This document shows positions 1 through 64,000 of a stretch of 64,000 bases of DNA, piece by piece. Each line of letters begins with the position of its first letter. Position 1 is the first letter of the stretch. The DNA is from Verrucomicrobiia bacterium (GTDB lineage: Bacteria; Verrucomicrobiota; Verrucomicrobiia; Limisphaerales; UBA1319), in contig OY760937.1 of NCBI GenBank assembly GCA_963664225.1, positions 3,840,001 through 3,904,000 of the forward strand, given 5' to 3'. The position numbers were made by a program, and so were the translations under genes. The notes under the pieces are model-generated. The model worked only from the letters and a program-made list of their open reading frames with translations, was not told the DNA's origin and did not search any database.

Positions 1-1
1 C

Positions 2-1588
2 GTGAATGAGGTGCGGGCCGGGCACCAGCAGCGCGGCGGCGAGGGCGGCGGCGGGATCACTCGCTTCTCCGAGGCGCGTGGAAGGAATCCCAAAGCAGTT
101 CGCTATGCCGGCAAAGTCGGTTCTTTTCGCATAATTCACGGCGATGAATCGCCCGCCGTAGAAGAGATCCTGTTGCTGGTGCACGAGGCCAAGCGAATGG
201 TTGTCGAGCAGGATGATTTTCACATCGAGGTTTTCTTCGGCAAGCGTGGCCAATTCCTGGATGTTCATGAGGAAACTGCCATCGCCCGAGAAACAGACCA
301 CGGAGCGTCCGGGCGCCGCAAGCGCGGCCCCGATGGCGGCGGGCAGGCCGAAGCCCATGGTGCCGAGACCGCCCGACGTGAGCCAGGTGCGATGGGAGCG
401 GAAGGGATACGCCTGTGCGACTTTCATTTGGTGCTGGCCCACATCGGTTGTGACGATGGTGTCGTCCGGGAGGCACGCGGCCGCACCCCGGATGATGCCG
501 TAAGCGGTTGATGGATCATCCTCACCTTCGAGTTGGAGGGGATAAGTCGCGCGGAGGCGGCGGATTTCTTCCATCCACTCTTCCCGTTGGCTGGCTTCGA
601 CCATGGGCCGGAGCGCCTGGAGGGCATCACAGGCATCGGCGACAATCCCGATTGAGGTCGGTTTGATCTTTTCGATCTCGCTCGGGTCGATGTCGATGTG
701 GATGATCCGGGCGCGCGGGCAGAACGCCTCGACCTTGCCGGTGGCCCGGTCGTCAAACCGCGCCCCCACGGCGATGAGGAGGTCGCAAACCTCAAGGGCG
801 TGATTGGTGAATCGCGCGCCATGCATGCCCAGCATGCCGAGGTTCAGTGGATGGGTGGAAGGAATTGCGTCGAGCGCCAGCAGGGTGGGGGCGATTGGTA
901 TGGATGCTTTTTCCGCGAACTGCAACAAATCCTCCGCCGCGCCGCTGGCTATGATCCCTCCCCCGATGTAGAGAATCGGACGCCGGGCCGAATGAATCAT
1001 ATCAGCGGCGGCGCGAAGCCGGTCCATGTCCAAAGGCTTTGTGGGGTCTGGCATACCAGGCTCGGGCAGGGACTCGATCTCGATCTCGGCCATTTGCACG
1101 TCCTTGGGCACGTCGATCAGCACGGGGCCGGGCCGCCCGGACGAAGCAATGCGGAAGGCCTCGGGGATGATCCGGATCAGTTCGTGGGCGTCGCGCACCA
1201 GATAGTTGTGTTTGGTGATTGGAATGCTCAGGCCGTAGGTGTCAATTTCCTGGAATGCATCGGTGCCAATGAGCGCAGTGGCCACCTGGCCCGTGATGCA
1301 AACCAGCGGGATGCTGTCGAGCTTGGCGTCGGCAATTGCGGTCAACACATTCGTCGCGCCGGGGCCGGAGGTGGCGAAACAGACCTGCGGACGTCCAGTC
1401 ACCCGCGCCATGCCCTGGGCCATGAATCCGGCACCCTGTTCGTGCCGGGCGAGGACATGGCGGATGCGGCGGCTGCGCGAAAGGGCGTCATACAGCGGGA
1501 GACTCGCGCCGCCCGGGATGCCCGCGATGATTTCGATGCCCTGGCGTTCAAGCAGGGTGATGATGAGTTCTGCGCCTGTGGTTTTCAT
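2..1588 (-). CDS. ilvB: Acetolactate synthase large subunit, 3' end truncated by the window edge (absent from the ORF track)
   Basis: Manual minus-strand translation from ATG 1588: MKTTGAELIITLLERQGIEIIAGIPGGASLPLYDA; later WLTSGGLGTMGFGLPAAIGA and the ThDP-binding motif GDGSFLMN. Confidence 0.95.
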   Translation of the reverse strand, partial: MKTTGAELIITLLERQGIEIIAGIPGGASLPLYDALSRSRRIRHVLARHEQGAGFMAQGMARVTGRPQVCFATSGPGATNVLTAIADAKLDSIPLVCITGQVATALIGTDAFQEIDTYGLSIPITKHNYLVRDAHELIRIIPEAFRIASSGRPGPVLIDVPKDVQMAEIEIESLPEPGMPDPTKPLDMDRLRAAADMIHSARRPILYIGGGIIASGAAEDLLQFAEKASIPIAPTLLALDAIPSTHPLNLGMLGMHGARFTNHALEVCDLLIAVGARFDDRATGKVEAFCPRARIIHIDIDPSEIEKIKPTSIGIVADACDALQALRPMVEASQREEWMEEIRRLRATYPLQLEGEDDPSTAYGIIRGAAACLPDDTIVTTDVGQHQMKVAQAYPFRSHRTWLTSGGLGTMGFGLPAAIGAALAAPGRSVVCFSGDGSFLMNIQELATLAEENLDVKIILLDNHSLGLVHQQQDLFYGGRFIAVNYAKRTDFAGIANCFGIPSTRLGEASDPAAALAAALLVPGPHLIH

Positions 1589-1633
1589 TTTCTCTTTATT
1601 TGGCTGGCGCCGAAGCTTGCAGGCGGAGAAAAC

Positions 1634-1669
1634 AAAAAACCCCGCCGGCTCGCACCGGCAGGGTTTTTT
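1634..1669 (-). terminator. Intrinsic terminator (attenuator) upstream of ilvB
   Basis: Minus strand CCCTGCCGG-TGCGAG-CCGGCGGGG followed by TTTTTT, between the leader peptide and ilvB. Confidence 0.9.
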
Positions 1670-1687
1670 AAAATGTTGGACAAATCC

Positions 1688-1780
1688 CTACCGAGCGACG
1701 CTGTCAACGACAACGACTACTACGACCACTGACAGTGTAACTGCCAGCGCGGCGGAATTTAATATGTGTGAATGATTCAT
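1688..1780 (-). CDS. ilvB leader peptide (ivbL-like), 30 aa
   Basis: MNHSHILNSAALAVTLSVVVVVVVVDSVAR*; 8 consecutive Val codons directly upstream of the terminator. Confidence 0.9.
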   Translation of the reverse strand: MNHSHILNSAALAVTLSVVVVVVVVDSVAR

Positions 1781-1795
1781 CACAACTTCGCCGCC

Positions 1796-1824
1796 AATGT
1801 GGACGCGGTTTTTTCCGGCGTCAA
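1796..1824 (-). promoter_or_regulatory. Putative sigma70 promoter of the ilv leader
   Basis: Minus strand TTGACG-N17-CACATT ending about 15 nt before the leader ATG. Confidence 0.6.
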
Positions 1825-1929
1825 CATTTTTGGAGAGAAATTTTATTCGGACGAATTTGACTCAAATCAAAAGACACAGGAGATCCCTTTCAATGATCCT
1901 GAGTCAGCAAAAGAAGAACGCGTTCTTTC

Positions 1930-2247
1930 TTATTTGGGAATTGAATTCGTTTGCCCCGAGTTTCTCGCTGCCATTTCGCGCAGCAATTCGGTGTAACGTT
2001 TTAGCATCTTTTCCTGTTCTGGATTGAGCCGTGATGTCCGGCTCATTTTAACCAGCCAGTCGTTCCATTGCATCGGAGTGTAAGCCGCAGGCGAATGTAA
2101 TTCGTGGCACTTCGCGCATTTGCCCAGATACAGCTTTTTCGCTTCCTTTAGTTCGCGGGGTGAAATTCCTGGCGACTCGGTTGCGCCAGTTGAGATTGCG
2201 AGGAGAGTCACCGTCACCAACAATGCAGCCAGTTTTAATTGTTTCAT
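1930..2247 (-). CDS. Small exported monoheme cytochrome c
   Basis: Signal peptide and CxxCH motif (CAKCH); start overlaps the stop of the upstream gene. Confidence 0.8.
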   Translation of the reverse strand: MKQLKLAALLVTVTLLAISTGATESPGISPRELKEAKKLYLGKCAKCHELHSPAAYTPMQWNDWLVKMSRTSRLNPEQEKMLKRYTELLREMAARNSGQTNSIPK

Positions 2248-3056
2248 CAGAAGGAAAATCCCGCAACCAAACGGGTGTTGACCCGCTCATGGCCTTCCAA
2301 TTCGAACTGATGATTGTTATCCGCATTATCGGTAAAATTCACCCCGAATACTTGGGGCATGACGCTCAAAACAGCCCACCACCGGCCCCGGTGATAGCTG
2401 GCAACCGGCCCGAGATAGAACGCGGTGTTTTCCCATTCTGAGTAATTGGGGATTTCGTTGTGATCGCGCATTTCGACACCAACACCCCAATATTTTCCGA
2501 TTTGGCGCGCAAGGCCAAAACTCAGTTCCACCTCTCCTTCAGAGTTGCGGTAGCGATCGGTCCATTCGGCGGCATGCGTCAGATTCAGAGCCCATTTCCA
2601 GCGTCCAAAACGCTGGCCCAGAATAATTTTGGCTTCGACCTCGGCTTCGTCATCGGAAAGACGCGGTTCAAGGTAGAGGGTCAAACCGACCTTGTGCTCG
2701 GCAGGATTCCAGATCTGGTAGCGGTTCTCGAATGAAATGCCATCCCACTGGAAGGTTGAATGTTTGATGCCGGTGCCGGGATCCCGAAAGGACTGTTGGA
2801 ATGAGTTTAGATAGAGTTCCACCGTGTAATTGTCGGTCACACCATATTCGATGGAGTCACGAAACTCCCACCGGTTGAAATTGTCCTGTCCGACCGTGGC
2901 ATTGCGCTGGCTGCGCCAGGTGACCCACTGTTCGAATTCCCATCCACCCTTGGGCATGGTTTCCGGCTCATAAGAATAACCAAACATCCGCTCGTTTGCC
3001 GAGGCGGAGAGACTCAGGCCAAAAAGAACGCAGGCCAAACATAAATTATTCGTCAT
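2247..3056 (-). CDS. Putative outer-membrane beta-barrel protein (DUF6662-like)
   Basis: Signal peptide, FGYSYEPETMPKG..EFEQW N-terminal motif, amphipathic strands, C-terminal Phe. Confidence 0.7.
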   Translation of the reverse strand: MTNNLCLACVLFGLSLSASANERMFGYSYEPETMPKGGWEFEQWVTWRSQRNATVGQDNFNRWEFRDSIEYGVTDNYTVELYLNSFQQSFRDPGTGIKHSTFQWDGISFENRYQIWNPAEHKVGLTLYLEPRLSDDEAEVEAKIILGQRFGRWKWALNLTHAAEWTDRYRNSEGEVELSFGLARQIGKYWGVGVEMRDHNEIPNYSEWENTAFYLGPVASYHRGRWWAVLSVMPQVFGVNFTDNADNNHQFELEGHERVNTRLVAGFSF

Positions 3057-3068
3057 GGCAAAACTCTA

Positions 3069-3087
3069 AATGAGACACGGTCTCAAT
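3069..3087. promoter_or_regulatory. 19-bp palindromic operator, Fur-box-like
   Basis: AATGAGAC-ACG-GTCTCAAT, 12 nt upstream of the barrel gene start. Confidence 0.5.
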
Positions 3088-3183
3088 AGCAACCCGAAAA
3101 ACCTGCGCACCGTGGTCATGAATTAATGCGATCTATGAGCTTGTTGGCGTTGTCCCCATGGGATAATCTCGGCAACAATCCTT

Positions 3184-5901
3184 ATGATCCCTGCCAAAAT
3201 AATCTGCCTCGTGGTCTTTGTGCTGTTGGATTTTAATGCGTATTCCCGCGAGTTTGAAGGAGCGCGCACCAACTCAACACTGTTGAACGGTTCCTGGGAG
3301 TTTGCCGTGGGAACGGGAGACGAGACCGCAGGAACTGCTGCAGGACAGCAGAATCTGAAATGGAAACCGGTAATCTTGCCGGGTCCGTTCATGCCCTATT
3401 CGAATGAATCCGCGAACAGCATTAAATGTGTTTGGGCGCGCAGAAAAATTCAGATTTCCAGAACTCAGTCCGAGGGCATTGCGGTGTTGCGCTGGAACCG
3501 CATCGCCTGCGGTGCGGCGGCTTACATAAACGGTAAGAAGGTCGGCGAGAATGAACCCACCGGACCCTATCAAGTCATTCTTCCGCGGGGCGTGCTTCAG
3601 CGGGGCGAAAACGAGATTGTGCTCAAAATACGCGGTGCGGCGGGGGTGCGGCGGAGTCAGAGCGGAAATGCCTTGATCCCAGCAGGATTCGGCGTGGGCA
3701 TGCCGGAAGTGACCGATGACGTGTGGATCGATTTTGCAGATGGGGCGTACGTGAAGTGGGCGTTGGCTATCCCTGATGTGGCCGGCAGCCGTGTGAGGAT
3801 CCGTGTTACACCGGTCGGTCTTGAACGAATGGATGATTTGCGAATCGTCGCGCAGGTGAAACAATGGCCGGAAGGAAAGGTCGTCGGCGAAGGTCAGACG
3901 TTGGCCAGACTTGTGCCGGACCAGGATCCACTTGGAGGCGAACACTTCTTGGTCGAAATTCCGATGCCGGACTTCAAGCCTTGGACCCATGAGAATTGCC
4001 CTCTCTACACCGCCCGTGTGAAACTTGTCAGCAATGGGCGAATTCTGGACGAACTAACCTTCCGATTTGGGATGCGCGAGATCGGTGTGAAGGCCCGCAA
4101 CTACCAATTGAACGGCAGGAACCTTTGGCTGCGCGGTTCGAATCTGGTGTTTGAATGGAACTGGGCCGACACCATCACTGGCCATGAAACGGATTACCTG
4201 GTCACTGAGGCCCGGGAGTTGAGCATGAACTCCTTCCGCACGCACACCCAACCGCCACCGAGACTGTGGTGCGACATTTGCGACGAGAACGGAACCATGA
4301 TTCTGGCTGAGTTTCCGGTCCTCTACAATTACGCGGATTACAAATTCACAGCCGAGGAATACAAAATCTGGCATCAGAATGTGCTCACCGACGTGACTGG
4401 CTGGATGACCAGACTCTGGAACCATCCTTCGGTCATCATGTGGGTTTTGTCCAACGAATCGCGAGGAGACAATGTGTGGGAGGAGGGGCCCTATCAGGAT
4501 TTCGTCAACGCATTCGATCCGACGCGTCCGACACTGCGGACCGGCTCCACAGGAACCAAAGAAAACTACGATTTGCATCCGTGCGGTAATGTCACAGAAA
4601 CGGATGAAGGTCATCTTCAACCGCAGATTCGAGGATGGATCGAGGCAGCCGGTGAGCGCACCACCACGGTCACCGAATACATGAACGACTTTGGCCATCC
4701 ACGCACGCAATGGACTGGAGTGGATGACCGGGCTGCGAACGATCTGGCGGTCGCCCAGATAGGGGCCGAGCATACGGAAGCGATGCGTCGCGCCCGGCTT
4801 GATGGCATCTGGCCGTACATGTATGCGGGTTGGACGCGGACGCGGCTCGCAGCCCGTGTCAAAGAAACCGGCAAGGGAAGCGCCATCTGGAAGGCCAACT
4901 ACGCCGCACCACAATCGGCTGCATGGCACAGTTCGCTTTCTCCCGTGCTTGCCAGTCTTGATTTGTTCGATCCCAATTACACGACCGGGCAAGCTGTCAC
5001 CAACGATCTTCATTTAATCAATGACTCCTGGCATGACGCCAGAATCCATGTGGATTTGTTGCTCACCCGGGAATGCCCTGAGTTTATTCCAGAAGCGAAG
5101 TGTTTTGATGAGCCAGTCCAAAAGTGGAGCTTCGATTTTGCGCTCAAGGCTGACTCTGTCGAGAAGGTGCCGGTTACCTGGAAACTGCCGATGGAGCAGG
5201 GAAACTATTGGCTCACGGCGCGCATGACCGGTGTGTCCGGACGTCCCGTGTTAAGCCAGCGTTTCGTGCGAGCCATTTCCGCACTCACCTTGCCCGCTGC
5301 CGTGAAAAAGCAGGAGTATGCAGTGGTGGGAGGGGATCATGTCGCGCAAGATTTTTTCCAGTCGCACGGTCTCCCGACCACTTCGAGGCTGGACGCCTTG
5401 ATTCCCAATCAACATGTGGTGGTTATTTGGGATGCCTCGCGCCTCTCATCTGAAGAAAAGCGCCAAACCAAAATTCTCGATGATTTTCTGCGTGTTGGAG
5501 GGAAGGTGGTTGTCTTATCCACTCCTTCCTGGGACTGGTCGGAATTGTGCGATGTGAAGATCCTCCGCGATCCACGCTTCTCTCGCGTGTTTCCCTGTCA
5601 GGATCGCAAAGACGCGCTCCTGGCGGGCGTTGATCCAACCTGGCTGATCCGTTGGAATGGCATGCCCGGATCCGTTGCGGTGGGATCGCTGGAAGGTCCC
5701 GGCATGGCCAAAGCGGAGAAGATCCTTTGGGCGCGCGAACCGAAAACAACCGTGATGGCATTGGTTCCCGCCGCCTCGGGGGCCGGTCAAATCTTGTTTG
5801 CGCAGCTTGATCTAAAAGGGCGCGTGGATCGTTCCAAACCCGGCTACGATCCAGTGGCCGAGCGAGTCCTGCTCAGCCTGCTGGTTCGGCAGGATCGGTG
5901 A
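3184..5901 (+). CDS. Glycoside hydrolase family 2 protein, secreted
   Basis: Signal peptide; LNGSWEF, RFGMREI, NSFRTH and WNHPSVIMWVLSNE (acid/base Glu) motifs. Confidence 0.85.
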   Translation: MIPAKIICLVVFVLLDFNAYSREFEGARTNSTLLNGSWEFAVGTGDETAGTAAGQQNLKWKPVILPGPFMPYSNESANSIKCVWARRKIQISRTQSEGIAVLRWNRIACGAAAYINGKKVGENEPTGPYQVILPRGVLQRGENEIVLKIRGAAGVRRSQSGNALIPAGFGVGMPEVTDDVWIDFADGAYVKWALAIPDVAGSRVRIRVTPVGLERMDDLRIVAQVKQWPEGKVVGEGQTLARLVPDQDPLGGEHFLVEIPMPDFKPWTHENCPLYTARVKLVSNGRILDELTFRFGMREIGVKARNYQLNGRNLWLRGSNLVFEWNWADTITGHETDYLVTEARELSMNSFRTHTQPPPRLWCDICDENGTMILAEFPVLYNYADYKFTAEEYKIWHQNVLTDVTGWMTRLWNHPSVIMWVLSNESRGDNVWEEGPYQDFVNAFDPTRPTLRTGSTGTKENYDLHPCGNVTETDEGHLQPQIRGWIEAAGERTTTVTEYMNDFGHPRTQWTGVDDRAANDLAVAQIGAEHTEAMRRARLDGIWPYMYAGWTRTRLAARVKETGKGSAIWKANYAAPQSAAWHSSLSPVLASLDLFDPNYTTGQAVTNDLHLINDSWHDARIHVDLLLTRECPEFIPEAKCFDEPVQKWSFDFALKADSVEKVPVTWKLPMEQGNYWLTARMTGVSGRPVLSQRFVRAISALTLPAAVKKQEYAVVGGDHVAQDFFQSHGLPTTSRLDALIPNQHVVVIWDASRLSSEEKRQTKILDDFLRVGGKVVVLSTPSWDWSELCDVKILRDPRFSRVFPCQDRKDALLAGVDPTWLIRWNGMPGSVAVGSLEGPGMAKAEKILWAREPKTTVMALVPAASGAGQILFAQLDLKGRVDRSKPGYDPVAERVLLSLLVRQDR

Positions 5902-5936
5902 TTTTACAATAGCCGGTTCTAAAAGAGGGCCTATCC

Positions 5937-7091
5937 CTATTCCGGCTTAAGTCCCAATGCCTTCGCGACCACGGCGTCAACCACGGGTTTGCCGTTCACC
6001 ATTTTGCGGGCGAGGCCGAAGCCCTCGTCCCATCCCCAGACCGCCCAGCCAATGTGGTTCTCGGCCAGCACCTCGCCGAAATCGCGAAACCAGTTGGCCC
6101 GGTGCTCCGGCTTGCTGCGGGCGGGGAATACGCCAAACTCACCGCAATACAACGGCACCTCGTTTTTTGCGCCCCACTCGATGCCCTGGCGGAAACGCGC
6201 GGCCAATTTCTCCTTGTTCCAGCGCTCCCTGCCATAATTCTCGACCATTTTCTTTGAGGCAGGCGAGGCTTCCAGGCCAGCCAGGAGCGGTTCCACTGCC
6301 TCGGGACTCGAGGGGTAGGGGACGTCGTGCAATGGTTTGACGGCTTCGGAGCTCCAAGTCGCACCCTGGTGCGTGAAGGCAAACGGATCGTAACAATGGA
6401 ACGAATAAATGACGTTCTTGTCAGACAGCAGTTTGAGTTTTTTCAACCCGTCTATGCCGCCCCAATTGGGGCCGGATGTCACAATGGTGTGCTGCGGCGC
6501 GTTCTCGCGGATGACGGCTGCCAACCGGGTGTTCAGCGTGTTCCATTCCTCCTCGCGACGATCGAATACCGGCTCGTTGATGATTTCGAGAATGGTCATT
6601 TCGGGATCGAACCGGGAGAGCTGTTTTGCCAGCGAACCCCAGAATCGGGCAAAGGCATCCTGCCAGGCCGGATCGAGTTCAGAGGGGCGGTCTTCGTTGT
6701 GAATATCGACCATCACCAGCAGCCCGGCGCGGTGGAAACGCTCGATGGCGGCCTCCAATTGTTTGCCGCGCTCCTCGATGATATCGCCCGAGGTTCGATC
6801 CATGATGACGCGCGGCGCCACGCACAGGCGCACATGTTTCAGACCGATTCTGGCCATGAACCCCGCCTCGTCCTCTGAAATATAGTTCGTGAAATGATCG
6901 GGTTGATTGCGCCGGGGCGAACGAAACCACAGGCAGACGTTGGCGCCGGTCGCCAGCCGATCGAGGCGGCTGCGCGGGACCGCGGTCAAGGCTTCAGCGG
7001 CGAATGGCGAAGGTGTGATGGCCAGGCCGCCTGCGGCCAGGGCGGTCAGGCGCAAAAAAGAACGTCGGTCCATCGACATTGGATTTGTCAT
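5937..7091 (-). CDS. Glycoside hydrolase family 5 (cellulase family), Tat-exported
   Basis: DRRSFL Tat signal (start moved from 7202); EIINEP, FHCY, LYCGEFG and WAVWGW motifs. Confidence 0.9.
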   Translation of the reverse strand: MTNPMSMDRRSFLRLTALAAGGLAITPSPFAAEALTAVPRSRLDRLATGANVCLWFRSPRRNQPDHFTNYISEDEAGFMARIGLKHVRLCVAPRVIMDRTSGDIIEERGKQLEAAIERFHRAGLLVMVDIHNEDRPSELDPAWQDAFARFWGSLAKQLSRFDPEMTILEIINEPVFDRREEEWNTLNTRLAAVIRENAPQHTIVTSGPNWGGIDGLKKLKLLSDKNVIYSFHCYDPFAFTHQGATWSSEAVKPLHDVPYPSSPEAVEPLLAGLEASPASKKMVENYGRERWNKEKLAARFRQGIEWGAKNEVPLYCGEFGVFPARSKPEHRANWFRDFGEVLAENHIGWAVWGWDEGFGLARKMVNGKPVVDAVVAKALGLKPE

Positions 7092-7864
7092 AACGTCAAT
7101 CGATTTGGGTTCCAAATTAGACGCGGCATGCACCGGAATATTCAACATCATTTCGCGAAGCCCATCCCCGGGAAACTGAACCGTAGCAAGCGCCTGCACC
7201 ACGAATCCACGCTCGGGAAATTGGGTGGACGGCTGGGGAATAATGGGTTCCGGATCTGCGTATGTATGCAGAAAGCGACCGTTATCATGAGATGGGCTGT
7301 GTGTGGGGAATCATGGCTGGCACGGGTTGCTGGCGGAGTCAGGTGTGGTATCTTAAACTAGCTACGGAGCCATGGGTTTTCAGCAGGCTTCCCCGCCTGC
7401 GGCCAGTTCTTTGAGCGCCGTGGTGATTGAAAGGCGCAGGTGTGAGGCCTGCGCCATCGTATGTTTCCCAGGCAAGGATGCTTTCAAGGCTTGTTCAGTC
7501 ATGAGACTTTACAGTTTGTTAAAGGAGGTGTCCGCTTTTTGGTGTTTTCGTTCCCGGCGCATTTGGAATTGCGTTTGAAAATATCGTTTGCGAATGCCGG
7601 GATACGTGCTTTCTTTCTACTAATAAAGTCCATTAGAGGACCAAATAAGAAAGCCAGGGTGGGGTTGCTGGGGCAGGGGCGGGAATCCACCTCATTTCAT
7701 ATGTTGGCCATCAATGGATGCCATGCCAGCGGCTGATGCGATTTATGAAAGAAGAAACGATCCTGATGGGTCCGCTTTGGACCGTCTTCCAACAGTACTC
7801 CACCCGCCGGATTCATTTCAGTTGCCTGCACCGGCGCGCTGCAAACCCATGTTCCCCAGGTTTT

Positions 7865-10800
7865 ATGACGCAGTGGCTTTATCGTGCCGCGTGTATTCTC
7901 CTGTTTTCATTGGTCACGACTTCGAGCCTGAGTTCCGTTCAAGCGCAGGGCACGTTGACCAATGGAGTCAGCCAGGATGGCGCGATCTCGGCCGCAGGCG
8001 AAACTGATTCATGGACCATGGCTGCAATCCGGGGGGGCCGAATCACAGTGCAGATTGCAAAACTCACCGGCGGCGCGGGTTTTACCCCGATGATCGAAAT
8101 GTTTTCATCTGACGGCCTGTCGCTTGGAGTCAGCTCGGGTGCCGTGGCGGCGCGACTCGATATCCAGGCGGGGACCAGCGGCAACCTCACCGTGATGGTC
8201 AGCGACGCTCATCAGACCGGGACGGGTAACTACCGATTGCTGCTTGCGCAGGTGCCGGAAGTGTTCACTGTGCCCGCTGGCGATGATGGCGGGGCGTTGG
8301 CCAACGGATTTAATCACCTGGGTACAATCGATCTGGGAGATTTGGATCTTTGGTCTTTCACCGCGAATGCTGGAGACCGGATCGCACTGCAGATTTCCAA
8401 ACTTACCGGTGGCGCGGGGTTCGCGCCGATGATTGAATTATTTGGTCCTGACGGCGCCCGGGTGGGTGTTGATTCGGGAAACCTGGCCGCGCGAGTGGAC
8501 GCGCAGGCTGAAACCAGCGGCACATATACGGTCCTTGTCAGCGCCAGGATTCCTGATGGCTCAGGCAACTACCAACTTCAATTGGCGCAGATTCCCGGCA
8601 GTTTTGTGATCCCGGACGGCGACGAGGGCGGTGCTCTGTCCGACGGGGTGAATCAGAGTGGTTCGATCACGCAGGGCGACCTCGATCTCTGGACTTTTGT
8701 GGCCAGCCCCGGAGATCATATCACATTGGATCTTACGAAACTGTCCGGCGGTGTCGGTTTTACGCCGAGATTCGAATTGTTTGCTCCTGCCGGCGGCGCG
8801 AAGGCATCCGCCCAAGGCGCAACAGCAGCGACGATCGATACGGCTATGGAGGTCGGCGGCACCTACACCATCCTTGTCAGTGATGGCACCAAGAGTGGAT
8901 CGGGCACCTATCAACTTCACTTGACACGCGGCACCATCGCACCGGCTGGAGCCAATGTGCTCACAAATGGAGCGACTGCCCTGGGAAGCATTTCATCCGC
9001 AGGTCATGAGGATCTCTGGACCTTTGCGGCCAGTGTTGGCGACAGCATCGTCATTCGTGCGGGGGAGACGGTTGCAGGCAGCAGTCTGGCTCCCCAGTTG
9101 CGGCTCTACAATCCCGATAATGTTTTGATCAGTTCCTCCACCGCGGCGTCGGCAGCGGAGGTCGCGGTGCGGGCGACCAATAGTGGAACTTTCACGGTGG
9201 CCATCCGCAATAATAACGGCGGGACGGGCACGGGGGGCTATCGGCTGAGCCTGGCGAAAACAGGCAGCCTACTAAATATCTCACCCACGGATGAAGGCGG
9301 CCCCCTGACTAATGGAACAACTTATCTGGGCACCATCGACACTGGGGACATTGACGCATGGACATTCACCGCCAACGCGGGCGAAAGCATCGTTGTGCGG
9401 ATGGGCGAAGTAACGTCCAGCACACTCACTCCCCAACTGCGCCTTTACGGTCCGGATGGGGTTTTATTGGACAGCGCCTACGCGGCTTCGGCCGCCGAAG
9501 TTACCGTGCGTGCCACCAATGGCGGCACTTTCGTGGTGGTGGCTGGCGATTTATCTTCCGGCTGGGCTGGCACGGGCAATTATCGGCTAAGTCTGGCGAA
9601 AACAGGCAGCGCACCCGCCATCTCGCCGACGGACGAAGGCGGCCCCCTGACTAATGGAACAACTTATCTGGGCACCATCGACACTGGGGACATTGACGCA
9701 TGGACATTCACCGCCAACGCAGGCGAAAGCATCGTTGTGCGGATGGGCGAAGTAACGTCCAGCACACTCACGCCCCAACTGCGCCTTTACGGCCCGGATG
9801 GGGTTTTATTGGACAGCGCCTACGCGGCTTCGGCCGCCGAAGTGGCCGTGCGCGCAACCGTTAGTGGAACTTTTTTAGTGGTGGCTGGCGATTTATCTTC
9901 CGGCTGGGCTGGCACGGGCAATTATCGGCTAAGTCTGGCGAAAACAGGCAGCGCACCCGCCATCTCGCCGACGGACGAAGGAGGCCCCCTGACTAATGGA
10001 ACAACTTATCTGGGCACCATCGACACCGGGGATATTGACGCCTGGACTTTCACGGCCAACGCGGGGGATAGCATCGTTGTGCGGATGGGCGAAGTAACGT
10101 CCAGCACACTCACGCCCCAGCTGCGCCTTTACGGCCCGGATGGAGTTTTATTGGACAGTAGCTACGCATCGGCGGCCGCCGAAGTGGTCGTGCGCGCAAC
10201 CGTTAGTGGAACTTTTCTGGTGGTGGCAGGGGATCTTTCATCCGGTTGGACTGGCACAGGCAACTACCGATTAAGTCTGGCAAAAAGTGACAGCCCACTG
10301 ACGATCTCACCCTCGGACGAAGGAGGCACCATGATCAATGGGACCACGTATCTGGGCACCATCGACACCGGGGATATTGACGCCTGGACTTTCACGGCCA
10401 ACGCGGGGGATAGCATCATCGTGCGAATGGGGGAACTTGTGTCGAGCACTCTGACACCTCACCTTCGTCTCTATGGGCCGGATGGTGTTTTATTGGATAG
10501 CGCCAACGCGGCCACTGCTGCGGAAGTGACTGTGCGCGCCACCAATAGCGGGACATTCATGGTGGTGGCGGACGATCTTTCATCCGGCTGGACTGGCACG
10601 GGCAACTACCGGCTGAGCCTGGCAAAGACGGTCAGTCCGATTGTGGTTTCTGCTGGAGACGAGGGCGGGCCAATGACCGGCGGTGGCGAATATGAGGGTA
10701 TGATCGACACCGGCGATATCGATGCCTGGACGCTCACGACTTGCGCAGGGGATATCCTTTCATTCCAGCTATCGGAACTTGTAAGTGGCAGCACATTGAC

Positions 10801-11209
10801 ACCTTTCATTCGCCTTTATGGAAGGGACGGGACGCTTTTGAAATCTCTATCAGGCGCTGCGACGGCGCAATTCACAATGACCGCACCAGCGAGCGGCACC
10901 TACATGGTGGTGGTGGGTGACTTGAGTTCTGGTTGGGCCGGCACGGGGACCTATCGGTTGGTGGTTAACGGGCTTTCCGATGGTTTGAAGGTGTGCCTGC
11001 CAACAGTGGCCGGCGGAAACCTGAACCTCATCGGTGTGGGCGGAGTTCCGGGCGCCAATTTCGTACTTTTCACGGCCACGAATATCACCACGCGGTTGGA
11101 CCTCTGGACACCCATCCAGACCAATCAATTCGACCCATACGGAACATTTGCTTATACAAATTTCTTCTCCCCAAACGTTCCGAGGCAATTTTTTCTCATC
11201 CGACAATAA
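7865..11209 (+). CDS. Large secreted protein of about 9 tandem ~114-aa beta-sandwich (PPC-like) repeats
   Basis: Signal peptide after ATG 7865; recurring D-x-D-x-W-T-F...G-x-Y-x-L units; C-terminal W..IQTN...FFLIRQ tail; no catalytic domain recognised. Confidence 0.8.
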   Translation: MTQWLYRAACILLFSLVTTSSLSSVQAQGTLTNGVSQDGAISAAGETDSWTMAAIRGGRITVQIAKLTGGAGFTPMIEMFSSDGLSLGVSSGAVAARLDIQAGTSGNLTVMVSDAHQTGTGNYRLLLAQVPEVFTVPAGDDGGALANGFNHLGTIDLGDLDLWSFTANAGDRIALQISKLTGGAGFAPMIELFGPDGARVGVDSGNLAARVDAQAETSGTYTVLVSARIPDGSGNYQLQLAQIPGSFVIPDGDEGGALSDGVNQSGSITQGDLDLWTFVASPGDHITLDLTKLSGGVGFTPRFELFAPAGGAKASAQGATAATIDTAMEVGGTYTILVSDGTKSGSGTYQLHLTRGTIAPAGANVLTNGATALGSISSAGHEDLWTFAASVGDSIVIRAGETVAGSSLAPQLRLYNPDNVLISSSTAASAAEVAVRATNSGTFTVAIRNNNGGTGTGGYRLSLAKTGSLLNISPTDEGGPLTNGTTYLGTIDTGDIDAWTFTANAGESIVVRMGEVTSSTLTPQLRLYGPDGVLLDSAYAASAAEVTVRATNGGTFVVVAGDLSSGWAGTGNYRLSLAKTGSAPAISPTDEGGPLTNGTTYLGTIDTGDIDAWTFTANAGESIVVRMGEVTSSTLTPQLRLYGPDGVLLDSAYAASAAEVAVRATVSGTFLVVAGDLSSGWAGTGNYRLSLAKTGSAPAISPTDEGGPLTNGTTYLGTIDTGDIDAWTFTANAGDSIVVRMGEVTSSTLTPQLRLYGPDGVLLDSSYASAAAEVVVRATVSGTFLVVAGDLSSGWTGTGNYRLSLAKSDSPLTISPSDEGGTMINGTTYLGTIDTGDIDAWTFTANAGDSIIVRMGELVSSTLTPHLRLYGPDGVLLDSANAATAAEVTVRATNSGTFMVVADDLSSGWTGTGNYRLSLAKTVSPIVVSAGDEGGPMTGGGEYEGMIDTGDIDAWTLTTCAGDILSFQLSELVSGSTLTPFIRLYGRDGTLLKSLSGAATAQFTMTAPASGTYMVVVGDLSSGWAGTGTYRLVVNGLSDGLKVCLPTVAGGNLNLIGVGGVPGANFVLFTATNITTRLDLWTPIQTNQFDPYGTFAYTNFFSPNVPRQFFLIRQ
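9293..10660 (+). repeat. Intragenic tandem repeat, 342-bp period, 4 highly similar copies
   Basis: Marker GA(A/G)GG(C/A)GG recurs at 9293, 9635, 9977, 10319 and 10661. Confidence 0.9.
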
Positions 11210-11455
11210 CGACTTGCCTTTCACGAATACCCGGAGCCCGAAAGAACCGCTTTACCCTGCTTCGTGGGTTGCGAATTCCCTGCTCCAATGAGAACCAGGC
11301 GGCTGTAATTCATTGAGCATGGTGGGCAAATATGAACACGCGCAATTTCCAAAAGTTGGCCTCTTTTGATCGTTCCCGCGGCATTTATTAAGATTTGGGC
11401 TGTTTTACTTTAGGGAAAGCAGCTTTTGTTCCATTCGAGGACGCCGCAAAACCAC

Positions 11456-11471
11456 TGGCACGTTCCGTGCT
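11456..11471 (+). promoter_or_regulatory. sigma54 (-24/-12) promoter of nifA
   Basis: TGGCACGTTCCGTGCT with correct GG-N10-GC spacing. Confidence 0.75.
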
Positions 11472-11569
11472 AAACCTCCGGGGTGCGGAAGATGATGGAT
11501 AAATGTCTGCCGGGATGTCCGGGGATTGATAACAAGGGTGCAAAGCCGTCCTCAACGGAGGGTGCGCCC

Positions 11570-13135
11570 ATGGGGTGTCGCGTTGTGGACGAATTGAGTC
11601 TGCTCTTCGACATTTCCTACACGCTCGAAAGCAGTTCGGATCTGCGTGACGTGATCCGGCCTGTGCTGCTGAAAATGGCGGATGTGCTGGGCATGAAACG
11701 CGGCACCATTACCATACTGAATCGGGATCAAAACGAGGTCAGCATCAGTGAGGCGATTGGCCTGCCCGACGAGCAGAGCCAGCAGGACTATTTGCAGGCG
11801 TGCCGCGAATTAATCCAACAGGCGATCAACACGCGACAGGCGGTGGTGGTCGCGGACATTTCCAGGGAACCGTTGCTGAAGCAACGCTGGGAACAGGAAA
11901 AGAAGCTGGATCCCGCGCTTGCCCGTGCGGCCTACATTTGCGTGCCCATCAAATTTGGCGAGGAGATAGTCGGCGCGTTGAGCGTTGAAAGGCTCCTGGA
12001 CAAACGGGCGGCTTTGTCGTCCGACCGGCGGCTTCTATCGCTCATTGCCAGCGTTATCGCGCAGACCGTTCATTTTCATCGGATCACCCAGGAAAAGGTT
12101 GAGGCCCTCCAGCGCGAAAACAACCGCCTGCAGGAGCAGATTAAAACCAGTTTTCGTCCACCGAACATGATCGGCAATTCGAGCGCCATGCGTTCGGTTT
12201 ACCGGCATATCGAGCAGGTGGCCAACAGCGCCACCACGGTGTTGATTCGCGGGGAAAGCGGTGTGGGCAAGGAACTCGTCGCCCGAGCCCTGCACGAGCA
12301 AAGCCAGCGCAAGGGCAGGGCGTTCGTGAAATTCAACTGCGCCGCGCTGCCGGAGTCGATCGTCGAAAGTGAATTGTTCGGCCACGAGAAAGGGGCGTTC
12401 ACGGGCGCCGTTGCCATGCGCAAAGGCCGCTTTGAAGTGGCCGATGGAGGGACGATATTTCTGGATGAAATCGGCGATGTTTCCGCGACCACGCAGGTGA
12501 AGTTGCTGCGGGTGCTGCAGGAAAAGGAATTTGAGCGCGTGGGCAGCCACACACCCATCCGCTGCAACGTGCGCGTCATAACCGCCACCAGCCGGAACCT
12601 TGAGGAAATGATCGAGCAGGAAAAATTCCGCGCCGATCTATATTACAGGCTCAATGTATTTCCGATATACGTTCCGCCGCTTCGCGACCGAAAATCCGAC
12701 ATGCTCCTGCTGGCGGATTATTTTGTGGAAAAGTATTCCAAACTCAATCAGAAGTCCGTTCGCCGCATTTCAACAGCGGCGATCGACCTGCTGACGAGCT
12801 ACCACTGGCCCGGCAATGTGCGCGAGTTGGAGAACTGCATGGAACGCGCGGTCTTGCTCTGCCAGGACAAGTGTATCGAAGCCCATCACCTGCCGCCAAC
12901 GTTACAGAAGAAGGATGCGTCCGAGAAAAAGTCCGGCGGCACGCTCGATTCCGCGGTTTCCGCGCTCGAATATGAACTCATTGTGGCGGAATTAAAGAAT
13001 TGCGATGGCAACATGGCTGCCGCGGCGCGGAATCTTGGGCTGACGGAACGCCAGATGGGGCTGCGCGTGAAACGGTTTGGAATCGACTATAAGCGCTTCC
13101 GTCTTGGCGGCCCGGAGGAGGCTACATCCGCGTAG
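11570..13135 (+). CDS. nifA: Nif-specific sigma54 activator (GAF-AAA+-HTH)
   Basis: GAF domain, GESGVGKE, GAFTGA, WPGNVRELEN, C-terminal HTH; directly upstream of nifH. Start uncertain (11483-11570); 11570 has a GGAG SD-like site. Confidence 0.85.
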   Translation: MGCRVVDELSLLFDISYTLESSSDLRDVIRPVLLKMADVLGMKRGTITILNRDQNEVSISEAIGLPDEQSQQDYLQACRELIQQAINTRQAVVVADISREPLLKQRWEQEKKLDPALARAAYICVPIKFGEEIVGALSVERLLDKRAALSSDRRLLSLIASVIAQTVHFHRITQEKVEALQRENNRLQEQIKTSFRPPNMIGNSSAMRSVYRHIEQVANSATTVLIRGESGVGKELVARALHEQSQRKGRAFVKFNCAALPESIVESELFGHEKGAFTGAVAMRKGRFEVADGGTIFLDEIGDVSATTQVKLLRVLQEKEFERVGSHTPIRCNVRVITATSRNLEEMIEQEKFRADLYYRLNVFPIYVPPLRDRKSDMLLLADYFVEKYSKLNQKSVRRISTAAIDLLTSYHWPGNVRELENCMERAVLLCQDKCIEAHHLPPTLQKKDASEKKSGGTLDSAVSALEYELIVAELKNCDGNMAAAARNLGLTERQMGLRVKRFGIDYKRFRLGGPEEATSA

Positions 13136-13289
13136 GTTCATCCCTTAAAGCTACTTTAAGGTAGCTTTTAAATTCCTTCTTTGATTCAGCGCTCCACCTT
13201 CTTCCGGTTGCTTCATTCTGTACAATACCCCTGTGTTTGTTGCCTGGTATTCAGTTAAGGAAGCGGCTCCAGGCGCCTGAATAGTCAGA

Positions 13290-13305
13290 TGGCATGCAAG
13301 CTGCA
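13290..13305 (+). promoter_or_regulatory. sigma54 promoter of the nifH operon
   Basis: TGGCATGCAAGCTGCA with GG-N10-GC, 70 nt upstream of nifH. Confidence 0.85.
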
Positions 13306-13360
13306 TAAGGAGTTGTCGGTGAGCGAACAGTCCACCGACAAAGTCAGCCAGAAGAAATGA

Positions 13361-14200
<840 letters not shown>

Positions 14201-14236
14201 ACGGATCGCACCATAAACAAAAAACCCCACAAATAA

Positions 14237-14566
14237 ATGTCAACATTGGTTCAAGCAGTCGTACGTCCGGAAAAAGTTCACGATGTCATGAAGTCCCTTC
14301 TCGAAGCCGGATTTCCCGCGGTGACGAAAATGGATGTGTTCGGTCGCGGCAAACAACGCGGTCTGAAGGTGGGCGAAATCACCTATGACGAATTGCCCAA
14401 GGAATTGCTCCTGGTGGTCGTGCCGGACACCGACAAGGAACTCGTGGTGGAGACCATCGTGAAAACGGCGCGCACCGGCGAAAAAGGCACTTTCGGTGAT
14501 GGCAAGATATTCATCTCGAAAGTCGAGGAAACCTACACCGTCAGCAGCGGGGCAAAGGACGCATGA
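14237..14566 (+). CDS. nifI1: PII-family nitrogen regulator NifI1
   Basis: GRGKQRG..YDELPK and GDGKIF motifs; located between nifH and nifD. Confidence 0.92.
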   Translation: MSTLVQAVVRPEKVHDVMKSLLEAGFPAVTKMDVFGRGKQRGLKVGEITYDELPKELLLVVVPDTDKELVVETIVKTARTGEKGTFGDGKIFISKVEETYTVSSGAKDA

Positions 14567-14940
14567 AAAACATCATCGCCATCATCCGCATGAACAAGGT
14601 CAACGCCACGAAGACCGCATTGATAGACGCCGGTTTCCCGGCTTTCACTGTCCGTAAGGTCCTGGGACGAGGCAAGGGCAATGTGGATTTCCGGGTCATT
14701 CACGGGGCTGAAGCGGGCGCTCCGGAAGCCATTGCCCGCCTGAAGGACGACGGTCCCATGCTCATTCCCAAGCGGATGATGACCATTGCCGCCGAGGATG
14801 GCGCCGTGCCAAAGATCATCGAGGCCATCATCAAAACAAACCAGACCGGCCAGAAGGGCGATGGGAAAATATTCGTTCTGCCCCTGGAGGAAGTGGTTCG
14901 CATCCGCACCGGCGAGCGCGATGCCGCCGCGGTGAACTAA
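14563..14940 (+). CDS. nifI2: PII-family nitrogen regulator NifI2
   Basis: IIRMNKVNATK, long T-loop, GDGKIFV, IRTGE. Confidence 0.92.
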   Translation: MKNIIAIIRMNKVNATKTALIDAGFPAFTVRKVLGRGKGNVDFRVIHGAEAGAPEAIARLKDDGPMLIPKRMMTIAAEDGAVPKIIEAIIKTNQTGQKGDGKIFVLPLEEVVRIRTGERDAAAVN

Positions 14941-14961
14941 ACCATCAACACAAATATTCCT

Positions 14962-16674
14962 ATGCCCGAAACACCTGACGTTACTCCAAGTCCCTTGCCT
15001 TCCGCAGAGCAAGTGCGGGAGGAGATGTTGAAGATCTATCCGGCGAAGACGCGCAAAAAGCGTTCCAAGCAGATGATCGTCAACGACCCTGAAGCCCCGC
15101 CGGAAGTGGCCGCCAACACCCGAACCGTGCCCGGCATCATGACACAACGTGGATGCACCTATGCGGGCTGTCGCGGTGTGGTCATGGGACCGATTTACGA
15201 TCTGCTGCAAATCACTCATGGACCGATTGGCTGCGGCTATTACGCCTGGATGACGCGTCGCAATCTGGCCCGTCCGAAGCCCGGCGAACCGAATTTCATG
15301 CAATACTCCATGTCCACGGACATGCAGGAGGATCAGATCATTTTCGGCGGCGAGAAGAAGTTGAAACAGGCGATCCAGGAGGCATACGACCTGTTCAAAC
15401 CCAAGGCCATTGCGATTCTATCGACCTGCCCGGTGGGGCTCATTGGCGACGATGTTCACGCTGTGGCCCGCGAGATGAAGGAGAAGCTCGGCATCAACGT
15501 CATGGGCTTCAGCTGTGAAGGTTACAAGGGCGTGAGCCAATCCGCCGGCCATCACATCGCCAACAACGGCGTGTTCAAAAACATCATCGGCCTCAATGAC
15601 GAGGCGGACGAGGCGGAGTTCAATCTCAACATCCTTGGCGAATACAACATTGGCGGTGACGCATGGGAAATCGACGGGCTGCTGCGTAAGTGCGGCATCC
15701 ATGTCACCGCGACGTTGAGCGGCGACGTCAATTACACCCAGGTCACCAAGGCTCATACCGCGATGCTCAATGTCGTGATGTGCCACCGCTCCATAAATTA
15801 CATCGCAGAGATGATGGAGAAGAAATTTGGTATTCCCTGGATCAAGGGAAATTTCATTGGCGCGGAATCCACTGCCAAGTCACTGCGCAAGATCGCAAAG
15901 TATTTCGAGAGCAAGAAACTTTCCGATCGCGTGGATGAGATCATCGCCCTGGAAATGCTCAAGCTCAAACCGATCCAGGCGGACATAACCACACGCTGCA
16001 AAGGCAAGAAGGTCGCCCTTTTTGTGGGCGGTTCGCGGGCGCATCATTATCAGGATTTGTTCCGCGACATCGGCATGGAAGTCGTATCCGCTGGCTACGA
16101 ATTTGCTCACCGTGATGACTACGAAGGCCGCAAAGTTTTGCCAAGCATCAAGGTGGACGCCGATAGCCGGAACATTGAGGAACTGCACGTCGAGGCCGAT
16201 CCCGCACGTTTCAAGCCGCGAAAGTCGCCGGAGCAACTGGCCGCGCTCGCGGCAGGCGGATTCACCTTCAAGGATTACGAAGGAATGATGGCGGAAATGA
16301 AAAAAGGCGTGCTGGTTATTGACGACATCAGCCACCACGAGATCGAAAAACTGATCGAGCTTTACAATCCCGACATCATTGGCTCGGGCATCAAAGACAA
16401 GTATGTCATCGAGAAAATGGGCATTCCCTGCAAACAACTGCACAGCTACGACTACGGCGGTCCGTATGCGGGATTCACCGGAGCGATCAATTTCTACCGC
16501 GAGATCGACCGGATGTTGAGCACGAAGGTCTGGAAATACGTCGTGCCGCCCTGGGAAAAGGAACCGCAGCTCACCGCCAGTTTTGGCAGTCCCGCCAAAA
16601 GGAATGGTGTAAAGCGTGAGAGCGAAACGAAATCGTTCGTCCGCCAGCCCGTGGCCACCGTTGACGAAGTCTGA
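14962..16674 (+). CDS. nifD: Nitrogenase MoFe protein alpha chain (anaerobe/group II type with insertion)
   Basis: RGCTYAGC, HGPIGC, QSAGHHIAN, MCHRS (cofactor Cys), QLHSYDY (His); insertion after HRDDYEGR. Confidence 0.98.
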   Translation: MPETPDVTPSPLPSAEQVREEMLKIYPAKTRKKRSKQMIVNDPEAPPEVAANTRTVPGIMTQRGCTYAGCRGVVMGPIYDLLQITHGPIGCGYYAWMTRRNLARPKPGEPNFMQYSMSTDMQEDQIIFGGEKKLKQAIQEAYDLFKPKAIAILSTCPVGLIGDDVHAVAREMKEKLGINVMGFSCEGYKGVSQSAGHHIANNGVFKNIIGLNDEADEAEFNLNILGEYNIGGDAWEIDGLLRKCGIHVTATLSGDVNYTQVTKAHTAMLNVVMCHRSINYIAEMMEKKFGIPWIKGNFIGAESTAKSLRKIAKYFESKKLSDRVDEIIALEMLKLKPIQADITTRCKGKKVALFVGGSRAHHYQDLFRDIGMEVVSAGYEFAHRDDYEGRKVLPSIKVDADSRNIEELHVEADPARFKPRKSPEQLAALAAGGFTFKDYEGMMAEMKKGVLVIDDISHHEIEKLIELYNPDIIGSGIKDKYVIEKMGIPCKQLHSYDYGGPYAGFTGAINFYREIDRMLSTKVWKYVVPPWEKEPQLTASFGSPAKRNGVKRESETKSFVRQPVATVDEV

Positions 16675-16697
16675 CCCCGTAACAAAGGAAAATATTT

Positions 16698-18071
16698 ATG
16701 CTTAACGCAACGACCAGGGAAATCAAACCCCGCGAAGCACTGCGGATCAACCCCGCCAAGACCTGCCAACCCATCGGCGCGATGTATGCCGCGCTCGGCA
16801 TACACGGTTGCATGCCGCATAGCCACGGATCGCAAGGCTGCTGCTCCTATCACCGCAGCCACCTGACGCGGCATTACAAGGAACCGGTCGTTGCCACGAC
16901 CAGTTCCTTCACCGAAGGTGCATCGGTGTTCGGCGGCCTGGCCAATCTTACGCAGGCGTTGTCCAACATCTTCTCGATCTACAACCCGGATATCGTGGCC
17001 ATTCATACCACGTGCCTCTCGGAGGTCATTGGTGATTCCATTCCGACCTTCGTGCAGAAGGCGCGGGACGAAGGCATTGTGCCGCCCGGCAAAATTGTCA
17101 TTCACGCGAACACGCCGAGCTTTGTTGGATCTCATATCACCGGTTTTTCGAACATGACATCGGCCATGGTGCGTTACCTGGCCGAGAAAACGGGGAACGT
17201 CTTTAATCAATTGAACCTCATTCCTGGCTGGGTCGATCCGACGGACATGCGCGAACTGAAACGCATTGCCCGGGAAATGGGCGTGAAGATCGTCATGTTC
17301 CCCGACACGAGCGACGTATTGGACCTACCGCAAACCGGCGTTTATCACATGTATCCCAAAGGCGGAACCACCCTGGCGGAATTGAAATCCATAGGCGACA
17401 GCATGGCGACACTCGCTCTCGGTCATTTCTCCGCGCATCCCGCCGCGATTGAACTTGATGAAAAGTGCAACGTTCCCTGCGCCTTTCTGGAAACACCCAT
17501 CGGTCTTACGCAAACGGACCGTTTCATTCATGCGCTCCGCAACTACGCTGGTGTGGATGTGCCCGCCTCGATCAACTACGAGCGCGGCCGCCTGCTCGAT
17601 GTGATGAGCGACATGCACCAGTACTTCCACGGTAAACGGGTCGCCGTCAGCGGGGATCCTGACAACGTGATCTCGCTCGTGCAATTCCTGGTGGAGTTGG
17701 ACATGAAACCGGTCTATGTCATCACCGGCTCACCCGGCAACCATTTTGAGCAACGCGTGAAGGAGATTTTGAAGGACCAGGCCCCCGACGCGAAGGTCAA
17801 ACAAAACGCGGATTTGTTCGAGTTGCATCAATGGATCAAGAACGAGCCGGTGGATTTGCTCATCACCAATACCTACGGCAAATACATAGCGCGCGCCGAA
17901 AACATCCCGTTCGTGCGTTTTGGTTTCCCAGTGCTCGACCGCATGGGCCATCGGTTGTTCCCAACAGTCGGTTACTCCGGCGCCATGCGACTGCTCGACA
18001 AGATCATCGACGCACTGCTCGACAAGAAAGATCGCGAATGTCCCGAGGAATACTTCGAACTCGTTCAATAG
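16698..18071 (+). CDS. nifK: Nitrogenase MoFe protein beta chain
   Basis: INPAKTCQPIGA, HGSQGCCSYHR, TTCLSEVIGD, GFPVLDR. Confidence 0.98.
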   Translation: MLNATTREIKPREALRINPAKTCQPIGAMYAALGIHGCMPHSHGSQGCCSYHRSHLTRHYKEPVVATTSSFTEGASVFGGLANLTQALSNIFSIYNPDIVAIHTTCLSEVIGDSIPTFVQKARDEGIVPPGKIVIHANTPSFVGSHITGFSNMTSAMVRYLAEKTGNVFNQLNLIPGWVDPTDMRELKRIAREMGVKIVMFPDTSDVLDLPQTGVYHMYPKGGTTLAELKSIGDSMATLALGHFSAHPAAIELDEKCNVPCAFLETPIGLTQTDRFIHALRNYAGVDVPASINYERGRLLDVMSDMHQYFHGKRVAVSGDPDNVISLVQFLVELDMKPVYVITGSPGNHFEQRVKEILKDQAPDAKVKQNADLFELHQWIKNEPVDLLITNTYGKYIARAENIPFVRFGFPVLDRMGHRLFPTVGYSGAMRLLDKIIDALLDKKDRECPEEYFELVQ

Positions 18072-18074
18072 AAT

Positions 18075-18314
18075 ATGAAAATAAGCGCACGCAACAAACT
18101 GCCCGGAAAGATCAAAAAGATCACCGCAGGACCGATTCATGCCGAAGTCATCATTTCCCTCCCTGATGGCATGGAAATAGTCGCCGTCATCACCCGGGAA
18201 TCGGCAAAGTCTCTCGGCCTCAAAAAAGGCATGGAAGTCCGGGCAGTGGTAAAATCCACGGACGTCATGGTGGGCGTTTGCTGCGGTCACGAAGACTGCA
18301 CCTGCACCAAATGA
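18075..18314 (+). CDS. Molbindin/TOBE molybdate-binding protein with Cys/His-rich tail
   Basis: MKISARNKLPG...ITRESAKSLGLKKG..VKSTDV single TOBE domain; tail CCGHEDCTCTK. Confidence 0.9.
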   Translation: MKISARNKLPGKIKKITAGPIHAEVIISLPDGMEIVAVITRESAKSLGLKKGMEVRAVVKSTDVMVGVCCGHEDCTCTK

Positions 18315-18832
18315 ACACACACGCCGCCAGACCCGTTGCGTTCACACTCCGTCCCGCGCTGGAGAGTGACGTGACGGAATTGTTCGCCATGGTTCGCGAG
18401 CTGGCGGTTTTTGAAAAACTGGAGCACGAACTCCAGGTCACTGCGTCAAAGCTTCGCGAGGCGTTGTTTGGCGATCATCCGCTTGGTTTTGCGATCATTG
18501 CAGCCGCTGCCGGTGGAACGGTGGGGTATGCGATTTATTACCGCACCTTTTCTTCGTTCGTCTGTCGTGCCGGGATCTTCCTTGAAGACCTTTACGTGCG
18601 CCCGGCCTTTCGCAGGCAGGGCGTCGGTCGAGCCCTGCTGGAACGTGTGGCGGCCATTGCAACGGAGTCTCATTGCGGACGCCTGGAATGGAATGCGCTG
18701 CGTTGGAATGCAAACGCGCTCCGTTTCTACCGGGGCGTTGGCGCGTTGGAACTCGACGAATGGGTAATGTTGCGAATGGACGAGGGGTCCCTGAATCGCT
18801 TCGCTGCTGGAAAGGAGATCTCCAATTCATGA
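18311..18832 (+). CDS. GNAT N-acetyltransferase (diamine acetyltransferase-like)
   Basis: LEDLYVRPAFRRQGVGRALL and WNANALRFY; ATGA overlaps at both ends. Confidence 0.88.
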   Translation: MNTHAARPVAFTLRPALESDVTELFAMVRELAVFEKLEHELQVTASKLREALFGDHPLGFAIIAAAAGGTVGYAIYYRTFSSFVCRAGIFLEDLYVRPAFRRQGVGRALLERVAAIATESHCGRLEWNALRWNANALRFYRGVGALELDEWVMLRMDEGSLNRFAAGKEISNS

Positions 18833-20202
18833 TCGAAGTACTGCCATCCCGCTCGCCGCAAGTTGTGCGCAAGATCAATGGCGTGGCCACCGCCGACATG
18901 GCGTGCGGCAAGGCGAGCATCGCCGGTTCCGTGAGCCAGCGCGCCTGTGTGTTCTGCGGTTCGCGTGTGGTGCTGTATCCGATTGCCGACGCGCTGCATC
19001 TGGTCCACGGGCCCATTGGTTGTGCGGCTTACACCTGGGACATTCGCGGTGCGTTGTCCAGCGGTCCTCAACTTCATCGCAATAGTTTTTCCACCGACCT
19101 GCAGGAGCTGGATGTGATTTACGGCGGGGAAAAGAAATTGGAGGCCGCGCTGCTCGAACTCATTGCGCACTATCAACCCAAGGCGGCCTTTGTCTATTCC
19201 ACCTGCATTGTGGGATTGATCGGTGACGATGTGGCGGCGGTCTGTAAACGTGTTTCCGCCACAACGGGCATTCCCGTGTTGCCGGTCAATTCCGAGGGAT
19301 TCAAAGGGACCAAGAAGGACGGCTACCACGCGGCATGCGAGGCGATTTACAAATTGATCGGAACGGGCGACATCTCGGCGATCAGCCCTTACAGCATCAA
19401 TATTCTTGGTGAATTCAACCTGGCCGGCGAGACGTGGATTCTCCGCGATTACTATAAGCGCATGGGCATTGAGGTCGTCGCATGCATCACTGGAGATTCG
19501 CGAATCGACGACATCCGTCGCGCGCATGGGGCGAAACTCAACCTGGTTCAATGCTCCGGTTCCATGACCAGCCTTGCGAAAATGATGGAGCGCGACCACG
19601 GCATTACTTTCAAGCGCGTGTCCTATTTCGGCATTGAGGACATGAGCGCCGCGCTTTACGACACGGCCAAATATTTCATCGCCGATCCGCAAATCATGGC
19701 GCGGACGCAGGCATTGGTGCGCGACGAAGTGGCGGCCATCTATCCCGAACTCCAGCGTTACAAACAGAAGCTCGCAGGCAAGAAGGCGGCAATTTACGTC
19801 GGTGGAGCGTTCAAGGCGTTCTCCCTGATGCGCGCATTGAGGCTGATCGGAATGGAAACAGCCATCGTTGGTTCGCAGACCGGTGACAAGGACGATTACC
19901 GCCAACTCCAGGAAATGGCCGATCCCGGAACGATCATTGTGGACGATTCCAATCCGCTCGAACTGGCGAAGTTCTGTCTGGAAAAGGACGTGGACCTGTT
20001 TATCGGAGGCGTGAAAGAACGTCCCATTGCCTACAAACTGGGGATCGGCTTCTGCGACCATAACCACGAGCGTAAGGAACCGCTCGCCGGCTACATCGGC
20101 ATGTTGAATTTCGCAAAGGAGGTTTACGCCAGCGTCGCCAGCCCGGTCTGGCAGTTCGCGCCGCGTCGGGCAAAACGAAACACATTGGAGGCCGCACTAT
20201 GA
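18829..20202 (+). CDS. nifE: FeMo-cofactor scaffold NifE
   Basis: VSQRACVFCGSRVVLYPIADA, HGPIGCA, STCIVGLIGDD; start moved to ATG 18829. Confidence 0.96.
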   Translation: MIEVLPSRSPQVVRKINGVATADMACGKASIAGSVSQRACVFCGSRVVLYPIADALHLVHGPIGCAAYTWDIRGALSSGPQLHRNSFSTDLQELDVIYGGEKKLEAALLELIAHYQPKAAFVYSTCIVGLIGDDVAAVCKRVSATTGIPVLPVNSEGFKGTKKDGYHAACEAIYKLIGTGDISAISPYSINILGEFNLAGETWILRDYYKRMGIEVVACITGDSRIDDIRRAHGAKLNLVQCSGSMTSLAKMMERDHGITFKRVSYFGIEDMSAALYDTAKYFIADPQIMARTQALVRDEVAAIYPELQRYKQKLAGKKAAIYVGGAFKAFSLMRALRLIGMETAIVGSQTGDKDDYRQLQEMADPGTIIVDDSNPLELAKFCLEKDVDLFIGGVKERPIAYKLGIGFCDHNHERKEPLAGYIGMLNFAKEVYASVASPVWQFAPRRAKRNTLEAAL

Positions 20203-21638
20203 ACAGCACTTTGGAATTGAAAACCAGGGCGGAAATCCTTGCGCCGCTCATCCCGAGTCGCGATTCGGACAAGTCGGACCCCATGGAACTGCGCTCCAGG
20301 AATTTCTCCTCCACGCGCAATGCCTGCAAGCTTTGCACACCGCTCGGCGCTTGTCTGGCCTTTCGCGGCGTGGAAGGTTGCATACCATTTCTGCACGGCT
20401 CGCAAGGTTGCTCTACATACATCCGACGCTATCTCATCAGCCATTTTCGGGAACCAATTGACATCGCCTCGTCGAATTTCCACGAGGAAAGCGCAATCTT
20501 CGGCGGCAGCAGCAATTTCACCCAGGGCGCGTTGAACATTCTCAGGCAATATCAGCCGCAATTGATCGGCGCGGCCACGACCTGCCTGGCCGAGACCATC
20601 GGCGAGAACATGCCCCAACTGATGCGGGAGGTGAAGGAGAAGCTCGGGGATCAACTCACCGCGCCCGTCGTTTACGTTTCCACGGCGAGCTATCGCGGCA
20701 CACACATTGACGGTTTTCATTCCGCAGTGAGGGAACTGGTGGCGCAGCTTGCGGTTGGCGGTGGAAAATCCAATTGCGTCGCCTTGTTCCCCGGGATGGT
20801 TTCCGCGGCAGACCTTCGTTACTTGAAGGAGATTCTCAGCGATTTCACCCTGCCGTTTACGCTGTTGCCCGATTATTCGGAAACCATGGATGGCGCGACC
20901 TGGTCTGAATACGAGAAACTCCAATCCGGCGGCACTAAAGTATCGGCCATACGAGAACTCGGGATGGTCAGGGCAGCCATCGAGTTTGGCCGTGTCCTCA
21001 CCGGCACACCCACCGCAGGAACCGTGCTGCATGACAAGTTTGCCATCCCGCATCGCCTTCTCGGTCTGCCCATCGGCATCCGCGAGAGCGACGCCTTCTT
21101 CGCGGCGCTGGAGGAAGCAAGCGGTTCCAGGACACCTATGAAACATCAGCGCGAGCGCGGACGTCTCGTGGACAGCTACATCGATGGACACAAATACTGT
21201 TTTGAGAAACGCGCCATTGTTTATGGCGAGGAGGATATGGTCATCGGCCTGACCTCGTTTCTTTGCGAGATCGGAGTCACACCAGTCCTGTGCGCGAGTG
21301 GCGGAAAGAGTCGCAAGTTTGAAAAATGCCTGCGCGCCGCCGTGCCGGAATTACCCGCGGGAACGCGCGTTGAGGAAGGCTTTGATTTCGCGGAAATGGA
21401 CGAGGCCGCTCCGGCGCTTAAACCTGATTTTCTGCTTGGCAACAGCAAGGGCTATTCATTGGCGCGCAAGTCCGGCATCCCGTTGATTCGTGTCGGCTTT
21501 CCGATTCATGATCGTATCGGCGGCCAGCGCGTGCTCCACCTGGGCTATCGCGGGGCGCAGGAATTATTCGATCGTATCGTCAATGCGTTGCTTGATGGCA
21601 AACAAGAAAACTCACCCGTTGGTTACAGCTACCTATGA
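20199..21638 (+). CDS. nifN: FeMo-cofactor scaffold NifN
   Basis: NACKLCTPLGA, HGSQGCSTYIRRYLISHFREP, GFPIHDRIGG. Confidence 0.93.
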   Translation: MNSTLELKTRAEILAPLIPSRDSDKSDPMELRSRNFSSTRNACKLCTPLGACLAFRGVEGCIPFLHGSQGCSTYIRRYLISHFREPIDIASSNFHEESAIFGGSSNFTQGALNILRQYQPQLIGAATTCLAETIGENMPQLMREVKEKLGDQLTAPVVYVSTASYRGTHIDGFHSAVRELVAQLAVGGGKSNCVALFPGMVSAADLRYLKEILSDFTLPFTLLPDYSETMDGATWSEYEKLQSGGTKVSAIRELGMVRAAIEFGRVLTGTPTAGTVLHDKFAIPHRLLGLPIGIRESDAFFAALEEASGSRTPMKHQRERGRLVDSYIDGHKYCFEKRAIVYGEEDMVIGLTSFLCEIGVTPVLCASGGKSRKFEKCLRAAVPELPAGTRVEEGFDFAEMDEAAPALKPDFLLGNSKGYSLARKSGIPLIRVGFPIHDRIGGQRVLHLGYRGAQELFDRIVNALLDGKQENSPVGYSYL

Positions 21639-22933
21639 ACACGACCACCGAAATTGATTTTGCAAACCATCCGTGTTTCAGCAAGGACGCCCATAAGAAA
21701 TATGGACGCATCCATCTGCCCGTCGCGCCGCGCTGCAACATTCAGTGCAATTTCTGCAATCGCAAATACTGCTGCATCAACGAAAGCCGCCCGGGTGTCA
21801 CCAGCACCGTGCTCACGCCGCAGCAGGCCCTCGCGTATCTCGACAATGTCATGACTAAGCGGCCGGAGATCACCGTTATGGGCATTGCCGGACCCGGTGA
21901 TCCATTTGCGAATCCCGAGGAAACGATGGAGACACTGCGTCTCGTCCGCCGGAAATATCCGAAAATGATTTTGTGCGTTGCTTCGAACGGTTTGAACGTT
22001 GGGCCGTATGTCGATGAAATGGCGGATTTGAAACTGAGCCATGTCACTCTCACAATCAACGCGATTGATCCGGCCATCGGCGCGGAAATATACGCCTGGG
22101 TTCGTGACGGCAAGCGGCCGATCCGTGGCCGGGAGGCCGCAGCCATATTGAACGCGCGGCAGATGGATGCGTTGGTGCGGCTGAAGTCGCGCGGGGTCAC
22201 CGTAAAGATCAATTCCATCATCATCCCCGGCGTCAACGATGACCACATCCCTGAGATTGCCAAAAAGGTTTCCGCGCTCGGGGCGGACATCATGAATTGC
22301 ATGCCGCTCGTGCCGGTGGCGGGCGCGGCGTTTGAAGGCGTGCCAGCGCCGGATACGCTCACCACCGCGCGTCTACGGCTCCAATGTGGCGTGCATCTGC
22401 CGCAGATGACGCACTGTGCCCGCTGCCGTGCGGATGCCGTCGGTTACATTGGCGAGGAAATGTCCGCAGAACAGCTCGCAGGCATCCAGAATTACGCAGC
22501 CATGAGCGCAAATTCCATTGAAGAACAGGTGCGCTCCTATGTTGCTGTGGCCACAATGGAAGGTGCGCTGGTGAATCAGCACCTGGGCGAGGCGGAGCGA
22601 TTTGTGGTTTATGAAATCAATCCGGAAAACACCGGCAGTTTCCGATTGAAGGAAATCCGGCAGGCCCCGGCGCCCGGTGGCGGCGATGCGCGATGGACCT
22701 CGCTGGCCGATTCTCTCAAGGATTGCCGTGCGCTGCTGGTCAATGCCGCCGGGCCCACCCCCATGAAAGTGCTCTCTCAGCACGGACTCAATGTGATCGA
22801 GATGGAAGGCTTGATCGACGAGGGACTGCGCGCAGTGTTCGCCGACCAGCCCATTCCCGCAGGAATGAAACGCCGATTCACCAGTTGCGGCGCAGGCGTG
22901 ACCTGCAAAGGCACCGGCACCGGCTGCGGTTGA
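21635..22933 (+). CDS. nifB: Radical SAM FeMo-cofactor biosynthesis protein with C-terminal NifX-like domain
   Basis: HPCF, CNIQCNFC, ESRPG, AGPGDP, CARCRADA, VNQHLGEA. Confidence 0.97.
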   Translation: MNTTTEIDFANHPCFSKDAHKKYGRIHLPVAPRCNIQCNFCNRKYCCINESRPGVTSTVLTPQQALAYLDNVMTKRPEITVMGIAGPGDPFANPEETMETLRLVRRKYPKMILCVASNGLNVGPYVDEMADLKLSHVTLTINAIDPAIGAEIYAWVRDGKRPIRGREAAAILNARQMDALVRLKSRGVTVKINSIIIPGVNDDHIPEIAKKVSALGADIMNCMPLVPVAGAAFEGVPAPDTLTTARLRLQCGVHLPQMTHCARCRADAVGYIGEEMSAEQLAGIQNYAAMSANSIEEQVRSYVAVATMEGALVNQHLGEAERFVVYEINPENTGSFRLKEIRQAPAPGGGDARWTSLADSLKDCRALLVNAAGPTPMKVLSQHGLNVIEMEGLIDEGLRAVFADQPIPAGMKRRFTSCGAGVTCKGTGTGCG

Positions 22934-22978
22934 ATTTGTTCCGAGCCATCAACGATTCATCATCAACCCCATAAAATC

Positions 22979-23281
22979 ATGACCAAACCAACTCATCATA
23001 TTTTCGTGTGTGGCAGCTTTCGCGCGACGGGCGCGCAGGGCGTCTGCCATAAAAAGGCATCGGCCCAACTGCTTCAATACTTCGAGCAGGAGGCCGGGGA
23101 CCGCGGCCTTGATGGCGTGATGGTCTCCAGCACCGGCTGCATGAAAGTCTGCGATAGCGGCCCGGTCGTCATCGTTTACCCGCAAAACGTCTGGTATAAG
23201 CAGGTGAACGAGGAAGTCGCGGATAAAATCCTCGACGCCATCGAGAATAATACCGTCGCGGAGGAACACGTCCTGGCGTGA
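22979..23281 (+). CDS. Thioredoxin-like [2Fe-2S] ferredoxin
   Basis: HHIFVC..GVC...[17 protein letters not shown]. Confidence 0.9.
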
Positions 23282-24435
23282 GTGCCACGCCTGCCATAAA
23301 GCCCTGGATCATTGACACCACGCTGCGCGATGGCGAGCAGGCGGCGGGCGTGGTGTTTTCACGCCAGGAAAAACTGGCCATCGCCACCGAACTGGCCCGC
23401 GCGGGCGTGCCGGAGCTCGAACTGGGCATCCCCGCGATGGGGCAGGGCGAGATCGCCGATATTAACGCCGTCTCCGATCTCGGCCTGCCGGTCAGGCTGA
23501 CCACATGGTGCCGCGCCACGCGTGAGGATCTCCAGGCCGCCACGCGGTGTCGGGTTCACGGCGCACATTTTTCGCTTCCGGTTTCCGAACTCCATTTGCG
23601 CGCCTGGAAGAAGGACCGCGCCTGGGTGCTGCGAACGCTGGTCAATCTGGCCGATGAATTCCACGGGCATTTTAAATTCCTGTCGGTTGGCGCACAGGAC
23701 GCCTCCCGTGCTGACCGCGAATTTCTCATTGAATTTGCACAAACCGCCGCTGGATTGGGCCTGTGCCGGTTGCGCATCGCCGACACCGTGGGCCTGCTGA
23801 ACCCACTGCAGACAGGCGATCTTTTTTGCGCGCTGCATGCCGCCGTGCCGAATCTGGATCTGGAATTCCACGGGCACAATGATCTCGGCATGGCCACGGC
23901 GAACACGATTGCCGCGCTGGCGTCCGGTGCGGAAGCAGCAAGTGTCACTGTCAACGGCCTCGGTGAACGCGCCGGCAACGCGCCGCTCGACGAGGTCGTC
24001 ATGGCCGCGCGATTAACCCTCGACCGAGATTGTGGCGTAAACACGCGGCTTCTTTCCAACTTGAGCGATTTTGTCGCCAGAGCTTCAGGAAGGCCGCTGC
24101 ACCCCGAAAAACCCATTGTGGGTACCGCTGTGTTCCGCCACGAATCGGGAATTCACTGCGGCGGACTTTTGGAGGAGTCGGCCACCTACGAGCCATTTGC
24201 CGCGGAAACGGTTGGCCACGCCCCGCGAGAGTTGGTTCTTGGCCATCATTCAGGAACGCGTTTGTTGAGCCGCGAGCTGGAACGGTTGAAACTGCAATTG
24301 CCACCGGAATGGTTCCCCGTGTTGTTGGAGAAAGTCCGCCAATTTGCCGCGTGTCAAAAATGCAATCTTTCCGAAAAACAATTTGAGCAAATCGTTCATA
24401 AACTGAAAAAAGAATATGGCCTTCCTGATTTATAA
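23278..24435 (+). CDS. nifV: Homocitrate synthase
   Basis: [36 protein letters not shown]; nif context. Confidence 0.9.
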
Positions 24436-24925
24436 AAAGAGCCTGGCAGGTGCGAACATCCGCTACGAACGTCTCGAGTCGTTGAAACTTGGCGGACGCG
24501 AAGGCTGGATCGCCCGCCATGTAAAATCGCTGCCTGGCGGTGAGACCGGCAGTTGGAATCTGACACCGGCCACAATGCTGCAACGGGCGGGCTTTGCATC
24601 CGACAACGGTGAATCGACCATAATATTTGAAGCCACCGGTCGTGATGCCACGAGCATTTGTCTTTATGAATTGATCCGGATTCATGGCAGTTGCCGGGAT
24701 TCCTCCACACAACTCGCATTGGATTTTGACATCCTCGTGGATCAGAACTTTTCCGGTAACTTGGCAGAGTATTCCAGGCAATTTGAAATATTGGCGGGGC
24801 ACAAACCCAAAGTTCTCGGCGAAACCCTCGCGCTATCCGGTGGTCCGAGCGGCGGCGATTGGAAATGGACCGAGTCAGCGGTGAACCTTGGTGTCACCGT
24901 TGTCCCGGCCATGGGAGTGTCTTGA
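24416..24925 (+). CDS. Hypothetical protein, last gene of the nif operon
   Basis: 169-aa ORF overlapping the nifV stop by 20 nt; no motif recognised. Confidence 0.65.
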
Positions 24926-25275
24926 AGGTTTTGAGTTCCCCCAATGCAACGCTGGTTTTCCACGGCGCAGCCTGAATCTGATTGAATTTCCAGGGCGCTG
25001 AGGTGTTGGTGACTGTGAAACTCATGGAGCTGCCGTTGAGAATTGCAGTGAAGGCATGGTCCGCCGACCTGAGTGCGGATGCGCTGAATAACCCCGCTGA
25101 ACATAACCCGTTTTGATTATAATTCCACGGGTCAGAAGCGGTTCGCGATCTGACTCTCAATCCTGGGATGGCAATACTGCGGTTCCAATCGCGTGTCTTG
25201 CGTGTCTCGCATCGCATGTCCTGCCCACCATCCCACGCTTGACAACCGCCATCAAACCCATGGCACACTGGAAAC

Positions 25276-27717
25276 ATGAATTCGCGCAACCTGGCATTGA
25301 TCCGTGTTCTTCTTTTTCTTCTGGCTTTTTCAATCGTCTGCTTAACCTCGGCGGGAGCGTCTGCGGATGCGCCGTTGCCCGCGCGGACCATTCTGGACTT
25401 CGACGACGGCTGGCGTTTTAGCAGGGGAGACTTTCCTTCAGCGATGTCCCCGGGCTTCAATGACGCTGGATGGCAACCGGTGAATGTGCCTCACGACTGG
25501 AGCAGCGAGGGACCGTTCAGCGCGGAATACGGCAGTGGCAATGGCTATGCTCCGGGCGGGATCGGTTGGTATCGCAAACACTTCAAGTTGGAAGCCGGCT
25601 ACACCAACAAGATTGTCGCGGTCGAGTTCGACGGCATTTATGATCACTCGGAAGTTTGGATCAACGGGCATTACATCGGCGGACGTCCGTACGGCTACTC
25701 GAGTTTTCAGTGCGTCCTGACACCGCTGGTGCGCTTTGGAGGCGAAAACGTAATTGCCGTGCGCGTGGACCATTCCCGGTATGCCGATTCGCGCTGGTAT
25801 ACCGGTTCGGGAATTTACCGTCATGTGCGGCTTCGCTTGACAGACAAGCTGCGCATCGCCCACTGGGGCACGTATGTCACCACGCCTGAGATAACATCAG
25901 ATTCCGCGACCGTGCGTGTGGAGACAACCATCGAAAACAGCACGGGCCAGCCCCAGTCTTTTTCTCTGGAGGAGCAAATCATTGCGCCTGACGGCCGCGC
26001 CATCGCGAGCATGGCTACATCAGGCGAGTTGGTGGACGGCACGAACCAAGTTGTGATTCAGACGATCAAGTTCGCCGGTCCGCAATTATGGTCTCCAGAC
26101 TCGCCAGTGCTTTACACACTTAAGAGCCGGTTGAGTAAGGGGGCTGCAGTCGCGGACGAAGCCGCAACGCGGTTTGGAATTCGCACGCTCCGTTTCGATC
26201 CCGACAAGGGCTTCTTTCTCAATGGGGTTTCGATGAAGCTCAAGGGTGTGTGCATTCACCACGATGCCGGCAGCTTGGGCGCTGCCGTGCCGGATAAGGT
26301 TCTCGAACGTCGTTTGCGCTTATTAAAGGAACTCGGCGTCAACGCCATCCGCACAAGCCATAATCCCCCTGCGCCGGAATTGCTTGATCTGTGCGACCGG
26401 CTCGGCCTGCTGGTCAAGGACGAGGCCTTTGATGAATTCACCCCCGCGAAAAATAAATGGGTTACTGGTCGCAACAACGGGGAACCGAGTCGCTTTGGCT
26501 ACGCGGAATTATTCAAAGAGTGGTCGGTGATCGACGTCTCAGACATGGTGCGTCGTGATCGTAATCATCCCAGTGTGATCATCTGGAGCATTGGCAATGA
26601 GATCGACTACCGCAACGATCCATTTTCCCATTCCGTTCTCGGGAACGAATACCGGCCCGGGAACCCTCCCGCGCAGGATCTGGTCACCTGCGCCCGACCG
26701 CTTATCGCCGCCATAAAGAAACTCGATCCCACGCGTCCCGTCACCGCGGCTTTGGCCACCGTGGCCATGTCGGATGCTGTGGGTTTTGGCGGGATGCTTG
26801 ACCTCGTTGGTTACAACTATCAGGAGTCGCGCTATGCCGCCGACCACCAGACTTACCCCAAGCGGTTTATTTTCGGCAGCGAAAACGGCGGTGGCTGGAC
26901 CCAATGGCTGGCCGTCCGAGACAACGACTACGTGGGCGGCCAGTTCCTCTGGACCGGGATTGATTATCTCGGCGAGGCCAATCGCTGGCCGAACCGCGGC
27001 AGCGGCGCGGGCTTGCTCGACCTGTGCGGCTTCAAGAAGCCCAGCGCATGGTTTCGTCAAAGCCTCTGGACCGATAAACCCATGGTGTATCTGGCCGTCA
27101 CCGGCGGCGGCAGCGATGGAGCGGGCCGGGGACGCGGCCTTTTTGGAGCGCAGGAGAGTTGGAACTGGCCATCGAACGCCACCGTCACCGTCCGCTGTTA
27201 TACGACCTGCCCGGAAGTCGTGTTGTATCTCAACGAAAAACCAGTCGGCACAAACCTCCTTGCCGAAGCGGTTCAGGGGGCGTTGACCTGGCCTCTTCCC
27301 TTCGAGTCGGGCACGCTCAAGGCTGTTGGTCGCAGGAATGGCAAAACCGAGTGTGAATTCACTTTGACGACCGCCGGACCTGCGGACCGGATTGAACTGC
27401 TTCCCGATGTGAGACAAATCCGTGCGGATGGCCGGGACATCTGCCATCTGGAGTTTCGAATTCTGGATGCTCAAGGCGTGCGCGTGCCAGATGCCGCATC
27501 AGAAGTGCGGTTTACCGTGGACGGCCCGGCGAAAATCATCGGCATCGACAACGGCGATCTGAACAACCCGGCGACCGGCAAGGATGGGGTGCGCAAAGCG
27601 AATCGAGGCCGGGGTCTGGCGATTGTGCAATCCACTGGTGAACCGGGCAAAATCCGGTTGACAGCCCGTGCGGAAGGCCTGAAGGAGTCAACGGTGGAAC
27701 TCGAAACCCAGCCGTGA
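25276..27717 (+). CDS. Glycoside hydrolase family 2 (beta-galactosidase-like)
   Basis: Signal peptide; VPHDW, SRWYTGSGIYR, NAIRTSHNPP, RDRNHPSVIIWSIGNE, WTGIDYLGE. Confidence 0.93.
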   Translation: MNSRNLALIRVLLFLLAFSIVCLTSAGASADAPLPARTILDFDDGWRFSRGDFPSAMSPGFNDAGWQPVNVPHDWSSEGPFSAEYGSGNGYAPGGIGWYRKHFKLEAGYTNKIVAVEFDGIYDHSEVWINGHYIGGRPYGYSSFQCVLTPLVRFGGENVIAVRVDHSRYADSRWYTGSGIYRHVRLRLTDKLRIAHWGTYVTTPEITSDSATVRVETTIENSTGQPQSFSLEEQIIAPDGRAIASMATSGELVDGTNQVVIQTIKFAGPQLWSPDSPVLYTLKSRLSKGAAVADEAATRFGIRTLRFDPDKGFFLNGVSMKLKGVCIHHDAGSLGAAVPDKVLERRLRLLKELGVNAIRTSHNPPAPELLDLCDRLGLLVKDEAFDEFTPAKNKWVTGRNNGEPSRFGYAELFKEWSVIDVSDMVRRDRNHPSVIIWSIGNEIDYRNDPFSHSVLGNEYRPGNPPAQDLVTCARPLIAAIKKLDPTRPVTAALATVAMSDAVGFGGMLDLVGYNYQESRYAADHQTYPKRFIFGSENGGGWTQWLAVRDNDYVGGQFLWTGIDYLGEANRWPNRGSGAGLLDLCGFKKPSAWFRQSLWTDKPMVYLAVTGGGSDGAGRGRGLFGAQESWNWPSNATVTVRCYTTCPEVVLYLNEKPVGTNLLAEAVQGALTWPLPFESGTLKAVGRRNGKTECEFTLTTAGPADRIELLPDVRQIRADGRDICHLEFRILDAQGVRVPDAASEVRFTVDGPAKIIGIDNGDLNNPATGKDGVRKANRGRGLAIVQSTGEPGKIRLTARAEGLKESTVELETQP

Positions 27718-27805
27718 GGACGGTTGAAGGCGCGTCCGTTGAAGTATTGAGTTTGCATGCGCGTGTTGAATTGAGAATAAAACTAATGTTAAAAGGAGTC
27801 TTGAA

Positions 27806-30145
27806 ATGAAATTTGTAATCGCTTTGCTGGCTTTGGCCAATCTGACGTTATCGGCTGCGGTTTCCTCAGTGCCCGATAAAGTTCCCTGCGCAATTCCCGA
27901 TCGGCAGGATTTTACGCAACCCGACCGTGTGCATCTGACGGGTTGGGTGGGCGGCCGCATCGCGGCCAACGAGGCCAATCGTCTCGTGAAAATCGATACC
28001 GGGCGCCTGCTGGAGGGGTACCGCAAACGTCCCGGACGCCAATCCTGGGATGGGGAACATGTGGGCAAATGGTTGCACGCGGCGACCCTTGCCTGGGCGA
28101 ACACTGGCGACCCCGCCTTGCGCGAGAAACTTGATATTACCGTCAAGGAATTGTGCAAATGCCAGCTTGAGGATGGCTATTTGGGGACGTATCTGGAGAA
28201 GGACCGTTGGACGGAATGGGATGTGTGGGCCCATAAATACAACCTGATCGGCCTGATCACCTACATGCGCTACACTGGCAATATGGAACCCTTGCCCACC
28301 TGCGAGCGCATGGGGGATCTGCTCTGCCGCACCTTTGGCGATGAACCGGGCAAACGCGATATCCTCAAGGCTGGCTGGCATGTGGGGCTGGCCCCGACCA
28401 GCGTGCTGGAGCCGATGGTGCTGCTCTATCGCATGACCGGTGAGGCTCGCTACCTGGATTTCTGCAAATACATCCTTCGCGCCTGGGAACAGCCCAACGG
28501 GCCGAAAATCGTTTCCACTCTGCTCACCCTCAAGCGTGTCGATAAGGTGGGCAACGGCAAGGCCTACGAGATGCTTTCCTGCCTCAATGGCGCCCTGGAA
28601 TATTACCGCACGGTGGGGGGCGACCGCCGACTTCTCGAGGCCTGTCTGAACGCGTGGCAGGATATTGTGAACAACAGGCTCTACATCACCGGCGCGGCCA
28701 GTTACGGCGAATTGTTCCACGATGACTTTGATTTCCCCAATGTGGCCAATGTCGGCGAGACCTGCGTGACAGTCACATGGTTACAGTTCAACGCGCAATT
28801 GCTGCGGTTGACTGGCGAGGCGAGATTCTCGGAACAACTCGAGCATGTGGTGCTGAACCAGTTGTTCGGCGCGCAAAAGTGCGATGGATCGGCCTGGGGA
28901 TATTACGTGCAGATGGAGGGCAAAAAGCCCTATAGCAGCACGCTCGACGGCCATTGCTGCCTCTCCAGCGGGCCACGCGGCGTTGCGCTGATTCCCACTT
29001 TCGCGGTCAGCACGGATGCCGACGGCGTGGTGGTGAATCTTTACGACTCTGGAAAAGCCAGCATGATCCTGCGAGATGGGGCGGTGGTGAACATTACCAC
29101 GAAAACGCTCTATCCGAGCGATAGTCGGATTCGCATTGCGATCGATCCTGTTGTGACGGGCGCCTTCGCCGTCAAGCTGCGGATACCTGCCTGGTGTCAG
29201 ACTTCCTCGGTGCAGGTAAACGGGAAGGTGGCAGAGTCCACACCCGGTGCGGACGGCTACGTCGCCATCAAACGTTCCTGGCACCAGGGTGACAAGGTGG
29301 AGCTTGACTTCAAACTTGAGCCAAAGGTGGTCGTCGGCGATCACAAGAACAATGGCAAGATCGCGGTTCTTTATGGTCCGCTGGTTTTGGCGGCGGATGA
29401 GGCGGTGTTGTCAGGACTTGGTCAGAAGATCGGCACTGTGGCCCTTGCAGGCGCCGACCTCGCGACGTTGGATATCAAACCAGAAGCCGCGCCAGAAAGC
29501 CTCCAAACATGGCCCGGCGCCCAAGTCTTCAGTGTCAACGCTGTGGCGCGCAAAGCCACTGCGAACGTTAAATCCGGATCGCCCGTGAGAATCCGGCTCA
29601 TACCCTTTGCAGACGCGGGCGGCACAGGATCGCCTTATCGGGTATGGCTGCCATTGCCACAGGCTGCCAGCTCAAGTCTGCTGAATTCCGGTAAGGAAAC
29701 CCGTTCTCGCCAGGGCAACGCAGAAGGTTCCATCAACGATGACGACACCACGTCTTTTGTTGTCACCTTCGACGGCCATCCCGCGACAGAGGATTGGTAT
29801 GCGGTCACGATGGACGAAGCCGTTCAGATAAATCGGGTGGTGTTTGTGCATGGCAAAACCTTTCACGATGGCGGTTGGTTTGACGCCAGCGCAGGCAAAC
29901 CCAGCATTCAGGTTCAGTTCACCAAAGACGGTCCGTGGGAAACCGTGGGCACGCTCAACGATTATCCATCTACGACTCCAACGATTGCGGCTGGGTTGAA
30001 CGGTGGAGAACGGTTCCTCTTGAAACTTGAGAAGCCCACCACGGTGTTCGGTGTCAAAATCGTTGGAAAACCTGCATCAGGCGATAATGCGCAACAGGCC
30101 TTTTCCTCCTGCGCCGAATTGCAAGCCCTGCTGGAAGACCGCTGA
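27806..30145 (+). CDS. GH127/GH146-like beta-L-arabinofuranosidase family protein with C-terminal beta-sandwich
   Basis: Signal peptide; GEHVGKWL, ETCVTV, HCC..SGPRG (Zn-Cys site), LRIPAW, YGPLVLA. Confidence 0.85.
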   Translation: MKFVIALLALANLTLSAAVSSVPDKVPCAIPDRQDFTQPDRVHLTGWVGGRIAANEANRLVKIDTGRLLEGYRKRPGRQSWDGEHVGKWLHAATLAWANTGDPALREKLDITVKELCKCQLEDGYLGTYLEKDRWTEWDVWAHKYNLIGLITYMRYTGNMEPLPTCERMGDLLCRTFGDEPGKRDILKAGWHVGLAPTSVLEPMVLLYRMTGEARYLDFCKYILRAWEQPNGPKIVSTLLTLKRVDKVGNGKAYEMLSCLNGALEYYRTVGGDRRLLEACLNAWQDIVNNRLYITGAASYGELFHDDFDFPNVANVGETCVTVTWLQFNAQLLRLTGEARFSEQLEHVVLNQLFGAQKCDGSAWGYYVQMEGKKPYSSTLDGHCCLSSGPRGVALIPTFAVSTDADGVVVNLYDSGKASMILRDGAVVNITTKTLYPSDSRIRIAIDPVVTGAFAVKLRIPAWCQTSSVQVNGKVAESTPGADGYVAIKRSWHQGDKVELDFKLEPKVVVGDHKNNGKIAVLYGPLVLAADEAVLSGLGQKIGTVALAGADLATLDIKPEAAPESLQTWPGAQVFSVNAVARKATANVKSGSPVRIRLIPFADAGGTGSPYRVWLPLPQAASSSLLNSGKETRSRQGNAEGSINDDDTTSFVVTFDGHPATEDWYAVTMDEAVQINRVVFVHGKTFHDGGWFDASAGKPSIQVQFTKDGPWETVGTLNDYPSTTPTIAAGLNGGERFLLKLEKPTTVFGVKIVGKPASGDNAQQAFSSCAELQALLEDR

Positions 30146-30443
30146 TAAACTATTAATAGGCGCATCGACACGGCTTATTTGGGCTCTGGGATGATTTGGT
30201 TTGGACATAACCAGAGCCCGCATCGATTGGATTTCACAACAGGAGGAATTCAGCACTCCCGACAACCTGGGGCGCGTCGTTTAAGTAAATGAACCAAACG
30301 GGTGCAGGACAAAATTCAGGAATCTGCTAAAAGCCTAAACCGTATGAACCCAGCCAGAACGCCAGTCGGCGGTGTGGGGCATTAAGTCCGGCGCGGTGGC
30401 AGCTCCTAAAGCGTGCAAAAAATCCAGGGCTCGCAATACTCCT

Positions 30444-30475
30444 CCTTCTCCTGGGGGAGAAGGTGGGGATGAGGG
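30444..30475 (-). repeat. Single REP-like hairpin, similar to those in the nuo arrays
   Basis: Minus strand CCCTCATCCCCA-CCTTCTCC-CCCA-GGAGAAGG; compare CCCTCACCCCGTA-CCCTCTCCC...GGGAGAGGG. Confidence 0.6.
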
Positions 30476-30705
30476 CGGTCGTCCTTTCATATCTGACTTT
30501 TGCCGGACCCTCAATCGGCTCCCGTCCATTCCCGAAACTCTAGCTATATTTATTTCGTATATACTCAAATGCCCTTTTAAAGGGCTTTTTCGCTTGCCGA
30601 AGAATTCTGTCATGCACCCGAACCAAACCGCGGCGACCGTTTTCTTTTTACTTTTTCCATGGTTCCCTCGACTATTGCTGGAAATCGAATTTGGGAGAAC
30701 CTGCA

Positions 30706-31992
30706 ATGAATAGACAACTCATCCACCCTCGCGACGAGATCATGCGCACGATGGAACGCATCTATCGGTATCGCATGACCACAACTTCCGGCGGAAACCT
30801 GTCGATTCACGAACCAGGTGGCGACATCTGGATCACACCTGCCCGGGTGGACAAGGGTAGTCTGACGCGCAATGACATCGTCCGTGTCACGCCCGAGGGC
30901 GTGGTGGACGGTCTGCATCCGCCGTCCTCAGAATTTCCATTTCATCAGGCGGTGTATGCCGCCCGGCCTGACATTCGCGCGGTGGTTCATGCGCACCCGG
31001 TTGCCCTGGTAGCGTTCAGCATCTGTCGCAAGACGCCCGACACGCGCTTGTTTCATCAGGCGCACTCCGTGTGCGGGCGGATCGGTTTCGCCCCTTATGC
31101 CTTGCCTGGCAGCGCGCAACTGGGACGCAACATCGCCCAGGCCTTCAAGGCTGGCTGTGACAGTGTCATTCTCGAGAATCACGGCGTGGTGGTTGGCGGC
31201 GAGTCTCTGTCGCACGCCTTCCAACGCTTCGAGGCCTTCGAGTTTGCGGCGAAAACGGTGATCAAGGGCCGGCAGATTGGGGAGGTGCGTTACCTGTCTG
31301 AGGCCCAACTCGAACAGGCGCACAACCGCAGTGTCGCTTTGGAATCCTTTGAGCCCGCCCCACCCAATGCCCAGGAACAGGAGTTGCGGAGGCAGTTGCA
31401 TCTGTTTATGCGCCGTGGCTGCCGCCAGCGTCTGTTCATCAGCACCGAAGGCAGTTTCTCCGCGCGACTCGGCGAGGATTCGTTTCTGATCACGCCAACC
31501 CAGCGGGATCGCGAATCCCTCGAGATTTCCGACTTCGTGCTGGTCCAGGGCAATCATCGTGAGACTGGCAAGAAGGCCAGCCGCGCCGCCTTCGCGCACC
31601 AGGCCATTTACCGCCGCCATCCGCACGTTCAGGCCATCGTTTTCGCTCATCCGGTCAACGCCACCGCCTTTAGCGTGACGGACTCTGTCTTCGATACCCG
31701 GACGATTCCCGAAAGTTACGTATTCCTCCGTGACGTGCGGCGCGTCCCTTATGGCATACAGTATCTGCACGACGGCAGCATTGCGGATTATGTGACTGCC
31801 GCCTCACCGGCCGCCATTCTGGAGAACGATGGAGTTTTGGTGACCGGGGCCAGCGTGCTGGACGCCTTTGACCGGCTCGAAGTGCTCGAATCCACGGCCG
31901 AAGCCGTCATCAACGCCCACGCGATCGGCGAAGTATCCGCCATGCCGGACGCTGTGATCTGCGAACTCCGTGCGGCATTTAAGATCGGATAA
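30706..31992 (+). CDS. Class II aldolase/adducin family protein with two tandem domains
   Basis: TSGGNLS, PSSE, VHAHP and ENHG in domain 1; EGSFS, FAHP and ENDG in domain 2. Confidence 0.9.
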
Positions 31993-32065
31993 TGCAACAG
32001 CCGTTAACACCAAAGGCGAATATGGCTTGTTTGACACTACAATTGGCGGCCTCTAATCTGCGCGC

Positions 32066-32383
32066 ATGGATTTGCGAGGGAAAAAGCTCGGTTTGCTGAT
32101 CAGTGTTGCGCCTGATCATCCCAATTTCGGTCACGGTCTGGGACTGGCTGCGGCGGCGTTGGCGGCTGGCGTGGATGTGTATCTGTATTGCCTGGATGAG
32201 GCAGTGCGCGGGGTGAGCGATCCCAGGTTGCAAACCTTGAAAGAGGCGGGGCTTAAATTGCACGCCTGCGCCTATGGGGCGCACCGGCGGCGGATTCCGC
32301 TCTCGGGCGACGCGGTGTTCGCGGGCCTGACTGTGGTGAGTGACCTGGCGGCGGGGACGGATCGTTTTTGCGCCTTCAATTAA
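32066..32383 (+). CDS. DsrE/TusD-like sulfur relay protein
   Basis: DsrE-type pattern (VYLYCLDEAV) and conserved Cys in LHACAYGA.RR. Confidence 0.75.
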   Translation: MDLRGKKLGLLISVAPDHPNFGHGLGLAAAALAAGVDVYLYCLDEAVRGVSDPRLQTLKEAGLKLHACAYGAHRRRIPLSGDAVFAGLTVVSDLAAGTDRFCAFN

Positions 32384-32384
32384 C

Positions 32385-32735
32385 ATGCCCCATAAATTGT
32401 TATTCATCATTGCCGGGGATCCACGATCCAGCGCGCGTCCCGCAGAGGCCATCCGTGTGGCCGCCGGTGTCGGCACATGGAAAAAGGTGGGCGTGACCGT
32501 GTATTTGCGAGGACCGGCGGTGCTGACGCTGGCCGAGTTTCCCGATGACTGGGTGGATGCGGATCATTACGAACATTATCTGCCCCTGCTGGGCGGGCTG
32601 GATGCGCCGGTTTATGTGTCGCAAGCCGAGCCGCTACTCGCGGAGTTGGGCGAGGCGCGTCTGCCCTACAAGGAGATCGACGATGCGGCCCTGGCGCGGC
32701 TTTGCGCAGAACACGACAGTGTCATGCGATTTTAA
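32385..32735 (+). CDS. DsrF/TusC-like protein
   Basis: KLLFII.GDP...AEAIRVAAG...VMRF; 1 nt after the DsrE-like gene. Confidence 0.6.
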   Translation: MPHKLLFIIAGDPRSSARPAEAIRVAAGVGTWKKVGVTVYLRGPAVLTLAEFPDDWVDADHYEHYLPLLGGLDAPVYVSQAEPLLAELGEARLPYKEIDDAALARLCAEHDSVMRF

Positions 32736-32737
32736 TC

Positions 32738-32929
32738 ATGAAACAGGTTTTGCATATTCTAACGCGCAAGGAAAACGATCTGTCCCGCATGATCATTGAA
32801 CGCCAACGCGCCATGGGTGAAAACGAAATGGCGATGGTGGTGGAAACGGCGGACCTGACCGTGTCGAAGCCGGATTATTCCGCGCTGCTGGAGAAAATCT
32901 TCAAGGCCGATTCCGTGTGTGTCTGGTAA
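32738..32929 (+). CDS. Small DsrH/TusB-like protein
   Basis: MKQVLHIL...DYSALLEKIFKADSVCVW resembles the DsrH termini (LH..; DY..W). Confidence 0.6.
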   Translation: MKQVLHILTRKENDLSRMIIERQRAMGENEMAMVVETADLTVSKPDYSALLEKIFKADSVCVW

Positions 32930-32966
32930 TGTGGCGAAAGGCCAGTCGGTAAAACTCAATCGGCCT

Positions 32967-35900
32967 TTACGAAATCAGGCGATATTGCCGGGTCCAGGGA
33001 TCGGTGCGGCAAATGTCTTTGGCATCGCAAAAATCACAGGCTGTTTTCGAGCCTTTTCGGTAAGGGGCCACAGTGGCATCCCCATTCAGAATACGCAGTC
33101 CAAAGTCCTTAATGAGCTGCGTGACCTGATCCAACTCCTGACGAAATTCTACTGAGCTCCGGCCATCGTTTTGGTTGCTCCAGGGTTTGCCTTCCTTCGT
33201 GAATTTAGCCTTGAACTGCCCGCTCGGGTTGGTGGATGCGTTCGCATCCAATTGTTCTAATGCGCCCAAATCAAACAGACCACGATGTTGCGCGGCTTCG
33301 CGGTGTTGCTCAAGCGGTGTCAGGTCGGCCTCCTCGCGGGTTTTGGCAGGTTCGTATTTACCACGAAGGTTGATGTAGAACGCCCCGGCGGGAATCAGTT
33401 CCGTGACACCCCATTTCGCGCAAGCGGGCTGGGCGGTGTTCTGTATCGCGGCCAGATAGGCGGGGAGTTGGATTTGGATTCCATTTCTTAGTAGAACGGC
33501 ATCGATCTTCTTATCGCTGGATTTGTAGTCCAATACCGTGAACTGGGCGCGGCCGTTGTCCGGGGACTTCCACAAATCCAACCGGTCGATTCTGCCGTTC
33601 AGTTCCACAGCGCGAGTCTCATCCAGGGGCAGCCGCCACGCAGGTAACCGCGGAGTCTTGCCGCCAAAGGAGAGTTCCACTTCGATCGGATCGAATTGGC
33701 AGGTGGTCATCCAATCGAGCGCGACTTCGATGAAATCCTGTAGCGCGGCCAGGAGTGTCTGCGCGCGAAATGCGGTTGCAGGACTGGATTGGAGCAGGCC
33801 GAACTGAAACCCGGCAATCACTTTGGCGCCGATTTCGCCAATCAACGCGCGGCCTTCCTGAGGCTGTAAATCGCGCCAACGCTTCTTGCGTTCCATCAGG
33901 GTATCGTGAAACTTCGCCAGAACATCGTGTTGGAAATTGCCCTGTTCGCGGGCGGCCAGTTCAAAACATTCGCGCTCGCGGCCGCGCATGCCCGCGCTGA
34001 CGAAAAAGCGGAAAGGACACATCGCAAAGGATTCGAGTTGCGAGATGGAGGTCCTGAGCGTGGCGCCATAAATCCGGGCAGCCTGTTCGGCGGAAAAGAC
34101 GGCGTCTTCCTTATATTCCGCCAAGGGGCGCAGGCGCTGTAGCAGCGGCTCGAGCATGGGAATAGGACTGGGGATGCGCGTGACTGCGGCATCAGCGGGG
34201 GCATCGGGTGCTGATTCCGCGCTGATGTCCGCGAGGAGTGGCGGGATTAATTCGCACGGATGTTCCGCATTGGAAATTACCGAGGCGGTGGAAAAGTCCT
34301 CGGATTTCAAATCCGGGAAGACCCGCCTTACCCGGCTCAGGAATGGCGAGGGATTGAGCGGTTTTTCCTGGGCGTCCCGCAATGAACTGGAGAGAACAAG
34401 GCGCGAGCGCGAGCGCGTGAGGGCGATGTAGCCCAGATAGCGTTCACGGGCCATGAGGGCGCGTTGATTCGATCCCAACGCGATGCCGTGGTCCGCGAGC
34501 AAACCACGATCGGTTTCGGAAAGCAGGCCGGAGGAGGTGGGGACCGCCGGAAAAACGGTTTCGTTGAGCCCCAGCACAATGGCGAGGTGGAGATCTGGAT
34601 TTCGCGAGCGATCCACAGTGCCGATGAGCACCTGGTCCAGCGCCGGAGGCACCACACCCACGGTGAGACCCGAAAGGCCCGCCTCGATGATGGGCAGCCA
34701 GTCGCGCAACGTGAGAGCGGTTTCGTCAAAGCCCTGCGTGAAATTCTCAAGCCAGGTGTGCATCTCGCGCCAGACCGTGGCGTGAACGGCACTGGACGTA
34801 CTGGAGGCATCGCGGCTCCAACGCTCGAGCGCCGCGCCCGCATCGATCTGCTGCCAGAATTCGCGCAGTGCTTCGGCAAGCTGGTTGCCGGTTGGTTTGT
34901 TGCCCAACGCCCGGGTCAACGTGGTGAACGGGGCCATCAGCCGCACACGCAAGTCCTCCAGCCGCTCGCTTTCGTCGGCATCTGTTGTTTCGATGCGCTG
35001 CTGCCATTGGTCCCCCTCCCAGCCCCGGGCGAGGGCCAGGTTTTCGAGCCAGTCGATCTCGTTTTCCGTGGCGCCGGCCAGTCCGGTTTTCAACGCGCCA
35101 AACCAGTCCTTGGGCGCCCAGTTAAAGGCCACTGTGCGCAGCGCGTTCCGCGTCAGTTCCGCGAGCGGGTGGTGCGCCACGGATTCGCGACGATCCAGGA
35201 AGCAGGGAATTTCATAGCGCTCAAATACCCGGCGCAACAGGTCCTTGTAACCATCGAAAGATCGCAGCAGCACCGCGCAATCGCGGTAACGATGACCCTT
35301 ACGCACGAAGCGCCGGATTTCACGGGCGGCCATGATGGTTTCCGCGGCGGGATTGGCACATTCGACCATGCGGATTGCGGAGGGATCGACGGGCGGCGGT
35401 GTGGCGGTGTTTGTCTGCGGCCTGGTCCACTCCTTTTCAAGCCGTGCCAGTGTGGACTGGTTGTCAAAGCGTCCCGGGTGTTGCCCGCGTACAAGAAGCT
35501 CGATCCGTGGCGACTCGCCCGCCGTGGCGCTCAGGTGCGCATGGCACTTTCGAAAGGCTTGTGCGGGGTGGGACCACGAGGAAAGCCAGGAGATTTCATC
35601 GTCGGTTTTATTCTCGATGCAGAAGGCCAGAGTCATGTCCCGGCAAGCGGGTGCGAGCGCGCTTAAAAGTTCCAGCTCCTGAGGGGTGAGTTCGGAAAAA
35701 CCATCCATCCAAAGCCCCTCAATGAGAAATGGAGTGCCTTTGGCATCCGAAGAAGTATTGCGCGACCATTGTTTCAAGGCGGCGGCGGCCAAACTTGGCA
35801 GTGCGTCGGAATCCTGCAGTTCCGTGGCCGTCATCCACTCGCGAAACGCAAGACCGATTTTTGAAATATCGCGCAACTTGCGGCCCAGGATGTGATTCGC

Positions 35901-36338
35901 GGGCCAGCGTTGCGCGGCCCCGGCAAGACCCTCGGGCGAATGGCCGTAGTGGTTGAATTCCTTCAGGATTTCGCTCAGTTCCAGCGCGAATCCAGGCTGG
36001 CGCGCGGTGCCGCCAAAAAGTTCCAGATTTCCCTGATGACGCATCAACAGCGCGCGCAGCACCATGACACGGCCTTCCTCGGAAAGGGGCGCGCGCACCG
36101 GCGCGTTGAGCGCGGCCAGCACCCAGTCGGCCAGGCGTTCAAAGGAGACAACGTGCAGTCGAACGTAACCGGCGACATTCGGGTCGCAGAGCAACTGGCG
36201 CTCGAGTTGAAACGTGGCCTGCTTGGGAGCCAGCAAAATCAGGGGAGGTCCGTCCGGCGAGGACGCCAGGCGCGCACGCACTTCGGCCAGACAATGAAAT
36301 GTCTTTCCGCTGCCTGCCGGTCCGAGGACAAACCGCAT
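32967..36338 (-). CDS. addB: AddB-like subunit of the AddAB helicase-nuclease
   Basis: GPAGSGKT, SISQLESFAMCPF, GRIDRLD...LDYKS, CDFC..IC Fe-S staple. Confidence 0.88.
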   Translation of the reverse strand: MRFVLGPAGSGKTFHCLAEVRARLASSPDGPPLILLAPKQATFQLERQLLCDPNVAGYVRLHVVSFERLADWVLAALNAPVRAPLSEEGRVMVLRALLMRHQGNLELFGGTARQPGFALELSEILKEFNHYGHSPEGLAGAAQRWPANHILGRKLRDISKIGLAFREWMTATELQDSDALPSLAAAALKQWSRNTSSDAKGTPFLIEGLWMDGFSELTPQELELLSALAPACRDMTLAFCIENKTDDEISWLSSWSHPAQAFRKCHAHLSATAGESPRIELLVRGQHPGRFDNQSTLARLEKEWTRPQTNTATPPPVDPSAIRMVECANPAAETIMAAREIRRFVRKGHRYRDCAVLLRSFDGYKDLLRRVFERYEIPCFLDRRESVAHHPLAELTRNALRTVAFNWAPKDWFGALKTGLAGATENEIDWLENLALARGWEGDQWQQRIETTDADESERLEDLRVRLMAPFTTLTRALGNKPTGNQLAEALREFWQQIDAGAALERWSRDASSTSSAVHATVWREMHTWLENFTQGFDETALTLRDWLPIIEAGLSGLTVGVVPPALDQVLIGTVDRSRNPDLHLAIVLGLNETVFPAVPTSSGLLSETDRGLLADHGIALGSNQRALMARERYLGYIALTRSRSRLVLSSSLRDAQEKPLNPSPFLSRVRRVFPDLKSEDFSTASVISNAEHPCELIPPLLADISAESAPDAPADAAVTRIPSPIPMLEPLLQRLRPLAEYKEDAVFSAEQAARIYGATLRTSISQLESFAMCPFRFFVSAGMRGRERECFELAAREQGNFQHDVLAKFHDTLMERKKRWRDLQPQEGRALIGEIGAKVIAGFQFGLLQSSPATAFRAQTLLAALQDFIEVALDWMTTCQFDPIEVELSFGGKTPRLPAWRLPLDETRAVELNGRIDRLDLWKSPDNGRAQFTVLDYKSSDKKIDAVLLRNGIQIQLPAYLAAIQNTAQPACAKWGVTELIPAGAFYINLRGKYEPAKTREEADLTPLEQHREAAQHRGLFDLGALEQLDANASTNPSGQFKAKFTKEGKPWSNQNDGRSSVEFRQELDQVTQLIKDFGLRILNGDATVAPYRKGSKTACDFCDAKDICRTDPWTRQYRLIS

Positions 36339-36512
36339 ATTCACACCTTTCCCAATAGCATGTACAATGGGGATCAAGCGAGCTTAAAAGAATCTTGATT
36401 ATGCAAAATATTCATATGGATGGGCAGGACGAACAGGATCAGAAAAGCACTCTGTTTATCATGCATATCCTTGTGAGAATTCTTTCCCTAACTGGGCGTT
36501 CAGGGAGGATTA

Positions 36513-37067
36513 TTACACAGGGGTCACCGGACCGCGTTCGCCGGTCACCAGCATGAATTCGTGGAGGACATGTTCGGCGACTTGCTTGATCGCGCGAAAG
36601 TCGGTGTTCACCATGATGTCCGCCTGTTTGTAGAACGGCGCCCGGACTGCGAGCAGAGTCTGAATGCGCTGTCGGGGATCGGCGTCATGGAGCAGGGGAC
36701 GATGGGTATTGCGACTGGCCCTTCGCCAAATGGTTTCTTCACCCGCCCAAAGGCAGACGATCAGCGCGTGTTCCTTGAGTTGTGCCAGGCAGTCCGCATT
36801 CGCAGCCAGACCGCCGCCGGTCGAAATCACGGTGCGGGACAATCCAGCCAGTTCACGCACCACATCCCGCTCGTATTCACGGAACCTCGCTTCACCATCC
36901 TGCTCGAAAATTTCGCTGATTCGCCGGTTGCACCGGGCTTCGATAAGGGCGTCGGTATCCACGAATTCAAAATCCAGTCGGCGCGCAAGCCAGCGGCCCA
37001 CCGAGGATTTCCCGGTGGCCATGAAACCGATCAGCGCAAGATTGCGCATTTGCCGCGGTTGGCCCAT
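36513..37067 (-). CDS. aroK: Shikimate kinase
   Basis: LIGFMATGKS, DTD, GEARFR, STGGG, RPLL. Confidence 0.95.
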   Translation of the reverse strand: MGQPRQMRNLALIGFMATGKSSVGRWLARRLDFEFVDTDALIEARCNRRISEIFEQDGEARFREYERDVVRELAGLSRTVISTGGGLAANADCLAQLKEHALIVCLWAGEETIWRRASRNTHRPLLHDADPRQRIQTLLAVRAPFYKQADIMVNTDFRAIKQVAEHVLHEFMLVTGERGPVTPV

Positions 37068-37252
37068 CTCTAACCCATACTTTACACCCGCGCCGAAAGC
37101 ACGCCAAAACTTGCGACAGTCAAAACCTGCTGAACGGGTCGGCAATGATTCATTCGCAACGCAAACCAGGGGGACGACCCGGGGTGAATATGAAATTCAA
37201 AATCCGCAGAATGTAATTGACCACATCCATAAAAGTATGGTATTAAGACGTT

Positions 37253-39970
37253 ATGAAAGTGACTTCACTTTTACAAAGGCTGGCTTCCGTGTTCCTGCTG
37301 GGTGTTGGGTTGCAATCATTTCAAAGCTCCGCCCAGGTCGCCATTGGAATTCAAAGGGAAGGGGACCAGATCAACCTCATGGCGCCCGCCAGTCTGGATA
37401 TTCCGCTGCAAGGCCAGGTGTTTCCCGAATACACCGTCCAGCGCAGCCGGGATCTGATGAACTGGGAACCCGTCGGCGGCAAAGTCCGCGGGATCAGCGG
37501 GGTTTCTGGATCGCAGCTCACCATGTCGCTAATGCCGGACAACGATCCCGGTTTTTACCGGGTGATTGTTTCGACCAATTCGGTCACCTCCCAGCAAACC
37601 GGGGCGGGCGGCGCCGAGGTGTTTGGCTATGGCAGTCGTTTCTCGGAAGAATTGGCGAAACTGGGCCTTCTGTCCGTGGATGCCTTTGCCGCCAACTGGC
37701 CGCAACCGGCGTATTTACCTCAAATCACATGGGATCCCACCACGGCGGCTTACTGGACCAATTTCAACACGGATCCCGCCGTGTGGAACGCAACTTATTC
37801 CACCAACACGCAGAAACCCCGTCTGACAGATTTTAGATTGGATCCAGCCGAAATGGCGATTTTTAGGAAGCACGGTTTTGTGGTCAGCGAACGGCTGGGG
37901 TCCCCGAGTTTTGCGCACAGTTATTACCGTATTTTCACGGATGATTTGCCTGTTTTCATCACGTCAGATTCCGTGCTGCATGCCTGGCATCGAACCTACG
38001 CTGGGATGCTGGAGGAGATGGAAGAGTTGCAGATGGCCACCTTGCTGGAGGAAGTCCTCACCAACATGTCGGCGCAGTTGCCGACGGTCTGGGAGCAATA
38101 TGGCAAAGGGCCACTGCAGAACAGCATTCTCGATGCGGATTATTATCTATGTGTAGCGCGAAGCCTGCTGGACGGGAGCCAGGTTCCCAGTGCGTTGGGA
38201 ATTTCCTCTCAGGACCTGACTGTGGCGACAGCATTGAATGCCGTTAGGGGCCAAGTTTACTACCCGTCTTTTCCGTTATTAGGTTCAAGGCGCGCCGTGG
38301 ACTTTTCACAATTCAAAGTCCGCGGTCATTACACAAACTCGGAGCGTTTAAGCCGTTATTTTCAGGCGATGATGTGGTGCGGACGGATTGATTTCCGGTT
38401 GGCAGTTTTTCAGCCGAATATATATCCGATACGTTACGAGGATCCTATTCGCCAAATGGGAACGGTCGTGGTTCTGAATCATCTCATGAAGCAATCCAAT
38501 CAATTCGAGAATTGGGCCACAATGGAGGATATCATACGCCAATTCGTCGGCATTACCGATTCGATGACTTTTGCCCAACTGGATGGATTGCTGAGCGCGG
38601 CCAGCATTCAGTCACCTGCCGACGTTCCAAGTTTGACCACACTCACCAATTTGCAAACGCGCCTGTTGACCGGCGAATTGGGCCTGCAAAGTGTGCGTGG
38701 GGATGTCTTCTATTCCCCCCTGAGCCGTGAACAAATCAAATTGCCGAGATCGTTTACTTTCTGCGGACAGAAATTTGTCATGGATAGCTGGGCCTTCAGC
38801 CAGGTCACCTTTGATTCAATCCTCTGGTCGCCAGATCAGGCGGGCAAAGTCATGTATGGAAAAGTATGGCGGCGCAAACCCAGTTGTCTGGATGTCGCAT
38901 TTTCGATTCTCGGCAACGATCAGGTGGTGCCGGATTTGGTCGCACGAATTAAAAATGTCAACGGCGTGTCATTCCGGGATGGGTTGCCTTATCAGCACAA
39001 TCTGTCCGCCGTCAGGAATGTGATCGACAGCCAGGATGCGGGCATCTGGACCAACAACATTTACACCGCCTGGCTCGGAGCGCTTCGCGCTCTTTCAGCG
39101 CCCACGGTGGACTCCAAATATCCCGAAGCGATGCGGACGCGCGCTTGGGCCAATAAAACACTGAATACCCAGCTTGCCTCCTGGACCGAACTGCGTCATG
39201 ACACGTTGCTATATGTGAAACAATCCTACACAGGGGTGAGTTTATGCGGTTATCCTGCAGGATTTGTGGAGCCGCGTCCGGAATTCTGGCAGCGAATGGC
39301 CGACATGGCTGAATTGACAGCAGGAGCCATTTCCAATCTCTCGCTTTCGGGGTCGGTAACTCTGCCACGCGAGTCTTTTGGCTCCGTTAACATGCAACAG
39401 TATGACCTTGGTTCGGTTAAAGCGTCCCAAATCACCTTTCTGGCAAACTTTGCGGCGCAAATGCGGATTCTTAAAAGCATTTCTGAAAAGGAATTGGCCC
39501 AGCAGCCACTTAGCCAGGTGGAAACAGAATTCCTGCAGAACACCATGGAATTAACCTCATCTTACAGTTCCGATTCGCGCAAGTATAACGGTTGGTATCC
39601 AAACCTTTTCTACAGCAGATTATACGAGAACTTCGGTGTTCCCCATAGTGAGGGATCGGACAAATGGGACGCGATGGTGACCGATGTTCACACCGATGGG
39701 AGTGACATGCTGAGTGGCGATCCGGGCGCAGTCATTCATGAAGGGATCGGCCACGTCCATCTGATGATGATTGCAATCGATAATGGCCCGGATCGCATGG
39801 TCTATGCCGGTCCGGTGCTCAGTCATTATGAGTTCGAAATGCCTGGGATAACACGCATGACCGATGAGGAATGGAAAACCAACCTCAGAGGAGGAACGAA
39901 ACCCGCATCACCGGAGTGGACCCAATCCTATCTTGTTCCGGCGAATTACACGCTTCCGCAAGGCTATTAG
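37253..39970 (+). CDS. Secreted DUF3160-like protein
   Basis: Signal peptide; PVFITSDSVLHAWH, DFSQFKVRGHYT, LNTQLASWTELRHDTLLYVKQSY, GPVLSHYEF. Confidence 0.8.
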   Translation: MKVTSLLQRLASVFLLGVGLQSFQSSAQVAIGIQREGDQINLMAPASLDIPLQGQVFPEYTVQRSRDLMNWEPVGGKVRGISGVSGSQLTMSLMPDNDPGFYRVIVSTNSVTSQQTGAGGAEVFGYGSRFSEELAKLGLLSVDAFAANWPQPAYLPQITWDPTTAAYWTNFNTDPAVWNATYSTNTQKPRLTDFRLDPAEMAIFRKHGFVVSERLGSPSFAHSYYRIFTDDLPVFITSDSVLHAWHRTYAGMLEEMEELQMATLLEEVLTNMSAQLPTVWEQYGKGPLQNSILDADYYLCVARSLLDGSQVPSALGISSQDLTVATALNAVRGQVYYPSFPLLGSRRAVDFSQFKVRGHYTNSERLSRYFQAMMWCGRIDFRLAVFQPNIYPIRYEDPIRQMGTVVVLNHLMKQSNQFENWATMEDIIRQFVGITDSMTFAQLDGLLSAASIQSPADVPSLTTLTNLQTRLLTGELGLQSVRGDVFYSPLSREQIKLPRSFTFCGQKFVMDSWAFSQVTFDSILWSPDQAGKVMYGKVWRRKPSCLDVAFSILGNDQVVPDLVARIKNVNGVSFRDGLPYQHNLSAVRNVIDSQDAGIWTNNIYTAWLGALRALSAPTVDSKYPEAMRTRAWANKTLNTQLASWTELRHDTLLYVKQSYTGVSLCGYPAGFVEPRPEFWQRMADMAELTAGAISNLSLSGSVTLPRESFGSVNMQQYDLGSVKASQITFLANFAAQMRILKSISEKELAQQPLSQVETEFLQNTMELTSSYSSDSRKYNGWYPNLFYSRLYENFGVPHSEGSDKWDAMVTDVHTDGSDMLSGDPGAVIHEGIGHVHLMMIAIDNGPDRMVYAGPVLSHYEFEMPGITRMTDEEWKTNLRGGTKPASPEWTQSYLVPANYTLPQGY

Positions 39971-40012
39971 TTTGCTCTCGCTCAATGCACGAAATGCACG
40001 TAAACTCACTCA

Positions 40013-40234
40013 GTGATGCAGGATTCTGAACCATTGCCCATGAAAATGGTCGGCCGCAAACCTTCGACAGGAGGCTTGGAAGCGGCCAGCGGTTTTTTGG
40101 AGATGATCGTCGCCCTGCGCGGGGACAAACCCTTTCTCCCGAAAGGGGTTTACCGGTTCAAATCGTTTGAGGAGGCTGACCAATGGTCATTGGAGATGAT
40201 GACGCGTCAAAAAGCGCGCGCCCCCCAACAATAG
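40013..40234 (+). CDS. Small hypothetical protein, partner of the nucleotidyltransferase
   Basis: 73 aa with PKGVYRFKSFEEADQW; overlaps the next gene. Confidence 0.6.
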   Translation: MMQDSEPLPMKMVGRKPSTGGLEAASGFLEMIVALRGDKPFLPKGVYRFKSFEEADQWSLEMMTRQKARAPQQ

Positions 40235-40671
40235 ACGATTTGCTACGCTTGTGCGGCGAGCTGAATGCTCGTAGCGCAAAGTATCTGGTTATTGGCGGGA
40301 TGGCGATCATCCAGCACGGCTTTGTTAGAGGCACTGAGGATATCGATCTTCTCATCGATTCTTCCCCAGAGAATTTCGAAAAGGTTCGTGCTGCCATGTT
40401 GACGCTGCCCGACGGGGCGGTTCGTGATGTGGAGCCGGGCGACTTGGACAAATATATCGTGGTCCGGGTTGGGGATGAGTTCGTTATCGACCTGATGAAG
40501 CTGGCATGTGGGATTGCTTACTCTGAAGCAAGCAAGGATGCCGTAATTGTCACGATAAGAGGCGTCGCAATCCCATTTGCTTCACCAAGGATGCTGCTGC
40601 GCTTGAAGCAGACTGATCGTGAGAAAGATGCCCTCGACCGTGCTTTTCTTACCAGGTTGCTACAAATCTGA
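40183..40671 (+). CDS. Nucleotidyltransferase-fold protein (DUF6036-like)
   Basis: YLVIGG.A...HG..R.TEDIDL and K..T.REKD..D motifs. Confidence 0.8.
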   Translation: MVIGDDDASKSARPPTIDDLLRLCGELNARSAKYLVIGGMAIIQHGFVRGTEDIDLLIDSSPENFEKVRAAMLTLPDGAVRDVEPGDLDKYIVVRVGDEFVIDLMKLACGIAYSEASKDAVIVTIRGVAIPFASPRMLLRLKQTDREKDALDRAFLTRLLQI

Positions 40672-40673
40672 CC

Positions 40674-41780
40674 TCACGTATTCCTCACAAACAATTTTCC
40701 GGGCAATTGTTTGGCAAGACGCTTCATTTCCAGACTGAGCAGGGCGACCGAGGTTGGCGCAGCTCCTAGGCCGGTTTCGCGAATGATTTCGTCCATGTGC
40801 TTCTCGGATTCGCAGAGGGTGGCCAGGGCTTTTTGCTCATTTTCCGAAAGAGTCATCGTGGCGAGCCGTGACTGGGCTTCCTCGGGACCGGGGCGGTTGG
40901 CGGCAGGGAAGAGATATTCGAACTCGCTGAGGATGTCCCCGGCGCTTTCACAGAGTTTGGCCCCATTCTTGATGAGATCGTGACAACCCTTGCTGCGGGG
41001 AGAATCGATGCGCCCGGGGATGGCAAAAACCTGTCGGCCATAGTTGGCAGCCATGTTCGCCGTGATGAGCGCGCCGCTGGTAAGATTGGCCTCCACCACG
41101 AGCGTGCCCAGGGTCATGCCGGCAACAATGCGATTGCGGATGGGGAAGGTCTGCTTGTCAGCCTTTCGGTTGAAGGGGAACTGGGTGATCACGGCCCCGC
41201 TGGCGGCGCAACGTTCGAACAGTTCGATGTTCTCGGAAGGAAACACAATATTCAGACCGGTCCCAAGGACTACAACCGTGCGTCCTTTGGCGCTGAGCGC
41301 GCCCTGATGTGCGGCGGTGTCGATGCCTCGGGCCCCACCGCTGACTACGGTCACCCCGGCAAAGGATAACTGATAGGCCATCCTGCGCGCAGTCTCGATT
41401 CCGTAGGGCGTGGTCAGGCGGGAGCCGACCATGGCGATGGCGTTTTTATCCGAGGGTAACAGGCTGCCTTTGACGTAGAGCGCGATGGGCGGGTCGTAAA
41501 TCTCACGCAGCAGCTCCGGGTATTCAGGGTCGGACTGGATCACCACATGGCAGCCGTAATCTCCAATCCGTTTCAATTCCGCGTCCAGATCCACGGTGTC
41601 GCGCCAATGGGCAATGGCGTTGGCAGTCTCCTCGCCGATGCCGTTGACACAGGCGAGGCGGGATTGCGAGGCGGCGAGAATGGTCGGGGCGTCTCCAAAA
41701 GAATCGAGCAAATGGCGGAGGCGGATGGGGCCGACGCCTTCGACCATATTCAACGCGACAATAGCTTCCCGGGATTCCAT
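40674..41780 (-). CDS. dprA: DNA-processing protein DprA
   Basis: AMVGSR, VSGGARGIDTAAH, FPIRNRIVAG, SGALITA, C-terminal winged helix. Confidence 0.96.
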   Translation of the reverse strand: MESREAIVALNMVEGVGPIRLRHLLDSFGDAPTILAASQSRLACVNGIGEETANAIAHWRDTVDLDAELKRIGDYGCHVVIQSDPEYPELLREIYDPPIALYVKGSLLPSDKNAIAMVGSRLTTPYGIETARRMAYQLSFAGVTVVSGGARGIDTAAHQGALSAKGRTVVVLGTGLNIVFPSENIELFERCAASGAVITQFPFNRKADKQTFPIRNRIVAGMTLGTLVVEANLTSGALITANMAANYGRQVFAIPGRIDSPRSKGCHDLIKNGAKLCESAGDILSEFEYLFPAANRPGPEEAQSRLATMTLSENEQKALATLCESEKHMDEIIRETGLGAAPTSVALLSLEMKRLAKQLPGKLFVRNT

Positions 41781-41885
41781 GCACGTGTATTAGCTGGAGC
41801 ATGATAATTTCGCAAGGGAGAACAGACCGGTTCGCCTGCTCAATGGCTGCTTGCTTTTTGGGGCGGAACGGGTAGCCTCTGAATT

Positions 41886-42566
41886 GTGGTAAAACTGGTA
41901 CTATTTGATGTGGATGGCACCCTGATTCGCACTCAGGGGGCTGGTATCAAGGCTTTTGAACGGACTTTTGCCTCGGAATTCAAGCTTTCCGGGGCAACGG
42001 ACGGCGTTGAATTTGCGGGACGCACGGATCCGTCGATCGTCCGGGAAGTGTTTGCCCAATGCAAAATTGAACCTTCGCCGGAGAATTTTAAGCGTTTTTT
42101 TGGCACGTATGTATTCTGGTTGGACCATCTGTTGAGCAAAACCAACGGCGGCATTTGCGTGGGGGTATGGAATTTCATCAACGGCCTGATGTCGATGCCG
42201 GTTCCTCCCATGCTGGGTTTGTTGACCGGAAATATCCGGTTGGGCGCGGAAATCAAGCTGCGGTATTTTCATCTGTGGGAGCAGTTTCAAACTGGCGCGT
42301 TCGGGGACGATGACGAAAATCGGGATCACCTGGCCGGACTGGCGCAGAAGCGAGCCTCCAGCAAACTGGGCGTTCCCTTGTCAGGGTCGGAAATTCTGGT
42401 TGTAGGGGATACGCCGTTGGATATTCAATGTGCTCGGGCCATTCAAGCCAAAGTGATTGCGGTGGGCACCGGCGGCTATACGCTGGATGAACTCAAACCG
42501 TTCAAAGCAGACTGGTTGGTGGCCAATTTAAGCGAGGTCAACGCAACCGCGGTTTGCGGCGCGTAA
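41886..42566 (+). CDS. HAD-superfamily hydrolase
   Basis: LFDVDGTL, LLTGN, VVGDTPLD. Confidence 0.9.
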   Translation: MVKLVLFDVDGTLIRTQGAGIKAFERTFASEFKLSGATDGVEFAGRTDPSIVREVFAQCKIEPSPENFKRFFGTYVFWLDHLLSKTNGGICVGVWNFINGLMSMPVPPMLGLLTGNIRLGAEIKLRYFHLWEQFQTGAFGDDDENRDHLAGLAQKRASSKLGVPLSGSEILVVGDTPLDIQCARAIQAKVIAVGTGGYTLDELKPFKADWLVANLSEVNATAVCGA

Positions 42567-42673
42567 TCCGCTGCCTGCCGGATTTGGCCGCGACGGGATT
42601 GACACGGAAACGCAAAGGCGGGTGTATTGCGATTCGTGTTGCAGAGGTCCATTATTTGCATGAGACTAACCCC

Positions 42674-43894
42674 ATGAGAGCGAAAGTATTCCTCTGCGTC
42701 TCGCTGCTCCTGAATTTGGGCCTGTTGGCCGCCGCCATCCATTTCGCCAATCGTGTCTCCCCGGCTCCCGCAGCGAAATCCGAAACCCTCGCGCGCGATT
42801 CAGGTTCAAACTCACCCAAGGATCGTGTCATCGTGCGGCGCCAGTTTTTTTCCTGGAGCGAACTCGAATCCACGGATTACAACGCCTACATTGCCAACCT
42901 TCGGGAGATTGGATGCCCAGAGACCACGATTCGAGACATCATCGTCGCGGATGTGAATCAGCTCTTTGCCCAACGCCGTGAAAAGGAAATCCCGATTCCT
43001 GAGCAGCCATGGTGGCGTTCCGAGCCGGAATGGGGCGCGATTCAGGCGTCCGCTGAAAAAAGCAAGGCCCTGGAAGAGGAGCGCAAGGCGTTGCTGGCCA
43101 AATTGCTGGGACCAAACTGGGACGTCACGGCTCTGGCGGCCAACCGATCCACAAATGGCGTCGCGTTTACCGGCGCTGTCTTGAGCCAGCTTTCACCGGA
43201 AACCAAGACCAGGGTTCTCGGGATCAATAGTCGCGCCCAAGCCCGCATGGAGGAATATCGTCTGGCTCAGGAGAAAGCGGGCAAGCCGCTCGATCCGGTC
43301 GAAATGGCCCGGCTCCGACAGGAGACTCGAGCGGAATTATCCCAAGTCTTGAATCCGGATCAAATGGAGGAATATCTCCTGCGTTATTCCGCCACTGCCA
43401 CCCAGATGCGCCAGGAACTGTCGGGTTTCAATACCACGCCAGACGAGTTTCGCCAGATATTCAAACTGCGCGATGCCTACGATCAGCAGCTCCAATTGAC
43501 ATACGCGGGCAGCGATCCGGCCATGATCAAAAAAAGGCGGGAGATCGAGGATCAACGGGATGCCTCCATCCGGCAGGCCATCGGCCAGGAACGTTTCCGT
43601 TTTTACCAATTATCCCAGGACCCTCTCTTCCAGCAAACCCGTTCCACGGCGGTGGCCTCTGGCGCCCCGGCAGACGCAGTGCTGCCCATGTATCAGGTCA
43701 ACCAACTGGCGATCAAGGAGCAGCAACGGATTAAAAACGACATCACCCTCTCGGCTCAGGAGCGTGATGAGGCGCTGAAGATCATCCAGAAGGATCAGGA
43801 ACAGTCCTTGCAAAAAATCATTGCCTTGCGATCACAAGCCGAAGGCAAAACCAACGCGCCCGTGATGGACATGCCGCCTCTTCCTGGCAATTGA
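42674..43894 (+). CDS. Membrane-anchored helical hypothetical protein
   Basis: N-terminal TM (SLLLNLGLL); WSELESTDY..YIANLREIGCPETTIRDII motif; charged helical body. Confidence 0.75.
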   Translation: MRAKVFLCVSLLLNLGLLAAAIHFANRVSPAPAAKSETLARDSGSNSPKDRVIVRRQFFSWSELESTDYNAYIANLREIGCPETTIRDIIVADVNQLFAQRREKEIPIPEQPWWRSEPEWGAIQASAEKSKALEEERKALLAKLLGPNWDVTALAANRSTNGVAFTGAVLSQLSPETKTRVLGINSRAQARMEEYRLAQEKAGKPLDPVEMARLRQETRAELSQVLNPDQMEEYLLRYSATATQMRQELSGFNTTPDEFRQIFKLRDAYDQQLQLTYAGSDPAMIKKRREIEDQRDASIRQAIGQERFRFYQLSQDPLFQQTRSTAVASGAPADAVLPMYQVNQLAIKEQQRIKNDITLSAQERDEALKIIQKDQEQSLQKIIALRSQAEGKTNAPVMDMPPLPGN

Positions 43895-44010
43895 TTTTAC
43901 CCCCGTTTGGATCGCCTTCCGGGAAATCGATCAGGTCACTTTTGATTGCGCTGGCACGGCCTCAGCAAATTTCGCGTGCGCCTCAAAGTTGTTTTTGCTA
44001 GGAATGCGTC

Positions 44011-44490
44011 ATGGACGAGTTGCTGAAGTTATTGCGCGAGGACGCGGCCCTCAAGCCGGCCCAGATGGCTGCCATGTTAAATCTGACCGAAGCGGACGTG
44101 CTCAAGAAAATCAAGGAGTACGAGGCGCAGCGGTTGATTCTGGGCTATCAAGCCGTTCTCAACGAGGAAAAGTTGGGCTTGGGCATCGTGCGCGCCGTCA
44201 TCGAAGTGAAGATCACCCCCGAACGGGAGGGCGGCTTCAACCGCCTGGGCGAAAGGATCGCCAAATACCGCGAGGTGCGCTCCTGCTACCTCATGTCCGG
44301 GGCCTACGATCTGCTCGTGGTAATCGAGGGGAAAAGCCTTCAGGAGGTCGCCATGTTCGTTTCGGAGAGGCTGGCCACCATTCCCGGGGTTCTATCCACA
44401 GCCACGCATTTCATGCTCAAACCCTACAAGGACCACGGACTGTTGATGAGCGTTGAAAAGAACGAGGAACGCCTGTCGGTCTCGCCCTAA
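44011..44490 (+). CDS. Lrp/AsnC family regulator
   Basis: N-terminal HTH; YLMSGAYDL and STATHF in the RAM domain. Confidence 0.92.
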   Translation: MDELLKLLREDAALKPAQMAAMLNLTEADVLKKIKEYEAQRLILGYQAVLNEEKLGLGIVRAVIEVKITPEREGGFNRLGERIAKYREVRSCYLMSGAYDLLVVIEGKSLQEVAMFVSERLATIPGVLSTATHFMLKPYKDHGLLMSVEKNEERLSVSP

Positions 44491-44594
44491 AACCCTTGTT
44501 GGCCCCCGTTGAATAATTTCGAGGCGTCCCGCAAGTTTTTTGCGCGGACTCTTCGCTTTTCTCCGCCGCTGATTCTGTTTACATATTCGTCGCG

Positions 44595-46331
44595 ATGAAT
44601 TTGTTGCCATTTAGCACACTAAAACCATTTGCTCCGCGCCGGTTTGTGCCAGTCCAAATCAATTTGGGGAACTGGGAGGCGATTGCACCCCTGTTTGACA
44701 AGTTGGAGACAGAGTTGTTCGTCTGCAAAACTGCCGATGCCCTCGAGAATTGGTTGCTGGACTGGGGCGAATTGCGCGCGGTACTGGATGAGGAAAGTTC
44801 GCGCCGGTATATCGCCATGACCTGCCACACGGATGCCCCGGAGGCTGAGCGCGCCTATTTGGAATTCGTGGAGAAGATCGATCCCCAGCTCAAACCGCGT
44901 CAATTCAAGCTTGAACAAATCTTTCTCGCGCATCCGCTCCGGTCGTCGTTGCCCAGGGAACGCTATCTGGTATTTGAACGCAACACGCGCCAGCATGTGG
45001 AGCTTTACAAGACGGAGAATGTGGTTTTGGAAACGGATGAATCCCGTTTATCCCAGCAGTATCAAAAACTGTGCGGCACCCTGACGGTGGAATTTCAGGG
45101 GGAGGAAAAAACCCTGGTACAAATGGGGCGCTATCTGGAGGAGCCGGATCGGGCCTTGCGTCAGAAGGCATGGGAATCGGTGGCCGGACGACGATTGCAG
45201 GAGGCGGGTAAATTCGATGAACAGTTCGATGGCTTGATGGCGTTGCGGGGACGTATCGCTGCCAACGCGGGTTTCGCGAATTACATGGAATACGCCTTCC
45301 AGGCCCGGGGTCGTTTTGATTACAAACCCGGGGATTGTCTGGAGTTTCACACCGCCATCGAGCGGGAGGTGGTTCCCTTGCTCAGGAAACTGCAGGCGGA
45401 TCGGAAAAAGCGCATGGGATTGTCCGCGTTGCGTCCCTGGGATTTGGCAGTGGATCCGAAAAATCGCCCGGCGTTGCGTCCTTTCAAGGATGGCGAACAA
45501 CTCGCAGCCAGGACGCAGACCATTTTTGATCGACTCGATCCCAAACTGGGCCGTGAATTTGCCACCATGCGGAACCTCCACCTGCTGGATTTGGAGAACC
45601 GCAAAGGCAAGGCCCCAGGCGGTTATCAGTGTTCGCTGGCCGAAGCGCGGCTGCCGTTTATTTTCATGAACGCCGTGGGGATGCAGCGCGATGTGGAAAC
45701 CCTTCTGCACGAAGGAGGACATGCGTTTCACGCGATGGCCGCCCAAGGAGAGGATTTTTATCCCTATCGCGAGGCGCCCATCGAATTCTGCGAAGTCGCG
45801 TCAATGAGCATGGAGTTGTTGGGCAACGATTTCCTCGACGTCTTTCACGCACCAACGGAATGCGAACGCGCCCGACGCAACCACTTGGAGGGCATTGTGG
45901 ATGTCTTACCTTGGATTGCCACCGTGGATGCTTTCCAGCACTGGATTTACACTCATCCTGGTCATTCGCGCGCGGAACGCGGGGCGGCTTGGATGGAGTT
46001 GATGGACCGTTTTGGGGGCGATGTGGATTGGAGCGGTTTTGAAGAGGTTCGTAAAAACCTGTGGCACCGGCAATTACACATTTTTATCCATCCCTTTTAT
46101 TACGTGGAGTATGGAATTGCCCAATTGGGCGCGCTCCAAATCTGGGCGCACTCCCGTGAAAACCATGCCCAGGCGCTCGCGGATTACCATCGAGGACTGA
46201 GTTTGGGCGGGTCGCGGCCCTTACCGGAACTCTTTGAGGCAGCAGGGTGCCGGTTTGACTTCTCAGCCTCCACGGTGCGACCATTGATACAATTGGTGGA
46301 CAGCGAGTTGGAGAAATTGGATCGTCATTGA
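44595..46331 (+). CDS. M3B oligoendopeptidase F family
   Basis: HEGGHAFH, EVASMSME, HPFYYVEYGIAQLGA. Confidence 0.93.
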   Translation: MNLLPFSTLKPFAPRRFVPVQINLGNWEAIAPLFDKLETELFVCKTADALENWLLDWGELRAVLDEESSRRYIAMTCHTDAPEAERAYLEFVEKIDPQLKPRQFKLEQIFLAHPLRSSLPRERYLVFERNTRQHVELYKTENVVLETDESRLSQQYQKLCGTLTVEFQGEEKTLVQMGRYLEEPDRALRQKAWESVAGRRLQEAGKFDEQFDGLMALRGRIAANAGFANYMEYAFQARGRFDYKPGDCLEFHTAIEREVVPLLRKLQADRKKRMGLSALRPWDLAVDPKNRPALRPFKDGEQLAARTQTIFDRLDPKLGREFATMRNLHLLDLENRKGKAPGGYQCSLAEARLPFIFMNAVGMQRDVETLLHEGGHAFHAMAAQGEDFYPYREAPIEFCEVASMSMELLGNDFLDVFHAPTECERARRNHLEGIVDVLPWIATVDAFQHWIYTHPGHSRAERGAAWMELMDRFGGDVDWSGFEEVRKNLWHRQLHIFIHPFYYVEYGIAQLGALQIWAHSRENHAQALADYHRGLSLGGSRPLPELFEAAGCRFDFSASTVRPLIQLVDSELEKLDRH

Positions 46332-46365
46332 ATAATCAGGGTGTCGAGGCTATTGTAATACTGGA

Positions 46366-47253
46366 ATGTTGTATGATCGACCATATATGCGGGACAACGG
46401 GCCGTCGCAAACTTGGTGGCACTCGGCCGTCATTTGCCTGATTATTGCCAACACCGCGATCTATCTCCTTCAGCAAATCAATGGGTTTTATCTCCACTGG
46501 CCGTTGACCCAGTATCTTGCGTTGAGCGTTGATGGAATGCGGCATGGTTATGTCTGGCAATTGCTGACATTCCAGTTCCTCCATGCCGGTGGCTGGCATC
46601 TGGTGTTTAACATGTTGGCTCTTTATTGGTTTGGACGTCCGGTAGAGGATTCTCTTGGCAATGGGCGGTTCCTTGAAGCCTATTTTGCGAGCGGTGTTAC
46701 CGGTGGGCTGTTTCAAACGCTGTTGGGCTTTGCTTTTCCTGTCTATTTCGGGCAGGCGGTTGTGGGTGCTTCTGCCGGGGTCTTTGGGTTGATCACCTTG
46801 TTTGCGCTCATGGATCCCAGCCGTGTCATACTTTTGTGGTTCGTTCTGCCGGTGCGGGCGCTGTATTTTGTGTACGGCGCGTTATTCCTCACGCTGTTTT
46901 TCATTCTCGTGCCGTCGAGTTCGGGAGTGGCGCACGCGGCGCATTTGGGCGGAATCCTCGCAGCGATGGGTTATCTGAAATGGTTTGTTCAATCCGACCG
47001 CCGTCTGTTTAGCTGGAAAAGGTTTACGGTGGTCAGGCAGGAACCTGAATTGGTTGAGGCGGCCACAGCCAAACGCAGTTTCTGGCGGCGTTCCGAAAGC
47101 ATCGCCTTGGACGACATGCCTGCGGAGGAATTCATCAGCCGGGAGGTGGACCCGATTCTTGATAAGATTTCATCCCATGGCATTCATAGTTTGACGGCGC
47201 GGGAACGCAAGATATTGGAGGCGGCTCGTAAAAAAATGGCACGCCGCAAATAG
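46366..47253 (+). CDS. Rhomboid intramembrane serine protease
   Basis: WQLLT..FLH, HL.FNM, GASA, AHAAHLGG; C-terminal VDPILDKIS..GI.SLT. Confidence 0.93.
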   Translation: MLYDRPYMRDNGPSQTWWHSAVICLIIANTAIYLLQQINGFYLHWPLTQYLALSVDGMRHGYVWQLLTFQFLHAGGWHLVFNMLALYWFGRPVEDSLGNGRFLEAYFASGVTGGLFQTLLGFAFPVYFGQAVVGASAGVFGLITLFALMDPSRVILLWFVLPVRALYFVYGALFLTLFFILVPSSSGVAHAAHLGGILAAMGYLKWFVQSDRRLFSWKRFTVVRQEPELVEAATAKRSFWRRSESIALDDMPAEEFISREVDPILDKISSHGIHSLTARERKILEAARKKMARRK

Positions 47254-47778
47254 CCAGTACAGACTTCAACGATTTTCCATATTTATCGAATGGCCCGTTC
47301 ACGCATGGCGTCCAATAGCCATCGTATGAACGGTGGGTTGGTCAATCGGTCCCATGGACCTTCAGAAAACGGATGCACTGGTGTCGCGCGGATTCTTCTG
47401 CGAAAGCGCCAGGACGCTTCCGTGTGTTCCGTTCTGCCAGAACGCCATAGCACGCATCCTTACGGCTGGCACACCCGGTTGACAGGCCAGATTTCCCGTT
47501 TTGCTCCCGCCACTCTGTCGTCCGGTCCAATCAGTTAAAACAGGCCTCATGCTTCCCCGGGGATTGAGGTAGGAATTCAAATTTCCCACATTTGGGCTCA
47601 AGAATGTCCATTTAACCCGAAATCCGAAATACGAATGGTCAAGATGATGCAATGCTTTGAGGCAGCCATGATTTGCAATCGGCGAGGGTGTATTAAATCA
47701 ATACTCCACAGCCGGTTTCAAACCATGGATGGCCAAATGATTGCGTCAGATGGGCCGTTCCTATTTCGGATTTCGGGT

Positions 47779-49754
47779 GTGCGCCAGTGAAATTGGTAGC
47801 CTCGTGGGTGAAAGTCCCGCCGGTCGAATTAGACGGTTCACGACCGAAATGCAGCGTCCGGGACGAGGCCGTGAGGCCGAACCACAAGCGGGACGCTGAA
47901 AGAACTGTCGGGTCGTAACGAAAGTAAACCTCATCAAATGAGCTCCGAAACCGAAATAACCGGTAAGCCGAGCCGCTACCCGAACGGCGAAGGCAGAAAC
48001 GCGGCGTCATCAAATCGTCAAATGGGCGCTGTTGATTCCGGCGGAGTCAGCGAGGGCGACACGACAGGAAGGGAAACCAAGGTAAGCTGGGAGATCTCTG
48101 GAGGCGGGGCGATAAAGCCTCAACCGCCGGTGCAAGGAGGAACACCCTCCGAGGCCGCACGGGCAGCCAGAGAAGTCGGAGTCTTCCATAGTAGCGAAGA
48201 AGCTGGGGCGACCAAAACCCCGGCGGAGCCAAGGGAAGGCACTTGGATCGAAGCGAATCAAAACAGCGAGGGACAGGGAGATGGCCTTGAGGGAGTGGAA
48301 ACACTTTTTCAACGGATAACAACCCCGATAAAAGTTCAAAAGCTGCAGCGAGCGCTATATTGCAAAGCCAAGGCTGAGCCGAAGTATCGGTTTTACAGCC
48401 TCTACGGAGAACTGCTGCGGAAGGACGTGCTGGAAACGGCAATGGCCTCCGTGGCGCACAACAATGGCGCGGCTGGGATCGACGGGCAGACATGCGACGT
48501 CTATCTTGCCAGCGACGAAGCCTGGGACCAATGGCGGAACCAACTGCTGGAGGAGTTACGCACGAAGAAGTATCGGCCAAGCCCGGTGAAGCGTGTGTAT
48601 ATACCAAAAGGAGACGGGAAGCTGCGACCCCTGGGCATCCCGACAGTGAAAGACCGGGTGGTGCAGACAGCGGTGGTGATTGTATTGCTGCCGATTCTGG
48701 AAGCCGATAGTCATCCGAACAGTTACGCCTATCATCCCAAACGCAATGCCCACCAAGCAATGGAGGCGATCAAGAAGGCTACGCTGACAGGACGCGTCGA
48801 AGTTATAGACGCGGACTTAAGCGGGTATTTTGACAGCATTCCCCACAGGCGTTTGTTGCGCATAGTGGCCAAGCGGGTCAGCGATGGAACAATTCTCAAG
48901 CTGATCGCAGGATGGCTGCGCGCGCCCGTGAATGAACCGCAAAGCGACACAGGGAAAGGCGGGACAAAGGGGGGGCAAGGTCAGAATCGACGGGGGACTC
49001 CGCAAGGCGGGGTTGTATCGCCGATTTTAGCCAATGCATACCTCAACCAGTTGGATTGGGAAGTCAACGAACGCTGCGAACTCAAACCCGTGATGGTGAG
49101 ATACGCGGATGATTTCGTGATACTCGGACAGCCGGGGCAGGGACGGGAACTGATGGAACGACTGGAACGATGGCTGAAGCAACGCGAGTTAGTGCTCAAC
49201 GAGAAGAAGACCCGCTTGGTGGACCTCCGCCAGGATGGCATCAAATTCTTGGGATTCGCGCTAACAATGCGACAGGGGAAGGGGAAATGGAAATATCCGC
49301 ATGTGGAACCCCATCCCAAGAGCCAGAAGAAGTTTCGAGACGGGATTCGGGAGAAACTCAACCGAAGCACGCTATGGCGTGATATCGGAGAGGTGATTCC
49401 CGAGCTCAACAAGAAACTCAAAGGTTGGAAGGGTTACTTTCACTACGGGAACAGCACCAAGGTGATGGGCCAGATGAACGAATACGTCAGCAGCAAGTTA
49501 CAACGATGGTTGTGGCGCAAACACGGATGTAGTCGGGCGCAATGGTCCACATACCCCAAGGAGGATCTCTATGAGCGTTATGGTTTATACCAAATGCCGG
49601 AATATGCGGCATGGAAACGATGACGTCGAAGCGATGCAACGTATGATCCCCGGAGAGCCGGATGCGGGAAAACCGCCTGTCCGGTTCGATGAGGGGCGAA
49701 ATGCGACGGTCATTGGCCACGGCCATTCAATCCGTCCATTTCGCCTACTCTACT
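47779..49754 (+). mobile_element. Group II intron (IIB-like), about 1976 nt
   Basis: 5' GTGCG; domain V GAGCCGGATGCGGGAAAACCGCCTGTCCGGTTC (49655-49687); 3' CCTACTCTAC(T); EBS1/EBS2 pair with the 5' exon. 3' end is 49753 or 49754. Confidence 0.93.
48295..49623 (+). CDS. ltrA: Group II intron reverse transcriptase/maturase without endonuclease domain
   Basis: RPLGIPTVKDRVVQ, DADLSGYFDSI, GTPQGGVVSP, RYADD, FLG, GWKGYF; start uncertain (in-frame GTG 48295 chosen). Confidence 0.93.
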   Translation: METLFQRITTPIKVQKLQRALYCKAKAEPKYRFYSLYGELLRKDVLETAMASVAHNNGAAGIDGQTCDVYLASDEAWDQWRNQLLEELRTKKYRPSPVKRVYIPKGDGKLRPLGIPTVKDRVVQTAVVIVLLPILEADSHPNSYAYHPKRNAHQAMEAIKKATLTGRVEVIDADLSGYFDSIPHRRLLRIVAKRVSDGTILKLIAGWLRAPVNEPQSDTGKGGTKGGQGQNRRGTPQGGVVSPILANAYLNQLDWEVNERCELKPVMVRYADDFVILGQPGQGRELMERLERWLKQRELVLNEKKTRLVDLRQDGIKFLGFALTMRQGKGKWKYPHVEPHPKSQKKFRDGIREKLNRSTLWRDIGEVIPELNKKLKGWKGYFHYGNSTKVMGQMNEYVSSKLQRWLWRKHGCSRAQWSTYPKEDLYERYGLYQMPEYAAWKR

Positions 49755-49917
49755 TAAGGCATTGGCAGGAAAGAAATTCATCGCCATGCTCATGATGAAG
49801 CCCGGAGATTCTTGAGAATGCATTTTTTGAATGCGGAAACGAATTTCCAGTTGCGCACCAGCGTCAATTCTGGTGGAAATGAGTAGAACAATGAACAATC
49901 AGATAATTAAGAATATT

Positions 49918-50598
49918 ATGGTGTGGAACAAAATCATTGCCCCTTTGGCGCTGTCGGCCGTTATTGGCATGGCCGGAACCGCTTTTGCAGCCGATAAAGA
50001 AATGGCGCCGATCGACATCAAGCCCCCAATTCCGGCTTTCATGGGCACGCCGACGGATATCGCTATTAATGAACACATTGAGAAGCCTTCGGACAAGCCC
50101 CGCGCGCCCTTTATGGCCCCCAAAGGAGTCACCAATCTTGCCTTGAACAAGAAAGTCACCAGCAGCGACGCTTCGCCCATTTCCGGCTCTTTGGAACTGG
50201 TCACCGATGGCAACAAGGAATCGGCCGACGACACCTTCGTTGAATTGCATCGCAAGGTGCAGTGGGTGCAGATTGACCTCGAGAATCCCGCTGAAATCTA
50301 CGCCATTGTGATCTGGCACGCGCACAACACCCCCCAGCTTTACAAGAGCGTTGTGGTCCAAGTCTCGGATGACAAAGAGTTTACGAAAGATGTCAAAACC
50401 CTCTTCAACAACGATTACGAAAACGAAGCCGGTTTGGGTATTGGCACGGACAAGCAGTATTTCGAAAATTACGAAGGCAAACTCATTGACACCAAAGGTG
50501 TTAAGGGTCGCTATGTCCGCCTTTACAGCAAAGGCAGCAGCTTCAGCGCCCTGAATCGCTACACGGAAGTCGAAGTGTACGGTTTGGCCGCCAAGTAA
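49918..50598 (+). CDS. Secreted discoidin/F5-8 type C-like protein
   Basis: Signal peptide; NLALNKKVTSS, TDGNK, WVQIDL, GRYVRLYS, EVEVYG. Confidence 0.8.
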   Translation: MVWNKIIAPLALSAVIGMAGTAFAADKEMAPIDIKPPIPAFMGTPTDIAINEHIEKPSDKPRAPFMAPKGVTNLALNKKVTSSDASPISGSLELVTDGNKESADDTFVELHRKVQWVQIDLENPAEIYAIVIWHAHNTPQLYKSVVVQVSDDKEFTKDVKTLFNNDYENEAGLGIGTDKQYFENYEGKLIDTKGVKGRYVRLYSKGSSFSALNRYTEVEVYGLAAK

Positions 50599-52211
50599 TG
50601 AACAATCGGCTCGTCTTGGGCCTCTTTGCGGTGGTTTGCCTGGCGTTCGCCTTGCGGACCACGCAATTGGACAATCGGCCCATGCATACCGACGAGTCGG
50701 TTCATGCCAGCAAGTTTCAAGGGCTGTGGGAACTCGGGACGTATCAATACGATCGCAACGAGTACCACGGCCCTTCTCTTTATTACGCAACGCTTCCTGT
50801 GGCGTGGATGAGTCACGCCAAGTCTTTCGCGCAACTTCCTGAGTCCGTTTTGCGCCTCGTTCCGGCCCTATTCGGTGTCGCTCTTATTTTATTGCTCGGA
50901 TTCATAGTGGACGGCCAGGGGCGCGCGGCTGTTTTCTGGTCGGCTCTTTTCACTGCGGTCTCTCCAGCCATGGTGTTTTACAGCCGTTATTACATCCATG
51001 AGATGCCCTTTCTCTTTTTCACTTTTCTTCTCATGGTGGCCGCGTGGCGGTATTCCCGTAATTCGCGGTTGAGCTGGATGATTCTGGCCGGCGTGGCGCT
51101 GGGATTGATGCAGGCGACCAAGGAGACCTTTGTCTTTAACATCGCCGCGATGGTTCCGGCGGCGGGCCTCGTGTGGTGGTTGGAACATCGCCGTGCAAAG
51201 ACGCAATCGAGCTCCCTTTCGGCGGCTGACCAGCCCGGTCAAACGTCGTCTTTTTCGTTCAAGCCCGGCCATTGGATTTTGGGCATTCTGGCCGCAGCGG
51301 TTGTTTCCGTGACCCTCTTTTCCTCATTTTTCACCAATGCGGCAGGTCCGCTGGATTCCATTCGAACCTACCTGCCATGGATGAGTCGCGCGGGGGGGCA
51401 GAGTCCGCACAATCACCCGTGGTATTATTATTTGGAACTCATCGGATGGACCCACCGCTCCAAAAATCTGGTCTGGTCCGAGGGATTGATCCTTGGCCTT
51501 GCGGTCCTTGGAATGATCGCCGGATTTCTGAGAAAGGGTCTGGAGGAAAAGCATGTCCCCTGGGTGCGCTTCGTGGCGGTTTACACGTTGCTGCTGACCG
51601 CGGTTTATTCAGTCATTTCCTACAAGACTCCGTGGTGTCTGCTCGGATTCTTGCACGGATTCATTCTGCTGGCGGGCATTGGGGCGGCTGTTCTTATCCG
51701 ATCCTTCCGGCCTGTGGCGGTGAAAGTCATTATCGGGCTTATGTTGGTTGGGGCCACAGTCCAATTGGGGGGGCAGGCCTGCCGGGCGGCGTTTGTTTAT
51801 TCGTCTGATCCGCGCAATCCCTATGTCTATGCCCACACCCTGCCGGACCTGGTGGAGATGACGGAAAAAATCAAAACCATCTCGCAGGCTGACTCCAGGG
51901 GCGCTGATTTGCCCATTAATATCATCGCAGCAGGGGGGGATTACTGGCCGCTGCCGTGGTATCTGCGCGAGCTCACCAATACGGGTTACTACGCGGATGT
52001 GCCGACCAATCGGAGTCCGGCCATCATCGTCAACTCGCCGAAATTCGCACCTGTTCTGGACGCTCGTCTGACCAATGGCTTTGCGGATGCCGGTCTGTTC
52101 GGTCATCGTCCGGCGGTATTTCTTCAGTTGCGGGTTGAAAAGGGCCTCTGGAAGAAATACCTGGAATCGAAGTCGGTCCCATCCAAATCCGGGTTCCAAC
52201 CCGGCGGCTGA
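50598..52211 (+). CDS. GT-C/PMT-like membrane glycosyltransferase (TIGR03663/Agl23-like)
   Basis: MHTDE, YD..EYHGP, SP..VFYSRY..HE, YKTPW, YWPLPWYLR; many TM helices. Confidence 0.75.
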   Translation: MNNRLVLGLFAVVCLAFALRTTQLDNRPMHTDESVHASKFQGLWELGTYQYDRNEYHGPSLYYATLPVAWMSHAKSFAQLPESVLRLVPALFGVALILLLGFIVDGQGRAAVFWSALFTAVSPAMVFYSRYYIHEMPFLFFTFLLMVAAWRYSRNSRLSWMILAGVALGLMQATKETFVFNIAAMVPAAGLVWWLEHRRAKTQSSSLSAADQPGQTSSFSFKPGHWILGILAAAVVSVTLFSSFFTNAAGPLDSIRTYLPWMSRAGGQSPHNHPWYYYLELIGWTHRSKNLVWSEGLILGLAVLGMIAGFLRKGLEEKHVPWVRFVAVYTLLLTAVYSVISYKTPWCLLGFLHGFILLAGIGAAVLIRSFRPVAVKVIIGLMLVGATVQLGGQACRAAFVYSSDPRNPYVYAHTLPDLVEMTEKIKTISQADSRGADLPINIIAAGGDYWPLPWYLRELTNTGYYADVPTNRSPAIIVNSPKFAPVLDARLTNGFADAGLFGHRPAVFLQLRVEKGLWKKYLESKSVPSKSGFQPGG

Positions 52212-52495
52212 ATTCTTGAGAGGGTGGGTCGTCTAAAAGGCGGTTCCAGAAATCGACCCAACTCAGCCTGCGGTCAACCCGGTTGACCAGCGTTCAACCG
52301 AAAGTCAACCGGTTGAACGCAAAAATCCACTCCTTGCGGGCGCATCGCGCGTCCGCTTCCATAAGTGCGTGAGAGTATCCCGGCTGGAGAGACCGTATTC
52401 AACGAAAAACGAAACTCGGACACATCGTTTTATGGTTCGTTTTGGTTGGATCCAGGGATGCTTCCGACGGACGCGACCCGGAATTTACAATCCAC

Positions 52496-52524
52496 TTGAA
52501 ATAAAGGGTTTTCCGAATTAGTTT
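52496..52524 (+). promoter_or_regulatory. Putative sigma70 promoter of the nuo operon
   Basis: TTGAAA-N17-TAGTTT ending 37 nt upstream of the nuoB ATG. Confidence 0.5.
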
Positions 52525-52561
52525 GCCCGCTAACAAGGGCCGCCTACACCGGCCATTCCAA

Positions 52562-53071
52562 ATGCAAAGTTCAACTGAAATTGGCTACGATGCCAAAGGC
52601 GAAAGCGATGTGATCATTTCCCGCGTCGATGCGCTTTTAAATTGGTGCCGCAAGAACTCCTTGTGGCCCATGCCGATGGGACTGGCCTGCTGCGCCATCG
52701 AGTTGATGGGCACCGCCGCCAGCCGGTATGATATTTCCCGCTTTGGCGCTGAAGTGATGCGTTTTTCCCCAAGACAGTCCGATGTGATGATTGTCGCCGG
52801 CACGGTGACCTATAAAATGGCGCTGGCCGTCAAACGCATTTATTTGCAGATGGCGGCTCCCAAATATGTGATCGCGATGGGCGCCTGCGCCTCGACGGGC
52901 GGGATGTATCGCAGTTATTCGGTGCTCCAGGGGGTGGACAAAGTCATTCCAGTGGATGTGTATGTTGCGGGTTGCCCCCCGCGACCTGAGGCGTTGTTGG
53001 ACGCTCTTTTGAAATTGCAGGACAAAGTCTCACGGGAGCCGGTCATCCGCACACAGAAACAAGTGGCCTGA
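52562..53071 (+). CDS. nuoB: NADH-quinone oxidoreductase subunit B
   Basis: [28 protein letters not shown]. Confidence 0.97.
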
Positions 53072-53084
53072 AAAATCACGCAAT

Positions 53085-53666
53085 ATGGCCGCCATCGATT
53101 TAGCAAACCAACTGCAAAAGCTTTTCCCGGGGATCATTGGCGCCCCTGGCGAATTTCGCGGGGAGGCCACGCTGGTGGTTTCCGATGCCCAAAAAATGGC
53201 GGATGTTTGCGCCCAGGCCCGCGATGCGCTGAAATTTGATTATCTGGTCGATATCTCCAGCGTGGACCGCTATGGGGACGATCCCCGGTTCTCGGTCGTT
53301 TACGAACTTTACAGCCACACTCACCACGAGTATTTGCGCCTCAAAACGGAGGTGTCCGAGGAAAAATCCGAGCTGCCCAGTGTGGCCGGACTCTGGAGTG
53401 GAGCGAATTGGCACGAGCGCGAGATTTTTGACATGATGGGCATTCGTTTTACCGGCCATCCGGATTTGCGGCGCATCATCATGTGGGAAGGCTATCCGCA
53501 TCATCCCTTGCTCAAGGATTTCCCGGTGGCGGGCAAGCCGACGGACCTGCCTGAGGTGGCCTTTTCCGAACCAGCCCCGATTGAAGGCGGCCCCTTCATT
53601 ACGGCGACGGGCACGGCCGACGCAGGCCAGCGTGAACCCCGGGCCCATGAAAGCGCGGCCGATTGA
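53085..53666 (+). CDS. nuoC: NADH-quinone oxidoreductase subunit C
   Basis: ANWHEREIFDMMGIRFTGHPDLRRI, HPLLKDFP. Confidence 0.97.
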   Translation: MAAIDLANQLQKLFPGIIGAPGEFRGEATLVVSDAQKMADVCAQARDALKFDYLVDISSVDRYGDDPRFSVVYELYSHTHHEYLRLKTEVSEEKSELPSVAGLWSGANWHEREIFDMMGIRFTGHPDLRRIIMWEGYPHHPLLKDFPVAGKPTDLPEVAFSEPAPIEGGPFITATGTADAGQREPRAHESAAD

Positions 53667-53689
53667 CAGGCCCCAACAACAAAAGCGCG

Positions 53690-54940
53690 ATGCCAACCGT
53701 TCAAGAACACCAATTTGCAGACGCCGCAAGAGCCGAGTCGGCGCAGAATTTCGCTCTGCCCGAACCGCTCGGCGAGAAAATGGTCCTCAACATGGGGCCG
53801 TCTCATCCCGCCACGCACGGCGTGCTGCGGATCGTTCTCGAACTCGACGGCGAGGAGATTCTCAAGGCGACCCCGGATATTGGTTATTTGCACCGCGGTG
53901 ATGAAAAGATCGCGGAGAATATGACCTACACGCAGTTTATTCCCTACACCGACCGCCTGGACTACCTGGCGCCGCTGGCCAATAACGTGGCCTATGCGCT
54001 GGCGGTGGAGAAACTGCTGGGAATCGATAAAAAGCTGACCGAGCGCTGCCAATACATCCGGGTCATCTGCTGTGAAATGGCGCGCATTTCCTCGCATTTG
54101 CTGGGGTTGGGCTGTTACGCCATGGATTGCGGGGCCATGACCGTGTTTTTGCATACGTTTACGGAGAGGGAGAAGATTTATAATTTGTGTGAGTCGCTGA
54201 CGGGGGCGCGATTTACGACCAGTTACACACGGATTGGAGGGCTATCTCGCGATTTACCAACAGGTTGGACCGATCAACTGCGGCGATTTCTCGAAGAAGT
54301 GGTGGTTGTGGTGGAGGATGTGGATAAGATGCTCACGCGCAACAGGATATTCGTGGATCGCACCCGAAATGTGGGGGTGATCACGCGCGGTCAAGCGGTT
54401 GACTACGGGTTGACCGGGCCGAATCTTCGCGCCAGCGGCGTGGACCACGATTTGCGCAAGTCCAATCCCTATCTCTGTTACCCTGAGCTTTCGTTCGATG
54501 TGCCGACTGGCACGGCAGGTGATTGCTATGAGCGTTACCTGGTGCGCATGGAGGAACTCCGCCAGAGCGTGCGGATTCTGCACCAATGCCTGGATCAGCT
54601 CCCCGGAGGACCGATCAACGTGGCCGACAACAAGATTGTCCTGCCGCCCAAGGAAAAGGTGCTCACCCGGATGGAGGAATTGATCCACCAGTTCATGCTG
54701 GTGACCGAGGGGGTGAATGCGCCTCCCGGCGAGATTTATTTTGGCGCTGAGAATCCGAAGGGGGAACTGGGCTTTTATATTTGCAGCAAGGGCGGGGGAA
54801 CGCCTTTCCGCCTGAAGATCCGTTCGCCCTCATTTGTATCCATCAGCGTCTTGCAGCATCTGCTGCCGGGCCACATGATCAGCGACGTGACGGCCATTCT
54901 GGGATCGTTGGATTTTGTGATGGGAGAATGTGACCGTTAA
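53690..54940 (+). CDS. nuoD: NADH-quinone oxidoreductase subunit D
   Basis: NMGPSHPATHGVLR, GYLHRG.EK, DRLDY, GECDR. Confidence 0.98.
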   Translation: MPTVQEHQFADAARAESAQNFALPEPLGEKMVLNMGPSHPATHGVLRIVLELDGEEILKATPDIGYLHRGDEKIAENMTYTQFIPYTDRLDYLAPLANNVAYALAVEKLLGIDKKLTERCQYIRVICCEMARISSHLLGLGCYAMDCGAMTVFLHTFTEREKIYNLCESLTGARFTTSYTRIGGLSRDLPTGWTDQLRRFLEEVVVVVEDVDKMLTRNRIFVDRTRNVGVITRGQAVDYGLTGPNLRASGVDHDLRKSNPYLCYPELSFDVPTGTAGDCYERYLVRMEELRQSVRILHQCLDQLPGGPINVADNKIVLPPKEKVLTRMEELIHQFMLVTEGVNAPPGEIYFGAENPKGELGFYICSKGGGTPFRLKIRSPSFVSISVLQHLLPGHMISDVTAILGSLDFVMGECDR

Positions 54941-54964
54941 AGGGTTCAGGGAATATCGCACGAC

Positions 54965-55450
54965 ATGAGTTTCGAAATACCAGAAAAACTCGGAGCGGAG
55001 ATTGACGAACTGATCGGGCATTACCCGCAGAAACGCAGCGCGGCCCTGATGGTGCTGCACGCCTTGCAGGATCATTTTGGGTTCATATCCGATGAAGCGA
55101 TGGAATGGTCCGCCACCAAGCTGCAGGTGGAGCCGATCTCCATCTATGAAGTGGTCACTTTTTATCCGATGTTCCGCCGGGCGCCGGTTGGGCGGTATCA
55201 TTTAAAAGTCTGCCGGACGCTGAGTTGCGCGCTGGCCAATTCACACCAATTGCAGGCGCATTTGTGCGGCAAGCTCGGCCTGGATTCCCACGCGCACGGC
55301 CTCCAGACGACAGCCGACGGCAAGTTCACGGTCGAATTTGTCGAATGTCTCGCCGGTTGCGGCAGCGGGCCGATCATGATGTGCAATGATATTACGCATG
55401 AACGGGTTACACCTGAGAAAGCGGATGAGATTCTTGCGAAATGCCCATGA
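54965..55450 (+). CDS. nuoE: NADH-quinone oxidoreductase subunit E
   Basis: VVTFYPMF, VCRTLSC, ECLAGC. Confidence 0.96.
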   Translation: MSFEIPEKLGAEIDELIGHYPQKRSAALMVLHALQDHFGFISDEAMEWSATKLQVEPISIYEVVTFYPMFRRAPVGRYHLKVCRTLSCALANSHQLQAHLCGKLGLDSHAHGLQTTADGKFTVEFVECLAGCGSGPIMMCNDITHERVTPEKADEILAKCP

Positions 55451-55486
55451 AAATCCGCCTGAAAAAACAACAGTTTGAGGTTGAAG

Positions 55487-55560
55487 TGGCTGCCGAACAT
55501 GGATTTGAACCATGACAAACAGATCCAGAGTCTGTTGTGCTACCGTTACACCATTCGGCA
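55487..55560 (-). tRNA. tRNA-Gln(CTG)
   Basis: Minus strand TGCCGAATGGTGTAACGGTAGCACAACAGACTCTGGATCTGTTTGTCATGGTTCAAATCCATGTTCGGCAGCCA: 7-bp acceptor stem, anticodon arm ACAGA-CTCTGGA-TCTGT, T-loop TTCAAAT, encoded CCA. Confidence 0.97.
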
Positions 55561-55574
55561 AACAACCGAGGCAC

Positions 55575-55602
55575 AGCTTAGATTTTTTATCGACGGAGTC
55601 AA
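55575..55602 (-). promoter_or_regulatory. sigma70 promoter of tRNA-Gln (antisense to nuo)
   Basis: Minus strand TTGACT-N16-TAAGCT ending 14 nt before the tRNA 5' end. Confidence 0.7.
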
Positions 55603-55634
55603 GCCCCTCGCTTGAGACCGACGCACAATAATTT

Positions 55635-57071
55635 ATGCCCGAGGAATATCGCCTGATTTTAAAGCACGTTGACGAGCCGGGCTACACGACGGACATCGAA
55701 TGCTATTTGCGGCATGGCGGCTACGCCACGCTGACGCGGGCGCTCACCGTCGAACCGGTGGCCACGGGCGCGGGAGAGCCGCTGTCGGCTCCGGCGCAGA
55801 TTCGTCAGGAAGTGAAGATTTCCGGTCTGCGGGGTCGTGGCGGCGCGGGATTTCCCTGCGGCACCAAGTGGTCGTTCATCGATCCCAAGACCACCAAACC
55901 CGTTTATCTGATCTGCAACGCGGATGAATCGGAGCCGGGCACATTCAAGGATCGCCAGATCATTTACAAGGATCCCCACCAGCTCATCGAGGGGATGATC
56001 CTGTCCTGCTACGCGAACAACGTTCACCTGGCCTATATCTACATTCGCGGCGAATTTGTGGAGGGGGCACGCATTCTCAATCGCGCGTTGAGCGAGGCGC
56101 GGTCGAAGAACTATCTCGGCAAAAACATTCTCGGCAAAGGCTACGATCTCGAGATTCACGTTCATCGGGGCGCGGGCGCGTATATTTGCGGCGAGGAAAC
56201 CGGCCTCATCGAGTCTCTGGAAGGCAAGCGTCCGTACCCACGGATCAAACCGCCTTATTTTCCGGCGGTGATGGGCCTCTACCTGTGCCCCACCATCGTC
56301 AACAACGTGGAAACGCTTTGCGCGGTCCGACATATCCTCGAAATGGGTGGTTCGGAGTATGCCAAACTGGGAACACGCACGGACCCGGGCACGCGCATCA
56401 TCAGCGTCAGCGGCCATGTCAAAAATCCCGGATACTTCGAGATTCAGATCGGGCAGTTCACGCTGGGACAGATCATCAACGATCTGGCGGGCGGATTGCG
56501 CGATGGGCATACCCTCAAGGCGGTCATTCCCGGTGGTTCCTCGGCCAAGATTCTGAAGGCCGGTGAAAAGTACAAGCTCAAAATCAAGAAGGCCGATGGC
56601 AAGGAAGACGAGCGCGAAGTCGGTCTGATGGATTTGCCCTACGATGCGGATTCCCTTCAGGCGGCTGGGTCGATGGGCGGTTCCGGCGCGATCATCGTGA
56701 TGGACGATTCCACCGACATGGTCGCCGCCCTGGCCAACATCAGCGCCTTTTACGCGCATGAAAGCTGCGGCCAATGCACGCCGTGCCGCGAGGGATCGCT
56801 GTGGATGAGCAAGGCACTGAACCGGTTGAGCAGTGGCGATGGGGGACGCAAACAGGATGCCGATTACCTGCTGCACATCGCCAATAACATTCCCGGCGGC
56901 CGCACCATTTGCGCCTTTGGCGAGGCGTGTTCCTGGCCGGTCCAAAGTTTCCTGGCCAAGTTCAAAGGCGAATTCGAAGCCAGAGGGGCTGCGGCTGAAG
57001 CCAGAGGGGCTGCGGCCGAAGTCAGCCGGGCTGCCGACGCCAAAACGGCGGAACCGACGCCTCACGCTTAA
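55635..57071 (+). CDS. nuoF: NADH-quinone oxidoreductase subunit F
   Basis: GLRGRGGAGF, NADESEPGTFKDR, YICGEET, ESCGQCTPCREG. Confidence 0.98.
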   Translation: MPEEYRLILKHVDEPGYTTDIECYLRHGGYATLTRALTVEPVATGAGEPLSAPAQIRQEVKISGLRGRGGAGFPCGTKWSFIDPKTTKPVYLICNADESEPGTFKDRQIIYKDPHQLIEGMILSCYANNVHLAYIYIRGEFVEGARILNRALSEARSKNYLGKNILGKGYDLEIHVHRGAGAYICGEETGLIESLEGKRPYPRIKPPYFPAVMGLYLCPTIVNNVETLCAVRHILEMGGSEYAKLGTRTDPGTRIISVSGHVKNPGYFEIQIGQFTLGQIINDLAGGLRDGHTLKAVIPGGSSAKILKAGEKYKLKIKKADGKEDEREVGLMDLPYDADSLQAAGSMGGSGAIIVMDDSTDMVAALANISAFYAHESCGQCTPCREGSLWMSKALNRLSSGDGGRKQDADYLLHIANNIPGGRTICAFGEACSWPVQSFLAKFKGEFEARGAAAEARGAAAEVSRAADAKTAEPTPHA

Positions 57072-57088
57072 ACTGGAATAACAATCAC

Positions 57089-58771
57089 ATGTCCACCGCT
57101 CCAGCATCGAATCCAGCCCCGGCCGGCATCACCGTCAAAGTGAATGGCAAGCCGGTCGAGATGCCCCGCACCACGCCCCATCCGGTGACCGGTCAGCCCA
57201 CGCCCACCACGATGATCCAGGCCTGCGAGGTCGTGGGGGCGATGGTGCCGCATTATTGCTACCATCCCAAACTGCCAGTGGCGGGCAATTGCCGCATGTG
57301 CCTCGTGGAATACGGCACACCGGCGCTGGGCCCGGACCGCAAACCGGTCCTGAATCCCGATGGCACGCCCATGATCAACAAGGCGCGCAACCCGGCCATC
57401 GCCTGCGCCACGCCCATTTCACCGGGAATGGAGATTTACACGGACACCCCGAACGTCAAGGCGATGCGCGAGGGGGTGCTGGAGTTTCTGCTGATCAACC
57501 ATCCGCTGGATTGCCCGATTTGCGATCAGGCCGGGGAATGCAAGTTGCAGGAATACTCGGTGGATTACGGACAGGGCGCGAGCCAGTTCGCGGAGGAAAA
57601 GGTTCACAAGCCCAAGCAGTTTGACCTAGGGCCGCGGATCATGCTCGATGACGAGCGCTGCATCCTGTGCTCCCGGTGCATCCGGTTCACACGCGATATT
57701 GTAGGGGACGACGCGCTGGGATTCATCAATCGCGGCAGTTACAACACGCTCACGCGGTATCCCAACCGGACGTTCGATAATAATTACACGCTCAACACGG
57801 TGGACATCTGTCCCGTGGGGGCGCTGACCTCGAAGGATTTTCGTTTTCAGATGCGCGTCTGGTTCCTCAAGGAAACGCGCAGCATCTGCACGAGTTGCGG
57901 CACGGGTTGCAGTATCGTGATCGGATCGCGCGAGAATAAAATTCTGCGTTATGTGCCGCGCGACAACGACGCGGTCAATTCCTCCTGGATGTGCGACAGC
58001 GGACGCCTCAATTACAAATGGGTCGGCCGGGAGGATCGCCTGGTCAAGGTTCAGAAAAAATCGCCCAACGCGCTGGCCCAGCCGGTTTCGTGGCGCTCCG
58101 CCGTGGAGGAGATCGGCCAAATCATGCGTGTGGCGCTGCCGGGTACCGTGGCCATCATTGCGTCGGCGAGGCAATCCAACGAGGAGCTTTTCCTTTTGTC
58201 CAGGCTGGCTCAAAAATGGTCCGCGGTCACCGATTCGCTTCCCCGCCGGGGTGAGGCGGACAAATTATTGGTGAACGCGGATAAGAATCCCAACACGAAC
58301 GGCGCGCGAATCATGGGGCTCGCGCCGGAGGTGCCGGGTTCCAATATCGAGGTGATCAAAACGGGCATCACGGCCGGAACCATCAAGGTCATGATCGTCG
58401 CGGGCGACAACATTGCATCGGTTATTGAACCGGCGATTTTAGGAAAGCTGGAGGCGCTCATCGTGACGGACATCCTGCCCAATGCGACGACCGCGCTGGC
58501 CCATTACCTCCTGCCCGGTTGCGCGCACGCGGAGAAGCGGGGGACGTTCATCAATGTGAAAGGCCGGCTGCAGAAGTTTCTCAAGGCGGTGGAAGCGCCG
58601 GGAGAGGCGAGGCCGGAGATTGAGTTTTTACGGGAAATCATCGAGCGCGCCACGGGCGAGACCCTGCCTGCGGACATCGAGGGGCTATTCAACATGATGG
58701 CCCGCGAGGTGCCCGCGTTGAAGGGGATCACCTGGGCCTCTGTGGGCGAAACGGGAGTGAACGTGAGTTGA
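57089..58771 (+). CDS. nuoG: NADH-quinone oxidoreductase subunit G (short form)
   Basis: YCYHP..AGNCRMC, HPLDCPICDQAGECKLQ, RCILCSRC, CTSCGTGC. Confidence 0.95.
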   Translation: MSTAPASNPAPAGITVKVNGKPVEMPRTTPHPVTGQPTPTTMIQACEVVGAMVPHYCYHPKLPVAGNCRMCLVEYGTPALGPDRKPVLNPDGTPMINKARNPAIACATPISPGMEIYTDTPNVKAMREGVLEFLLINHPLDCPICDQAGECKLQEYSVDYGQGASQFAEEKVHKPKQFDLGPRIMLDDERCILCSRCIRFTRDIVGDDALGFINRGSYNTLTRYPNRTFDNNYTLNTVDICPVGALTSKDFRFQMRVWFLKETRSICTSCGTGCSIVIGSRENKILRYVPRDNDAVNSSWMCDSGRLNYKWVGREDRLVKVQKKSPNALAQPVSWRSAVEEIGQIMRVALPGTVAIIASARQSNEELFLLSRLAQKWSAVTDSLPRRGEADKLLVNADKNPNTNGARIMGLAPEVPGSNIEVIKTGITAGTIKVMIVAGDNIASVIEPAILGKLEALIVTDILPNATTALAHYLLPGCAHAEKRGTFINVKGRLQKFLKAVEAPGEARPEIEFLREIIERATGETLPADIEGLFNMMAREVPALKGITWASVGETGVNVS

Positions 58772-58775
58772 GTGT

Positions 58776-60896
58776 ATGACACGAAACTTACTTAATAATG
58801 CAGGGTTTTGGAATACGAAAAGGACACCCTCACCCCGTACCCTCTCCCTCTGGCGAGGGAGAGGGAGAAGAGTTGCGGGGACGGTGCGCTGGAGAAATGC
58901 AGATGCGCAGGGCGAACGAATGGTTGCTTTTGGGAAGCGAACGGGACAATTTGTGACGCCCCTACAGGGCTTTCTTTATTGGAGTGAACGTTACCTGGGC
59001 CTCCGCTCGCGGACTCGCTCCAGCCCAGGCTGTAATATTACGGCCCTTCGGGCCTGGGACTCGCATCCATCGTTGCTGGACAATACCATGTTCAGCCCGG
59101 ACCATAACATTAAGACCGTTCGGGCCAATACGGGTTTCGGGCGAGAGAGTGGGATCGCGGGGACGGCGTGCAGAGGACTGCCCGCCCTACCACGAACTCT
59201 CCCGGGTCATGCCCATTCAAGTTTGGAGCGAGAGAGTGGGATCGCGGGGACGGCGCGCGGGGGGGAATGTGGACGCGGGGCGCGGACGGATGATTTCATT
59301 TGCGAAGCGATAGGGAATACGAAAAGGTCACCCTCACCCCGTACCCTCTCCCTCTGGCGAGGGAGAGGGAGAAGAGTCGCGGGGACGGTGCATTCAACTG
59401 AGCGTGTCCGTATTGCCATTCCGCAAGCCGATGGCTGGAATATTAAAGGAAACCCCTCTCTCCGGCTCTCTCCCCGCTCGTGCCTCGCAGGGCGAGAGGG
59501 AAGAATTGCGGGGACGTTGCGCTTGGGAAATGCGGATGCGCAGGGCGGACGAATTGTTGCTTTTGGGAAGCGAACGGGACAATTTGTGACGCCCCTGCAG
59601 GGCTTTTTTTATTGGAGCGAACGTTACCTGGGCCTCCGCTCGCGGACTCGCTCCAGCCCAGGCTGTAATATTACGGCTCTTCGGGCCTGCGACTCGCATC
59701 CATCGTTGCTGGACAATACCATGTTCAGCCCGGACCATAACATTAAGACCGTTCGGGCCAATACGGGTTTGGGGCGAGAGAGTGGGATCGCGGGGACGGC
59801 GTGCAGAGGACTGCCCGCCCTACCACGAACTCTCCCGGGTCATGCCCATTCAAGTTTGGAGCGAGAGAGTGGGATCGCGGGGACGGCGTGCGGGGGGGAA
59901 TGTGGACGCGGGGCGCGGACGGATGATTTCATTTGGGAAGCGATAGGGAATACGAAAAGGACTCCCTCACCCCGTACCCTCTCCCTCTGGCGAGGGAGAG
60001 GGAGAAGAGTTGCGGGGACGGTGCATTCAACTGAGCGTGTCCGTATTGCCATTCCGCAAACCGATGGCTGGAATATTAAAGGAAACCCCTCTCTCCAGCT
60101 CGCTCCCCGCTCGTGCCTCGCAGGGCGAGAGGGAAGAATTGCGGGGGCGGCGCGTTTGGGAAATGCGGATGCGCAGGGCGGACGAATGGTTGCTTTTGGG
60201 AAGCGAACGGGACAATTTGTGACGCCCCTACAGGGCTTTTTTTATTGGAGCGAACGTTACCTGGGCCTCCGCTCGCGGACTCGCTCCAGCCCAGGCTGTA
60301 ATATTACGGCCCTTCGGGCCTGGGACTCGCATCCATCGTTGCTGGACAATACCATGTTCAGCCCGGACCATAACATTAAGACCGTTCGGGCCAATACGGG
60401 TTTCGGGCGAGAGAGTGGGATCGCGGGGGCGGCGTGCAGAGGACTGCCCGCCCTACCACGAACTCTCCCTGGTCATGCTCATTCAAGTTTGGAGCGAGAG
60501 AGTGGGATCGCGGGGGCGGCGTGCAGAGGACTGCCCGCCCTACCACGAACTCTTCCGGGTCATGCCCATTCAGGTTTGGGGCGAGAGAGTGGGATCGCGG
60601 GGACGGCGTGCAGAGGACTGCCCGCCCTACCACGAACTCTCCCTGGTCATGCCCATTCAAGTTTGGAGCAAGAGAGTGGGATTGCGGGGACGGCGTGCAG
60701 AGGACTGCCCGCCCTACCACGAACTCTCCCTGGTCATGCCCATTCAAGTTTGGAGCGAGAGAGAGAAGAGAAGGACGCCGCGATCATTCATTTGCTTGAG
60801 GCTATTTGTTCCTTATACTTACCATATTGTTGTAAAGGAATGAATCGATTGCCGATGATTTTTGTCATGCGTCTCAACCCGATAATTGGATTGTGA
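58776..60896 (+). other. 706-codon stop-free frame spanning the repeat array from nuoG to nuoH; not a recognisable protein
   Basis: ATG 4 nt after the nuoG stop; TGA overlaps the nuoH GTG (GTGA). Confidence 0.5.
58811..60765 (+). repeat. Composite array of REP-like hairpin modules: 633-bp higher-order period plus four terminal 87-bp tandem copies
   Basis: Shared anchor GCGGGG(A/G)CG at 58875, 59157, 59244, 59379, 59508, 59790, 59877, 60012, 60141, 60423, 60510, 60597, 60684; modules of 282, 87, 135 and 129 bp. Confidence 0.95.
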
Positions 60897-61912
60897 ACGA
60901 ATTTATCATTTTTAGCGCGGTCAAGGTCGTGGTCGTCATCTCGATGGTGCTCTTTATGGTGTCGTACACCGTGGTGGCGGAGCGGCGGGTGTCGGCCTGG
61001 ATTCAAGACCGGATGGGGCCCAACCGGGTGGGACCGTGGGGTCTGCTCCAACCCGCAGCCGACGCCGTCAAGGCCTTCCTCAAGGAAGACTATGTGCCGG
61101 GTCATGTGCGCAAAGTGTTTTTCTGGCTGGCGCCGGCCATTGTGATGTTGCCCGGGCTGATCACCGTGGCGGTCATTCCGTTTGGATCGAACCTGCGCGG
61201 TGAGCCGATGGTGATTGCGGATTTAAACATCGGCATTCTCTACACGTTCGGCATCGTCTCGCTGGGGGTATATGGGATTGTCCTCGCCGGATACGCCTCG
61301 AACTCGAAATACCCGTTTTTGGGCGGCATCCGGTCCACGGCCCAGCTCATCTCGTATGAAATTGCCATGGGATTGTCGGTCATTCCGCTTTTCATGATTG
61401 TGGGCAGTCTCAATCTGAGCCAGGTGGTGGGTTATCAGGCGGGCGGTTTCACCAATTGGCTGGTCTGCAAGGCCCCGTTGTCGTTCATCATCTTTCTGGT
61501 GGCGGCATTTGCGGAAACCAACCGTCTGCCCTTCGATTTTCCAGAGGCGGAGAACGAATTGGTGGCGGGCTACAACACCGAGTTTGGCTCGATGAAATTC
61601 GCGATGTTTTTCATGGGCGAATACGCGAACATGATCGCCGTCTCAGCCATGATGGTGACGCTGTTCTTTGGGGGATGGACGCTCCCGTTGTTCGGGCTGG
61701 ACCAGCCTGCAACCTCGCTGTTTGTGGGTTTGCTGCATATCGCGATCTTCCTCACCAAGCTGGGCGCGTTCCTGGTTCTGATCATCTGGGTGCGGTGGAT
61801 GTGGCCGCGGTTCCGGTTCGATCAACTCATGGACCTGGGCTGGCGGCGGTTTATACCACTGGCGCTGGCGAACCTTCTTATAACGGCGGTGGTTCTGTGG
61901 GCCATTCATTAA
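60893..61912 (+). CDS. nuoH: NADH-quinone oxidoreductase subunit H
   Basis: ERRVSAWIQDRMGPNRVG, AETNRLPFD.PEAE.ELVAG, PRFRFDQLM. Confidence 0.98.
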   Translation: MNEFIIFSAVKVVVVISMVLFMVSYTVVAERRVSAWIQDRMGPNRVGPWGLLQPAADAVKAFLKEDYVPGHVRKVFFWLAPAIVMLPGLITVAVIPFGSNLRGEPMVIADLNIGILYTFGIVSLGVYGIVLAGYASNSKYPFLGGIRSTAQLISYEIAMGLSVIPLFMIVGSLNLSQVVGYQAGGFTNWLVCKAPLSFIIFLVAAFAETNRLPFDFPEAENELVAGYNTEFGSMKFAMFFMGEYANMIAVSAMMVTLFFGGWTLPLFGLDQPATSLFVGLLHIAIFLTKLGAFLVLIIWVRWMWPRFRFDQLMDLGWRRFIPLALANLLITAVVLWAIH

Positions 61913-61955
61913 CAAAAGCGTGATGACTAACCATCCAATGATGCGAACGAGGACC

Positions 61956-62103
61956 AGGAGAGGGAGAAGAATCGCGGGGACGGCGCGCGGTGGGCGGACG
62001 CATGATTTCATTTTGGAAGCGAGCGGGAATATGAAAAGGACTCCCTCACCCCGTACCCTCTCCCTCTGGCGAGGGAGAGGGAGAAGGGTCGCGCGGACGG
62101 CGT
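61956..62103 (+). repeat. Second copy of a REP-like module between nuoH and nuoI
   Basis: Anchors at 61974 and 62091 (117 bp, the 135-bp module minus 18 nt); CCCTCACCCCGTACCCTCTCCCTCTGGCGAGGGAGAGGG hairpin. Confidence 0.9.
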
Positions 62104-62209
62104 TCGTGGGGGAATGCCCGCGCTGCCACGCATTGCCGGGCGGTCGGCATTCTCTCATTCGATCGAGTACGTCTGCTATTCCTGCATTCTTTCGCAGCTC
62201 ATTCATGCC

Positions 62210-62710
<501 letters not shown>

Positions 62711-62716
62711 TCACCC

Positions 62717-63229
62717 ATGCAGGACTTATCCCCACTTCTATTTTATTTGTTCGCAGGACTGACGCTCCTGTGCGGCCTGCTGGTCGTGGCCAATCCCAGC
62801 CGCAATCCGGTCAACAGCGCCATGTTCCTGGTGCTGACCATTGTTTCGATGGCGGGTCTGTTTGTATTGCTGCACGCGTTCTTCCTGGCCGCGATCCAGG
62901 TTCTGGTTTATGCGGGCGCGGTGGTGGTGCTCTTTCTATTCGTGATCATGTTTTTAAACCTCAAGGAGGAGGAGCGCCGACCGATACGCTGGATGGCGAT
63001 CGGCACGGGCGTGCTGGTGGCCGGGTCGGTGGCCTGCCTGATCTTGTGCGTGGTGTCCGGTGTGACCGCGCATCCGCTGGCGGGAGCAGCGCCGGTGGAG
63101 GGTGAGACCATTCCGCTGGGCCGGGTGCTCTACACGCAATTTCTGCTGCCCTTTGAAATCACCTCGGTGCTGTTGCTCGTGGCGGTGATCGGCGTGGTGC
63201 TGTTGAGCAAAAAGGAGATAAAAGCATGA
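62717..63229 (+). CDS. nuoJ: NADH-quinone oxidoreductase subunit J
   Basis: [35 protein letters not shown]. Confidence 0.96.
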
Positions 63230-63528
63230 TCGGTCTCAACCATTACCTGATTGTCAGCGCGCTGCTGTTTTGCCTGGGCCTCTTCGGGGTGCTGGTGCGC
63301 CGCAATCTGCTGACCATTTACATGTCGCTCGAATTGATGCTCAACGCCGCGAATCTGGCGGTGGTTGCCTTTTCCCACTTCAACCGGAACCTCGATTCGC
63401 AGGTGCTGGTGTTCTTCATCATCACGGTGGCGGCGGCGGAGGTGGCGGTGGGCCTGGCGCTGATCGTCGCGTTGTTCCGTCAGCGTCAAACCGCCGAAGT
63501 GGAGGATCTGACCTCAATGAGGCTCTAG
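63226..63528 (+). CDS. nuoK: NADH-quinone oxidoreductase subunit K
   Basis: [25 protein letters not shown]. Confidence 0.97.
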
Positions 63529-63530
63529 CC

Positions 63531-64000
63531 ATGATTGAAAATTTTCCCTGGATCATATTATTTCTGCCACTGCTCGCCACGGGCATCATCACGCTGATGA
63601 CGCATCAGAGGCGGGAGTTGAGCGCGCGCATCTCCATTGCCGCCGTGGTGGTGGGATTCTGGTTGAGCTGCATCCAACTGCTCGATCCGCAGGCATTCTT
63701 GAAACCGCTCGAGCTGACCCAGACGTGGCTTTCCGTGGGGAACTTGAATGTCGATTTCGGCCTGCGGCTGGATCGTCTGAGCCTGCTGATGCTGGTGGTG
63801 GTCACCGGCGTGGGCGGGGCGATTCATATTTATTCCTACGAATACATGCGGGAGGATCGCTCGGTTTCGCGCTATTTCGCCTGCCTGAGCCTGTTCACGT
63901 TTTCGATGCTCGGCCTGGTGCTGGCGAACAATTTCCTGATGATGTTTATTTTTTGGGAACTGGTCGGCACCTCGAGCTACCTGCTGATCGGTTTCTGGTA
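63531..64000 (+). CDS. nuoL: NADH-quinone oxidoreductase subunit L, truncated by the window edge (absent from the ORF track)
   Basis: Manual translation: MIENFPWIILFLPLLA...LDRLSLLML..VTGVG..IHIYS..YM...FIFWELVGTSSYLLIGFW. Confidence 0.95.
   Translation, partial: MIENFPWIILFLPLLATGIITLMTHQRRELSARISIAAVVVGFWLSCIQLLDPQAFLKPLELTQTWLSVGNLNVDFGLRLDRLSLLMLVVVTGVGGAIHIYSYEYMREDRSVSRYFACLSLFTFSMLGLVLANNFLMMFIFWELVGTSSYLLIGFW

Follow-up and report, generated by a model that had tools for sequence, protein, structure and literature searches.

We consider it very likely that a group II intron without an endonuclease, IIB-like in type, has been retargeted in a Verrucomicrobiia bacterium (assembly GCA_963664225.1) to the junction between the terminal repeat of IS1380-family elements and MITEs and the first base of their target-site duplication (TSD). 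The window analysed here is a 64,000-nt stretch of contig OY760937.1 (positions 3,840,001 to 3,904,000, forward strand) that carries one of the 19 full-length copies of the intron in the genome, all of them 100% identical. The first-pass annotation of the window had proposed that the intron parasitises a dispersed MITE/IS end, and the genome agrees with that proposal: 17 of the 19 copies are located at MITE or IS ends and two at remnants of such repeats.

Intron structure and encoded protein

Judged from its sequence, the intron in the window is a complete, mobile, IIB-like group II intron that is predicted to splice (Table 1). Both of its boundaries match the group II consensus, 5' GUGYG and 3' AY. 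The 3' boundary was placed at 49753 because the removal of 1975 nt restores the 5-bp TSD in 16 of the 17 occupied elements, compared to none of 17 when 1976 nt are removed. The interval 47779-49754 given by the first-pass annotation was thus right for the presence of an intron and for its 5' boundary, but one base too long at the 3' end, and the spliced junction that it predicted, ...TTCGGGT/TAAGG, is replaced by a predicted ...TTCGGGT/TTAAGG. Folded by itself, domain I gave a minimum free energy no better than those of shuffled sequences (z = -1.07), and the structural placement therefore rests on the Rfam model, the predicted fold serving solely for the local EBS1 hairpin, which appears in it.

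Table 1. Features of the intron, its target and the adjoining MITE in the window (positions with a minus sign are counted back from the intron insertion point).
Feature	Position	Strand	Basis or remark
Left TSD copy of the MITE, TTTAA	47611..47615		Equals T (47778) plus TTAA (49754-49757) after intron removal
Unoccupied left-repeat target	47615..47631	-	17/17 match plus T/TAAA across the insertion point; inferred leading-strand template here
MITE, 162 bp, CCC...GGG termini	47616..47777		Non-coding, imperfect palindrome throughout; genome copies and self-complementarity
Occupied target (5' exon), TATTTCGGATTTCGGGT	47762..47778	+	IBS2, linker, IBS1; the right TSD starts with 47778 (T)
IBS2, TATTTCGG	-17..-10	+	Within the 5' exon; followed by the 2-nt linker AT (-9, -8)
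IBS1, TTCGGGT	-7..-1	+	End of the 5' exon
Group II intron, complete, 1975 nt	47779..49753	+	GTGCG ... CTCTAC; Rfam matches and TSD restoration
Domain I core, RF02005 (group-II-D1D4-6)	47811..48056	+	54.9 bits, gathering score 49, E = 1e-12
Candidate EBS2, CCGAAATA	47951..47958	+	In the internal loop preceding the EBS1 hairpin; pairs 8/8 with IBS2
EBS1, ACCCGAA	47978..47984	+	9-nt terminal loop, hairpin GCCG/CGGC; 7/7 complementary to IBS1
Candidate EBS3 (A)	48049..48049	+	Proposed pairing with +1 T of the 3' exon; single covariation event
Intron-encoded protein	48295..49623	+	RT ~48601-49260, maturase/X ~49327-49545; no DNA-binding/endonuclease domain
Domains V and VI, RF00029	49653..49753	+	49.3 bits, cut-off 40
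Domain V	49655-49687	+	AGC triad 49656-49658; RF00029 alignment
Branch-point A, bulged, domain VI	49747	+	RF00029 alignment
3' exon start, TTAA	49754..49757		Last four bases of the right TSD; sequence and intron deletion

The intron ORF matches TIGR04416 (356 bits, cut-off 300) and the group II intron reverse transcriptases in the PDB (E = 8e-53). Within its 561-residue frame, RVT_1 covers residues 222-441 (1.8e-34) and GIIM residues 464-536 (1e-13). No DNA-binding/endonuclease region was found in this protein, which consists of RT and X domains only and ends 25 residues past GIIM, as expected from its earlier description as En-minus. Among the 5000 plasmid records to which the search was limited, all matches lay below 60% identity, and the best of those in named records reached no more than 42%. 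Translation probably starts at the GTG at 48295. The RT frame is open from 47938, upstream of this codon, and it is also open 125-160 codons upstream in all six relatives. A long N-terminal extension was nevertheless rejected as coding, because variable sites are evenly spread over the codon phases in this upstream stretch (36/35/35), compared to 132/80/315 in the RT ORF.

Six of the 24 sequencing runs listed are RNA runs, in which the share of sampled words was 0.05-0.07. In the four contig runs, no contig was found that links 47778 to 49754, as an empty-site allele or the spliced form would; this is not evidence of absence.

The MITE family and its IS1380-family relative

Twenty-two copies of the MITE were identified in the genome (19 full-length and three interrupted, 94-100% identity), of which 18 are flanked by a perfect 5-bp TSD when occupied copies are counted after intron removal. 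The window copy is ~74% identical to its own reverse complement over its whole length, and its inverted-repeat arms reach 45 nt at 80% complementarity. Folded as a single strand it reaches -89.5 kcal/mol (z = -9.6), in a stem that ends at GGG. The first reading of this region, a ~170-bp non-coding element with TTAA at its ends and a ~27-bp inverted repeat with two mismatches, was correct as to the non-coding element, while the size, the 5-bp TTTAA duplication and the length of the arms had to be revised. No sigma-70-like promoter was detected inside the MITE, and the three such sites in the region are no more than chance would give (1.5 +/- 1.2).

Members of the IS1380 family have terminal inverted repeats that begin with CC and generate a TSD of 4-5 bp. 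A search for an autonomous IS with the repeat of the MITE, suggested in the first pass, identified a 1532-bp IS1380-family element with a similar terminal repeat in five copies (e.g. L001 101-1632). Its transposase matches NF033539 (227 bits, cut-off 180) and PF13701 (DDE_Tnp_1_4, 2.3e-27), and its termini read CCCGAACTCCGA.../...TCGGAGTTCGGG. All five copies have a perfect 5-bp TSD, four of them after intron removal and one directly. Read from the sequences, the ends of the MITE and of the IS1380-family element have 13 of the terminal 16 nt in common, and they also share a target preference, TTTAA being duplicated in 14 elements and TTAAA in eight. The repeats of the MITE resemble those of this autonomous element in the same genome, and the MITE copies may have been mobilised by its transposase.

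Genomic distribution of the intron and order of events

Thirteen of the intron copies were found at MITE ends (five at one end type, eight at the other) and four at IS1380-family ends (three and one), and the remaining two occupy sites that keep only the last 13-17 nt of a repeat end; no copy lies at a site unrelated to these repeats. At all 19 sites the 5' exon ends in TTCGGGT and the 3' exon starts with T(T/A)AA, which places the intron one base inside the 5-bp TSD. Thirteen copies lie on the plus strand and six on the minus strand. The terminal repeat is not unique either, since the 17-mer TATTTCGGATTTCGGGT occurs exactly 39 times in the genome. In run X1 the contig of the intron has a depth of 462, compared to ~25 for the flanks. 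The 19 identical 2-kb introns, along with 22 MITEs and five IS copies, are likely to provide substrates for recombination and to endanger the correct assembly of this genome.

The MITE copies have diverged from each other and the intron copies have not, which indicates that the intron arrived after the MITEs. The metagenome contig X6 joins 47481 to 49823 via 176 other letters, at a flank identity of ~90%; taken tentatively, it probably derives from a relative without MITE and intron at this locus. The opposite order, in which the IS1380-family element and the MITE would have inserted beside the 5' end of pre-existing introns, could draw on the strong target preference of these transposons and on the T(T/A)AA that always follows the intron. 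We consider it scarcely credible, as the intron interrupts the TSD and its removal restores this duplication, a result that already contradicts such an order. In addition, ten elements have no intron, no intron copy has less than 13 nt of repeat end beside it, EBS1 and EBS2 of the intron itself match the repeat by complementarity, and divergence is greater among the MITE copies than among the intron copies.

Spread at the DNA level, through homologous recombination, gene conversion between MITEs or segmental duplication rather than retrohoming, would profit from the 162 bp of homology that the MITE copies provide on the 5' side. On the 3' side, however, the copies have only T(T/A)AA in common, and a second homology arm is therefore lacking. 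Intron copies occur at both kinds of MITE end, at both IS ends and beside MITE variants of 94-100% identity, and the insertions therefore look independent. Gene conversion would not be expected to produce the strict replication-strand polarity described below, and we regard spread of this kind as highly improbable.

Target recognition

The pairing between the intron and its target could be located in domain I. The EBS1 loop and its closing GCCG/CGGC stem were already recognised in the first pass and hold up, as they occupy the position of the variable hairpin loop in the Rfam model. In all six distinct related introns, which have differing targets, the EBS1 loop can pair with the final 7-8 nt of the 5' exon, and it thus covaries with the exon end. 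For EBS2, the position and the 8/8 pairing proposed earlier are retained, and the candidate falls at unpaired positions of the RF02005 model, but covariation did not support it: the homologous loops of the L018, L020, L021, L022 and L007 introns have no convincing complement in their 5' exons. EBS3 is probably the A at 48049, pairing with the +1 T. This column carries A in six introns with a +1 T and T in the L022 intron, where +1 is A, and it is the sole such column in the first 520 nt.

Within the window, the 17-nt target was matched twice when up to three mismatches were allowed, compared to 0.15 matches expected, and two or more matches were obtained in none of 100 shuffles. The end of the 5' exon is the exact reverse complement of the left-repeat target, as stated in the first pass, which had also pointed out that the left repeat offers a perfect, unoccupied target on the opposite strand; that this end is empty agrees with the replication-strand rule set out in the next section. 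Three ends in the genome combine the favourable orientation with respect to replication with a mutated or truncated IBS1, and all three are empty.

Since the stem of the MITE hairpin runs to GGG, a single base short of the insertion point, and is highly stable, the intron could instead enter past the base of this hairpin in single-stranded DNA, in the manner of group IIC introns, with sequence pairing being secondary. Group IIC introns use a short IBS1 and are not known to use an EBS2. The window intron, by contrast, shows a 7-bp EBS1 pairing and an 8-bp EBS2 pairing that lie inside the stem arm, and ends with a mutated IBS1 are empty. Moreover, four of the ten IS1380-family ends are filled even though the partner repeat is 1.5 kb away, and the two remnant sites are filled without any partner repeat. 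Recognition of the hairpin as such is thus very improbable, and recognition of the target by base pairing is preferred.

Replication-strand polarity

The origin of replication was taken at dnaA (2.99 Mb) and the terminus at the peak of the cumulative GC skew (1.4 Mb); both are inferred positions, and the switch in gene-strand bias agrees with the latter. Between 1.8 and 3.6 Mb the GC skew is flat, and these positions imply replichores of very different length (~4.2 vs 1.6 Mb). Given these assignments, 18 of the 19 intron copies are inserted in the lagging-strand template, including both copies at remnant sites. The exception is a plus-strand copy (G000 2986270) located 4 kb from dnaA, which is scored as wrong-strand under the origin assignment used.

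The transposons themselves offer a direct comparison, because the same target is present at either end on opposite strands. Of the 27 elements, with 54 ends in all, 17 carry an intron at one end and none at both, and ten are empty, seven of these with a perfect TSD. Of the ends co-oriented with the fork 16 are filled and 11 empty, compared to one filled and 26 empty among the opposite ends (Fisher p = 1.5e-5). When only ends with an intact IBS1 are considered, the figures are 16 and eight versus one and 24 (p = 3e-6), which also shows that occupancy is not saturated, as eight suitable ends have stayed empty. A comparison of filled and empty sites, together with their strand bias, had been suggested in the first pass, and the outcome is one-sided in every occupied element. 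Both kinds of MITE end are used, which means that the filled end follows from the position of the element on the chromosome, consistent with fork direction. Read from genome positions, this polarity is the expected signature of retrohoming without an endonuclease. The 27 elements thereby form a clean natural experiment on target choice by such introns, and the orientations of the intron provide an independent read-out of replication direction where GC skew is uninformative.

Polarity could also have arisen if the intron had inserted without strand preference and later selection had acted, for instance through the loss of copies that are head-on or that disturb transcription. What is observed is the end state, and the favourable ends are incompletely occupied (16 of 24 with an intact IBS1), both of which would suit this scenario. 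On the other hand, the complete identity of the 19 copies leaves little time for selective loss, and no intron, not even a fragment, was found at the opposite-strand end of any filled element. By a crude ORF proxy, the upstream neighbouring gene lies on the same strand as the intron in eight of 19 cases and the downstream one in ten of 19, so that intron polarity does not follow the neighbouring genes. Furthermore, the protein lacks an endonuclease, and an insertion bias towards the lagging-strand template has been measured directly for RmInt1 and RmInt2, as reported in the part of PMC4615759 available to us. Later selection is therefore improbable as the source of the polarity, and a bias at insertion remains the preferred explanation.

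Proposed mechanism and implications

In the mechanism that we propose, EBS1 ACCCGAA would pair with TTCGGGT (-7..-1) and EBS2 CCGAAATA with TATTTCGG (-17..-10) in the DNA target, and EBS3 would probably contact the +1 T. Because the transposase strongly prefers TT(T/A)AA, every element end offers the sequence ...TTCGGG-T followed by T(T/A)AA, once per strand, and the target thus extends from the transposon into its TSD. Insertion would proceed without an endonuclease, as in related introns, so that filling would be confined to the end with its target on the lagging-strand template. Transcription of the intron, its splicing, reverse splicing into DNA and the priming of reverse transcription would follow the chemistry presumed for the family. 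The very stable single-strand hairpin of the MITE counts against this proposal, as it would sequester the target.

The first-pass annotation had also suggested that the intron might hitch-hike with the MITE. This is unlikely, since the insertion point is one base beyond the element, whose transposition would not carry the intron along. Excision of the piggyBac type depends on the flanking TTAA, which is replaced here by intron sequence, and the element end may therefore be immobilised. From this, a further reading could be derived, to which we give a rather low probability, namely that the intron has specialised as a hyperparasite of piggyBac-like (IS1380-family) transposons once they are integrated, and that it reads the junction made by transposition, in which the end of the repeat is followed by the first base of TT(T/A)AA. 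If this were true, the intron would curb the MITE and IS burst, and its all-or-none strand choice across 27 two-sided targets would amount to an inbuilt record of fork direction, which here suggests replichores of strongly unequal length. Both IS1380 and piggyBac are discussed in PMC5718144.

Comparison with known systems

The nearest relatives of the window intron are found on the metagenome-assembled contigs L018-L022 (76-77% identity for the protein, 82-87% for the first 508 nt). These introns have the same RNA architecture, an endonuclease-less protein, the 3' terminus CTCTAC and the same position of the EBS1 loop, but their EBS1 loops and 5' exons differ from those of the window intron. 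The L020 intron has a SpoIIE-domain gene on one side and a CBM9-domain gene on the other, and no transposase matches were found in the flanks of the L020, L021 and L007 introns. Where they could be examined, the flanks of the relatives are thus not transposon ends, and transposon targeting is therefore specific to the window intron.

Group IIC introns insert after terminator or attC hairpins, according to the part of PMC7923331 consulted. Like these introns, the window intron is endonuclease-less and enters directly after a palindromic stem, on its 3' side, in DNA that is probably single-stranded. It differs from them in its long EBS1 and EBS2 pairings inside the stem arm and in filling IS ends that have no partner repeat nearby.

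Closer parallels are offered by RmInt1 and RmInt2, which are group II introns of ORF class D. The ORF classes of bacterial introns, including D, E and F, have been described in PMC3552965. In the papers found to mention the Rfam D1D4 models, these models are not assigned to classes. RmInt1 of S. meliloti homes into ISRm2011-2, an IS630-family element (PMC5894124, in the part available). As far as that source describes it, RmInt1 and the window intron are both endonuclease-less, have their natural target in a multicopy IS, retrohome at the fork with a lagging-strand bias and occasionally occupy sites outside the canonical target. The RmInt1 target is described there as lying within the IS, with no mention of inverted repeats, whereas the window intron lies at the element edge. 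RmInt1 is also said in that text to limit the spread of ISRm2011-2 by blocking it, whereas the elements occupied by the window intron, and their terminal repeats, stay intact.

RmInt2, a rhizobial intron, targets both inverted repeats of ISRm17, as described in the portions of PMC4615759 and PMC5894124 on which this comparison draws. Both introns therefore always have one target on the lagging-strand template. From the same portions, RmInt2 resembles the window intron in being endonuclease-less with a lagging-template bias, in having a 2-nt linker (-9, -8) between IBS1 and IBS2 together with tolerance of IBS2 mismatches, and in the complete identity of its copies within a genome, which in both cases points to recent spread. 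The two differ in that the main target of the window intron is a non-autonomous MITE (13 copies), joined by its IS1380-family relative (four copies), and in that it inserts one base outside the element, inside the TSD, whereas the RmInt2 copies are described as lying within the inverted repeats. Its copies number 19, compared to seven for RmInt2, and its lagging-strand bias is deduced from genome positions, whereas that of RmInt2 was measured by assay, again going by these excerpts. No description of group II introns homing into MITEs was found in the literature searched, which for several papers covered part of the text. The targeting of both inverted repeats of an IS is, however, already known from RmInt2 and ISRm17. 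As the principle has been established experimentally, the window intron is another example of it and not a new mechanism, one that extends this strategy to another transposon family and to MITEs, which are non-autonomous.

Transposon hosts of the intron

The source genome (G000), a single contig of 5.78 Mb in which the window spans G000:C1:3840001-3904000, contains 39 exact occurrences of the 17-mer TATTTCGGATTTCGGGT. Two of its matches lie in the window, against 0.15 expected by chance: it ends the 5′ exon of the group II intron (47762-47778) and, as the first-pass annotation had noticed, its exact reverse complement is located at 47615-47631. The 17-mer forms the end of a 162-bp element with CCC...GGG termini, of which 19 full-length and three interrupted copies (94-100% identity), plus three fragments, were identified. 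Along its entire length this element forms an imperfect palindrome (about 74% identity to the reverse complement), with 45-nt arms at 80% complementarity, and its single strand was predicted to fold at -89.5 kcal/mol (z = -9.6). No promoter-like sites were found within it by a promoter scan.

Closely similar termini (CCCGAACTCCGA...) are carried by five identical copies of a 1532-bp element encoding a 473-residue IS1380-family transposase (NF033539, 227 bits vs a cut-off of 180; PF13701 match). The 5-bp target-site duplications of both elements were TTTAA in 14 cases and TTAAA in eight, while other pentamers occurred once each. Since the small element resembles the IS1380 element in its termini and 5-bp duplications, it was classified as a miniature inverted-repeat transposable element (MITE), plausibly dependent on the IS1380 transposase. 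The piggyBac transposons have CCC/GGG ends and a TTAA-centred target, and the ends and target of the MITE and IS fit such a relationship. IS1380-like elements have been described as prokaryotic counterparts of piggyBac (PMC5718144).

Two nested composites, G000:C1:828002-831675 and G000:C1:2984655-2988328, consist of a MITE interrupted by the IS1380 element together with the intron. The IS insertion point, a central TTAAA in the MITE, and the IS orientation with respect to the MITE are shared by the two composites, which have the intron at opposite IS ends and 5-bp duplications of their own (TTGAG and TTTAA, respectively); either the MITE::IS unit moved whole, or the MITE centre is a hotspot for the IS. 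A further MITE copy (G000:C1:264554-266580) is broken by another IS, with a 545-residue IS1634-family transposase (NF033559, 328.6 bits). The MITE was not detected in the 20 relatives searched (genomes 75-98% complete). In G003, a genome of the same family and another genus, the IS1380 element has a relative at 86% identity, with 20 matches (e.g., loci L104 and L106), and neither the intron nor the MITE was found there.

Anatomy and boundaries of the intron

The intron starts with GTGCG, and its domains I and V/VI were recognised by Rfam models (see table). Its reading frame comprises the RVT_1 and maturase (GIIM) domains and stops 25 residues past GIIM, so that the protein lacks a DNA-binding or endonuclease region. 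The protein scored 356 bits against TIGR04416 (cut-off 300) and, at E = 8e-53, matched group II intron reverse transcriptases of solved structure; among the matches listed, homologues on named plasmids were at most 42% identical.

The first-pass annotation had proposed the removal of 47779-49754. The start was correct, and the 3′ end was placed one base earlier, at 49753. The Rfam model stops at this base, where the consensus AY is matched by AC, and five related introns share the terminal CTCTAC (CTCTGC in the ORF-less derivative at locus L007) regardless of the next base. Deleting 1975 nt restored a perfect 5-bp duplication in 16 of the 17 occupied elements, and deleting 1976 nt in none of the 17. 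On these three lines of evidence, the intron lies between bases 1 and 2 of the right-hand duplication (GGG-T|TTAA), one base outside the transposon. Hitch-hiking on the MITE, which had also been suggested, is therefore unlikely, as the intron is outside the mobile unit. The intron could conceivably disable the MITE, likewise an idea of the first-pass annotation, should flanking TTAA be a requirement of the transposase, as it is for piggyBac.

Features of the intron, its surroundings and the second intron family
Feature	Coordinates	Strand	Remarks
Rhomboid-domain gene	ends 47253	+	
MITE	47616-47777		162 bp
Group II intron	47779-49753	+	1975 nt
Domain I (RF02005)	47811-48056	+	Rfam 54.9 bits vs cut-off 49
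Candidate EBS2	47951-47958		
EBS1	47978-47984		ACCCGAA
Candidate EBS3	48049		
Domains V/VI (RF00029)	49653-49753	+	Rfam 49.3 bits vs cut-off 40
F5/8 type C domain gene	starts 49831	+	
tRNA gene (RF00005)	55490-55560	-	64.2 bits
Second intron family, copy	G000:C1 ~1676532-1678500	+	
Second intron family, copy	G000:C1 ~2329485-2331485	-	
Second intron family, copy	G000:C1 ~5161411-5163379	+	
Second intron family, copy	G000:C1 ~5604127-5606107	-	

Apart from the intron domains, Rfam matched just an ordinary tRNA gene in the window. At 48276-48320, a Shine-Dalgarno-like GGAG followed by an ATG (48281) is conserved in this intron and in five relatives from metagenome-assembled contigs (L018-L022). 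In all six, this ATG is out of frame with the reverse transcriptase ORF and opens a frame of 12-13 codons ending at a conserved TAA. As GGAGATGGCC of this region is also kept in the ORF-less L007, it may belong to an RNA structure where domain IV has its base. For the reverse transcriptase frame, no ATG is conserved in the vicinity; GTG (48295) is the candidate start here, compared to TTG, ATG or only CTG in the relatives.

Copies and insertion sites

In total 19 full-length copies of the intron were found in the genome, all 100% identical, in agreement with sequencing run X1, in which the intron contig reached a depth of 462 compared to about 25 for its flanks. In all 19 the 5′ exon ends with TTCGGGT and the 3′ exon starts with TTAA or TAAA. 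Thirteen copies are located at MITE ends (five at one end type, eight at the other) and four at IS1380 ends (three and one). Because MITE copies differ from each other and intron copies do not, the intron burst was later than the spread of the MITE.

At the two remaining sites, no more than the terminal 13-17 nt of a repeat end are preserved, with TAAA after them. At one of these sites the adjoining sequence is a truncated repeat from an unrelated family; the second falls in unique sequence, and the closest long ORF upstream (a crude proxy for genes) is 22 nt away. A 17-nt identity is expected by chance only ~7e-4 times in this genome by our calculation, which argues for leftovers of element ends rather than unrelated ectopic sites.

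The genome is repeat-rich. Repeats of a dispersed ~150-nt family occur at G000:C1:3973869-3974268 and about six other loci, the first of these copies being truncated exactly where a MITE-end remnant and the intron begin (3974269). A second, unrelated group II intron family comprises four copies of about 2 kb (99-100% identity; see table); in the reverse transcriptase region, 119 nt align with this intron at only 76% identity. Next to this second family, a 1.28-kb repeat was found that has at least 10 copies (98-100% identity).

Recognition of the target

The sequence previously proposed as EBS1 was confirmed: it lies in the terminal loop (9 nt) of a hairpin shared with the Rfam model. It complements the last 7-8 nt of the intron's own 5′ exon in six distinct introns with differing exons (this intron, four contig-borne introns whose proteins are 76-77% identical to its own, and an ORF-less derivative), giving the assignment direct covariation support. 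The proposed EBS2, CCGAAATA, occupies an unpaired stretch 5′ of the EBS1 hairpin and pairs at 8/8 positions with -17 to -10; it is retained as a candidate, as the relatives gave no corroboration and the pairing was seen in this intron alone. For this pairing, the two IS ends reach 7/8 and 6/8, and the remnant sites 7/8 and 5/8. IBS1 and IBS2 are separated by a 2-nt linker (-9/-8), an arrangement also reported for RmInt2 (PMC4615759). A candidate EBS3 is suggested by one covariation event: among the first 520 nt, its position is the sole column with A in all introns preceding T and T in the one preceding A.

The flanks of the relatives, where they could be examined, contained no transposon ends. 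Transposon targeting is thus a property of the exon-binding sequences of this intron, as the first-pass annotation had held. The ORF-less derivative (G034:C102, reverse strand, ~1306-2002), from a host of the same order, is a 697-nt member of the same intron lineage in which domains I-III are joined to V/VI; its EBS1 loop has kept the match to the adjoining 5′ exon.

Strand preference and replication

Each element presents the target once per strand. Of the 27 elements, 10 were empty and 17 carried the intron, always at a single end and never at both. Plus-strand intron copies lie at 0.05-0.95 Mb (five) and 2.99-5.61 Mb (eight), separated by six minus-strand copies at 1.66-2.19 Mb; if the 19 orientations were random, two or fewer switches around the circle would occur with a probability of ~7e-4 by our calculation. 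Three independent markers are consistent with the switches: dnaA at 2.99 Mb, a local peak of cumulative GC skew at 1.4 Mb, and a long-ORF strand bias that is mostly negative at 1.2-3.2 Mb and mostly positive elsewhere.

With the origin set at 2.99 Mb and the terminus at an inferred 1.4 Mb, 16 ends co-oriented with the fork were filled and 11 empty, compared to one and 26 of the opposite ends (Fisher p = 1.5e-5). Restricted to ends with intact IBS1, the counts were 16/8 and 1/24 (p = 3e-6), leaving eight favourable ends still empty. Both remnant-site copies are fork-co-oriented, and the sole exception lies 4 kb from dnaA, inside the uncertainty of the origin position. As the sense strand is co-oriented with the fork, the intron RNA entered the lagging-strand template. 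Intron orientation does not track neighbouring genes, which lie on the intron's strand in 8/19 cases upstream and 10/19 downstream (crude ORF proxy). The second intron family shows no such rule, since only two of its four orientations fit the inferred fork direction.

The GC skew is flat at 1.8-3.6 Mb and rises over the whole chromosome (net plus-strand G excess of +116,285). The orientation switches, at 0.95-1.66 Mb and 2.19-2.99 Mb, imply arms of ~4.2 and ~1.6 Mb, and the replichores appear very unequal.

Mechanism and comparison with known systems

Retrohoming of an endonuclease-less intron is the best explanation of the anatomy, target, copy pattern and polarity observed here, which supports the overall interpretation of the first-pass annotation. 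The intron RNA and its protein would locate the junction of repeat end and target-site duplication by base pairing, and the stable MITE hairpin predicted above would have to open beforehand. By analogy with RmInt1 and RmInt2 (PMC5894124; PMC4615759), the RNA would then reverse-splice into single-stranded lagging-strand-template DNA at the replication fork, with nascent lagging-strand DNA probably serving as primer.

In a literature search that took in few subscription journals, no paper combining group II introns, MITEs and retrohoming was found. Homing into transposon repeats is an already known strategy, and the present case is mainly of value as a well-controlled set of natural data on how endonuclease-less introns choose a strand. 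In S. meliloti GR4, RmInt2 has been reported only within the inverted repeats of ISRm17, in seven copies, all identical, with a measured lagging-orientation bias (PMC4615759). Here, in contrast, the host is mostly a MITE, with the related IS1380-family element as a second host, insertion has taken place in the target-site duplication instead of within the repeat, and 19 copies are present compared to seven.

Follow-up and report, generated by a model that had tools for sequence, protein, structure and literature searches.

Two inserts built of REP-type repeats, one at the nuoG/nuoH junction and the other at the nuoH/nuoI junction, lie inside a single complex I (nuo) operon of a Verrucomicrobiia bacterium (Limisphaerales; UBA1319). 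Each insert is stop-free in exactly one of its three sense frames, and the open frame forms a bridge ORF from the end of one gene to the start of the next. We lean slightly towards selection for translatability as the explanation, through ribosome delivery, protection from Rho, or both; a rough estimate of the probability that these frames arose by chance is ~1e-5 before look-elsewhere. The sequence analysed, referred to as the window, is a 64,000-nt stretch of contig OY760937.1 (assembly GCA_963664225.1), and its relevant features are collected in Table 1.

Anatomy of the two inserts

Insert 1 is 2,121 nt long and consists of a 633-bp unit present about 2.7 times, followed by a repeated 87-bp unit. 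A sequence-only reading of the window had divided it into four modules of 282, 87, 135 and 129 bp, all multiples of 3, and the spacings between the 38-nt cores bore out this division. They run 282, 87, 135, 129, 282, 87, 135, 129, 282, 87, 87, 87, then 1290 and 117, and every one across both inserts is a multiple of 3. The partial first 633-bp unit (58856..59273) matched 59489-59906 at 95.9% identity over 418 nt, and the third unit matched the second at 96.8% over 618 nt, both gap-free. Hairpin arms were detected in the repeat units, and the fold of the 633-nt unit was no stabler than that of shuffled sequences (z = -1.47).

The same reading had claimed an open frame of 706 codons from 4 nt after the nuoG stop to the nuoH GTGA, and this frame was recovered with 0 stops. 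The nuoG stop is the TGA at 58769-58771; the ATG of bridge ORF 1 lies 4 nt past it, and the terminating TGA (60894-60896) lies within the nuoH GTGA (60893-60896). Stops number 0, 9 and 20 in the + frames of the insert, and 14, 18 and 23 in the - frames. Bridge ORF 2 was also found as first described: its GTG lies 7 nt past the nuoH stop (TAA, 61910-61912), and its TGA falls within the nuoI ATGA (62210-62213). The + frames of insert 2 (297 nt) hold 0, 2 and 4 stops, and one minus frame is open too. Alignment agreed with the description of its module as the 135-bp module minus 18 nt.

The nuo gene order is kept in 19 of 19 relatives. NuoH aligns with the NuoH of a same-genus relative from residue 1, with a GTGA start in both, and the NuoI of relatives also aligns from residue 1, with an ATGA or GTGA start in 16 of 19.

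Table 1. Genes, bridge ORFs and repeat features at the nuoG-nuoH-nuoI junctions (positions in the window)
Feature	Position	Strand	Description
nuoG	57089..58771	+	ORF, 560 aa; Pfam Fer4_Nqo3, NADH-G_4Fe-4S_3, Molybdopterin; upstream of insert 1
Unique left flank, insert 1	58772..58812	+	Contains ATG; single copy in genome
Bridge ORF 1	58776..60896	+	706 codons (706 aa); 0 stops in frame; no Pfam match
First E1 hairpin element	58810..58887	+	CCCTCTCCCTC-TGGCG-AGGGAGAGGG type; fused to first 282-bp module
Partial first 633-bp unit	58856..59273	+	282 + 87 bp modules and beginning of 135-bp module
Second 633-bp unit	59274..59906	+	Complete; order E1 hairpin, E2, E3, two E4 cores
Third 633-bp unit	59907..60524	+	Merges into 87-bp tandem
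87-bp E4 module tandem	60400..60763	+	4.2 copies; Tandem Repeats Finder period 87, 94% matches, 0% indels
Unique right flank, insert 1	60760..60892	+	A+T-rich; adjoins nuoH start; single copy in genome
nuoH	60893..61912	+	339 aa, GTG start; Pfam NADHdh 2.3e-117
Unique flanks, insert 2	61913-61960 and 62105-62209	+	Single copy in genome
Bridge ORF 2	61920..62213	+	97 codons (97 aa); no Pfam match
135-bp module copy with 18-nt deletion	61945..62112	+	Core spacing 117; by alignment
nuoI	62210..62710	+	166 aa, ATG start; Pfam 4Fe-4S dicluster domains

Frame preservation and the chance expectation

The repeat families of the inserts have 84 (E1), 57 (E2), 15 (E3) and 50 (E4) copies in the genome by nhmmer, and outside the nuo locus 177 of 185 copies are intergenic. 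Short palindromic units, many copies and a nearly wholly intergenic distribution place them with REP/REPIN-type repeats, for which the available part of one source gives GTAG or CGTC as the terminal tag (PMC3733652). Two E3 copies form an inverted pair (E3- 3598960-3599067, E3+ 3599556-3599661) around a Y1_Tnp gene (3599096-3599548), an IS element adjoins repeat clusters, and no RAYT was found in the genome beside E1, E2 or E4 copies. The three E3 copies of the insert scored 29.0-29.7 bits against Rfam RF01687 (Acido-Lenti-1), below the gathering threshold of 37, and the RAYT-flanking E3 copies gave no Acido-Lenti-1 match at E <= 0.1. The common 134-bp E1 arrays elsewhere, considered for a comparison of 135 versus 134 bp, form a separate subfamily and were dropped.

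Same-family core spacings are multiples of 3 in 10 of 10 cases in the nuo locus and in 9 of 42 at other sites of the genome. Across 106 other repeat-bearing gaps, the Kaplan-Meier probability of an open run was 0.0052 for 211 codons, 0.0017 for 281 codons and 0.053 for 98 codons. The rough joint estimate of ~1e-5 is the product 0.0017 x 1/9 x 0.053 for the specified frames, assuming independence. Only 1 of 55 co-oriented repeat-bearing gaps of at least 250 nt is sense-open, which is nuoG-nuoH itself, and 0 of the 54 others are bridged. The other annotated repeat clusters lie between unrelated genes or beside IS elements. None of them is operonic, so a genome-wide enrichment comparison has no operonic control arrays among the annotated gaps and is powerless here.

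Copies within the nuo array are separated by ~37 substitution events and 0 indels. Control repeats showed 0.05-0.18 indels per substitution, giving a probability of 0.15 to 0.0013 for the lack of indels in the nuo copies. The array-based control ratio came from 11 indels and 62 substitutions in eight of nine non-nuo pairs with identity of at least 94%; a pair at 157657 (152 vs 135 nt), whose alignment was mostly gaps, was left out. The BLAST-based ratios were lower (0.05-0.11), and the full range is therefore given. The sequence-only reading had also counted the absence of stop-making substitutions as evidence. From the ~37 substitutions one would expect 1.25 new stops in this frame, and the probability of none is 0.29, so this absence is not significant and carries no weight. 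Variable columns by codon position (12/5/13) showed no departure from an even distribution in a hand calculation.

Chance followed by amplification is the first alternative to be weighed, and we regard it as possible but unlikely. A composite insert would have been open and a multiple of 3 in length by luck and then duplicated in tandem; the ORF would be young and irrelevant, and nuoH and nuoI would use their own weakly structured starts or an internal promoter. The 706 codons have a non-redundant content of ~281 codons, and openness of the array needs a multiple of 3 at two lengths only (633 and 87). As a rule, repeat arrays in this genome contain few stops, with E1 and E4 stop-free in five of six frames in most copies and with open runs of 400-800 nt in non-operonic arrays, the longest being 792 nt. 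The frame survives substitutions alone with the probability of 0.29 given above, the lowest control indel ratio leaves 0.15 for the lack of indels, and a rare coincidence is possible, given how many windows were scanned to find this locus. Against this stand the joint estimate, the five distinct spacings (117 included) and the 18-nt deletion, which are all multiples of 3 beyond what openness requires, the start codons no more than 7 nt past the upstream stop in both inserts, and the comparable bridges in relatives described below. When other copies are read in the frame used at the nuo locus, those without stops number only 31 of 51 for E2 and 5 of 12 for E3.

It is very improbable that the 706 codons specify a genuine protein under selection, such as a disordered Arg/Gly-rich accessory factor of complex I. 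The ORF is long, unbroken and in operon position with coupling-type junctions, and dN/dS between array copies is slightly below 1 in the bridge frame (0.61 and 0.85). However, frame 1 gives a similar value (0.76), so dN/dS is uninformative. No Pfam family was matched, no homologue except itself was found among proteins of 388-1236 aa, and all 19 relatives that were examined lack the ORF, as does the same-genus relative. It is made of intergenic repeat families that are present in all gap types, and its codon log-odds of -0.084 per codon, where genes average 0.201, lies below the 1st percentile of genes. In homologues, domain, gene-like codons and purifying selection, bridge ORF 1 is unlike an ordinary gene; the bridge ORFs are non-genic in nature.

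A mis-assembled inner array or a wrong copy number is scarcely credible: although no short-read record crosses the inner array and the pieces break at repeat borders, at each insert the two outer junctions are spanned by short-read contigs from four runs in two studies, with 0 differences, copy-specific variants appear as separate contigs, the genome is one 5.78-Mb contig, and the frame is kept at any copy number of the 633-bp or 87-bp units. The copy number of the inner array is given solely by the single-contig genome, because no record spans it.

Relatives and known systems

Neither insert is present in the same-genus relative, where nuoG is separated by 12 nt from the GTGA of nuoH, and nuoH by 23 nt from the ATGA of nuoI. 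The median gaps in 179 related loci are 31 nt (G-H) and 13.5 nt (H-I). By these comparisons the inserts are lineage-specific and most probably were acquired once the two lineages of the genus had separated. In metagenome and genome scans with NuoH, the nearest matches reached 73% and 80% identity. The start/stop overlaps reported in the sequence-only reading are present at both junctions, but the GTGA and ATGA are ancestral starts that pre-date the inserts, because the insert-free nuoH and nuoI of the same genus begin likewise. Any +1-frame ORF is therefore forced to end there, which favours the chance explanation.

Comparable bridges were seen in relatives. Three H-I inserts (L068, 138 nt; L070, 277 nt; L009, 123 nt) each hold one spanning ORF, which starts 13-25 nt past the upstream stop and has an ATGA or GTGA end. 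Two consecutive ORFs cover the length of a 701-nt REP-RAYT-REP insert at H-I (L140), with an ATGA end, and ORFs at the G-H junction of L147 and L134 overlap nuoH by 4 nt at their end. The insert-bearing loci of the relatives may derive from one common ancestral insertion. With the present genome excluded, the excess of the +1 frame in relatives was not significant, at 4/9 versus 2/18 for the other frames (p = 0.07), and 3/9 for strictly stop-free +1 frames (p = 0.19). Five H-I inserts of REP/RAYT type are unbridged (L049, L059, L060, L061 and L067). The claim of selection on translatability is partly supported, by the spacings in multiples of 3, the rarity of such open runs, the lack of indels and the non-protein character of the ORFs, but these unbridged inserts count against it. 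The large H-I gaps of L079, L145 and L147 were rejected as inserts, since nuoG or nuoH is split or frameshifted there.

The idea of translatable repeats, of which the sequence-only reading knew no earlier description, is already in print; it is not new and has long been proposed for the MIRUs of mycobacteria. The available parts of two sources describe MIRUs as tandem repeats in operon gaps (e.g. the senX3-regX3 intergenic region) that are co-oriented with the genes, and whose ORFs overlap the adjacent genes, by -4 at the start of the downstream one; the arrangement is interpreted as permitting insertion with minimal effect on expression and is credited to Supply 1997 (PMC12548453; PMC3184786). 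The nuo arrays are likewise tandem repeats in an operon gap, co-oriented with the genes, and their bridge ORFs overlap the downstream start by 4 nt and begin 4 or 7 nt past the upstream stop. They differ in belonging to another phylum, in their REP-like hairpins and in one family that flanks a RAYT. MIRUs have a short ORF per 40-100-bp unit, whereas the nuo array is one 706-codon ORF over 2.1 kb, with units of 87-282 bp within a 633-bp super-unit, a distinction in unit size and ORF layout. The 77-bp MIRU length is not a multiple of 3.

Classical operonic REPs are untranslated RNA that acts as mRNA stabilisers or Rho-dependent attenuation sites, whereas the nuo array sits within an ORF joining two cistrons. 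The likeness to REP, BIME and REPIN elements with their RAYTs is that the nuo-array families are short G+C-rich palindromes in tens of copies, arrayed and present in all gap types. Of the four families, E3 alone was found as an inverted pair around a Y1 transposase gene, and the IS beside repeat clusters fits what is reviewed for REPs in the accessible text of PMC3184786. That text lists Rickettsia palindromic elements and other repeats with in-frame fusions to genes, Ogata 2000 being among the references (PMC3184786). Palindromic repeats are tolerated there, and probably also in the nuo operon, by keeping a frame open, but the Rickettsia elements sit within or at either end of true protein genes and join the protein, whereas the nuo ORF is made of repeats only and lies between genes. 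According to the portions available, translation of the ORF itself drives the downstream gene at comEB-comEC by coupling through a stop/start overlap (10.1101/2020.12.30.424838), and short coupling ORFs need to be translated but their product is not needed (PMC12548453). Those are ordinary genes or short leaders, whereas the nuo bridges are mobile repeat arrays. A literature search found no paper linking intergenic repeat elements in operons, translational coupling and Rho dependence.

Expression context and a possible path for ribosomes

Rho is present in the genome. SD-like 4-mers precede 603 of 3122 genes, compared with 483 of 3122 control windows, and 272 of 2870 co-oriented neighbours share a 4-nt overlap. 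Around the starts of nuoH and nuoI the sequence is A+T-rich and folds weakly (-6.5 and -6.3 kcal/mol; nuoH window -30..+30), with less structure than at three quarters of gene starts. Independent initiation at both genes is therefore possible, as the chance explanation supposes. A scan of the inserts for promoters, by the sigma-70 consensus only, and for terminators found nothing, and the inserts resemble nuoG in rut-like C/G content, which does not discriminate.

If the arrays were selected for translatability, they would have entered two normally tight junctions after the same-genus split and expanded by local tandem duplication, and only versions that ribosomes can read through would have persisted. 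Ribosomes would end nuoG, restart at the ATG 4 nt on, read 706 repeat codons and terminate within the nuoH GTGA. After nuoH they would restart at the GTG 7 nt on, read 97 codons and terminate within the nuoI ATGA. The bridge peptide itself would be functionless, and what counts would be ribosome cover over 2.1 kb of hairpin-rich RNA. Such cover would prevent Rho-dependent polarity, melt the hairpins and pass ribosomes on to the following start, in a genome with hardly any use of Shine-Dalgarno sites. Translation, coupling and protection from Rho at the bridge ORFs are what we infer from the sequence.

A broader reading is offered tentatively. In Verrucomicrobiota, REP/RAYT-type mobile repeats might settle at stop/start junctions in operons with tight coupling, subject to one filter, namely that an insert conveys ribosomes between the stop of the gene before it and the start of the gene after it. 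Arrays could then reach kilobases, and a 706-residue junk polypeptide might be made in step with the subunits of complex I. This would be the MIRU situation carried to an extreme outside the mycobacteria, and de novo proteins could readily arise from it. If the bridges are translated, we know of no larger or cleaner natural example of selection on translating and not on the product. They would show that selfish repeats can inhabit an essential operon by mimicking a cistron, and would carry the MIRU principle beyond Actinomycetota into Verrucomicrobiota, and beyond mini-ORFs to an ORF of 2.1 kb. For annotation, 'hypothetical proteins' of the bridge type would be neither genes nor mere noise, and for de novo gene birth, a long repeat-derived polypeptide would have operon-level expression. 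The locus would also be a natural setting in which to examine Rho polarity and reinitiation independent of SD sites, both of which, to our knowledge, have hardly been studied in Verrucomicrobiota.

The same genome holds a second complex I operon. A 513-nt open gap in it was rejected as a bridge, having no repeat matches and resembling a missed part of nuoC. The presence of this second operon could relax selection on the nuo operon that carries the inserts.

Architecture of the two nuo inserts

ORF calling placed the nuo operon on the plus strand of the window, with a 2,121-nt insert between nuoG and nuoH and a 297-nt insert between nuoH and nuoI. Both carry palindromic hairpin repeats, which in insert 1 belong to four families, E1 to E4. 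A 38-nt core occurs 15 times across the two inserts, at successive spacings of (282, 87, 135, 129) twice, then 282, 87, 87, 87, 1290 and 117, each a multiple of three. Insert 1 comprises about 2.7 copies of a 633-bp unit followed by an 87-bp tandem, and alignment showed that the module of insert 2 is the 135-bp module minus 18 nt. The frame of bridge ORF 1 has no stop codon in insert 1, compared with 9 to 23 in the remaining five frames; the sense frames of insert 2 have 0, 2 and 4. The ORF map, core spacings and stop counts confirmed the initial observation of inserts with 3n modules, open frames and start/stop junctions. The outer junctions of both inserts were matched with 0 differences by short-read contigs (four runs, two studies), none of which spanned the inner array of insert 1.

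Genes and bridge ORFs around the inserts (window coordinates)
Feature	Position	Strand	Remarks
nuoG	57089-58771	+	Pfam
bridge ORF 1	58776-60896	+	706 codons; ATG 4 nt past nuoG stop; TGA within nuoH GTGA
nuoH	60893-61912	+	Pfam NADHdh 2.3e-117; GTG start within GTGA
bridge ORF 2	61920-62213	+	97 codons; GTG 7 nt past nuoH stop; TGA within nuoI ATGA
nuoI	62210-62710	+	Pfam; start within ATGA

We rejected ORF 1 as a real protein. It contained no Pfam family, and a search among proteins of 388-1236 aa returned no homologue except itself. At -0.084 per codon, its codon log-odds fell below the gene value of 0.201 +/- 0.060, and dN/dS between repeat copies (0.61 and 0.85) resembled that in the wrong frame (0.76).

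Origin of the open frames

The sequence-only reading held that selection acts on the translatability of the arrays and not on the peptide. Our evidence leans modestly towards such selection. Preservation of the frame is likely real; translation of the inserts, coupling and protection from Rho are inferred. All 10 same-family spacings inside the locus were 0 modulo 3, whereas the 42 pairs outside it were distributed 9/15/18 over remainders 0, 1 and 2. Once its redundancy is removed, ORF 1 holds about 281 codons, and in a Kaplan-Meier estimate over the other 106 repeat-bearing gaps, the probability of an open run after a stop of at least 211, 281 and 98 codons was 0.0052, 0.0017 and 0.053, respectively. 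Outside nuo, just 31/51 E2 copies and 5/12 E3 copies are stop-free in the frame used at nuo. The array copies differ at about 37 positions yet show 0 indels. As controls of similar identity, 8 pairs of neighbouring units in other arrays had 11 indels per 62 substitutions, and control BLAST pairs had 0.05-0.11 gap openings per mismatch; the probability of no indel among the nuo copies therefore lies between 0.15 and 0.0013. For the specified frames, the joint chance estimate was roughly 1e-5, a figure that assumes independence and ignores the selection of this case from a very large scan.

The leading alternative, that chance plus amplification yielded the open frame, seems less likely; several features of the genome speak for it. 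Repeat arrays here are generally stop-poor, with open stretches of 400-800 nt in non-operonic arrays, and most copies of E1 and E4 lack stops in five of the six frames. Moreover, the frame stays open with just 633 and 87 being multiples of three. The argument that copy-to-copy substitutions never make a stop lost its force, since the probability that no new stops arise among copies is 0.29. A 482-codon ORF (window 55659-57107, minus strand) lies antisense over nearly all of nuoF, an example of how readily this genome produces long frames that are spurious.

Rho is encoded in the genome, and no sigma-70-like promoters or terminator-like sites were found in the inserts. Neighbouring co-oriented genes share 4-nt overlaps in 272/2870 cases, so coupling-type junctions are common. 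SD-like motifs are barely commoner upstream of genes (603/3122) than in control windows (483/3122). The nuoH and nuoI starts lie within A+T-rich, weakly folded, unique flanks and could initiate independently, which speaks against coupling being strictly required.

The principle of a translatable intercistronic repeat is not new; it is already in print for MIRUs, which section 9 of a review describes as ORF-bearing parts of polycistronic transcripts overlapping neighbouring genes (PMC3184786); its section 15 covers repeats fused in frame to genes. For comEB, an ORF required only for its translation is described (10.1101/2020.12.30.424838). The nuo case differs from MIRUs in phylum, element type and size, and MIRUs form chains of mini-ORFs while insert 1 carries one continuous ORF over 3n modules.

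Age of the insertions and the junctions of relatives

A same-genus genome has no inserts: nuoG is followed after 12 nt by GTGA-nuoH, and nuoH after 23 nt by ATGA-nuoI. Among 179 related loci, the median gap was 31 nt at nuoG-nuoH (n=124) and 13.5 nt at nuoH-nuoI (n=160). Both insertions are lineage-specific. The nuoI gene begins with ATGA or GTGA in 16/19 relatives. Because the same-genus genome and relatives already start thus, the two motifs are ancestral, and an ORF that approaches from upstream in the +1 frame is bound to terminate in them, a chance of one in three per junction. The stop/start overlaps are present at both junctions as first described, but they are automatic for an ORF in that frame.

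Among 55 repeat-bearing co-oriented gaps of at least 250 nt in the source genome, only nuoG-nuoH was sense-open; the other annotated clusters have unrelated genes on either side or adjoin IS elements, so this test lacks power.

In other Verrucomicrobiota the nuoH-nuoI junction is an insertion hot spot. Six relatives' loci (L013, L019, L041, L134, L141, L149) hold a two-gene pair of about 500 nt whose second gene ends in the nuoI ATGA; for L149 the pair is deduced solely from the length of the gap and its pattern of stops. The products of the pair presumably resemble DUF4160/DUF2442 proteins. A small ORF (about 72 aa, MQKLVTIYLDN...) is conserved between L043 (3152-3373) and L147 (~4545-4742) and probably represents a genuine accessory gene. 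In L049, L059, L067 and L140 the gap holds a RAYT-like gene together with REP hairpins, and L061 has a remnant. The RAYT ORF of L140 continues across the 3' REP and ends in the nuoI ATGA; a 48-codon ORF covering the 5' REP precedes it.

We compared nine non-genic or REP/RAYT inserts at this junction. Single ORFs bridge those of L009, L068 and L070, from 13-25 nt past the stop to ATGA/GTGA, and two consecutive ORFs, the last ending in ATGA, cover that of L140; L049, L059, L060, L061 and L067 are unbridged. The coupling frame was open or chained in 4/9, against 2/18 for other frames (p = 0.07), and with the two inserts of the source genome added in 6/11 against 2/22 (p = 0.008), although loci may share ancestry in both counts. 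At nuoG-nuoH, L147 and L134 have ORFs whose last 4 nt overlap nuoH, and L070 has one that ends at the nuoH start; L014 has no such ORF. The A+T-richer 1.7-kb insert of L123 (1780-3461) holds unrelated ORFs, among them a chain with 4-nt overlaps (2204-2569, 2566-3240, 3237-3395).

The repeat families and their genome

Iterated nhmmer searches of the 5.78-Mb single-contig genome found 84 copies of E1, 57 of E2, 15 of E3 and 50 of E4. These occupy gaps of every orientation (convergent, divergent, co-oriented) and are scarcely ever inside genes. Of 16 E4 copies in co-oriented gaps outside nuo, 14 are antisense to the genes; the copies in the nuo insert are all sense. An inverted E3 pair encloses a RAYT-like Y1 transposase gene (genome 3598960-3599661, in locus L203, 3597692-3601030), one of 8-9 Y1_Tnp genes. 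Therefore at least E3 behaves as a classical REP, and is probably the REP of this transposase. The E3 copies of insert 1 (59000-59055, 59627-59688, 60266-60321) scored 29-29.7 bits against Rfam Acido-Lenti-1, below its gathering score of 37, and the copies flanking the transposase gene did not match that family. Other families of the order also contain parts of the 633-bp unit, chiefly E2, at 85-95% identity; for E2 (window 59446-59511) this holds against genomes G002-G014, a conservation unusual for a selfish repeat.

A 1,280-bp IS (HTH_Tnp_1 + rve) is present in about 11 near-identical copies, one at L037 1480-2760, and several directly adjoin repeat clusters, as if targeting repeats. The plus strand is G-rich overall (G 0.290, C 0.270). 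Cumulative GC skew climbs in two stretches, 0-1.3 Mb and 3.7-5.8 Mb, with a plateau separating them and no return to zero, which is unusual for a closed chromosome. The genome also has a second complex I cluster (L035, 5573239-5577900) in the order nuoA, B, [C]D, I, H, whose NuoH is 43% identical to that of the window.
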